From the NCBI RefSeq assembly GCF_006345805.1, contig NC_042998.1:161076001-161140000 (forward strand): a stretch of 64,000 nt of DNA, written 5' to 3'. The notes below the pieces were generated by a model. It did not search any database and was not told the DNA's origin. It worked only from the letters and a program-made list of their open reading frames with translations. Below, piece after piece: positions 1 through 64,000 of this stretch. Made by a program: the position numbers and the translations under genes. This DNA is from Octopus sinensis. Its lineage: Eukaryota. Positions within the stretch are counted from its first letter, which is position 1. The number at the start of each line of letters is the position of its first letter.

Positions 1-540
1 ATCATTTAAATTAATATATTAAAATAATTGAAATAAACTGAGACTTATGTATAATAAGAAAAAGTTTTTCACATGTTGACTTATCATCATTGCCAAACTG
101 CATTGCTTATGGAAGTAACCAGTAGAACCCTATATATCAATACTGATCTAGAAATCAAATAAAATTTCAAACTAATATTTTAGTAGAAGGAGGCTATAGT
201 AAATAAAATGATCCCAGTTTCTTATTGCTACTTATTTCATTGGATACAACCAGCTAAAAGATAAAATTGACACCAGAGAGATTTGAAGTGAAAGATTTAA
301 GATTAAATATTGTAAGGCAGTTGCTCTGTTGCTTTATCCAACTCAATGCATTTATGAGACTAATATTGAATGATGAAATAATCAAGTAGGAAATAAATAA
401 TGGAAGACAGTGGAAAAAAAGCCATGGGAGAAGGATAAGCAAACAGGATGAGAGGGAGAAAGAGAGAGAGAGAGAGAGAGCTATGGATCTTTGTGATATT
501 TGTGTAATGCTAAAGGATATAACTAATTGCTGTTTTGTTA

Positions 541-578
541 GAAATGATTTGAGAAAAAGGAAATGATTTGAGAAAAAG
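541..578. repeat. 19-bp tandem duplication (gaaatgatttgagaaaaag x2)
   Basis: Two exact adjacent copies at 541-559 and 560-578. Confidence 0.9.
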
Positions 579-2574
579 TATACAATATAAACACTTTAGT
601 AAATTTGGTTTTTACATATATTTGTGTGTACATATGTATGTAATCAGAATACTGAAAATATCATCTATAGTAATTAAAGCAATAATTAATTTTGTTTTTA
701 AGAGATGTTTCTGATATATATCTTGAATTAATGAATAATCCTCAATGTTTTCCATTGTAAAATTATATCAAGCATTTCAAATATTAAAATAAAATGCACA
801 ACAGTAATTTATTAAAATATTATCTTAAAACAAGTCTAAAATAGCCTTCTTCTTGCTGCATTATAGTAATACAATGGTGATATATATCTTATCCCTCTGA
901 TTCAGTCTGGTAATATAGATATTAATTGAAATACTTTGCCTCAAAACACTAGTCTCTTGGTAATGGATGACATGCATGTATGTGTGTGTATATAAATACA
1001 CATAAACACACATATGTACAAATACATGTGTGTGTATGATAGATAATGGGTATATAGATAATATACATACACAGAGGTTGTTTTGTTGATGTCAGTTTTC
1101 AAAAATTTAGATCTCTATATTTTAATTTAAGGTTATTGAAAAAGAATACAAGATTCACTACCTTAAGAGGAAAATTCATGGTGACAGGCAGATATTTTCT
1201 TCATCACATAATCTGATATATAAAAGTACTATCTAAAACAATAGATAAATAAATACCTAGTGGAAACCTTTAATCAGTAATGAGAATATATCTGGGTTCC
1301 TGAGAATTATCCAGATTGACATAAAGACAGCCCACTTTGAAAAATGGTGACAGTAATCTTGTCAAAGATTACTGTCACTTTAGTTTGATTATTTCTCAGA
1401 GTCAACTTTAAAGATATAATAACAGCAAAAGTCCTCAGTACGGGTGGTCTTTGTTGACATAATGCCACTAATTAGCAGTAAAACAAAACAATAAAATTAA
1501 ATGAAAACATATCTAGAGGCATTGCCATAGAGGGGAGGATTTCTTTATGCTGAACAAGATAACTAATCAAAAGATTTTTTTATGCATTTAAAAACATCAT
1601 CTGTAATGGATACTATCAATAAAGACCCTACTTCCTAAGTCACATGGATTTGCATGTGACTTAAACACTTTTAGAAAAAAAGGTCTCCAATTATAAATAA
1701 CATAAATATTTAATAATGCAAAAGATTGATTTGTCTTTAAATAAGGGATTGATAGACCATTTATGCTTGATTGGTTTTCTTTGAAAATTATAGCAGTAAA
1801 GAAAAAAAGAAAAAAATCAAATATAAAAGCAAGTAATAGAGTGATATGCTTTTTATCAAGACAATCATAATTTGACAACAATTTTGAAATCAACAGCATA
1901 TCAATGGTGAGTTTATTTGAAGCCCTAACCTTATATGTGTCATACAAATTGGTGAAAAACAAAATTTAAATATTGATCATTTAAAATTATAACTTACAAG
2001 AAATTTATTATCCTTAGCAATTGATTTCATTACAAGATCTAATAAAACAATCATGAAGTTACCTAAAATGCAACTCTTTATAAGAATATCCATTTGATTA
2101 AACAATTATGTATTTTTCAAATAAACATCACAAAGCAATTGCTTTGCCCAGCATTCTTTGACATAGTGTGTAAGGAATAAATAATTAATAATTTCATTCA
2201 CTTGACTGGTCTAAAAAGTGTAAACTATTGATTAATAAAAATCATTCCAAACATGGTTAATGATAGAAGTTTTAAATGATTACCAGTAAAGAGAAGACTC
2301 AATCAATAAGATTTTTCAGACTTCTTTTTTGAGTGGATAAAGTTGCAGTATATGTGTGTCAATAGTTCTGCATACACTCACAGGTTCATGATTAACAATA
2401 ATTTAGAACATACATAGGCATGGTGATAGACTGGCTAAAGTACTTCATAGCTTAGTTATAAAGCCTAATTGCATTCAGTTATATGAAGACTTAGAAGATA
2501 TCAAGAATGGTGCACAAAAGAACTGAAAGATATGGTTTTTGGTAATGCAACTGTGATAGTAATAGATTTGTAAT

Positions 2575-2720
2575 ATGGGCACAAAACCACAAATTAATAA
2601 GGGGAGGAGTATAGACAATTGAGTTAAGCCCTAATACATTAATCCTAATATTTTATTGAATCTGCCCACTGGAAAGATGAAAAGCCAAGTTGAGATCAGC
2701 TGAATCTGAACTCCAAACAT
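2575..2720 (-). mobile_element. degenerate tRNA-derived SINE, family A
   Basis: Carries gatgaaaagccaagttgag...gaatctgaactc, a diverged version of the family-A core seen at 21332-21537. Confidence 0.55.
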
Positions 2721-5247
2721 AATGAACCAAAACTAAATATAAAAAAAACAACATGCCAGTGCAAGTAAAACAGTCTCAAATGATTTAAATTATATATTGA
2801 AAAACTGTACATTTATCTTTATAATTTATGTTGCAAAGAGATACATGATGTCAGAAATGGCAAAAAAATATAATAGAAATTGCACTGGGATTACACATAA
2901 AAGTCCTTAGTTTTCAGACCTAAACAAAGTTATTAATTTAACAACAGCTATTTTTAATCATCTTCAAAACATAAAAAGTAAAAAAATCCAAATGTAGGAA
3001 CTTGAAGAGTTTGTCATGATTTTCATAATTTTTTGCAGGTATAAACAGATGAGTTATAAATGAACTATCCAAAATGTTTCATCCATTTGTCCAAGAAAGT
3101 ATGAACACAACCATTTCTTGGCTATAATCAATGAGCTCAGACAAGACTCATGTATATGATACCATAATACATATCTCATATGCACTGTAGGAACACATCC
3201 TAAATACCCAAAACAAGCTCACCCAACAGATTGTCAAATTTGCTACAATCACTGGTTTATATGTGTATTGTTATTGTTTTTCTCTGCCTTTTCTGTCACT
3301 ATTGAAATGGCTACTTATGTTCAGAATTAGCAAAATGTCAACCTTTCCAACCCCACCCAATAGAGCCTCTTGTATCTCATTGTCTAAATCTCCAGCTTAA
3401 CATTTTACCTTCCCAAACCTAGGACTCTCTGGAATTCTTTCTCTGTCTATATTTTTTTTACAGGCATCAACCTACAAAAATTTAAGTTGAACATCAACCA
3501 CATTCATCCTATTAGCCTTTGTAGATCCTCAAAGATCAAAGATGCTGCCCCTTCCTTGACTAACTATCATATATAAAACTAAATAATCAAGAGTTGATCT
3601 AAACACACAGGTATGATATATAAATATTGGTGATTATAACAGAACAGGCTTAAAAAAATAACCAAGAAAGTTCCAGGTAGGAAATGAGGAATAAACGTCA
3701 TTTGATAGTCAGTAATAAGTCAATGTATCTATATAAATACATATATCTGTGCACATAGTTAATTGCACACAGTATAACTTTACAGTATACCTACATTCAG
3801 TTACTTTACCAAAAGATAATATAAACATATTAATTTTATTGTTGAAAAACTTACTTTTAAAGATATGTTATAACTATCTTATTGTGAATTTATATCTATG
3901 AATATAGATCTATGAGGTTAAGATACTTGGCTTACAAACTGCACCATGGTTCCTCTTCTACTTGGCTACTTTGAGAATGACTTGATTCTAACTGGGCACA
4001 TCCTTTCTACTTAAAATCAACAACATTTTATATTATCTCCATTTCCTTCTCATCTTCTTTAAGCCAGACACATCCCTCCCCAATGAATATACACACATAC
4101 ATGCATACACATTTGCACAACTTGGGCCTCTCATAAGCTCACAAGTATACACATATTGTTATGTTCATACATATGTGCACTTACATTGACTAACTCTGCT
4201 GCTTACTATTCGTTACTTGCATATTTCCACTCTTCTCTACTCAGAAACAACATACCTTTCTACCATCTTCATTCATTGTTACCATGATTCCCATGATAAT
4301 GCACAAATTATTTTCTTTCCTGCTCTCTCTCTCTCTCTCCCTCTCTTCTATATCATAAAAATACAAAACCTGTTCCCACAAAATTGACAATTTTCCATTT
4401 CTACACGGATGGCAAATACATTTACATGAAATTTTACATTTTGCTTTTTTTAACTGAATGGTCATGATGTAAGACCTTATTATAACATTGGTACACTGCT
4501 AATAGCAACTATGCAATTCTTACAAACTACTAAGAATACAGACTCAAAAGAGTGAAAGGAACAGGATATGAACTACCGACCTCTTGGCTGGCTGTCAGTT
4601 ATAGTATCAACTCAACCATCTAAGTTCACCTATTTATATACACATACACTAGCAGAGGAAGAACAAGAAGGAAAGAAATAAAGACAGAGTTTATTCACAG
4701 CATTTACATCCATATGATTTACATACTGTTGTACTACAAGTAGTTTATACAAAGCTTCACTCAACTGAAATCAGTGTTTGATGAATAGTATGTTTCATGA
4801 TGACAGCAAAATCATTCAATAATATTGGGAGGAAGAAAAAGTCAAAGTCAAGATTAGAGAAATAGAATATTGACTTTAAATGAAATTGAATTTGTTGTAG
4901 GACTCTGATGGCCTTCTAGATAATATTTTTTGATTGTGGGACCTACATTCATTTTCTTATTCTTGTAATGCAAATATATACACACATTTTTGCATTGCAA
5001 AAAGAAAAATAAATAAATAAATAAAAATTATTACAGCTTTAAAACAGTAAAATTTCCATTGAGAAAGGAATCTTCCTCTTCCTACTCCCAACCATTTATT
5101 TATTTATTCATATATTTATTTACTTATTTTTTCCAAGAGCAATAAATTCTGTTCTTGGCTGCTAGCGATGATAGAGGAAAACATTCTTGCACAGATTGTT
5201 TCTCCACTATTTCTCTTTACTGTGATGAAGCAAGTAATGGAGATAGG

Positions 5248-5248
<1 letters not shown>

Positions 5249-5296
<48 letters not shown>

Positions 5297-5299
5297 ATG

Positions 5300-5347
<48 letters not shown>

Positions 5348-5393
5348 AATATATGTGTGTATACACACACACATATATATATATATACATATA
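5249..5393. repeat. compound microsatellite (GT)n(ATGT)n(AT)n
   Basis: Directly visible; source of several spurious ORFs. Confidence 0.95.
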
Positions 5394-6989
5394 TTGTGTT
5401 CATTTTTAGAAACAGCAATTATCAAAAAGAAAAATCACTAAAAGAGCTTTTAGAAAGCAGTCTTTCTCTCTTTCAGGTCCCAGTTACTTAACATTAGAAG
5501 CAAAATGTAGAACTTCTCCAACAAAGTTTGAAGCTTGTGTAACATAAGCAAGCAATAGATGTTTCCCTATCGAAGGATTTAAAAAAAAAAAGGCAGGGAA
5601 AAGAAGCATTACATAAATATGTACCTCAAGTAGTTTCACAAACTGAAAATTGAAATAGATATGAATTCCAATCAGTTTTGATGCTTATAATTTCCATACC
5701 AGGATTATTCTATTATTTTGGTATTATTTCACTTTGTTTCTATTTGTTTAAAGGTTATTGTTAATTATACAACAGGATAGTCATATAGGATGCATTTGTC
5801 ACTGAGATAACACAAAATTACTCAAATAACACCACCAACAAAACCTATTGAAATCACTTCTTTAGTGTTTTAAGCATTGACTTATATTTATACCATTATT
5901 GATTAAGTTCAAAATCCAAAGTGACAGGGCAGACATTGAGTAAGATGAGCAAATGTTGAAGTGACAGTAAATGCAGTAAACAGCTAAAAAAATTCTTGCC
6001 TTTATCAGGCAACATAACTGAGTAATAGCAACGCCTACTCATTTTTAAAGCAATAGTGACAAGAATCTGGATAACAATGCATTGGATTTTAATAATTCTT
6101 TCTTTATCCTCCTCCTTTCTGTCTTCAACTATCTTTCTAAAGAGATATCAAAACAAAAATCAAAGAAAATTGAATAAAATTTGCATACATTTTTTTAGCA
6201 ATAAATCTGTTTTTGATTTAAAAAAACACAGATTTAATCAATTTGTCAATAATTTTAGAGATTCATTTTTATGATTACATTTTTCTTTCATGATTCACCT
6301 CAAGAAAAGAGATAGGCTAATAATAAAAATGGTACCATTATTACAAGGGGGAAAATGAAATAAGGCCTGATTGCATCTATGAGGTACAACATTTTTTTGT
6401 CTTTAATTGATGACTACTAGTTGACTACAAGCCAAATTACACAAAGTAGGATTACTGCTATTTATTTTATTAGAAAGGTGACAGGTTAAATCAGACTTGA
6501 GAGAATTTGAACTCATGACCAAAGAGTAGCACATTAAGATATTTATTATAAATCATAGAAATTCAATTCTGAAAAAAATAATAGAGAAAAATAACAAAAG
6601 GTTTAGATTTGGCATTAACATCAAAGAATATTATTTTTAGAAATCCTTTTAAGAATTATAATATAAACTAATTTAAATAATAATAAACATTAACAAACTT
6701 ATTATCTTTAGTTGAAATTTCAAAAATTTCTTTTTCCTAATTTGTGAAATTCTTCTATAACTTATAAGAGAATATGAAATGCTAACTAAAAGCTATATAA
6801 GTCATGAGCATCAGTGTCACTAGTCTTTGAGTAATGAACAAAAGACACAGGAATGTTAGGGTTTGAAATAAGAACTCTGATTTTCAATTAGATACTATCA
6901 TTAAATAGCTAGAGAGAATTTGAAAACTCAAGCAACGGTTATTATAAATTATGTGTGCAGGTAGATATAATTTCTAAATAACCACTGAC

Positions 6990-7262
6990 ATTATAAACTG
7001 TTACAGTGTCAAAGGGAGTGACCTGGAAAGAAGTAATAATAGAGAGCTGAAGCTACTGGACAAAAATCCTGGAAAAAGCTGAGTCATTGGGAATTTATTA
7101 TAGGATAGGGTTAATTTTAGGTGGTTTATACAAAAACATGAAACTACAGGAGTCACATCCCTAGAGACAACTAAAACTGAGTACAAAATATTAGTGCCAT
7201 CAAGGAAGTAACTTTGCTCAGTATATATATGGAGTTGATGGCAACTCAATACAGGATGCAAC
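6990..7262 (+). mobile_element. decayed RTE-like LINE reverse transcriptase fragment
   Basis: Translates as NCY..KGSDLERSNNRELKLLD, resembling the KGKGDALERxNYRGLKLLD motif that precedes RT domain 1 in RTE-clade LINEs; frameshifts and stops follow. Confidence 0.6.
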
Positions 7263-9427
7263 AATGTACTTTAATATCTCTTTCAATAGTAATACATCTG
7301 TAAAGTCAACTAAATAGTAGTAAGACAAGTAATTTATAATTGAGTGCTTGACTTGTGTCTAATATTTTGCTAAGTGCATTCTTCAGAGAGTAGAATGGTG
7401 CACTTTCTGTTACCAGTGGTAATTATTTACAACACTGTAAAGCAGCACATTAATAGCTTAACACTGGTAGAGACTGACATGGGAAAGTTCCTTTTTCTTA
7501 ACATTCTAAGAAAGTATAGACTCTACTGAATTGTTTTCAACAGGAACCAGTTGCTCAACCCTATCATGGGAAGTTTCAATTGCAAACTTAATTGAGATAT
7601 ATCTATGGAGAGGAATACAGTCATGTATATAAGCATATTTCTCCCTAACTAATACAATGACATGTCTCTAGTCCATCTGGCAATTCTCTGTAATTCCTTC
7701 TTAAATTCCATGTATATACTTGTCTCTCCTCTTTTATTATCTTTACTTTGTCTTACCCACTAAATTTGTTATAAGTAATTTCTTTGCAGAACACCATTCC
7801 TCTGGAATGTGTTCTGCCTATTTAGCAATCAATTTTTTAAACTAAACATTATTGATACTGTTTCCAAATTACTCTCATCTTTTGTTCATAGGAGGTATAA
7901 AACAACTGCTGATGAGCACTGCATTTTTTCAGCATAACAAATGAAGGAACCTATCAATAATATTAAAGGGAAAGAAAAAAAACAAAAAACAAAAAGCCTC
8001 ATGCATCCCTAGACACATGTTTAAGTTTCTCATGCACTGAAGATCAATGATGTTGAACAAAAAAGTAGAAATATTATAAAATGTTAAACTAAAATTAACA
8101 AGAAATTCAATTAGTTAATATTTGGGGTCCACAGAAGCTGAGTTAACTAAAAAATATCTTGAAAGAAAATAAGTTTTGTTTTTAACACAAGCAAGCAGAA
8201 GGTTTCAATATTGTTCATAGAAACAGCTGGCTTATGTTTGATATTCTTATCTTCATGATAAAGCAAAACCAGAGGAAAATAGTAAAAGAAGATAACAGAC
8301 AGACGATATATAATCTCAGTTGTAAAACAGAAAAGGTTCAAATTGAAAAAGAACAAAAATATAATTTAAAATTTAAAATATTGACATCTTGGATGTGAAG
8401 GGCCTATCTCTGAGGATGGAAATAAAATATAAATTCTGAAGATTAAATAAGACTAGCTGTCCATAAAGAATTTAAGCAATTCTGGTTTGTTTTAGTTTTA
8501 ATCTTCACAAAGCAGTCATCAAGATATGGCAGAATGATAGTGCTAAGGACAAAAATATTCTTGAAGGACAATAGTAGGTGAGCTTATCATATAGATAAAA
8601 GCTAATCAAACAAAATATGTTTTTCTGTGATATGTATGAGTATGTGCAGACATCGGTGTACACTCATGCAAGTGGAATGAGAGAGATTTTTAAAACAAAA
8701 AATTACAATCTCATAAGGCATGAAAGATATTGGTGGAATTATTAGAACAAATTTAGCTCATCAGCTTCATTCAATGTACAAAGAAAACATAATACCACCA
8801 TTATGTTACAAAAATATCAAACTAGTTACTGCAAATATATTGTGATAATGTACTGTACTTCTGTAGAATACATTAATTTTAAGAAAGTTTACAAAAGGAA
8901 AAAAAAAACCAAAAGCAAAACAGCTGATAATAAGATATATCAGGTGTTTTCAAAACATGAAACTCAAAAGGATATGATGAAATTTGGGCTAAAAAATAGT
9001 TAATCTACAGATAAATAATGGGAACCAGGCAAGATGTAAAAGCAAATAAAATGAAATAAGAGTTAATTTGGAATGAGTAAGTTAGATGTAGGTAAAGTAA
9101 AAGATCAATACAAGAGAAGATAATTTTTTTGTGAAATCTAAGCCACAATAGATGTGTTATAATAAGAATAATGCAGTGGGTGGAAAAGATGAAATGAGAA
9201 GAAATGGTTCTACAATGGGCGTTGGTAACTTCAAGGCAACTATTTTTAGTGGTACCTTGTTAAGTTGATTCTGTTTTAATGTAACAAAGGTTATACTTAA
9301 CTAACTTGGAAAATGAGAGATTTACATCAGATACTGACCAACATAAACAGCAGGAACAATAGTAAAAAAATTAAGAAGCTGGTCAATGGAACACAGAATC
9401 ATGCACACAGATCCTAACACAAATTGT

Positions 9428-9946
9428 TCCAGTTTTTGTCTAACCAAACGTTTTTCATAGCAGGCCAGATAACTGAGAGAATGATGAGCTCAGGCTGCAT
9501 AACCATTTTATTTAATACAATACAGTGAATACACAAAATATAAAGACAACCTATTTACCAAAATGTTATCAAAGAAGGTGATGTTAGCAATAAGATAGTT
9601 ACATCACACCCAGTTTGCACATATCTGAATCTCACAATCTAAGCAGCAAAAAAGGTTAGTGAGATTTGTGAACCTGGTGTTTAGTTTTTAAGATATAATC
9701 AATATCTGCATCCAACCAAGAGTATTGTTTACAAATGTTCATCAGTCAACCTCGTTCGATGTGCTGACTTCACATAACTTCACTTTTGAAAATGTTTGCT
9801 CACAGACATAAGTTTGCTCTCAAACACTGATGCCATACCAGAGGCAAACGCAGGTACTTACACAAAAGCTATAGAGTGGCTGTGGGCCAGATTAACTGAC
9901 CATGTGAGCCGTATCTGGCCTGCAGGCCATTCTTTGGTGACCTCTA
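9428..9946 (-). mobile_element. internally deleted hAT (Charlie/SPIN-like) DNA transposon
   Basis: Minus strand 9836-9656 gives MASVF..TYVCEQTFSK..YVKSAHRTRLTDEHL..IDYILKTKHQVHKSH* (frameshifted), i.e. the hAT C-terminal dimerisation motif. The right end gccgtatctggcctgcaggcc...tttggtgacctct is Charlie-like subterminal sequence. Confidence 0.8.
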
Positions 9947-11031
9947 GACTAACTAATAATAATACAAAAATGTTTCACACTTATTTTATGATTAGGTGGT
10001 TAGAAGTGGGAAGCATCTAGCTGTAAAGAATATCTGCTACAGCAAGTAAATCACCCCAACATACATCACTGGAAAATGGATAAAAAGAAAGTGGGGTGGT
10101 ATTTCACTTTTAAGGCTGTGTAAAATATCCTACTATCAATATTTTTTTTCTGTGTGAATGCAATTTCGCATTTCACGTATATATTTACTGCAATAGGAAC
10201 ACATTGAAAGTCTTAGCAAACAATCCTATAGTTAGATTTCTAAAGATAGGCAGGATTTTGAAGTCAGCAGTGAAGTAAATTATTTCTAACCAGAAATATA
10301 TCTCAACTACAAGGATACAAACATTGACCATACAATTTTTATGCATCCCATTCCCAAAATTAACAAAACATTCTAGATCTGAATTTTCTAAACTAAGTGT
10401 AGAAAATTAAGTAACACATAACAATTTACAAACAAATTGAAAAATATTTGCAAGTAAATCAATACATGCACCTTAATTTTCTCCATTTTTGCCAGAGGAA
10501 AGTATAAACCATAGCTTCATAAATCATAAAATACAAATATGTTAATACACTCTGTATATTGCAAATACATTAATGGATTTCAAAATTCAACTAGATAAAT
10601 TGTTTCAAAATATTGAGACCTGTATGGACGATAATGAATATATAAGCCTTCAAAATAAATTTTCTGGGATACTAATTAAGAAAATTGAATATTTAAATTG
10701 CACTCAAGTTTGAAAAAATGCAGTATATTATCTGAAAGTGTATATGTAACTTTCAAAGGGAAATTTTTAGTTTACTAATGGAAATACATTTGTTTAAAAA
10801 CTGAATACATCAAAGACACAAAAAGATTAAAAACACAAAAAAGACATGTAATTTTGGAGCAATTCTAAATAATCAATCGCGGGCATTATCATGAATTTTA
10901 CATTGTGTACCAAGTTGAACTGAAATGACAACTACCTGATACACGCAAGAGACTTATTATTAACCATATTTGAAAGGATTGATGGGCAGATCACACCTTG
11001 ACAATGTGTTCAGTGACAAATGGCTGGTTTT

Positions 11032-11072
<41 letters not shown>

Positions 11073-11984
11073 AGAGAGAGAGATTGAAATAAGTTGTGAA
11101 TACAGCCTTGTGTAAGAGCTGTTAGGCCCCATTGCACAAGAGTCCATCAGGACATCATAACAAAACAAGATTTAATTCAAATATCACATCATGAAATATT
11201 CATCAAACACATTCAGTGAGAGTGCTTTAGATTGAAATCATGCACAACTGGAGAAGAAAAACTGCAATCAGGAAATAATGATGATGATATATTGCAATAA
11301 ATAATTTTGCTGAAACTGGTTTTAGCAGCATGTACTTTTAAAAACAATACATTATCAAATAATATTTTACTCATTCAATAAACCTTTCATTAGATATCAA
11401 TGTAAAGACATTAGTTTTTGAGGTTTTTGAATATAGATGCAAAAACTTTCACTGCTTGATTAATTATTAAAATTTTACTCAAATAAATAAATTAGTGAAC
11501 CTATATATTGTTTATCAGTACTCCATTAATATGATATTCACTACAGATTTTCTTCCAGAACAGATACCAAATCATTCGTGTAATTTCAAGTAAAAATTCA
11601 CAGCAATTTCTACCTTATTGGTATAATGATACAGCTAATCTTTTAATATAGGTTATTATGGACTATTATCTAAGTCATGGTATAATCAATGCAATAAACA
11701 TTATAAATAATGCAATAAATGTCAAATACCCTTTCTTTATATATATATATATGAGAAGCTACTACATGCAATAATTATATAACAATTCTAATCTACCTTA
11801 AGACATCTAAATGTACACATTTCTTTCTTTTGCTTCTTATTCAGAAAGTGGAAAAAAAACATTGATGCACACATACATACAGATGCATAATATATACATA
11901 TTATATATATATATTTACACATATAAATATGTATGTGTGTATGTATGCATATATATATGTATGTAACATACATACATATAAAAA

Positions 11985-12234
11985 TCAAGGGCCCTTCCTG
12001 GGCCATGAGGTTGGTTTTTCCAGATTCTGTAGTGTATATAATCTCCCCCCCCCCCTGTGAAAAGGACACTAGTCCATTGCAGGATTACACATTTTTGGTA
12101 GCTGAGTAGACTTGATGCAACATGAAATTAAATGTTTCGCTCAAGAATACCACACATCGCCTAGTACAGAAATCGAAACCACAATTTTATGATTATGAGT
12201 GCAACACCCTAAACACTAAGCCATTTGCCTACAC
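11985..12234 (-). mobile_element. tRNA-derived SINE, family C
   Basis: Minus-strand head tggcttagtgtttagggtgttgcactcat...gtggtttcgatttc (A/B boxes), then ttgagcgaaaca...ctactcagct and gatggact-like tail; homologous to 19531-19775. Confidence 0.75.
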
Positions 12235-12499
12235 ATCTATATTTGTCTGTCTGTCTATTTATCTATCTATTTATACACACACCATGCATAGACATATACA
12301 TAGATATCAATATATATATGAATACATACAAAATAGATATTATATTCAAATTATCAGACAAAAAATAACTGACAATATTGATCATGCCATTGTATGATAA
12401 ACCTTAATGAAAATCTATTTATCAACTGAAATTCAGAACCTGATTAAATTTTGCTCAAAAATATTCTGCATCTGGTTTTGTGCTGCTGTTTTCCAATTA

Positions 12500-12620
12500 T
12501 TTACTACTACTACTACTACTACTGCCACTACTGCTGCTGCTAGTAGTAATAGTAGAAATAGTAATAGTAGTAGTAGTAGTAGTAGTATTGGTGGTGGTGG
12601 TGGTGGTGGTGGTGGAGGTG
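12500..12620. repeat. compound trinucleotide repeat (CTA)n(CTG)n(TAG)n(GGT)n
   Basis: Directly visible. Confidence 0.9.
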
Positions 12621-14559
12621 AAATTTAGCATAAATTTTTTTTTTTCTGTCTGCATGCATAAAAAGAAAACTGAACATAAGATTCTATTTTTTGTTTTTTA
12701 AAGTGAAAATGTAAATAATACTGAAAAAGTAATGAATACTATAAGCACTGTGTTGTAACATATATTGGTTAAATTCAATAATACACATTTACGCTATGAA
12801 AAAGAGAGGTGAAGTTGTATAGAGAAAGCTTAGCAGATGCTAACACCAGGTTGCATATTTGTATATTTATTTGTTTGTTTATTTATTCTGAAACTGTTTA
12901 ATTGGATACATTATTTGTGATAGCTGGAATGCTATCAGTTGTCTCTAGAGGATGTGTTCATAGGAGAGGTTTATCTCCATTTTGCTACCAGACTCCAAGA
13001 GTCTGGAACAAAAAAAATAAAGATATAATTACTTCCTTCCTTGGCCAGTAGGGATTGAAAACATTTTGTTGACGTTGAGATCTATAGATTTTTATGTAAC
13101 TTCTATTCTGTAAGTATACAATCATCTAAGAAAGTCCTTATAAATAATGAGTGAAATTTTCTGAACAACCATCTGTACTACATGAACTACATTAAAAGAG
13201 GCAAAAAGAATAATTCATTATGAAGTTAAATAGAACATAAATCATTTATTTACTAAGTTGTTGCTGTTGTTGTTAAGTCACAAGTCAGCTCTGGTCAAAT
13301 AAGACCAATAAAAGTAAATGATTATGTGTCACTTTCAATGATGAGTATTGAATTGTTTGATCAACTAGATTACCTGTATGCTGAATCAACATGTAAGTGG
13401 CTGAATATTCCACAGACATGTGTATTTTTAATGTAATCTTCAGGCAGAAAGAATATGACACAGTGTGTGTATCAAGGCTCGTATCCTTTGAATAATTATT
13501 CATCCATTGTTCTTCTGCACATATACTTTTGCATATCAGGGACATTGTCCAATGCTTATTTAAGTCGGTGTGATATGAAAGAGATTTGGTTACAGTTTCT
13601 GGCAGGTCAAGCAAACAAACATAAGTTTCTTGGTTGGACCTTATTTACTAAGAATAAAAGTAGATATGAAGAAAAAAGACTATTGTTGATATCTATATTT
13701 GTTTTCATGAATTAAGTATAAGAATTTTTTTCTGATCACACTGGGGATTTCTGATGAACAAATTTCATCTGTATTTTGTTCAATTTTTATTACTATCAAT
13801 TTCTTTTTATTTAATTCTATTTGCAGTAAGAGAAGATGTATACTTATAAAAATTTACATAATGAATGGCTGAACCAACTGGACGTTTATCATTCCTAAAT
13901 TCTTACCCTGACATGGCTCTAGCTTAATTCATAAACACACATGCATATATATTTATTTAGACATAAAAAGAGGCTATATATATATATATTATATACATAT
14001 TTGTGTACGTATGCATATGAGTGTATTACTTCTGAAGGGAAAAACAATCTATAAACCTGTAAACTAATTTATAAATAATGAGAGAGAGCAAATTTACTAG
14101 TGATCAATAGTATCTCTAAATAACCCACACACATTAAGCTATGGGTTTTACAAACAAGGATGAGGAAGGGTTCATCTACAAAGGGCACAAATGCTTCAAG
14201 TTCAGAAATTTGCCCAGCCTTGGTGACAAAATAAAATACACTTTAACCTTCAACATGAAGGGCAAGTGGGATTTACTTTTTATAAGGTAAAAGACATATA
14301 TTGTAAATCAGAAAACTACTACTTGACATTTAATGACACTTAAGTGTCTTTTTACTGTCAAGTACTTGGGTCAAGCATTTGTTTATTTGACATAATCTTT
14401 TATATAAGAAGACAGTACACATTGTCTTTCTTCCATAGGTTACTGTTGGGAGTATCAGAGGAAATTAGAGATTGCATCCCTGCTTTTTAAAAAATTTATC
14501 AAAACTTTATTTACATTATTTACATTTGACAGATATTTGTCCTCATCTTGTTTGTTGTT

Positions 14560-14605
14560 AACACAAAGTTTCAGCTGATATACCATCCTGCCTTCATCAG
14601 GTGTC
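14560..14605 (-). ncRNA. minimal type I hammerhead ribozyme motif (left arm, mutated)
   Basis: Minus strand reads gacac-CUGAUGA-a-ggca..agcu-GAAAC-uuu-guguu: core boxes, stem I gacac/guguu, degraded stem II and stem III. Confidence 0.7.
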
Positions 14606-14955
14606 TTGGGGGAAATTTCGAACCTGGATTCTCATTCCTAAGGTATTTTTCAATGTTATTATTGTTATTATTATTATTATCATTATTATTATTATCATCA
14701 TCATTATTATTATTCAGGTCACTGCCTGGAATCGAACTCAGAATCTTGGGGTTAGTAGCCCGTGCTCTTAACCACTATGCCATATGCCCATGGCGTAGTA
14801 CGGGCTACTAACCCCAAGATTCCAAGTTCAATTCCAGGCAGTGACCTGAATAATAATAATAATAATGATAATAATAATAATAATAATAATAATATTAATA
14901 ACAACAACATCGAAAAATACCTTAGAGAAAGAGAATCCAGGTTCAAAATTTCCTC

Positions 14956-15000
14956 AAAACACCTGATGAAGGCTAGAGGGTATATCAGCCGAAACGTGTT
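14956..15000 (+). ncRNA. minimal type I hammerhead ribozyme motif (right arm, 3-nt deletion at cleavage site)
   Basis: aacac-CUGAUGA(14963-14969)-a-GGCU-agaggguauauc-AGCC-GAAAC(14991-14995)-guguu: perfect stem II and stem I aacac/guguu, but the triplet present in the left arm is missing. Confidence 0.7.
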
Positions 15001-15102
15001 AGCAACAAAAAGATGAGGACAAATATCCATCAAATGTGAATAATGTAAATAATGTACATAATTCCTCGTCTCTTAAATATAGAAACTGTTTTGTTTTATA
15101 TT

Positions 15103-15600
15103 GACTATTGGGGTTGACTAAAAAAATTCAATCTCTACTCTCTCCAATGCCACCATGAGCGTTACATCATTTGTGCGATGTGGAAAATATTCCATCAATA
15201 TTGCACAAATGATGTTGACATCAACATTAAAATCAACCCAGGACTTGGCTCCTGTGCTATCTGCCCACTACAAAAATTGAACTCAAGACACATTACGACA
15301 CAACTACTTTACCTCAACCAGTCTGGCTCTCTTTAATATTAAACCAAAATACATCGAAACAGAAACAGATCCCATAAAATTCAAAAGTTCTCTGGACAAA
15401 TTTCTCCAAAAACACCCAGACCAACCTCCTACACCCAGATATGTCTCCAACAATAATAACTCTTTGCTAGAGTGGGCCATGGTGTCCCATATATGACTGA
15501 GGTGTAAATCATGATCTAAAAGACTTCACCAGGTGGGTGATGCTATCAAATTAGACATGGCCTGGGCCTGTACTGGCTAAAACCTATCTAAGATCAATCA
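15103..15600 (+). mobile_element. 3' fragment of a CR1/L2-group LINE (ORF2 C-terminus plus 3' UTR)
   Basis: Translates DYWG*LKKFNLYSLQCHHERYIICAMWKIF...FKSSLDKFLQKHPDQPPTPRYVSNNNNSLLEW, matching the YWERLKxLxLYSLQRRRERY...LDKFL..PDQP...NSL..W C-terminus typical of invertebrate CR1-like LINEs. Confidence 0.8.
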
Positions 15601-15819
15601 TTAAATACAATCTTTATAAAATACTGTATTGGTAAACATAATAATTATATCTAATGATGGACATCTACATTCATACACACACACACACACAAAAATTCAT
15701 TTAAAACTGATACCATTTTTAAGTTTGTCTAATTTGAAACTACAGTGTATGTGTATGTACACAATAGCGTTCCAATTTTAGAGCAGGCTTCATCCCTGCA
15801 TGCTATAAGGTTTGAATAA

Positions 15820-15930
15820 CCGAGCTGGCAACAGGAAAGGCATCTAACTGTACAAACACTACCTCTGGGAAAACAATCCAATTCATGCCAGCATAGAAAA
15901 GCAGATGTAAAATGCTAATGATGAATGATG
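15820..15930 (+). mobile_element. retroposon 3' tail fragment (ggcaacaggaaaggcatc...catgccagcatagaaaagcagatgtaaaatg...gatg)
   Basis: The same tail recurs in degenerate form near 10000-10085, 39475-39525, 42110-42150 and 53970-54085. Confidence 0.6.
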
Positions 15931-16050
15931 CAAATGATCTATACCCTACCCCATAAACATATATATATATATATATAAAATATACATATAAATAAATGTA
16001 TCTATATCAGTCTATCTGTCTCTCTGTCTCTCTCTACACACACATGCATG

Positions 16051-16110
<60 letters not shown>

Positions 16111-16875
16111 AGCAGGTGCTAAACAAGATAACAATTTAAAACTTGAGTCATTGACTCAATAGATTTTATTAAAAACCAAAGTGCAGCTGCACTAATTAAA
16201 GCACAAACAAAATCTTAGTTCAGTCGAGGAATAGGAAACCATACATCTTAATACTGAGCTCAATAACAATTATTGATGATTGTGAATTAAGTCAAGACAT
16301 TATATCTTCAAACTATTCAATGTGAACATACACACATTCAAAATATATTGTGTGAGTGTGTGTGTTTCTGTATTCAGCATTTTTTATGAAACACATTCTG
16401 TTGACAAACAAAATAAAGTCAGTCATAAACAAACAAAATTCTTCCTTCAGAAATTGTGTTTTTTGTATTCTAAAAATATGTGTATGTGTGATTGCGTGCA
16501 TATATATATATATATTATATATAAAGAGAAATAAAGAAAGAAAGAGAGAGAGAGATGTGTTTATGTGTGTGTGACACATACATGCACACAAACACACTCA
16601 TCGAGTATGAGAAATAAGCATGTAAAAATGTATGCAGTTCACTGTGTTTTCATGATATACACAAAAGACTATATTTAATCCATTTTTAAGAACTGCATAG
16701 GTGTTTGACATAAGTAAGACAATACCATATATGTGTGTTGTATGTATAATATATGTACATATCTGTGTGTGTGTATACACTATATATAAAAATATAATAT
16801 ATATATATAAATATGTATAATATACATTATATATAGATAAATACACACACACATATATATGTATGTGTGTATATA

Positions 16876-16906
<31 letters not shown>

Positions 16907-17531
16907 AAATAATAATATATAATGCTTACATTAGAGCAATGATGGCAGCACTTCATCACGTTGTCAAGTCATGGACACTAAGTATTGCCATGCTATTTCT
17001 TTTGTACAATTTCTTTTTGTACAATTCAATATTTGTTGAAGGATAAAAAATCCAGGCAGCAACTAATATCCCATTATGTTTATAGAGAAGAAATCATAAA
17101 ATTAGATTGACAAAGGGGACAAAAATATCTGGTATTGAAAACCACACAGTCTGTTATGGTATTACTAGAAGTTGGCGTCTTAGTAATTACTAATCAAATA
17201 ACTACATGCATGTGAAATGATTTAGGAGTGTATATAAGACAGGAATTCCATAGAATTTTATACAATATTTAGCAGGATATATTTGAAATAAATATCAAAT
17301 ATAAGGCTTTATGAAGAAATGAAAAAATATAAAAATGAAATTGATGAGAAGGAAATGAATATAAATAAAAGTTACAACTTATAATGAAGATGCCAGATAT
17401 GCTAAATATATGAAAAATAATTTTTGAAGAATTTCTTTTTATAAATCATAGCAAATTCTTTGTTCACAGAGTAATTCAAAAATTCTATGAGGTATTTCTC
17501 TGAATTATTCTATCAATAAGTGTTTCATTCA

Positions 17532-17595
<64 letters not shown>

Positions 17596-17616
17596 ATGAT
17601 GATGATGACGATGATG

Positions 17617-17662
<46 letters not shown>

Positions 17663-19530
17663 TGTGTGTGTGTGTATGTATGTATGTATAAACATAAATA
17701 ACATATGTGGAATTTTGAAAAAAGAGAAAAAAGAATATCTTCTGGTGAAAGTTTATAATTGGTATGAGGACAAAAGAGATAAACAGTTATTCATTAACCA
17801 CTACTAATGTGAAATCTAAAGAATTCTACTTGAATAAGAGCACATGTTCATAGATATTATAATAATGATATATGACAAGGGTAAAAAAACATGAAATGAC
17901 AACTAAATATTTATTAGATTAAATATTTCAATAAAATCTTATAAATAGTTTGCATATAAATAAACGAAATTTATTACTTTAATTGAACTTAACAAAAACT
18001 GGAAGATAAAAGTTGAATAATTTAGGAAATAACTTAAAAAAGAACAAAACAGAAAACAAAAGCAATAGTATGTGTGTGTGTATGTATGTATATATATTGA
18101 GATAAACAGTTTCCATAAGAATGTGTCACCTTTGTTTCCTTAACGAAATATGTATTTAAACAAACTTTCCAAAATATGAAGACAGTTACTCTAAGCAAAA
18201 TGATGATGGAAAATGTATCTAACCTAATATGGTTTAGATTAATATCTAAACCATATTAATCTAACTTATCAATTAATCTATTAATTAATCTAACATATTA
18301 ATTCTAACTGGTTGCTATACTTTGAGCTTTTTTCTGAATCAAATAGAATTTGTCGGGAAAATTTTATTTAATCTAAGCAAAAAAGTTTTTTTTAAAAGTC
18401 AAATTTCATCGTTGCATTCATAAATTTGTAGTACTAAGTAAAACAATAGTTTTAAAAAAATAATTTTTACCATAATACATCTACAAAAGTAACCTACAAC
18501 TCTTTTTAATTGGTCATTTATGGAACAAATAATCTTAATATATGAGCTGTATGAAATAAAATAGATTAAAGATTTCATTAAACTCTTTACCTAAATTTTG
18601 ACCAAACATTAAATAACATTAAATAACAAGAAATATACTGCTTATTTTGAGCTAATCTCATAAGTTATAAGGCAGATCTGAAAAAAAAATAAATGTAAAG
18701 GTATACAAATGTATTTCAATTGGTACAGTTATTCTATTGTTACATCATAGACATTTTCTCAATTTCATTTCATAAATTACATTGTACACTTAATAAACTG
18801 TGTTAAGGAACTCACTGCATCTATTAATTTTAAGATTTATAATATACTCTTTAGAATAAATCAAACAAAATAGCAAAAGTAAAGCTTTATATTTTTGCTT
18901 AAGTAACTATTTACAGGAAACCTCTGACAAGGAAGGTAATTTAGAGTGAAGAAGCAAATCCCAGCACCACCAGATATGGTGTTGAGGTAACAAAGAAAGC
19001 CCCCAAAATCAGGGAGGAGAGGAATGTGTGAGAAAATAAAGGAAACACTTATGTGTTACACGTAAATAAATTATTGGATAAAATAACAGGAAACAAGAGT
19101 AGAAGAAGTTGCCAAATGCGTCAAAGAGAGAAAATGTAAGGGATAAAGATTTTGAGATTATAAACTATACAATAAAACTAAACAAAAATGTGTATATATG
19201 TAAGTACACACACACTCAACAATCAAAACATGCTAGCATCTAAAGGCAGTGAAAAAGGAGAAGCTGGTTACTATGTAAATGGTTTCAAGAACTGGATGGT
19301 AAGATGACAAAAAAGTGTTCGACTTTACATTTTGAGTTGAAATTGTGACATATCATCATAAAGGACAGAACAGGTCATCTTATGTTTTCATCCCTCCAAA
19401 ATTAGTAAAATAAATACTAGCCATATACTGATAATATACTCCTTTAGTAAATGTGTGATCCTGTGCTAGTGTTACACATTCTTATATGCACTATTGCATA
19501 TGTATATACAAATACATAACATGGATATTT

Positions 19531-19775
19531 GTGGAGGTGCTTGGCCTATTGTTTAACATGTTGTACTCATGACTGTAAGATTGTAGTTTTGATTCCTGGA
19601 CCAGGTGATGCATTGTGTTTTTGAGCAAAACACTTCATTTCATGTTACTCCAGTCTACTCAGCTGGCAAAAATGAGTAATCCTTTGATGGACTGTGTTCC
19701 ATCCAGAGGGTAAAATATATGCCACAAAATCTGGGAAACCAGATATATGAGCCTACAACTTGGGAAGGGTCTTTG
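19531..19775 (+). mobile_element. tRNA-derived SINE, family C
   Basis: Head gtggaggtgcttggcctattg...gttttgattcc, middle ttgagcaaaacacttcatttc..ctccagtctactcagctggcaaaaatgagt, tail gatggact..ccatccag..gggaaacc..atgagcct. Confidence 0.8.
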
Positions 19776-20619
19776 CTTATTTTCTTTTTTTATATGGATA
19801 TGTACATATGTATATGAATATAAACATATCCATGAAATATAATTTAAATGCTTATATTATCTAAATAATTTTTTAAAAGAATTTTAGAACTATGTTCTTC
19901 TATGTATCTGGCAATTGTTAAATAAACATGACTGCATTTGTTTTATCAGACTCAAAGACAGTTTGAAATAAAAATGCTGTCTGGTTTGGAAACTGTTTGA
20001 GAAATGTAAATTGCTAATGCCTTAGGCAAGCCCTTCAAAACAGTAAAGGTGACTTTATTTGCTATTGAGAAAAGGAGTTGTTGAAATTTAATACTCTAAA
20101 AGTAATGCAAACAATTGCTATATAAATGGTGTAGTAATAATCCTGGCATGCTGACAAACAACACTCAGACCATTCTTGTGAATTATTTGGGTAGGCCAGA
20201 TTATGTTATGAATTTTAAATTCTGTCACCTAGGAGTCGTAATCAGAGAGTATAAATAGGAATAGATATGTAATTAGGGTTCATAAGAGGAGATATGCTTT
20301 AGATGTATTTACTGCTGCTGACACCAAATTGATTCTGACAGCATAACAAACATTGGTGCATATATCAAGCATGTCATTCAATATGGCAATGAAATAAAAA
20401 GATGCTAAGGTGAACAGTCTTTTGCAATATAGACAAGATAGGGAGATAAATGCAAAAAATACATACACACAAATGCTTAGTTTAATGTGTGTGTGTGTGT
20501 GTGTATGTGTGTGTATACACACACACATATATATATGAACATTTGTTTCTCTACCAGGTGATTCCAGACTCAATCACACAATACAGCACATTGGGCAAAA
20601 ACTTTTAAAACAGTGCTTT

Positions 20620-20815
20620 AATATGCTAGAAATAGCAACTAACATATAAGAAGAGGCAGTCAAAATCAGATCAAATTACACTCTACAACTTTCAAAATGG
20701 AAGAATATGTTACGAGTGTATTTCCTGATATACAAAATACATGGAAGGTCACAGCTGGAAGGGTTTCATTATAGGACTTCTCAATCAGAGCTGACCTGGG
20801 ATTCAACAACAAGTA
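20620..20815 (-). mobile_element. interspersed repeat family E
   Basis: Reverse complement of the repeat at 22435-22640 (gctagaaatagca...ggtcacagctggaa...tcagagctgacctggg). Strand is relative only. Confidence 0.65.
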
Positions 20816-21331
20816 ACATTGTTTCAAGACAATGAGGAATCCTTTATTTCAGTGATTTTTCAATCCTTCCCTTGCTATTTCCACTCTTGGCTTGATGTAA
20901 AAGCCCACACCAGAGCCAAAGTGCTATCTTTATGATAGTATGTTAGTGCATGTGTAAGTGTATGCAGGCATGTATATGTGTATGTACTGGTGTGTACGCA
21001 GACATACATGCATATATATCAGGTTCCTTTGTGAGTTCTACTGGTAACATGCAATCCAGTTCATGCTGCATGGTTCGGTCAACAATGACTAAACTGGCAA
21101 TCTCACCGAGTTAACCTGGTAAAAAAGGTTGCTAAAACCACAGCAGAGTGAAAACAATCCTGCTAAAAGGTTACATGAATCCAATGTAAAGTTAAAGACT
21201 AGCTGTAGTGTCAGGTATTAGAATTTCTAGGCTGGTTGTCTAAAGTGCTATAAAACCATTGGGAGTCAAGCAACCCAAACTTTAATATTATGTCTCTAGA
21301 AGACATTTTAGTTATAAAGCCTGTTAATATT

Positions 21332-21537
21332 GATTTCAAATTTCGGCACAAGGCCAGCTGTTTCAAGGGAAGTTGATTACATCAATCCCAATGTTCATCT
21401 GGTACTTATTTATTGATCCCAGTAGGATGAAAGGCAAAGCCAACCTAGGCAGAATTTGAACTCAGAATGTAAAGACGGATGAAATATCACTAAGCATTTT
21501 GCTTGGCGTGCTAAAAATTCAGCCAGCCCACTGCCTT
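21332..21537 (-). mobile_element. tRNA-derived SINE, family A (near full length)
   Basis: Minus strand: aaggcagtgggctggctgaa...gcaaaatgcttag...ttctgagttcaaattc...ctttgcctttcatcct...aagtacca...ggccttgtgcc; homologous to 26760-26972. Confidence 0.85.
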
Positions 21538-22434
21538 AAAAACCTGCTTTTATTGCCCAGATTATATTTTGCTTCATCCTGTCATTGGGTCCCTTGATTT
21601 TGGTAATGGGAGCCTTTGTGGTTGTAACTTCAATTGTACACTGGAATTGCTGACAACATATTTTCTAATCATCAGTGGTGGGCATACTTGTTCAATGAGT
21701 GGACAGCCATTGCACATATATATATATGCATTATGAATGTTTGTATGCATGCATGTATGTTTGTACAAATGTATGTGTGCTTACATGCATGTATGTGAAT
21801 GGATGTGTACCTTTTTTAAGTAGCTATGAAATTGTCCAAAGTGAATACATAAAGAGGTATACAAATATATGAAAGAGCCCGACTTTGATAATAGTTGAAG
21901 TAAAATCAGAACATAATTTTTAGATTATCTTACAAAATTTGGCACTGACAAATGAATAAAGTACCAACTTTAATGATATAGATGGCTATTCATTTGAATG
22001 GGTTAGAAAACATGGAGAAAAACCATCAAGATAACAAAAGGAGTTCTGCCAATGATGACAATGATGGTGGCAGTATGTATAAGCTAATATATTTTCACTA
22101 ATAATTTAATGCATGTGTGTGTGCGTATGTTATGTACAGACCCGAAAAGAAACAAGACATCATGCAGACAAAAAGTAAAATAAAATGAGATACAAAATTA
22201 ATATAATCTGGAATTATGAATTATCTTGGCCACAGAGATTACATAAAGAGTGAGGCATACAATGAATGACTGAATGAAACTCTAAAGCTTTTTGTTATAT
22301 AAAAATATGTAGCAGCATTTTCTTTAAGCATTTTTATTAATGGTAATTAAGTTACAATCTATATATGAAGATATTTTACAACAAAGAATTCTAATAACAA
22401 TGTATGATACCATTCTGTTTTTATCTATTGATGT

Positions 22435-22640
22435 TGTTAAGTTCCAAGATGACCCTGACTGAGTGGTGCTACCACCAAAAGCATTCTAGCCTTGAGCATC
22501 CCACCCTTTTTCAGAAATTATGTATCCCAGACTACATTAGCCAATATGTCCTTTTTTTAAGATGGTGAGGTGTGATTTGGGGAGTTTGGCTGCTGCTATT
22601 TATAGCAGATCAAATTGCATAGGAGCTTCCTCATTTTGAC
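22435..22640 (+). mobile_element. interspersed repeat family E
   Basis: gaccctga..aaagcattctagcc..gactacattagccaat..aagatggtgaggtgtgatttg..ggctgctgctatttatagcag; related copies at 20620, 25905 and 31885. Confidence 0.65.
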
Positions 22641-25163
22641 ATTTAAATCTTGAAATAGTGAAAACTTCTGAGCAAGAGGTTCTTTAAATAAGTTTTTTGG
22701 ACTACTGGATTAATCATGATGCTTTTATTATTTCATATACCCTTAATAATAAATATTAGACAGATAAATGTATCAAATCCAGCTTGTATGTATACCAGTA
22801 AAACATTTAGATGTTTTACTGACTACTTAAAGATACTAGGATATTCTAGGGTGTTATAATTCCAACAATCCAAAGTATTTCAGTAGCACTGTGAGTAAAA
22901 CTTCTTTCAAGCTTCTAGAATTCAATTTTTAGGTACACCTTTTATTGTTTTTTTAAAAAGAAGAAATATGCCACAAAATTAATGATTTCTATCTTTAGCA
23001 TACAGCTAAAATACAGCTGGCAGCAGAATCTCATTAGTACTTATTTTGTAATTTTACCTCCAGAAGGATAAAAAGCAAAGTCAACTAGAGGGAAATCTGA
23101 ACTCAGAATGTAGAAGGACAGACATAATAAATTACTGCAAGTACAATAGAACTGACAATCCAATGCTAGGAAATATTCAATTGAATGATTTGGTATTTGA
23201 TAACTAAAAATTGACTATCAATCAACTAATGACATCACTCAAAAACCTGCTTTAAAAAGATAAAAAGCTGTTAAAGTATAAATGAATAAATAAATACTGA
23301 TGATGATTTCATGATTGAAATATTCTTTCAGTATAAAGATTTTAGCATTGGTTAAAAAAAAACCGCACCTAACTAGAAAAATATTTAGATACAACATAAT
23401 AAAATATAAATTAATTCAGATGCTTTTAATTATCCTTTAAACTAGTAATGTTTTAAAAATAATAAGTTAAATGGATCTGGCTGTGATGATGAAAAAAATA
23501 AAGATGGAAAAAAAACTGTTCTATAGAGAAGAAGCCAGTAAAAATTAATCTGGGAATTGGATGAATCCATTTAATTACTTATTTATTTCAATACGAACGA
23601 CCATGAGATTGATAGGTATATGATATTTCATTGATTTAATGCAATAAAACTATACTCAGTGCACGTTTGAAGACAACAAATATTGCATCTGAGAGAAATG
23701 CTTGTGACGGTTGCATTGGGCCAAATTGATTGATACACAGCAACTTGATTGAAAGGAAATGGAGATTTAAGTATGATTGGTGACAACCAGTTTGTATTCA
23801 TTTGAGTACTTCAGTAAACTGAAAGTTCAAAAGGTGACTGAAAAAAAATAATCATATTTAGTGATTTATAAAATTGTTTCTAGAAATATATAAACAAGAG
23901 GACAATGATCCTACAAACTTGAACTGTATTTTCTCTAGTTGCCAATCTTTAATTAAAACAAAATATAAAAAAATGGAAGGAAAAAAGGAATAATATTTAC
24001 GAACTAGAGGGGCAAAAGTGATATAACTGCCAAGAAGAAGAAATTAGCTATCAAAAAGCAATTTAGATGGTGGTCAGAGAATAAGATAGCTAATACTGTG
24101 AATTCCCTGAGTTTTGATTCAGCTATGACTCATGTTTGCAAAGTTGTAATTGTTTCATTTAGACCATTCATAGGACAAGACAAGTCAATGACAACTCAGG
24201 ATCTGAGTAGTAGTTATTTCTAATATGTTATTTGCAGACTAACATGAAGGCATAAAACAAATGAATGGTAAGCAAGCTTATTGAAATGAAGGAAACATTT
24301 ACCATTCCAAAACTCAATGAAGATAACATGATTTATAGGGAAAGATATAAATACTGGAATCTAGTACAATTGAAGAGAACAGCAATGAATTCCAATGGCA
24401 AACCTGACCATAACATGGGATTCTCTCATACACCAAAATATTACAGTTTAATTTGAATGACAAAGTATGCAGTTTTGGAGTAACTGGAAATGGTTATATT
24501 TTCGCCAATGTTTGTGTGAGTTAAAGTGAAACATTTGGATTATAGTTTCCAGTTGCTAAATGTTTATCACTGCCCTAATAGCCTGCCTCATCATTAATAA
24601 CTTTTTAGGTAGAGGATGAACCATATCAGGCTTATAGTGAGATGTGTTTCAGCCTTTCTTTCATAAAATTGTTAACAGCATAGATAAAACATATTCAACT
24701 TGGACTCCAAATTAGGACTTTACTGGGAATTTACCAACTCTGCAACAGGAATGAGTAAGGGCAATAAAGTAAATACAGTTTATTTATTTACTAGTATTTA
24801 TTTTACAGTTCCCAAATGAAAGACAAAGTCAATTTAGATGGTATAAAATGAACACAAGAATTGATGAACGAAACTAAACTCTGTGAAATATCTAGTCTGG
24901 TGTTCTACTAGTAGTGCCAACTTATAAAGCCCATAATGACATTTTTGCCTTCCAACTGTTGAGAGATAGCAAACTCTAAATAGCAATCAAGGTATCATAA
25001 TGTAACTAGTACAGGTCACAGCAAATCCTATTCTACAAAGGGTAAAACTAATAACTTTTACTAATTTAAGTAAAGAAGTTGAGAGCTTCATGCATTTCTC
25101 AGAAAGATAAGGGGACTAAAACAAGTAAACTATAAATCAGATTGCAGATGTTGCTTAAGTTTA

Positions 25164-25870
25164 TAAGGTCTGAACAAAAAATATTGGGACAGGTGCTATA
25201 AAAAGAAAACTACAACACAAATCAATTCAGCATTTAATCTCCCTTGAAGTCATACACTTTATCTAGTGTTGTTTCCATTGATGGAAGCATTCTTGGAACT
25301 CCTTCTTTGGGATAGCATGCAGATGCCTCATTGCATTCTCTTGGATTTCTTTGATGTTTTGAAATCTTTTCCCTTTCAAGTAAAATTTGATTTTTGGAAA
25401 AATTCTTGGCTGTAAATAGCCTTCAAGCTGTGTCGCTTTCCACACACATTTTCTCTGCCATGGGCACTGACGGAATCTCTGAGATGTAGTGAAATGACCA
25501 CACCATTCACACTTTACTTCCAAGTGGAAGTGAGCAAGAATGTTATAACTTAGTGTGCAGGTGTGACAGTTTAAGGCCAATCTGTGCCAAGAGGCTTCAC
25601 TCTGTGTACTTTAGCTCTGTAAACCTAGCAACAGTCCTGATACTTCTTGATCAGTTTTCATACCTACAGTCACCAAGACACTTCCTAAACACAAAGACAC
25701 GGTTTTCTGTGGAATGACTTTTGATATTGTGATATTGGAGCCTTTACCTGTTGACATTGGACACATAAGTGAAGTGAAATAGTTCTTATCAGGTTTTGAA
25801 ACCAAGTTGCAGAGTTGTCTTTCAGAAACTTAATTCCATCTATTGTTCTCCAGTTGCACCAGTACTTTTA
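25164..25870 (-). mobile_element. decayed mariner transposon
   Basis: Minus-strand FPKIKFYLKGKRFQNIKEIQENAMRHLHAIPKKEFQECFHQWKQH*IKC (25400-25250) is a mariner transposase C-terminus; TIR-like ta|taaggtctgaacaaaaaatattgggac at the left end. The right boundary is uncertain. Confidence 0.8.
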
Positions 25871-25904
25871 CTTTTAACAATAATGTTTCTCTACTGACAA
25901 TGAA

Positions 25905-26075
25905 TGCAGATGCTTAACCTGCAAGAAATAACAGCTACATCTCCCTCTAATCAGACTATAACATCTCAGAAAAGGATGGGCACTATAGATAATGTAGTCC
26001 TAGATATACTGTCTAAAAGAAGAGGAAAGACAAAATGGTCACAGCTAGACTTACTTTTGATCACAGTTCTAGCTG
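25905..26075 (-). mobile_element. interspersed repeat family E
   Basis: cctgcaagaaataacagc..gataatgtagtcctagatatac..atggtcacagctag is the reverse complement of the 22435-22640 repeat. Confidence 0.65.
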
Positions 26076-26759
26076 GAGCTAAATAATATTACTTCTTTAT
26101 ACAATATTACTTGTATTGATATTGTACAGCCTTAAATATAAAGAGGAAAGGAATGAAGTGTTGTGATATTCATTCACTCTCTCCATTTTATGAAAACATC
26201 ATGAGATGGCAAATGTTCAGCACATTATCCAACTGTCTTAAAATATGTTGATATATACTTCCTTAGCATATCAATGACCCTGACACAAGTATATTACAAG
26301 TACTTATTTTACAATTACACAGAAGAAGAAACATACTATATACTGATGATACACTGAATTAAACCACTTAAAGGAAGAGTATTTAAACTCTGAGAAACAC
26401 ATCACTCATACTTTTATTGTGGCCAATATTCATATTCCTCTCTGAAAATATAGCCTGGCATTCCTCAAAACACTTGACTATCACTCATTTGAAAACATCA
26501 AATTAAGCCTTCTATCCTGCACAATAACAACATGGCAAATTAAGAAAAATTATCTTAAAAAATTAGAACATTTAGGAAGGATCTGTTCAGAAAAAGAACT
26601 ACCGTTAGCATATGTTATGTTTCTATTGTAAATTATTTCTGTAGGACCTCTCTCTCTCTATGTCTCTCTCTCTATGTCTCTCTCTCTATGTCTCTCTCTT
26701 TCTTTACACACACATGCACAAACACATGCACACACACACACACACACACACACATTTGA

Positions 26760-27095
26760 GCTAATCTAACAGAAAAGTTAGCATTCAAGGCAAAATGCTT
26801 AGCAGTATTTCATCTGTCTTTATGCTCTGAGTTCAAATTCCACGGAGGTTGACTTTGCCTTTAAGCCTTTCAGAGTTGATGAATTAAGTACCACTTGCGT
26901 AGTGAGGTCGATCTAATCGACTGGCCCCCTCCCCAAAAATTACGGGCCTTTTGCCTAGACTAGAAAAGAATATGTTTACAGAGCAAAAACAGTGGTAAGC
27001 TAGCAGAAACATTATTGCACTGGGATTCTATCTGTCTTTACAATAAGCTAGCCCCCTCCCCCGAACTTGCAGGCTTTGTACCAAAATTAGAAACC
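26760..27095 (+). mobile_element. tRNA-derived SINE, family A (full copy 26760-26972 plus deleted copy ~26990-27095)
   Basis: ggcaaaatgcttagcagtatttcatctgtctttatgctctgagttcaaattcc (B box) ..gttgactttgccttt..gatgaattaagtacca..gatctaatcgactggccccctcccc..gggccttttgcctag. Confidence 0.85.
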
Positions 27096-27944
27096 ATGTG
27101 TTCGTTTGTGTGTGTGTTAAAGAGAAGAAACACAAAATATACTGCTACAATATTATTGATACTAAAGTTTATCTGTTAAAAGAGGCTTTATAGATATACT
27201 GCCATACATGGATAGAAACTGAGCCCACCCTTTCTCCCTCATAATATACAAACCAATAACATTGAAAATACCAAAGCATTACATTTCGGTCAACTGCTGA
27301 GTAAAAATGCAAAGGAACTATCAATAAACAAGTTAGTGCTCGTGTGTTAGACATTGTTACATATCCAGTGAATGCCAACTATGCTATGGAGCAGAGGTGA
27401 GCTTTGAGTGAGCCAAGCCTGCAAGCATGGTTTCGATTCTGATTGCTGCCATTTCTCTTCACTTAATGATTCTTAATTGCTTTCACAAAACTATCACAAC
27501 AATTTGAATTCTCTCCATTCTCTCCCTCTCTATATATATGGGACTCTTCTACCAGATAAGTATTGTAGAAATAAGCCCCAGGGCAAACCATATTTCCTTA
27601 AATAGTTTCACTCCCCAGCTGTAGTCACATGATGTGAACATCATTTACATCACCAATGAGAAGAGGATACCATGAACAGCACACATTCTCACTTGCTTTC
27701 ACTCATAAATTATACAGTTAAAAGAGTAAGCAGTGAATTCACTAATGTTTTAAGTGTAAATAATAAACATATTTTTCAACAATATATTAAGCATTATATT
27801 GATTGACTGATTAGTTTCCAGCTAGGAAATAATTTGAAGTTCAAAAAACTATGGTCTAGAGATATGAATTGCATAATGAACCTACTGGAGAGACACAGTC
27901 TGAATAGTTCTACTCGTAGTGATAATTTTTATATTTTAAGTAAG

Positions 27945-28105
27945 AGTGGCTGGTTAGCAAAAGCAGTTGAGCCTTGTTGCATTTAGTTCATCATTTTTTG
28001 GTTCTGAGTTTTGAGTCAGTTTTCATCCTTTCAGGGTTGATAAAATAAGTACCAGTAGATTCAATAGAATTGATAGTTTCTTTATACTTGTGTTGATATT
28101 AGAAA
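27945..28105 (+). mobile_element. degenerate SINE family A
   Basis: ttctgagtt..tttcatcctttcagggttgataaaataagtaccag core. Confidence 0.7.
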
Positions 28106-30329
28106 ATCAAGCTTAATCAGAAGTGGAATAATACTCAAGAGTGTTTGTTGTCCTAGTTAGTTGCTTTGGCTGAAACATTATGGAAGTTAAATAATTCATA
28201 AATGATTACAACAATAAAATTATCCTGTTTACAATAAATACAAGACCTGAAATTTTGCAGGTGGGGGGCTAGTCAATTATATTGTGCTCTTAATATTAAT
28301 AACCATTACAATAATAACCATAAAACAATGAGAGAACTGGGTACGTTTACCAGGCATGAAACAAAAAGTAATTCATAAAATATAAAAGCTGACTTGGTTC
28401 TGAGGTTTCAAATATTCTAATTAGTTGAAAAATGACAACATTTAAATGCAGCAGATCCCTGGAAACCTTTAAAGTGTAGCATTATTTATATCTCAGCATG
28501 ATTATGTCACAACCTAATGAATTAAAGAACTTTATTTGGTAAACAACCATATCACAGGAATATTTCGGTGAAGCTTTTTTCTTAAATATATTTTAAAGAA
28601 TTAATTAATCAGATGAGAAGGTGAGTGTACATAGTTTTTGTGGGTTACCCAGGACAAGTGGGATCAGTGTGGAATATACTCAGCTTGAACTTATGTAGTT
28701 AATTGTCTGAGAAGAAAAAGAGAGCAAGAAGAAAGTAGAGGGAGGACATGATTGAGAGAAAGATGAATTTCATATAATAGAGTTGGTGGAGAGAGAGGGG
28801 AGTAATACACAATAGGGACTGGCATAAAAAGAAGAGAAGGAAAGCTATTGTATGTACCATAGCTATTATTTTATATAAATATTAAAAGAAATATATAGAG
28901 AAAAGGAGAATAATAATGACAAGGAAACTAAGTCAAACTCGAGAGTTTATACTAAAAATGATTAATATTTGTCTAATTTTCAAACAGCCTCAAAGACAGC
29001 CAACTGAGCTTAATTAAGAGTGTTCATATCCTTTTACAAGCATGTATTTGTGACCATAAACAAGATACTTAAATCAATTTGTTTCAGTTAACTAATATAG
29101 AGTATAAGTTGCTGGGTACATTAGGTACCAACTAAACATGAGAATATTTCTGTCAATGCTAAAAGAATCTGATATGTAAAATAAGGTAAATAAAAACAAA
29201 ATGGAAGGATAAGAATTTTTCTCCTTAGGAACATCATATCAATATACAGCAAAGAAGCTGCAAATTTTATTAAACCAGTCTCCCAACTAAATTAGAAACA
29301 GAGATAGACATAGACTATGTTGATTATTATCACCATACCATTACACGATAAAGCTAGTAGATTTTTTCCATCACAACAAAATAACTGATTTTGTTGAAAA
29401 ATATAACTTGGACACACACACACACACACGCACACACAAACTGTCTCTATATTTATTATCTACTAAAACATTTGTTCATCTAATAATAAATTTTGTTTTT
29501 CTTTTTGCTTTCCATAACATTATGACTACTGCTGTGATAAGTAACTTTTTTCTTATATTATAGAATATAAAGCTATTCTATAGAAACCGCTTTGATAATC
29601 TAGAGTTAAAATTAAAAAAAAAAAAAGAAAGAGAATCATGAATACATAGAGAAGTTGTAAATCTTTTTGAAGAATTTCCAATTTTTCATATAATATTTAT
29701 ATATTGTACTCTAGAAATATATGAGAAAGCTTATATTAAGCAAAATATGAATGAAACAAGCAGAATCAACAAATTTATCAACATACAAGCAACAAAAATA
29801 AGAAAAATGAATTACAGTATTTTTTAAATAAAAGAAAGCAAAAAGAACAAAAAGAGAGCTTTTCTTAAGTAAACAGTAATTTAATCTCTGCAATTAACAA
29901 TAAATAATAAATATGAATAAAGAAAGAGAAGAACTTTTTTTAAAAAGTATTTTGAAGTAGAATTTTTAGAGATTATTAAAAAAATATTACTCATGGCCTT
30001 ATCCTTATCACAAACGCTAGTAATTTTAGTAATGAATATAGAGAAGCCTGCCAGACAAAAGAAGATTGAAATGGTGCAAGTAATAAGGTTGTTGGCTTAT
30101 TAAAGATGACAAATATAGAGAAGCTAATTACTAGTGGGTTTCTTATTTACAAATAACTAAGGAATTGAGTTAATGAAGGGGGAGGGAGAGGCAGGGAGAG
30201 AGAGAGGAGGAGAGAGAGTGAGAGCAATAGATATATGAAATAAACTTGATTTCACACTCATACAATACGGCAGAATGCAGATATTTTTATAAGGCACATT
30301 TGCTTGTATCAGTATTATATATTAATAAA

Positions 30330-30500
30330 AAGTCAGTGGATGGCAGAATTGAGGTGGTGTGTTATATTCTGAGTTCAAACTCCAGTAGGGTTAACACTGA
30401 CCTTTTATGCTTCCAAGACAAAGTGAACAAATACCGGCTAAAAACTAGGGGTAATTCAATCAACAGTACCCTTTCAAAAAATTCTGTGACAAAACATGAA
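30330..30500 (+). mobile_element. degenerate SINE family A
   Basis: tggcagaat..ttctgagttcaaactcc..gttaacactgacctttt..aaataccgg core. Confidence 0.55.
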
Positions 30501-31884
30501 TAGTATCTTGTATTATACATCCATACACATATGTGTATATATGCATATATAATATGTATTTATGAATTAATATATGCATGTATGACATTTTTTCAGAAAT
30601 TTAGAAAAATCTAATAACAGTATGTCTAATGGTATAAACAAAATTGAAAATAAAAGCTTGTGTATTCTATTCAAATTTTTTCTCTCACACCAAGGTACTG
30701 TGAGGTACTTAAGTAATTAAAACAAGAAATCTGTTCGCAGTTACAACCTTCATCCTTAACTATATTTCACCTAAACTGCTCAATGAGGAATAAAACATTG
30801 TAGGTAAACTTTAAGAAATCTATAATTTTTGCCTTTGTGAAACACACACAACATTCTGTCATGTTCTGAGTTATGGACAAAAACAAAGCATGTTATGTAA
30901 GTTATGCCATATAAGATGGAAAAGGAAAATATTGAAAAAACAACAAAAAACCCTCCAGAAAACCTAATATTTCAAATGTATATGTTCTGATCATATGTAA
31001 AATGTTTAATGATATTTTTTGAGTGCTTTTATAATACAGCATTATTTCTCTTTTCTCTTTCTATGTGAAAGAGCTCTGTCAGTTGGATAGGATAATTTGG
31101 TTTGAATTTTATAGAAAAAAAGAAAGCTTCCAAAAGTTCTGATATTCCATCTCATGCGTCTATCACTGCCAGCTCCCACCTCTCTCTTTCAGACATCCTT
31201 TTAACATGCCAGCAAAAAGGAAAAGAAATTGAAAATCATTACTCTCTACTTTTCCTTTCTTATATGACTTTTGGCAAAGAGTAAGAAATAAATAAATGAA
31301 AGCGGATTTTATGAAACAATAGTTGATTAATTTACACCCCAAATCTACAAACACAGGACAGAATGGATAGATTATCTGGCTGAATTAAAAGAGAAGCTAG
31401 TTTTCAATGATATATTTGGAAACATGAGATGCATAGCTGACTGATATCACACGATAAGTTCTATTTTCTCAAAAAGTCCCGAGAAGTTTCTTTTCTCAAA
31501 ACATATATTTCTATAAAATAAATGACAAACATGAAAAGCCAATAAACTTTTTTTTATAACTATAATCAACAAATTTTAAACAAATTGATACTATTAAAAG
31601 AACATAGAAAGAAAAAAAAACAAAGAAACAAAAGAATTAGCAGTGTAGTAATTTTCAATAACATAAACAAAATGAGTTAAATAATTATTACTATTTAAAT
31701 ATCATTATGGTTATTTTATGGTTATCAAAATATACAATTATGTGGTTTAATCAAACAGTAATAATGTCCCTATAACATCTTCTCATACACACTCAAACAA
31801 AACAAAAAGCTTTTATAGCAGTTAAAACAAGTTGTACAATCATATTGCAATTATATTAATGTATTATGTAAAAATTATTGTTTG

Positions 31885-32410
31885 TATTGCTTAGCCCCAG
31901 GTCAGATCTGACTAGCAGACCAACTATAAAAGGCATTCTAATCATGATCATCTACTTTCTGTAATGTTCCATTTCTTTTTTCTTTTTTAAAGTGTTAGGG
32001 TCTGATTTCATGGAATTTTGGTTGCTATATCTAGTCACCAACCAGAAGCTCATCCACTAAATCAACAACAACAGTTTCTGAGTTTGGCACAAAGTCAACG
32101 ATTTTGGGGTGAGGGGTTTTGTTGATACCATTGACTCCAGCACATGAATAGTATTTTATTCATTCTGGAGGGATGGAAGCCAAAGTTGAGCTGGGCAGAA
32201 TTTGAACACAGAACATAAAAAGTCAGAAGATATACTAAAAGGCTCTAATGCTTAACAGCACAAAAACCAGCAAATTTAGGGGAGATTAGTTGATTACCAT
32301 CAACCTTGGGTGTTTCTGATACTTTATTTTATCTAAACTGGTGTAATTAAAGATAAAGTTGAACTCAGAACATAAAGAGCAAAAGTTAAACAATTCTGTC
32401 AATCCATCAC
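31885..32410. mobile_element. cluster: family E copy (31885-32060) and two minus-strand family A SINE fragments (32075-32410)
   Basis: ccccaggtcag..aaaggcattc (family E); ggcacaaagtca..ggatggaagccaaagttgag..cagaatttgaacacagaac (family A, minus). Confidence 0.65.
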
Positions 32411-32496
32411 CCCAATAAATAATAGTAGTGGTAATAATAATAATAATAATAAATTTCTATGTTCTGACCATATGTAAACTGTTTAATATTTTTTGA

Positions 32497-32535
<39 letters not shown>

Positions 32536-32566
32536 TACTACTACTACTATCATCATCATTATTATT

Positions 32567-33116
32567 GAGTGAGAGAGCAGTACATGCTATCATAGTGATA
32601 CTGGGATAAAATATATGAAGCCCAATATACCCACCATGACTACCTGTCTGACAAGGGTACACCAGGTACATGCACCACGACCCTATGTGCGTGACATGGT
32701 GATCACTTCTTTTCTTTTAGCACATGACCTTGCAGGTGGGGCCCAGTCAGAAAATTCAGGTTGAGTAGCTCATCCCACTCAAAGTTCTTGAATAAGATTT
32801 GTTTTAAGGATGATGAACAAAACACCAATGGTACCAGAAGTGAATTATTCAAACTCCAAAGAATTCCTCTCAACACATGGCTATATTGCTCCCCCACTAC
32901 TTCTGCTTATGATCAGAGATGCACATATTGTCAGCCACTAAGGGACATGCTCAGCTGGTTAACATCAAACAACTGAGAAGCAAATCTGTAGTACTGAGCA
33001 GAATATTTGCTGTAGCCCATCTTTTATATCAAGACAAAACATATACATGATAACACTTCCAATCAGCTAAGATCGAAAGCCATGAGAGCCAGTGCCTGGT
33101 ACTGCATTAGGGCATT
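32567..33116. mobile_element. ~550-bp GC-richer non-coding element embedded in an (ATT)n tract
   Basis: Complex sequence with sharp boundaries, flanked on both sides by same-orientation (ATT)n (32498-32566 and 33117-33159); no intact ORF. Confidence 0.6.
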
Positions 33117-33159
33117 TATCATTATTATTTTTATAATTATCATTATTATTATTATTATT

Positions 33160-33480
33160 GTTTTGGCACAAGGCCAGAAATTATAGGGTGAGAGGGTTAG
33201 TCAATTACATTGATTCCAGTAGTTGACTAGTACATTATATTATCAACCCTGAAAAGATGGAAGCAAAGTTGACCTCAGTGGAATTTGAACTCAGATTTGT
33301 CTAATATACTGGCAATTCTACCAATCTACCACCCTAATAAATAGTAGTAATAGTTTCAAATTTTGGCACAAGGCCAGCAGTTTTATGGAGAATGAGATAG
33401 TTAATTACATTTACACTATTTCTTGACTGTTACTTTATTTTATTGGCCCCACTGAAGGGATGAAAGGCGATAATGGGGAT
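33160..33480 (-). mobile_element. two tandem family A SINE fragments
   Basis: ttttggcacaaggccag occurs at ~33160 and ~33361; tcaaccctgaaaagatggaagcaaagttgacctcagtggaatttgaactcag. Confidence 0.75.
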
Positions 33481-34304
33481 ATAACGTAACAAACATTCAT
33501 AGCATGTGTTTTTTTTTGTTTGTTTCCGTGAGAGCATGTGTGTGCATGTCTAATGTATGTGTCTGCATGTGTATGTGTGTGGTTATATAAATATAAAAAG
33601 ATATGAAAATACACACATGCACAAATTTGCATACATATATCTATTTGCTTATATGAACGTAAATAAAAACAAGTTGTGCCCAGTAATGATTATGACAGGA
33701 GATTTATTCCACAAAAAAGGAAATAGCTATTGTGTGAAAAAGTTTATAGACTATATCAAAAAGGAGTACAAGAGAAAGGAGCTTCATGCAACATATGGTA
33801 AATGAGGATCACAGATTAAGAAAAATATAAATAAAATGACAAAAAAAAAACTATAGTTGCAACACATATGAACTGAAAAATTTTATTTGCTCATCACATT
33901 TTTTTTTATGCAGCTGATAAGTCATGCCTTAATTACTTCAAGTTTCTTAATTTTTTCATGTCTTCTGTCAGGCAACAAGAATACTAAAATTTTGTAAAAG
34001 TTTAAATAAAGTTGCTGGGACATTTTATACTCTGAATGAACACACAAAAATGAAAAACTCTGAGTTTATAGAGTTATAGAGTGAATATCCAATGTAGATA
34101 TGTGTGAGAATATGTGTGTGCATGTGTTTGTGTGTATTAGACAGATTTAGTGGATTCTGGAGTATCCCCGTGTTGCTGGCTCTTCAAGTAGGAATAGAGT
34201 ATATAGGCTAAAAGACACAACATTGACGGCAAGGGGACTGTAGCACATAAGTAGCTGAATTTATATTACTTTCACATCAGGTACTTTTACTTTTGCACAT
34301 TCAT

Positions 34305-34397
34305 ACATTACACACACACGTATGTGTGTGCGCATATACAGATATATACATACACACACATATATATAAATATGTATGTATATATCTATATAAACTT

Positions 34398-34428
<31 letters not shown>

Positions 34429-34511
34429 AATACACACACATAAATATATATAAAATATTTACATTATGTGTGTATATATATATTTATATATATATATACA
34501 TAATACATATA

Positions 34512-34552
<41 letters not shown>

Positions 34553-34613
34553 CATACATATATATATATATATATTACATATATATATATAATATATATA
34601 TATATATACATAC

Positions 34614-34660
<47 letters not shown>

Positions 34661-34740
34661 CATACATACATATACATATAAATATATATATATTTATATA
34701 TATATATATGTTTGTACATGTGTATATATGTATGTATAAG

Positions 34741-34789
<49 letters not shown>

Positions 34790-34830
34790 GTATATATATG
34801 TATGTGTATGTATACACAGATATAAATGTA
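34305..34830. repeat. long (AT)n/(AC)n/(ATAC)n microsatellite field
   Basis: Directly visible. Confidence 0.95.
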
Positions 34831-35593
34831 CAGAGAGGAGGTGTGTATGTGTGAGTGTGCAAGTATGTGCATGATGGCAAATAGTGCTGCAGAGGGAATA
34901 ATGATACAAACTTGTAAGTAAAGCTTTTAGAAAAATTATTCTGTGAGGAATTTAAAACCAATTGTATAAAAATCAAATCAAATATGCCAACTAATATAAA
35001 TCAAACTAGAGGAAGGGGAATTAAAAGATTCTGAACCAGATATATGCCAGAAAATTACCAATATTCAAAACTGTTTCTAACAAAAGCTTATCTGTGTGTG
35101 TGTGTATGTTCATGTGCATGTTGTGTATGTGTGTGCTTGTTCGGGTGTCTGTGTGGGTATATATATATACAAACGCATCTACATATATATACATACACAC
35201 ATATATATGATATAATAAAATATATATATATTTTTTATATGATATATGTGTCATAAAACAGTGTACATTTAGCAAAATGTTGAAAGCTACTTGAATAATA
35301 AAAAAAACTATTATTCTATATCTGTATTTGTCTTAACAATTTATCATGAAAGTACGTATGTGTGTTTAAAGCTTAGACAAAACACAATACATAAGTACTA
35401 ACACACACACACACACCATTAAAAATACATATATGTTATGGATGTATATGTATATTTTATAGACATAAATATATGTATAATGAAATAGTGTAAGTATAGT
35501 AAAATACTGAAATCTTTACCTGATGACAAAGAATAATACACCTATCTATCTATCTTTCTAACTATCTATCTATCTATCTATCTATCTATTGAT

Positions 35594-35625
<32 letters not shown>

Positions 35626-37917
35626 ATGTATGCATATTTTCTATATACATACACACACACATGCATATACATACAAGCATACATAGATATACTTATGTTT
35701 AAGTGTCAATTTAGCATAGTAGTTATACTATCAGATACAATAATCTGTGGTATTTGTTTTGAGTCTCTATGCTCCGAGTTCAAATCTTACTCAGATCAGC
35801 TTTGCTCCCTCATCTGTAGACCTCACTTAGAAGTTATTGATGAAATCAATCTCACAATGAAATCAAAACTAACAAAAAACATAAAACAAATTCTTTGTGC
35901 TAATATATTAAATCAGTTCAAGTGCATATTCTGTGTATTGGGTACACATACCAGTACACACACACACATTTATATAGATAAATACATATTACACACACAC
36001 ATTTATAGATATATACATATTACACACACAAACATACATGTGTGTGTGTATCTATCTATCTACCTATCTATCTATTTACATATATATAACACACACAAGT
36101 GTGTGTGTGTGTACATATGAGAAGAAGGAGAGAGGGGAGAAAAAGATGGTTTGGTATATTAAAGCTACTAAGAAGTTCAGTACAAAAATCAAATAAGAAT
36201 AACTAAAATACACAGCTTAGAAAGAGATAGGGAGGATCTCTAAATATAGTCAAACAATGAGTAGAACACATATGTAGCTGATAGAAGAGAGATGTTCATG
36301 TGTGTGTGTGTGTACATGCTACAGGGTTATTTCATTTTTGTCCTTGTTAATGCGTGTATGTGTTTGTGTACAAGCATAATATACACACATGTACACATTT
36401 TTCTCCATATATCCTATCTGTTTTCACTTGAGTTATTTTTCTTGCGAAACAGGTGTAAAATCTGTTTCTTTGAATAACTATATAAATAAGTAATTAAATA
36501 ATAACTTTAAAGATTTTCCAAAACAATAATTCAATAACCTATAAACAGTACATGTGTTTTGCATGTATGTATGTATGTGAGCAAAAGAGCATTTATATAC
36601 CTACTTGAAAGCAAAGGGGTCTAGAGGTATTAGTAGGAGAAAACGAGCCTACAGAATTTTAGTTTGAGCAAATGCCATTGTAGTGAAAATACTTGTTAAT
36701 TCATTCAATACTTTTAGAAAAAAAGGTTTCTGAATATTTTTTTTTATATTTACATATTAATTTCATTTTATTTTCAACCTACCTCAAATGTGTACCATTT
36801 TCTCCTTTTTAAATTCAAAATAAATTCCTAACAAAAGTTAGAAATTTACTTGAATGAATGCACTAAAAATCTTTTTACTGAAGAAATATGATCAGCTATT
36901 TATTTTTACATATTTAAGTGCATCCAGTTAGTAACAGACATACAAATTAACTAGCTTATACAACATTTTTTTCTCAGGTCAGTAACTTTTTTTAAAAAAA
37001 GAAAATCTATTTACTTGTTTTCCATCTTGAATGCAGAAAGTTATATGTATATTTTTATTGATTGATTTGCTCTTTTTCACTCTTTCTCTCTTTCTTTCTC
37101 TTTCTCTCTTAGTCATATATAGAAACTCAAATGCTTGTTTGCTAATGTGAACATACTTAAGTCTAGTTGTGTTAGTCTTATTTATATGATGTTGCATAAT
37201 TATTATGAAACAGATTGTAAATAATAATACATTTGTCTCTTTCCCAATGACACAGATTTTATCAGTTAAAAATCAATATAGTTTCTTTTAGCTTTAAGTT
37301 TCCAACTAGAAAAAAATCCCACAAAAACAACTATAAAAGCCAATGAAACAACACCAAAAATTAATAACCATTCACATTCAAAGCTTTCTTAAAATTAACT
37401 GTCATTCTTGGTCTCATCACTTATTTGCACAATCAATTCTGCCATATTGACAAGAAAACCATTTCCTACTGATTTGCATTCCATATTCACTTCAATGAAA
37501 CTAATGAAGATTACAATTTTCCAAAACACAACTTAATACCAAAGCAAAACAATCTTTAATTAACTGATCAAAAGTTCACAGCTCAGAGTCAAATTTTCAA
37601 GTTACAGTCACAGAAGCAATACTGGAGAAGAATATGATGATAAAACATAACTGACATAACAACAGGAATTAGCGATAAAAATTTTGATGGATGTTGGAAG
37701 ATGTAGATATTTAATCAAGACAATATAAATATAATGTACTAACAACAAAACAAAACAAAAAAGACAACCAAATGTGTGTGTAAAGGAGAGAGAGCTAGTG
37801 AGATTTGAGAACAAAGCCAATGTTTATGATTGAGAGAATTAAATAAGATAATCTAAATAATAACAAAATGTGCACACAGATACAGAGTATGCAAAAACAC
37901 AATGATTAGGATGGCAA

Positions 37918-38231
37918 TAAAAAAAAAAGTTGCCCTTTTCAAGCCTAGCCAGGCTCATGGGCCCGGTTTCCTGGTTTCGGTAGCGTATGTGTTCCCCCCA
38001 GCTGGACGGGACACTAGTCCATCACTGCATTACTCAAGAAACAGGAAGAGAGAGTGAGAGGAAGTTGTGGCGAAAGAGTACAACAGGGGTCACCACCAAC
38101 CCCTGTTGGATCCTCGGGGAGCTTTTAGGTGTTTTCGCTCAATAAACACACACGACGCCCGGTCTGGAAATCCAAACCGTGATCCTCCGACTAAGAGTCC
38201 ACTGCCCTAACCACTGGGCCATTGCACCCCC
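37918..38231 (-). mobile_element. full-length tRNA-derived SINE, family B, with 13-bp target-site duplication
   Basis: Head ggggtgcaatggcccagtggttagggcagtggactc...ggtttggatttcc; 3' end aaagggcaac(T)n; TSD attaggatggcaa at 37905-37917 and 38232-38244. Confidence 0.92.
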
Positions 38232-38436
38232 ATTAGGATGGCAAGGGAAAACATAAATGGTTTCTAACATTAAACTATAAGTGCCGTGAATAGTATTTAT
38301 TGGAAAATGCTTGCCTCTGAAAGAAAACTTACATGTTGTATATGTGCTTAGTTACATCTGAAAATATACATATATGTGTGTATGTGTGTGTATGTATGTG
38401 TATGTGCTCCTCTCACTAATATATAAATATACATAC

Positions 38437-38482
<46 letters not shown>

Positions 38483-39036
38483 GGACGGTTGGATGGGCGG
38501 ACACTATATGCATGCAGAGTTATGGGACCACTACAAAGTAAAGATTAGAACTTGGGTTGTGGCTCTATAGAAATCCATTAAGGTGTTAATGCATATTGTT
38601 GCTTCTGTTTTAATGTTTCTTTTAAATTTTTCTTCTGTTCTCTGTAGGTTGTTGTTGGCAGTGTCTGGAGATAATTAAAGAAAATTCTGATGTATCCAGG
38701 TACAATTAACTCAAGGATAAGCATATGAAAGAGAGTTCCATTATGGAGCCAGAGAGTTTATAAATTAGTGATGTCTTTCCAACAGTTCATTATTAGGATA
38801 TGGCAGTCAATGAGCTCCCTTCATGGACGACATGGTATTTTACATGGTGTTTTGAAGGAATCCAAATTTATTTGAGATTTCACAAAACAGCAAAATTGAA
38901 AGAAGTACATCTTGAATTTGAGGTGCACAAAAGGTTCTAAATTCACATGTATCATTCACATGATTATTAAATTGAAAATCAGACTTTGTGGGGTCCATCT
39001 TTAAAGCTTCATTCTTCTATGGTTGGCATTACTTAC

Positions 39037-39101
39037 TCTTAAGCTTTCAACCACTACAGTGAGCAATCTTCAGACTTGCAGAGTAAAGTCACACTTAAAG
39101 C
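39037..39101 (-). other. candidate 65-nt non-coding exon
   Basis: Acceptor ttcatttctctcag| and consensus donor |gtaagt on the minus strand; stops in all three frames. Confidence 0.25.
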
Positions 39102-41082
39102 CTGAGAGAAATGAACACGTTATTTTACACACACACACACACACACAGATGACAGATATTTATTCATAAGTATAAGTATATTCTAGTGTAGTACCCCTTA
39201 AAAATGACAAGGTTCATTTCTATCTCCTTTCAGTAATTCTTAATCTCACAGCTTCAAGCGCTTGCTTCATTTTCTTCTAGTATTCCAATTTGTCTTCTTT
39301 CAGTTATTCCGTTTTATCTGAAATATAACTTCTATGCTTCTTGTTTCTTGTTGATTTGCAGCCCTTCCTTCTTTTTACCATTCATGTCAAGCACTGACAA
39401 TATCTGCTCAACTGACTGCTTACAATTTCACTCTACTCTTCCCATTCACTTTATTGCAATATATATATATACAACCCATACCAGCACAGAAGTCAGACAT
39501 TAAATTATGATGATGATGATGATGATATATCTATATATACATATATATGTATATACATATACATATGTATGTATGTATATATTTATAACTATCTATTTAT
39601 ATATATATATACATGTGTATATATATATATTAATATATATCATATAAAAGAAATACATATATATATATATACACACATGTATACACACACACACACTTTT
39701 TACTTATTTCAGTCAGATACTTATTTTAAACATTGTATATTTTACTGATCAGCTAGGTACCAGCTTGAGTTAACACCACTCTTGTATTCACTGGTGAAGT
39801 AGTGTCAAACACACAAATGAACACACAAATACATGCATATACATACAAACATTATATAAATGCAAACACATATGTGTGAGTGTGCGAGTATATATATGTG
39901 TCTCTGTGTGTGTGTGTTTATTCATCTCTCTCTCTCTCCACACACACACACACTAACATAGAGAAACGCATTTATGAGAATTAAGTTATAAATGATAGAG
40001 TTTTACAAAGGCACAATGTAAATCAGAACAAGTTTCAACATTAGCCAAGTAAAAGGAAAGAAATGTGTGCATGTGCAAGTATGTCTGTGTGCAGATGAAT
40101 GTACATTGATGAAGAGAAAGTGAGGGGAGGAAAATTGAGAAGTGAAGAAGAGAAGTATAGAAAGATGGAAGAAAAGCAAATAAAAGAAAGAATACACTGC
40201 GATTATTAGTTATCAATAAATGTCTGCTAGTCTGCCTGACCAGACCAGCCTACTAGCCAGTGAAGGAAGACTTGGTGTATTTATCTGACATACACACAAA
40301 AAAGGTCAAGTATGGGATATAAGCAGAGATCAGTTTTCCTAATTGTGAGTAATTGATTTTGTTGTGGCTTTTACAGATACTATATGAAGAAGAAAACAAG
40401 AAAAACAAATACATACAACTATATATATGTGTGTGTGTGTGTGTGTGTATGTCTATATAAATAAATAAACAAATATAAAGTGTGGAGAAGAGAAAGAGTT
40501 TGAAATGAAGGAAAACAGCAAAGAAGAGGTATGTATATATGGGAAAGGGATATAGAAGAGTGTGGGAAGTGGTAGCAGAGAGACTTGGAAAGATAGGTAA
40601 CTGGAAATAGATGTGACTGGTGGGGGCGAATATTTAAAGAGATTATAGGTTTTTAGTGCTTTGATTTTTAATGAGAAATCAAATATGAAAATTAAAGAAA
40701 ACGAAAGACAGTGAAACAAAAGAATAGGATATGAAATAAATTTAATGAAATGAATTAAAAAAAAATTGCAGAAAGCATGCGCACATGTAGGCTTATAGGA
40801 AAACAAACTCAAATACACCCACACATAAACACAGGTATGCGAATATACTTGACGCAAACACAAAGGTTTATATTACTTGGATTTCATAATTTTTACAAAA
40901 CATACTGTTTATATTGAAAGTAATTTACAGTAAAATTTCCCACCAAGGGGGCTAGTCTTGTACTTGGAAAGTGAAAGTGATAAATTATACATACACACAC
41001 GAATATTTTACTGATGCATAGATACATACACAAGTTTCATGCAGTAAATTTAGAAACATACATACAGTTATACAAACACACC

Positions 41083-41115
<33 letters not shown>

Positions 41116-41664
41116 ACACACACACACAATATGAGATAAAGAGAAGGTGAGTAAAAGACAGGCATACATGTACAGGGGCACACACAAATGCACAATAAAC
41201 ATGCACATACACACACATATAATTAGACAGGCAGTGGATAAATATGTAGGTAGACAGAAAAAAAAATGGAAATATATATATACCAACAGACACATATACA
41301 ATAGAGAGAGTGATCAGACAAACAGACAGGCATATTTAAAGCTTCATACACAGACAGGTGAATAGATGAAGAGATATACGCACGAAACTGCATGGTATAT
41401 AAATAGATACGCAGATAGTCAAACAGACATTTTACATGCATGTGTGTGTGTGTGTGTTTGTGTGTGTGTATGTGTATATATATATATATATATATACATA
41501 CATACATACACACACATACATACACACATGACAGATGAATGTATGGCTGAATGAATTATCAGAGGGAAAGATATAAAATATTGATAGAGAGCCAGGTATA
41601 TAAACAGATACACTTACACACCCACACACAAAACACACGTCTTTATATATTGTAATTTTTTTGG

Positions 41665-41743
<79 letters not shown>

Positions 41744-41771
41744 AATATACATATATATGTAGAGAGAAAGT

Positions 41772-41803
<32 letters not shown>

Positions 41804-42391
41804 GGTGCATAGCAATATATGTAATGTTTATATATATATGTATAAACATACACATATATGTACGCATACATTTACACATTCATGTAAACATATTTGTTTA
41901 TACACATGCACAAATACACACACAAATATATGTGTGCGTATGTTTGCGTGTTTGAATATACACTGAGTCTGTGTGAATGTTTACACACTGCGCATGCATG
42001 CAAAAAAAAAACGCCAGTCTACAGACAGCGACATTTTCCTGTCAACAAATTATTCACTACGACTGCACTTTGAAAGTATGTGAAATTTAAACCCCCACCA
42101 CTTGGAAAATAGATATGGGCTAGCGACAAGGATGGTATCAAGCTGTATAAACAATGCCTTTATAATTAGTATTAACCTAACTCATGCTAGCTTGGAAAAA
42201 TAGATATAAAATGAAGAATCAAATACCCACACACATGCATATATACAAATACATAGATATTTATATATACAGACATGTGTCTATACATATATACATATGT
42301 GTGTATATATATATATACACATGTATGAACACACTTATATATGTATACATAATATATATACACATGTATGAACACACTTATATATGTATAC

Positions 42392-42449
<58 letters not shown>

Positions 42450-44414
42450 TAGTTGTATACACACACATATCTATAGTGAAATGTATTTTAAAATTTAAGG
42501 AGACAAATTAACTAAAAACAAACTTTGAAAGTACCAACAAACAATACAATTAATGATCCAGTTAATTAAACACTTAAATAATATAATTTGTTGAAAATTA
42601 TAGACAAAAACCATATCCTTTTTGTGTCATCTACAACATGATGAGTCCCAGGGTCATAAATCCCAAATCTTTATTGCTACCTAACTGAACAATATCAACC
42701 TATTTGTAGATAGCCAACCCAGAATGGTCCACTATGTTAATGAAGCAATCCACAGTTAATCAAATATCATGATATTTATAGCTTACAGGATTTAGTCAAT
42801 AACAATTTAAGACCCTTAATCCTAAAATATTTGTTTTATAATTTTTATATTAAAACTGTTTGCATTTTAGTAGCACTATAACTAACATATGATAAAAAAA
42901 GTCATTACTTTATAGACCTTGTAAAAATAAGCTATGATTTCAACTCTTTAACCATGCATTAAGAAATTTTTAAGCAGTTGATCAAATATTCATTTTAATT
43001 AAATCAAGGTTATTTCATTAAAGTATTTAAAACACAAAAGCTAATTACATACTAAAAAAATTTCATGACCAGTTTCAGGAGTATATCTTTGATTAGAATA
43101 AATAAATTTATATGTTATGCTTACAGAGACAATACAAAAGACATTATAAGCTTTCTGTAAGTATAATCTATAGGTATAGAAGACTTGCTGAAAAATTTTT
43201 AATATTTTGATTGAAAAAGTAATTCTTTGGAAAGTTACAGATGTTGCTTTAATAATGCAAGTGAAGAAATGTACCAAATGTATCATGTTATATAGTCAAA
43301 ATTATATTGAGGTAGTTTAGATAATGTTGACTGAGTGTTGATGTGTGCATTAGCTTGGTACAAGTTTATAAACAATTTCTGATTATGAAGTTATGATTAC
43401 ACACATACACACACACATACAGATGTGCACTTCAGACAAACCCTTATGAATAAAAACCTAAGAATATAATAAAAATGTACAAGTATGTCAATGACATCAT
43501 TTGGTACAGAAGGTCATTAGCAGCTCCTGAAGATTTGCCAGAAACAAAAGCTAATAGAAAAATGAAATAGAAAAATAATAGATAGATAACGAAGAAAGAG
43601 AAAAAAATCATTCCCTGCATCAAGCTCTTCTGGAAGCTATAACTACTACAACTATTTTCCTTTTTGAAACAACACCTAGCATTTCCTTTCACTTTGTAAG
43701 AGACATACAGATGAATAAATAAACAAGTAAATAATTAAATAATGCTAAGGAAATTAATAGCAAATGAAGATGTAACAACATAATGATAAAGCAAGAGAAA
43801 TGGGAGCAGGCATAACATAAAGACGATATAAGAAAGTGGTCAACACGAAGGGTCAAACAAATGAGTCAAGTTGGTAAAATAAAAACATAAAGAAGATAAT
43901 GAAACAGCTAAATAGCTCAAGTGAATCCATATCTTAATAGTTATGCAAGTGAGGAGCTAACTGTATCAGGCCAATGGAAGTCAGCTGTCTAAGGGATTTA
44001 CATTAGGCTAGGTCAAAAAGTCTATAATTACATCTATCAGGTAACAATAACAACAAATCAATATCAGTGAATTGATATTGTGAGTAGGATGCAAAGTGAT
44101 ATGAAGCCTAAACTAAGAAGTGAAATATTATAAAGTGTAGCACTAACTGTCTCCAGCAGTAAAATATTAATCAATGTTTCAACAAGATGAAGAATGAAAT
44201 CAGAATTTTATCACCTCTGTCATTCTCATGCTACATTTCAAATAATCAGTCATAAAATGGTTCTTCCCTAAATAATACTATAAAAAGAAACTTTGTAAAA
44301 GTTAGGTAAAAAAGGACGATGCATATCAGCATGCACTTTATGTGCATGTATAATTGTATATGCACAGTTACATATAATGTAAGTATGCTCACATTGGTAC
44401 AGGCATTCCACACA

Positions 44415-44522
44415 CATTGGTGTGTGGAAATAAGTTTGATTCCCAACCACAAGTACCAGGTTCAGTCCCACTTCATGGTATCTTCTAATATAGCACTGAG
44501 TCAACCAAAGCCTTGTAAATGG

Positions 44523-44574
<52 letters not shown>

Positions 44575-44579
44575 GTCTG

Positions 44580-44613
<34 letters not shown>

Positions 44614-44633
44614 CAAACATACATACACATAGA

Positions 44634-44671
<38 letters not shown>

Positions 44672-44885
44672 CATATACACACACACATCTATGTGTATGT
44701 ATGTTTGTCCCTCACCAGTACTGGTTTGTTTACATCCTTTTAACATAAGTTCAGCAAAAGAAACCCATTTAATAAGTATCAGACTTAAAAATTAAGTACT
44801 GTGGTTGATTTGTTTAACTAAAAACCCTTGAAGGTAGAGCCCCAGCATGGCCACAGAGGAATGACTAAAGCATGTAAAAGATGGA
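44415..44885 (+). mobile_element. tRNA-derived SINE family D with expanded internal microsatellite
   Basis: B-box-like ggttcagtcccac, tcttctaatatagc..accaaagccttgt, then (TCTA)n/(TA)n/(GT)n, then tgtttacatcc..aataagta..ccagcatggccacag..aatgactaaagcatgtaaaaga. The tail recurs at ~50570-50690, 54480-54520 (-) and 55600-55685. Confidence 0.75.
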
Positions 44886-45061
44886 AGATATTAATGCATA
44901 CATATTCACAAACAAGCATTCATACACACACATGCCTGTGTGTATAGATGTGTGTGTATGTGTGTGTGTGTATATATATATATATATAAAAATATATAGG
45001 GAGAGTTTACGAAAAAAACAAAAGACGAAGACAGGTGGTATATACATATATATATACATAT

Positions 45062-45141
<80 letters not shown>

Positions 45142-45158
45142 TAGATAGATAGATACAT

Positions 45159-45189
<31 letters not shown>

Positions 45190-45195
45190 TTGCAT

Positions 45196-45304
45196 CAGTC
45201 ACACACTTATTGCAGTGGTCCTTCAGTTTTTCTATGCCCTGTAAAAGAATTTGGAAGGCCTTTTGCAATACCCTTAAGCTAGAAACTTTTCTTCATCCCC
45301 TTGT
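45196..45304 (-). mobile_element. short mariner-derived remnant
   Basis: Minus strand resembles the F(Y)xxGIxKLxxRWxKCV mariner C-terminus (frameshifted); ends in ..cttcatccccttg|ta. Confidence 0.45.
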
Positions 45305-46889
45305 ATAAATGCATGTGTGTAAACATATATCTAAGAATGTATAAAAGTTTGTATCACTAATTCATATATTCATACAATTTTACATGTATATATTACAACA
45401 TGTTTGCAATGTGTCTGTACTGCTGTATGTACATGCACAGACAAGTGACTGTACACATATGCAAGCTTTAGGAAAACACATGCACTGTATTCAAAATAAA
45501 TACACAGCAGATGTATACAAATATTTGTACACATGTATTAGTGATGACTAGATGTGTTAATTGGGGTAGGGAAAGCTTCCATATTAGGACACTTCATGAT
45601 GTACTAATAATTTAGAAGACACATTTTTGTATATATCACATGGTGAACGCAGGTAATTTATAACAAAATATGAGGACATTTAGCATAGTCATTCACACTA
45701 ATATGCCTGGAACAGAAATATCACAGAAAAGACTATGGATGTAAGTGTGAGTGTGTGTATGTGTGTGTGAGACTGTTTGTGCATATGTATACATATATAT
45801 GAATATACTTACACACACACACCCATACACATATATACACACACACACACACATATATATATATACACATATATACATACATGGCCATGTGTGTATATAT
45901 ATATATATATACACACTTTTATGAACAAATATATATACACATATATGAACAATGTATACACACACTCATACACATATATGTATGTATCTACATATCTGTT
46001 GATGTATATATCTATATATTTTGTGTGAGTGTGAAAATAATGAACACATATAATTAGATATTAACAAGTACATACAAACATAATACATATAAGTATGTGC
46101 ATGCACGTGTGTGCATGTGTGTGTGACTGAGTATGTATAATAGTGTACTTATTTGGACATTAGGAAAACAAGTGCAGAACAACCAAATGTAATAATATCA
46201 CTAAACATTGATTATGTATGCCCATAACAAAAGGAATATGCAATATTAATCCCTGTGTGATGCCTATGATAAGCATGAAAATTATTACCAGCTCTTCAGT
46301 GTATGCATTTAATAAAATATGGCCATATGATAAAAACATCACATAGCACTGTCATAAGTGTCTAAATGACATATAAATTCTAGGCTTTTATGTGTCTAAT
46401 TGATCACTCACAGGATACACACATACAAACAATTTCATATATAAATACATCATGTGCATCAATTTCATGTTAACTGGATAATAAGTGATACTTAAAAATA
46501 AGTATTTGCACATTCACAAAACATGATCATATATGTGTGTGTATTGTTGTGTATGTATATATATATACACACACACAGAGGGAGAGAGAGAGGAATGACA
46601 TTTGTGTATACATACATGGACAAATGTTCACACATATCACATGCATATAATCATGCATATAAATATGATATGCACATTCCACATTACATGTGGATATATA
46701 TGTTTACACCTGATCTTATATGTATAAAGTATATATAATAATCACACGCACATAGATACCTGTCTGTTTATATATACTATATGTGTGTGTGTGCGCACAA
46801 AAATTCATGTAGGTATATGCATACATGTACATTGATATATATGTGTACATAAGTGTGTGTGTGTGTGTGTGTGTCTCTCTCTCTCTATG

Positions 46890-46930
<41 letters not shown>

Positions 46931-47184
46931 ACACAGAACTGTGTGTGTGTAGATGTATATGTATCTATATATAGATATATACACTCACATGTACAGATAC
47001 ATATGTGTATATACACATACACACACACACACATGTGAAGTCAGCACATACACATACAGGGATATACAATAAAAACAAGAATAAAATCAGTACTAGTGAT
47101 GATGTATTCAGCCAAAAAACTTTATTGCTGCAGATGAATACAGAAAGTTGAATGTATAAATCTTTGTAACATTATATATGTATA

Positions 47185-48011
47185 TACACGGTGATTATTG
47201 TTGCCATTTCAAACTTTTGATTTCACATGTGCGCATTGTTTGTTTTTGATTATGTCAACTACACAGTATAGTAGGGTCAGTTGGGCACTGTCTGAGAAAA
47301 ACAGCATCATGATGCAATTCACTCTAACAGAAATTTGGAGACGACATGCTGTACTGCTTAGAATTTGCGCTGGAAGATCCAATACAAACATTTCAGATTG
47401 TTTGGGTGTCAATCTGAAGATAAGTACCAAGAGTGATAAAAATTAAACAACCAGTCAACATCATGGTGTTTAGAGTGATCACTAGTGATGGTGACGTTAT
47501 GCCTCCATTCATCTTCCCATATGGCCTCACACTCAACAAGGAGGCCTACAGTAAGTGCCTGAAGGAGGTAGTACTGCCCTGGGTGAAGAGGGTGGCTATT
47601 GGAAGACCCTATGTCTGGGAGGACCCAGTCATGGCTGTCAGATAAGTTCTGCAACCACATCACCCCTAACATCTGGCCACCTAACTCCCCAGGCTGCAAC
47701 CCCCTTGATTATTATGAGTGGGACATAGTTGAGTGAGAGTGCAACAAAACTTGTAACACCAAAGATGAACTGAAGGCAAGGTTTATGGCAGTACTGACCA
47801 ACTGAAATAAGGAGACCATCCAGAAGGGTTGCAGGAGATCCCAAAGTCGTCTGGAGGCCATGGTTGAAGCCAATGGCAATTTTATTGAATAGATTTACTC
47901 TTTAGTATTTCAAGATATTTTTATGTAATTTTGGTAAATATATCTGTTAAATTGAGATGTTATTTTCATTTTTGAGTAACCTAGATGACAATATATTCAC
48001 TGCACTCTCTA
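47185..48011 (+). mobile_element. internally deleted Tc1/mariner transposon, maT/DD37D-like
   Basis: KQPVNIMVFRVITSDGDVMPPFIFPYGLTLNKEAYSKCLKEVVLPWVKRVAIGRPYVW, then (shifted frame) WLSDKFCNHITPNIWPPNSPGCNPLDYYEW...RLEAMVEANGNFIE*; N-terminal HTH remnant at 47309-47420; degenerate TIRs in TA context. Confidence 0.88.
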
Positions 48012-48139
48012 CATATACATTATACATATGTACTTACATAAATATGCATATACATGTATGTTTATCTATTATATCATTATACAAATATATGTATAACATA
48101 TGTTTGTATGTACATTATATATACAGGATCAATGATCCT

Positions 48140-48347
48140 TACTTAGCTGTTTGTGACATATATATTTCCTCCCTGGATGGGACGCTGGTCTGTTACAGAG
48201 GAACTCATTTTTAGCCAGTTGGGTGGACTAGAGCTACTTGAAATTAAGTATCTTGCCCAAGAACATAATGCATTACCAGTCCCAGGAATTTAAACCAGTC
48301 TTACAATTATGAATGCAATACGCTAACCACTAAGTCATGTGCCATCA
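48140..48347 (-). mobile_element. tRNA-derived SINE, family C
   Basis: ccctggatgggacgctggtc..gccagttgggtggactagagc..tcttgcccaagaacat..ccaggaatttaaacc..ctaaccactaagtcatgtgcc is the reverse complement of the 19531 type. Confidence 0.75.
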
Positions 48348-49141
48348 CATTACATACATACATATATATATATATATATACACACACACATATACATACA
48401 TTTTCATGCAAATGTGTGTATATGTGTAAATATAAATGTATGTATATATATATATATTTATATATATATACACACACACATATATACATATACATACATA
48501 CACACACATATACATACATACACATAATATATATATACACACACATAAATATATACACACACACAGACACATATAAATGTATACATATATACAGATCTGC
48601 ATATACATACATGTGCAAATGTAAGAGTGTAGGTGTGTGTATATGTGTATACACACATACACACACACTCTCACATACACACGCACAATAACACAGATGA
48701 GTACATAGCAAAATAGAATGATATTTCTTGGGGTGACTTATGAAGAAAAAAACTGGAGTGCTTATGATTCTTGTTGACATCTTACGAAGAAAAAATGAAT
48801 TTAACAATATGGTAAATGTTAAACTTTTGTTTCAGTAGATCTCACGAAAAGCAGGCATATTACTTATATATCTAACATATGTATATACATATATTTCTTC
48901 CACAGAAAGTGGCTGTTGAATGTTGACAGTGACATACAAATAGATATCACAAATATATTACTTATATGTATGCACATGTGTTTGCATGTGTGTGTGTGTG
49001 TTTGTATACACACTCACACACATTTAAATATATATGTACATATATACATACAAATATATATATACATATATATATATACACACACTTTATATGCACTTTT
49101 GACAAGTTGTGGTGCACCTGAGCACTGTATACAATAATTTC

Positions 49142-49174
<33 letters not shown>

Positions 49175-49189
49175 TGTGTGTGTGTGTAA

Positions 49190-49508
49190 GGAAGATGTGT
49201 GGATTCATAGTTAGAGTATTTAGTTCATGATTATAAAGTTGTGTGTTCAATTTCCGATGGTGCATTCTGCCCTTAAGCAAGACACTTTATTTCATGATTT
49301 TCCAATTCACTCAGCTGGCAAAAGTGAGTAGTACCCATATTTCAAAGGGCCAGCCTTGTCACATTCTGTGTCATGCTGATCCTCCCTCAGAACTACATTA
49401 AGGGCATACATGCCTGTGGAGTGCTCAGCCACTTGCACATTAATTTCACAAACAGGCTGTTCCATAGTTTGAATCAGCTGGAACACTTGTCATAAACCAC
49501 AGAGTGCC

Positions 49509-49510
<2 letters not shown>
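49190..49510 (+). mobile_element. tRNA-derived SINE with family-C head/middle and a different 3' module
   Basis: gtgttcaatttcc..ccttaagcaagacacttt..cactcagctggcaaaagtgagta followed by gggccagccttgtcac..tgtggagtgctcagccacttgcac..gagtgcca. Confidence 0.75.
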
Positions 49511-49539
<29 letters not shown>

Positions 49540-49544
<5 letters not shown>

Positions 49545-49714
49545 GACAGATAGGTAGATAACTAGAAAGACAGATGTATAGATAAATATATATAGTGTAT
49601 ATATATATACTTTTGTGCACACACACACAAAAGCATGTGCTTAATATATATAATGTTATATACATACACACACACAATATAAATATATATATATATATAC
49701 ATATATGTATATAT

Positions 49715-49748
<34 letters not shown>

Positions 49749-49885
49749 GACAGATAGGTAGATAAATAGAAAAACAGATGTATATATACATATAAATATA
49801 TATATATATATATAATATATATATATACATATGTTTGTGTGTACACACACAAAAACATGTGCTTAATATATATATAACTATACAT

Positions 49886-49932
<47 letters not shown>

Positions 49933-50001
49933 GTGTATATATACATATGTTTGTGTGTACACACACAAAAACATGTGCTTAATATATATATAACTATACA
50001 T

Positions 50002-50071
<70 letters not shown>

Positions 50072-50110
50072 AGATAGACAGACAGGTAATAGATAGACAG
50101 ATAAATAGAT
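49540..50110. repeat. higher-order tandem duplication of microsatellite-containing units
   Basis: catgtgcttaatatatata at 49634, 49856 and 49972; tagacagataggtagataa at 49543 and 49747. Confidence 0.8.
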
Positions 50111-50283
50111 ACATATATGTACATGTATAAGTGTATATATTTAAATATATGTGTGTATATATATACATACATTTATACATGTACAGATACACACACACAC
50201 AAGTGGGTGAACAAGCAAAGTGGCATGAAACACATTTGGTCAGTGTTACATGTAATATTTAATAGCAGTCTGCCACAGACACA

Positions 50284-50356
50284 TGCCTTGATAACTGAAG
50301 AGATGCTGGTGCAGGTTTCCGCCCTGACATCTGAAACTCGGAGTTTTACTATGGCA
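50284..50356 (+). ncRNA. type I hammerhead ribozyme motif, probably a Penelope-like terminal-repeat remnant
   Basis: Stem I ugccuugauaa(50284-94)/uuacuauggca(50346-56), 9 of 11 pairs; CUGAAGA 50295-50301; stem II gaug..cauc; GAAA 50333-36; stem III acuc-g-gagu with GUU triplet 50343-45; AATAAA at 50361-66. Confidence 0.65.
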
Positions 50357-50424
50357 ACCGAATAAATGTCACATATTATATTACAAACACACAGACACAC
50401 ACACACACACACACACACATATAT

Positions 50425-50458
<34 letters not shown>

Positions 50459-50711
50459 GTGTTTCTGTGCAAGTATGTGTGTGAATGTAATTACATAAGT
50501 ACGCAGGCTCTTGCATGGTTCAGAAGTTCTCTTAGCATCCACATGTTTTTGGTTCAGTCCCACAGTGCAGCATAAGACTAACAGGATAAGTACTAAACCT
50601 GAAATATAAATACTCTAGGCAATTCGTTCACCTAAACAATTCAAGAACATGCTGCAGCAAAGCCCACAGTCCATTGAGAGCAGCAGGTAACATAATGTGC
50701 ATGTGCATATA

Positions 50712-50753
<42 letters not shown>

Positions 50754-51399
50754 TATATACATACACATCTATATATGTATACTATTCATATACACAAAAG
50801 TGTATCTCAGTTCTTGTATATTGAATCTGTACCAATATACAGTTTAGATGTGCAAATGACTTGAAATCTGATTTATTCTTTTATTTTTTACATTGTGTTA
50901 TATGTTTCAGCCCTAAAGCTGTGGCTGAACAACTGCAACATTACTATCTAATCATTTTCCTAATTATCTACATGTACGCATGTAGTTGTGTGTGTATCCA
51001 TGTGATTACATGTATATGTGTACATAACTAAATATGAGTATGTATGTATATATATATGTATGTGTGTGTATGTATATGCATATGAAGATAGGATGGACTC
51101 AAACACTAACACACGAATATGGGCACATAAGTGTTGTAAATTCTTTTACACATACATACGGATAAGGACATTTATACTAGATTCTCAATATATGTGACAT
51201 TAAATACACACACACACACACACAGCTACAATAGCATAAGTAAGCTAACATGGAGGAATGGAAGTTGTAATGTCACTTGCAGGTTTTGAACACTGACTCC
51301 TTTACATAATTTATAGCTTTGCTAATAACTACACAAAACTATACATACGTTACACACGTGTGTGTCTGTAAACACAAATATAGACCCATTAGCTAAAGA

Positions 51400-52087
51400 A
51401 ATATTTGATATTTATATATAATTATACCAATATAAAAATATGAAAAGTATCAATATATAAATATATGAAAATATGTATATATGTATGTATACACATATGT
51501 ATGTATACACATATATACATATATGTGTATGCATATATAGTTAGATATATATATGGATATCTATACATATATGACTATAGAAATGCATTGATTGTATTTA
51601 CAGATATGAGTGTGTGTGTGTGTGTGTTTGTTTGTAGATATATAGATACACATACATACAAACATATGTATACTTTTATACAAACATATATAAATACATA
51701 CTTAAACCTATCTATTTATCTCCCTCTCTCTCTCCATGTATATGTATATATATAATATTATATATATATATATATATATAAAATATATGCACATGCATGC
51801 ATATATGACTAGTTTGAATATGTATACAGATATAGTTAATAAATATACATATATACACACATATATAATATGTATGTATATGAATGCATATATGTTTAAA
51901 TGCACATCTATCTATATAGATACACACACATATAATATATATACATAGATATAATAAATATATATTATATATATATATATATATATAGATATATATATAT
52001 CATATATATATACATATATATATACTGTATATATTATACTTATACTATACATCAGTGTATAGATATATACATATATATATTACTATG

Positions 52088-52132
<45 letters not shown>

Positions 52133-52625
52133 ACATATGTTTATGTATATATAATATAATACACACACATGTATATATACAATATACATATTATACACAT
52201 GTATAATATACATATATATATATATATACCCCATATATACATATATTATACATATATATATAACATATATATATGTATACATATATATGTGTGTATATTA
52301 GTGTTTATATATATACATTATATATATACTATACTATATATATACATATATATATATATACATATATATGCACATAACTATCTATCTCTCTATCAATCTA
52401 TATATGTATATGTTATATATATATATATAATATATACACACACATACATATACACATATATAAACATATATCTATATTTACACACATGCATGTATATGTG
52501 AGCGTGTGTGCACATGTATTCATATAAACATTTGTATTCATGAACATGTGAGCGTATACATATGTACATGTACATATACCGACATACATATATACAAATA
52601 TATATGTGTGGGTGGGTTGTATACA
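51400..52625. repeat. degenerate (AT)/(AC)/(GT) simple-sequence field
   Basis: Directly visible low-complexity tract of >1 kb. Confidence 0.9.
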
Positions 52626-53553
52626 TACACATCTGGTAAACAAATAATCTGCGTAATAACGTATTGGATATATTGATAGTCATCATGCATTATTTCAATT
52701 TAGACAAATGTGCTAACCCTCTTGCAGGCAGATCTCAAAGTATATGTATTTATTTTTTATGCATTTAATCAATGTATCATCTTTCCTTTTTATTTGATAA
52801 GCCCTGTGCTATATGAAAAAAACTGAACCAAGCACACTTTCCTTGTATAATATGTCCAGAAGAATGCTTTTCCATATAATCCCCGCAATATGCAAGGAAT
52901 ACATGCTGAAGTTACCTCAAATTACAAACTTGGAGGACCCAAAATATTAGGGACACATTGCATAATGTAGATATGGTGTGTTGGAGTGATATGGATGAAA
53001 TGCCTTTTGATTATAATTCTACTCAGTGATACTGCTGTGAGGTTAGGCAATAACATATCATGTTATTGCTAATATGTAGTTAGCTGGATTGAGTCATTTA
53101 TACACTAAATTTTACAGGCCATGAATAGACGATACCACCTGTGGCAGGATATGAACTAACAATCTTTCCTTGCTAATCCACCAACTTGATAACCTGGCAA
53201 GTTGCATCTTTTGTGGGTGGTGTGTGTGTGTGTGTGTGAGTGTGTGAGTATGTGTATGTGTGTGAATGTGTGTGTGTGCGCGTGCATAGATATATAATTA
53301 AAAGTTTCACTCATCTGATTATTATCAGTTTTAGTAAACTGTTAGAAGAGATAAGACATTTATATGGAATATGCTATTGAATACGCACACACACACATAT
53401 ATATGCACAAAACCATATACAGATATACTGGTAGAAAGATAATCAGACTGAGAGAAGAAGGTTGAGTAAATATGTAGAAATATGAAACAATATTATAAAA
53501 TTATATGCAGATGTGTGTGCGTGCGTGTATATGTATACACACACACAAATATA

Positions 53554-53781
53554 CAGTAATCCCTTGCCATATCGCGGTTCACCTATCATGGTTCACCTAT
53601 CACAGTTTATTATTTAAGCTTATGCTGATTCCTCTGTGGTGTTGTTTTGCAGTTATAGTAAATAAATATATGCAAATTTTAAAAATAATTTTAAAATATA
53701 CAGTACAGTTCCTACTTCGCGGATTTTCATCTATCGTGGGAGGTTTTGAAACATAACACCATGATGGTTGAGGGATTACTA
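53554..53781. mobile_element. Tigger/pogo-like MITE
   Basis: TA|cagtaatccct...agggattacta|TA terminal inverted repeats (one terminal mismatch) with TA flanks; internal tatcgcggttcacc / ttcgcggattttcatctatcg motifs. Confidence 0.8.
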
Positions 53782-53791
53782 TACATATATG

Positions 53792-53853
<62 letters not shown>

Positions 53854-64000: not shown

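What the first reader, a model, noticed from the sequence alone, without database searches (positions are those of the whole stretch)
14508..15089. Palindromic 'SINE-retrozyme': back-to-back tRNA-promoter units each ending in a hammerhead ribozyme
Seen: two ~270-bp arms in inverted orientation whose tRNA-like heads abut at 14789/14790 and point outward. Each arm reads head (A box tggcatagtgg, B box gagttcgattcc), (TAA)n linker, unique body, then CUGAUGA-stem II-GAAAC hammerhead core with stem I, then a tail with aataatgta repeats. The right arm runs on ~38 bp beyond the left arm's end. Established: minimal type I hammerheads mark the terminal repeats of Penelope-like elements (PLEs), which often occur as partially truncated inverted repeats; a Pol III promoter plus hammerhead is known from schistosome Sm-alpha repeats. 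Inference: this is a non-autonomous, Pol III-driven, self-cleaving retroelement mobilised by a PLE, inserted or propagated as a palindrome. I do not know of this architecture being described in cephalopods.
Basis: partly seen in the sequence, partly recalled or inferred. Interest (0 to 1): 0.8.

Follow-up and report, generated by a model that had tools for sequence, protein, structure and literature searches.

The report
Penelope retrotransposon with captured tRNA promoter
The palindrome is two back-to-back end pieces of a once very active Penelope-type retrotransposon, not a separate SINE; the unusual part is a tRNA-like segment just before the element's gene, at the spot where its RNA likely starts, which may let RNA polymerase III transcribe it.

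Summary
The inverted repeat, tRNA-like heads, (TAA)n linkers, hammerhead cores and one-sided tail are real. The interpretation changes. Each arm is the terminal repeat (pLTR) of an autonomous Penelope-like element (PLE) with RT and a GIY-YIG-type end. The head follows the ORF stop codon in 28 of 30 endonuclease-selected copies. The 'unique body' is the ORF's 5' end, 42% identical to an intact PLE protein. Head-to-head pairs are common (39 of 86 hammerhead-anchored loci), mostly one tailed plus one tail-less arm (105 of 134). They carry target-site duplications (62 of 94; null 6.8), so each is one insertion, likely primed from both DNA ends. Palindromes, tails and minimal hammerheads are known PLE features. 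New here: a tRNA/SINE-derived head with intact A/B boxes between stop and start codon. Of 107 arms that reach it, 100 end there, which likely marks the transcription start. The 2.6-kb unit has no T4 terminator (borderline against controls), and none of 60 control PLE flanks has such boxes. Pol III use is untested (about 45%). Both hammerheads at this locus are mutated, and the family is about 5% decayed. Verdict: new variant of a known kind, interest 0.5.

The parts
14508..14789 (-). Left arm: tail-less pLTR copy (head, TAA linker, ORF start with hammerhead)
   Evidence: 4.9% from column majority
14716..14789 (-). tRNA/SINE-derived head, complete
   Evidence: collinear with tRNA-Arg(TCT), z 6.4; closer to a tRNA-SINE head, E 1e-3
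14772..14782 (-). A box, intact, head positions 8-18
   Evidence: sequence; consensus recalled
14728..14739 (-). B box, intact, head positions 51-62
   Evidence: sequence; the same 12 nt occur in the SINE head of L132
14656..14714 (-). (TAA)n linker, forming the 5' leader before the ATG
14508..14635 (-). 5' end of the PLE ORF (ATG at 14635-14633), frameshifted in this copy
14560..14605 (-). Minimal type I hammerhead; stem-III palindrome mutated (GAAACUUU)
14786..14791 (.). Palindrome centre: remnant of the element's natural GCCC-AC-GGGC self-complementary word
14790..15089 (+). Right arm: tailed pLTR copy
   Evidence: 8.1% from column majority
14790..14848 (+). Right head with two deletions; A box truncated, B box (14824-14835) mutated
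14849..14907 (+). (TAA)n linker
14908..15089 (+). Leader end plus the first ~55 codons of the PLE ORF (start codon mutated near 14929)
14958..15000 (+). Minimal type I hammerhead with a 3-nt deletion at stem III
15052..15089 (+). PLE 'tail', present on one arm only
   Evidence: PMC8557442, PMC11167929

Best explanation
The locus is a decayed head-to-head pair of pLTR copies of an autonomous Penelope-like retrotransposon, likely inserted in one event in which both cut DNA ends primed reverse transcription on the element's RNA, and that RNA likely starts at a captured tRNA/SINE head that may work as a Pol III promoter. Shown: the unit is [stop codon, 30 nt, GCCC-AC-GGGC, 75-nt head, (TAA)n, ATG, ORF of about 815 codons with the hammerhead in its first 30 codons, RT, GIY-YIG-type end]; it occurs in partial tandems; pairs are tail plus tail-less; pairs carry TSDs; copies pile up at the head's 5' edge. 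Inferred: RT starts internally at two sites about 35 nt apart in the ORF 5' end, as shown in vitro for the anole PLE. Starting there on a transcript that begins about 2-7 nt before the head gives a ~260-nt cDNA, so short copies outnumber ORF-linked ones about 15 to 1. The two cDNAs would join at self-complementary words near their 3' ends. Pol III drive is the least certain step (about 45%); the hammerhead would cleave only as a dimer or with protein help.
For: Head directly after the EN stop in 28 of 30 EN-selected copies. RVT_1 hit E 1.2e-9 in a copy. ORF 55-68% identical to RT+GIY-YIG-type proteins. Body frame 42% identical over 162 aa to intact P0003, E 3e-40. All 30 PLE ORF loci fetched with a distant query belong to this family. 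Tail+tail-less in 67 of 78 pairs and 105 of 134 in the larger overlapping set; only 1 convergent pair. Direct repeats >=8 nt around the outer ends in 62 of 94 pairs, null 6.8; >=10 nt in 42, null 1.1. Arms share subfamily letters: b59 AA 10/AT 8/TT 31, P 8e-5; h64 P 5e-4. 25 of 52 full-tail arms match >=3 nt of the ORF continuation. 100 of 107 arms that reach the head start carry no ORF-side sequence upstream of -16. A/B boxes in 0 of 60 control PLE flanks. No T4 run in the 2,285-nt ORF yardstick, against 2 of 52 control families without one.
Against: The T4 result is borderline: P 0.06-0.23 against shuffles, P about 0.04 by run extension, and two control PLEs without A/B boxes also lack T4 in their ORF. 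A TATA-like TTTATAAG 28-30 nt before the inferred start (kept in 33 of 38 copies) fits Pol II equally well. The 5' pile-up overlaps a -9.5 kcal/mol hairpin that could stall RT. h64 differs between ORF-linked and short copies (A in 31 of 58 vs 5 of 25, P 0.007), which leaves room for a short-copy lineage. RNA reads show no discrete starts or cleavage ends. This locus has no clear TSD (5 nt). Pfam found nothing on two of the three family ORF pieces scanned, and no GIY-YIG hit on any; no uninterrupted full ORF was found.
Confidence: 0.7

Rival explanations
1. Same PLE, but transcribed only by Pol II from the TATA-like box at the stop codon. The tRNA/SINE head is a passive relic of an old SINE insertion, and the pile-up marks a Pol II start or an RT stall at the hairpin.
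For: TATA-like word 28-30 nt upstream; control PLE L305 has a TATA-like word before its hammerhead; Drosophila Penelope has a LINE-like internal promoter in its pLTR (PMC2377424, passages); the ORF must be translated, which uncapped Pol III RNA does poorly (recalled); the T4 test is not decisive.
Against: The boxes are intact at tRNA spacing while the rest of the tRNA fold has decayed; copy ends fall at the head's 5' edge, about 10-15 nt before the A box; the whole 2.6-kb unit lacks T4.
Confidence: 0.4
2. One reading: an independent non-autonomous, Pol III-driven SINE or retrozyme that propagates from short or palindromic masters using PLE proteins in trans.
For: Short copies far outnumber ORF-linked ones (about 16,000 heads vs about 1,000 ORF-head junctions); short copies keep the internal boxes; h64 frequency differs between the classes; GT-type centres exist.
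Against: Every part of the unit is present in the autonomous element; majority letters agree at 257 of 258 columns; 3' ends run on into ORF sequence; tail lies on the AC arm in 10 and on the GT arm in 6, so there is no fixed palindromic master; no tandem hammerhead arrays of the retrozyme type were seen among fetched loci.
Confidence: 0.12
3. The palindrome forms by fold-back of one cDNA at the GCCC-GT-GGGC hairpin and self-copying, not by two primed cDNAs.
For: The natural self-complementary word is the centre of 72 exact palindromes; arms are mostly concordant for subfamily letters; short 14-24-nt inverted stubs are common in the centre-selected set.
Against: 8 of 49 pairs are discordant at b59, against about 1.5-2.5 expected from mutation (P 2e-4 to 4e-3; the expectation is my estimate); complete arms often carry the non-natural GT; both outer ends match the two known RT start classes.
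Confidence: 0.25
4. Chance juxtaposition of two independent insertions, or an assembly artefact.
For: The family has tens of thousands of copies.
Against: 39 of 86, 16 of 27 and 21 of 30 anchored loci are head-to-head pairs, against 1 convergent pair; TSDs span whole pairs; strand-switch joints occur in independent RNA reads.
Confidence: 0.01

Closest known systems
Penelope/Poseidon PLEs, esp. anole PAc (PMC11167929, parts 1-2 of 4 read)
   Same: Single ORF with RT and C-terminal GIY-YIG, pLTR partial tandems, hammerhead overlapping the ORF start, 30-40-nt tail between two RT start sites, both strands cut and extended.
   Different: No tRNA-like promoter is mentioned in the parts read; here an A/B-box head and a (TAA)n leader lie between stop and start codon, and short pLTR palindromes dominate.
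Minimal type I hammerheads of metazoan PLEs (PMC4209133, part 1 of 4 and passages)
   Same: Short helix I, long helix II, unpaired base before G10.1-C11.1, palindromic 15.2-16.2; dual motifs 100-700 bp apart on opposite strands were already reported.
   Different: This family's sequence and its link to a tRNA-like head; both copies at this locus are mutated.
Schistosome Sm-alpha/Sj-alpha SINE-like hammerhead repeats (PMC6765202, passages)
   Same: Pol III-type promoter and hammerhead in one short repeat.
   Different: Those are non-coding tandem repeats; here the unit is the terminal repeat of a coding element and is head-to-head.
Non-LTR retrozymes (bioRxiv 10.64898/2026.07.22.740005, part 1 of 5 and passages)
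   Same: Short hammerhead-bearing derivatives of PLE pLTRs.
   Different: Defined by direct tandem repeats with a hammerhead in each unit; 'tRNA' and 'promoter' occur 0 times in its main text.
TRIMp3: Cassandra, Helenus, Ajax (PMC10886601, passages)
   Same: A tRNA- or 5S-derived promoter captured, probably from a SINE, inside a terminal repeat.
   Different: Those are non-autonomous LTR elements, and the paper expects autonomous partners to use Pol II; here the carrier is an autonomous PLE.

Membership tests
EN+ Penelope-like element | RT domain in a single long ORF | tested here: met
   RVT_1 E 1.2e-9 on L105; 55-68% identity to PLE-type proteins
EN+ Penelope-like element | C-terminal GIY-YIG endonuclease | tested here: met
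   VYSIPCSCGRLYKGET motif aligns with P0003; homolog P0010 hits GIY-YIG at 1.2e-6, P0003 at 0.23; the family's own pieces gave no Pfam GIY-YIG hit
EN+ Penelope-like element | pLTR and partial tandems | tested here: met
   L190, L191, L201, L210; L287
EN+ Penelope-like element | Hammerhead in the pLTR or ORF start | tested here: met
EN+ Penelope-like element | 30-40-nt tail at one end; inverted 5'-truncated copy | tested here: met
   105 of 134 pairs are tail plus tail-less
Penelope/Poseidon clade | No Zn-finger-like linker between RT and EN; placement in an RT tree | tested here: inconclusive
   No Cys cluster in the linker; no tree with named references was built
Minimal type I hammerhead | CUGANGA/GAAA core, helices I and II, palindromic 15.2-16.2 | tested here: met
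   Family form folds as expected; 52 of 209 non-anchored arms keep both core parts; both window copies are broken
Minimal type I hammerhead | Covariation of stems | tested here: met
   Across PLE families: 19 of 60 control flanks show the same core with different paired stems; within this star-like family there is none to measure
Minimal type I hammerhead | Self-cleavage | not testable with these tools
   No read-end peak in unstranded cDNA libraries
tRNA-derived SINE | A and B boxes at tRNA spacing | tested here: met
tRNA-derived SINE | Separate non-autonomous lineage with its own body | tested here: not met
   Body is the ORF start; head sits in the autonomous element; 28 of 30 head-anchored loci carry the PLE body
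tRNA-derived SINE | Pol III transcription | not testable with these tools
   Indirect only: 5' pile-up, T4 absence
Non-LTR retrozyme | Direct tandem units, each with a hammerhead, non-coding | tested here: not met
   Head-to-head pairs and ORF-derived body
Non-LTR retrozyme | Circular RNA | not tested
   No RNase R or small-RNA library was listed

The most novel reading that the evidence does not exclude
An autonomous, protein-coding Penelope-like retrotransposon took over a SINE's tRNA-type promoter and was transcribed end to end by RNA polymerase III (no T4 terminator in 2.6 kb). Through internal RT priming it seeded the genome with tens of thousands of SINE-like pLTR copies and thousands of long dsRNA-forming palindromes.
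Probability: 0.25. Interest if true: 0.85.

Novelty: new variant of a known kind. Interest (0 to 1): 0.5.

Why it matters
It shows how a SINE-looking family can be nothing more than the terminal repeat of an autonomous PLE, so automatic annotation would likely misfile it. The tail/tail-less pairing with TSDs around whole palindromes is genomic support for two-ended target priming, a step left open by the in vitro PLE work. If the A/B boxes are functional, this would be a protein-coding retrotransposon template under Pol III control, which my searches did not find described for PLEs. The family also supplies thousands of 300-600-bp inverted repeats that would form long dsRNA inside host transcripts; a link to A-to-I editing is an untested inference.

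Tried and rejected
ARAGORN on the window found 0 tRNAs. Rfam on the whole window listed only microsatellite noise among the 150 of 318 rows shown; on the locus and on a well-kept head it gave no tRNA or hammerhead hit. Overall arm-to-arm divergence (0.096 vs null 0.095) is uninformative because the family is star-like. Differences at b59, b71, b87 and b91 are artefacts of anchoring on an exact hammerhead and were dropped; b59 showed no class difference in unanchored sets (P 0.46). The 5'-end histogram is inflated near -20 by likeness between the natural and inverted upstream sequence; one search replaces it. The core count had an offset error, corrected. No extra conservation of hammerhead or box columns among copies, as expected for dead copies. 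No spliced head-to-ATG junction recurred (15 of 53 joints shown). No free SINE with this exact head was seen. The two T4-free control PLEs have no A/B boxes. PDB sequence search found nothing. Single-protein metagenome scan and viral scan found nothing. Sequencing-run search: no RNA holder listed. Zero RNA depth on this locus's flanks is not evidence of silence, since the RNA organism may differ from the genome's. No Pfam family passed its cut-off in 66 window ORFs. Earlier scan findings: nothing.

Full report
Observation. The window holds two inverted arms at 14508-14789 (-) and 14790-15089 (+). Each has a tRNA-like head, a (TAA)n linker and a body with a CUGAUGA...GAAAC core; only the right arm has the last 34-38 nt. 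The right head has two deletions that truncate its A box, and both hammerheads are mutated at stem III. The two arms would fold together at -341 kcal/mol. No other copy lies in the window, and none of 66 window ORFs scanned passes a Pfam cut-off.

A large family. The body query gave 5,231 first-look candidates. Exact patterns occur 975 times (41-nt hammerhead), 2,280 times (25-nt head word), 72 times (28-nt palindrome centre) and 189 times (ORF-side junction), with reversed controls at 0. Scaling by the share of unanchored copies that keep each pattern gives roughly 16,000 heads (24 of 165), 38,000 hammerhead arms (4 of 158, wide error) and 1,000 ORF-head junctions (7 of 38). Copies lie 5.8% from the column majority, 4.9% without CpG. 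The family is therefore old and mostly star-like, with two or three weak subfamilies marked by h64, b59 and b128.

It is the end of an autonomous PLE. One hammerhead-anchored locus had endonuclease-coding DNA just upstream of the head (L084). Among 30 copies selected on that DNA, all show the stop codon and a 30-nt spacer, and 28 continue into the head. Upstream lie RT motifs (RVT_1, E 1.2e-9). The ORF is 55-68% identical to database proteins with RT and PLE-type domains, and a more distant homolog hits GIY-YIG. Downstream of the tail, 42 exact and 118 near-exact loci continue into further coding sequence. Natural copies read MRTQVRNFPKTPDEGWRVYQPKRCV from an ATG before the hammerhead, 42% identical over 162 aa to the N-terminus of intact P0003, E 3e-40. 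The 'unique body' and 'tail' are thus the first 55 codons. Partial tandems exist (L190, L191, L201, L210). All 30 loci fetched with a distant PLE protein belong to this family, four being one copy repeated. No uninterrupted full ORF was found; the longest open frame listed without a stop in the match was 551 aa.

How the palindromes arise. Head-to-head pairs were found at 39 of 86 hammerhead-anchored, 16 of 27 head-anchored and 21 of 30 body-anchored loci, against one convergent pair overall. 3' ends fall into two classes, body positions about 140-165 and 180-184. Pairs join one of each in 67 of 78 cases and in 105 of 134 in the larger overlapping set. Direct repeats of at least 8 nt lie at the outer ends of 62 of 94 such pairs (shuffled null 6.8), and of at least 10 nt in 42 (null 1.1); this locus itself shows only 5 nt. 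Arms share subfamily letters more often than chance (P 8e-5 and 5e-4). Each pair is therefore one insertion at a staggered cut with an RNA-3'-derived end on both sides. In vitro, the anole PLE cuts and extends both strands and starts RT at two internal sites that bound the tail (PMC11167929, parts 1-2 of 4 read). Inverted 5'-truncated copies with a one-sided 30-40-bp tail are standard for PLEs (PMC8557442, passages), and opposite-strand hammerhead pairs 100-700 bp apart were reported (PMC4209133). I infer two-ended priming. The centre is the element's own GCCC-AC-GGGC word, where two cDNA ends could anneal. The tail lies on the AC arm in 10 and on the GT arm in 6 loci, and 8 of 49 pairs are discordant at b59, which favours two cDNAs over fold-back without excluding it.

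The hammerhead. The family form has helix I of 5 bp, helix II of 6 bp, an unpaired A before G10.1-C11.1 and the ACGU palindrome in place of stem III, matching the minimal type I description (PMC4209133). The same core with different paired stems occurs in 19 of 60 flanks of related PLEs from other organisms. Of 209 unanchored arms, 52 keep both core parts. Cleavage was not testable.

The tRNA-like head, the new element. It aligns end to end with this genome's tRNA-Arg(TCT), z 6.4, the best of 22 distinct tRNA sequences covering only six amino-acid types. A head profile scores the heads of a real tRNA-SINE family higher (E 1e-3) than those tRNA genes (E 0.6). The A and B boxes are intact at tRNA spacing, while the fold has decayed below ARAGORN and Rfam detection. 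None of 60 control PLE flanks has an A/B-box pair. Of 136 arms with a head, 107 reach position +12 or earlier, and 100 of those carry no ORF-side sequence upstream of -16; ends cluster between -7 and +11. This is best read as the RNA's 5' end, though a -9.5 kcal/mol hairpin lies there. The sense strand has no T4 run in the 2,285-nt ORF yardstick or in four long natural copies, and none is visible in the pLTR. Shuffles expect 1.4-2.4 (P 0.06-0.23), and 2 of 52 control families also have none, so this is suggestive only. A TATA-like TTTATAAG overlapping the stop codon lies 28-30 nt before the inferred start (33 of 38 copies) and fits either polymerase. I put Pol III use at about 45% and end-to-end Pol III transcription at about 25%.

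SINE reading. Short and ORF-linked pLTRs share the majority letter at 257 of 258 columns. 25 of 52 full-tail arms match three or more bases of the ORF continuation, and 28 of 30 head-anchored loci carry the PLE body. Against this, h64 differs in frequency between the classes (P 0.007). I read short copies as by-products of internal priming near the start of the autonomous RNA.

RNA. In three cDNA runs of one study (organism B, not shown to be the genome's species), 5,021-7,471 of 11.5-12.9 million reads lie on a family copy at 84% likeness. They fall equally on both strands, 86-88% run on into unrelated sequence, and there is no start or end peak. They look like passengers in host transcripts. 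Strand-switch joints confirm palindromes in RNA.

Literature. Nine answered searches listed no paper that, by title, abstract or the passages read, describes a PLE with a tRNA-type promoter. Read in part: PMC4209133, PMC11167929 and bioRxiv 10.64898/2026.07.22.740005. Passages only: PMC8557442, PMC2377424, PMC6765202, PMC10886601, PMC13282606, PMC4758252, PMC6962438 (which counts 235 hammerhead-1 loci in giant squid) and PMC8967140. No supplements were read, and repeat libraries in them may hold this family. Repbase, Dfam, SINEBase and the 1994 octopus SINE paper were not available, so the family may already be catalogued as a Penelope or a SINE.

Verdict. A real feature and largely known PLE behaviour, with one undescribed part: a captured tRNA/SINE head at the likely transcription start of an autonomous PLE. 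New variant of a known kind; interest 0.5.

Noticed in passing
L004, L009, L025, L077, L081, L082 (linker between head and body): The (TAA)n linker often holds 3' ends of other repeats that end in (AAT)n, apparently other LINE-type elements, so it seems to be a landing pad.
   Followed up: no
window 15140-15575: A different repeat lies just right of the palindrome (raised depth in DNA contigs); not identified.
   Followed up: no
L038 (G000:C2:95100622 region): ORF-linked copy in which the ~60 nt before the head are replaced by an inverted 22-nt copy of the head at a TTAA microhomology, which looks like a short template switch.
   Followed up: partly
L290-L293: One near full-length copy appears on a chromosome-scale contig and three small contigs at 95-99% identity: segmental duplication or assembly redundancy.
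   Followed up: no
L382-L403 (genome contigs): Records titled as bacterial or archaeal MAGs hold PLE ORFs, some with hammerheads, probably animal host DNA in the bins.
   Followed up: no
hammerhead stem III, body 88-90: A 3-nt deletion recurs in at least 29 of 209 unanchored arms and is mostly not shared between arms of a pair, probably slippage in the TGTTGTGTT repeat.
   Followed up: partly
L132, L064, L190, L027 and others: At least three other tRNA-headed SINE families appear as weak hits of the head profile; one is the closest relative of the PLE head.
   Followed up: partly
ORF stop codon of the element (e.g. L096, L222): A TATA-like TTTATAAG overlaps the last codon and stop, 28-30 nt before the inferred start; only ORF-linked copies have it, which could explain why tandem copies are the sources.
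   Followed up: partly
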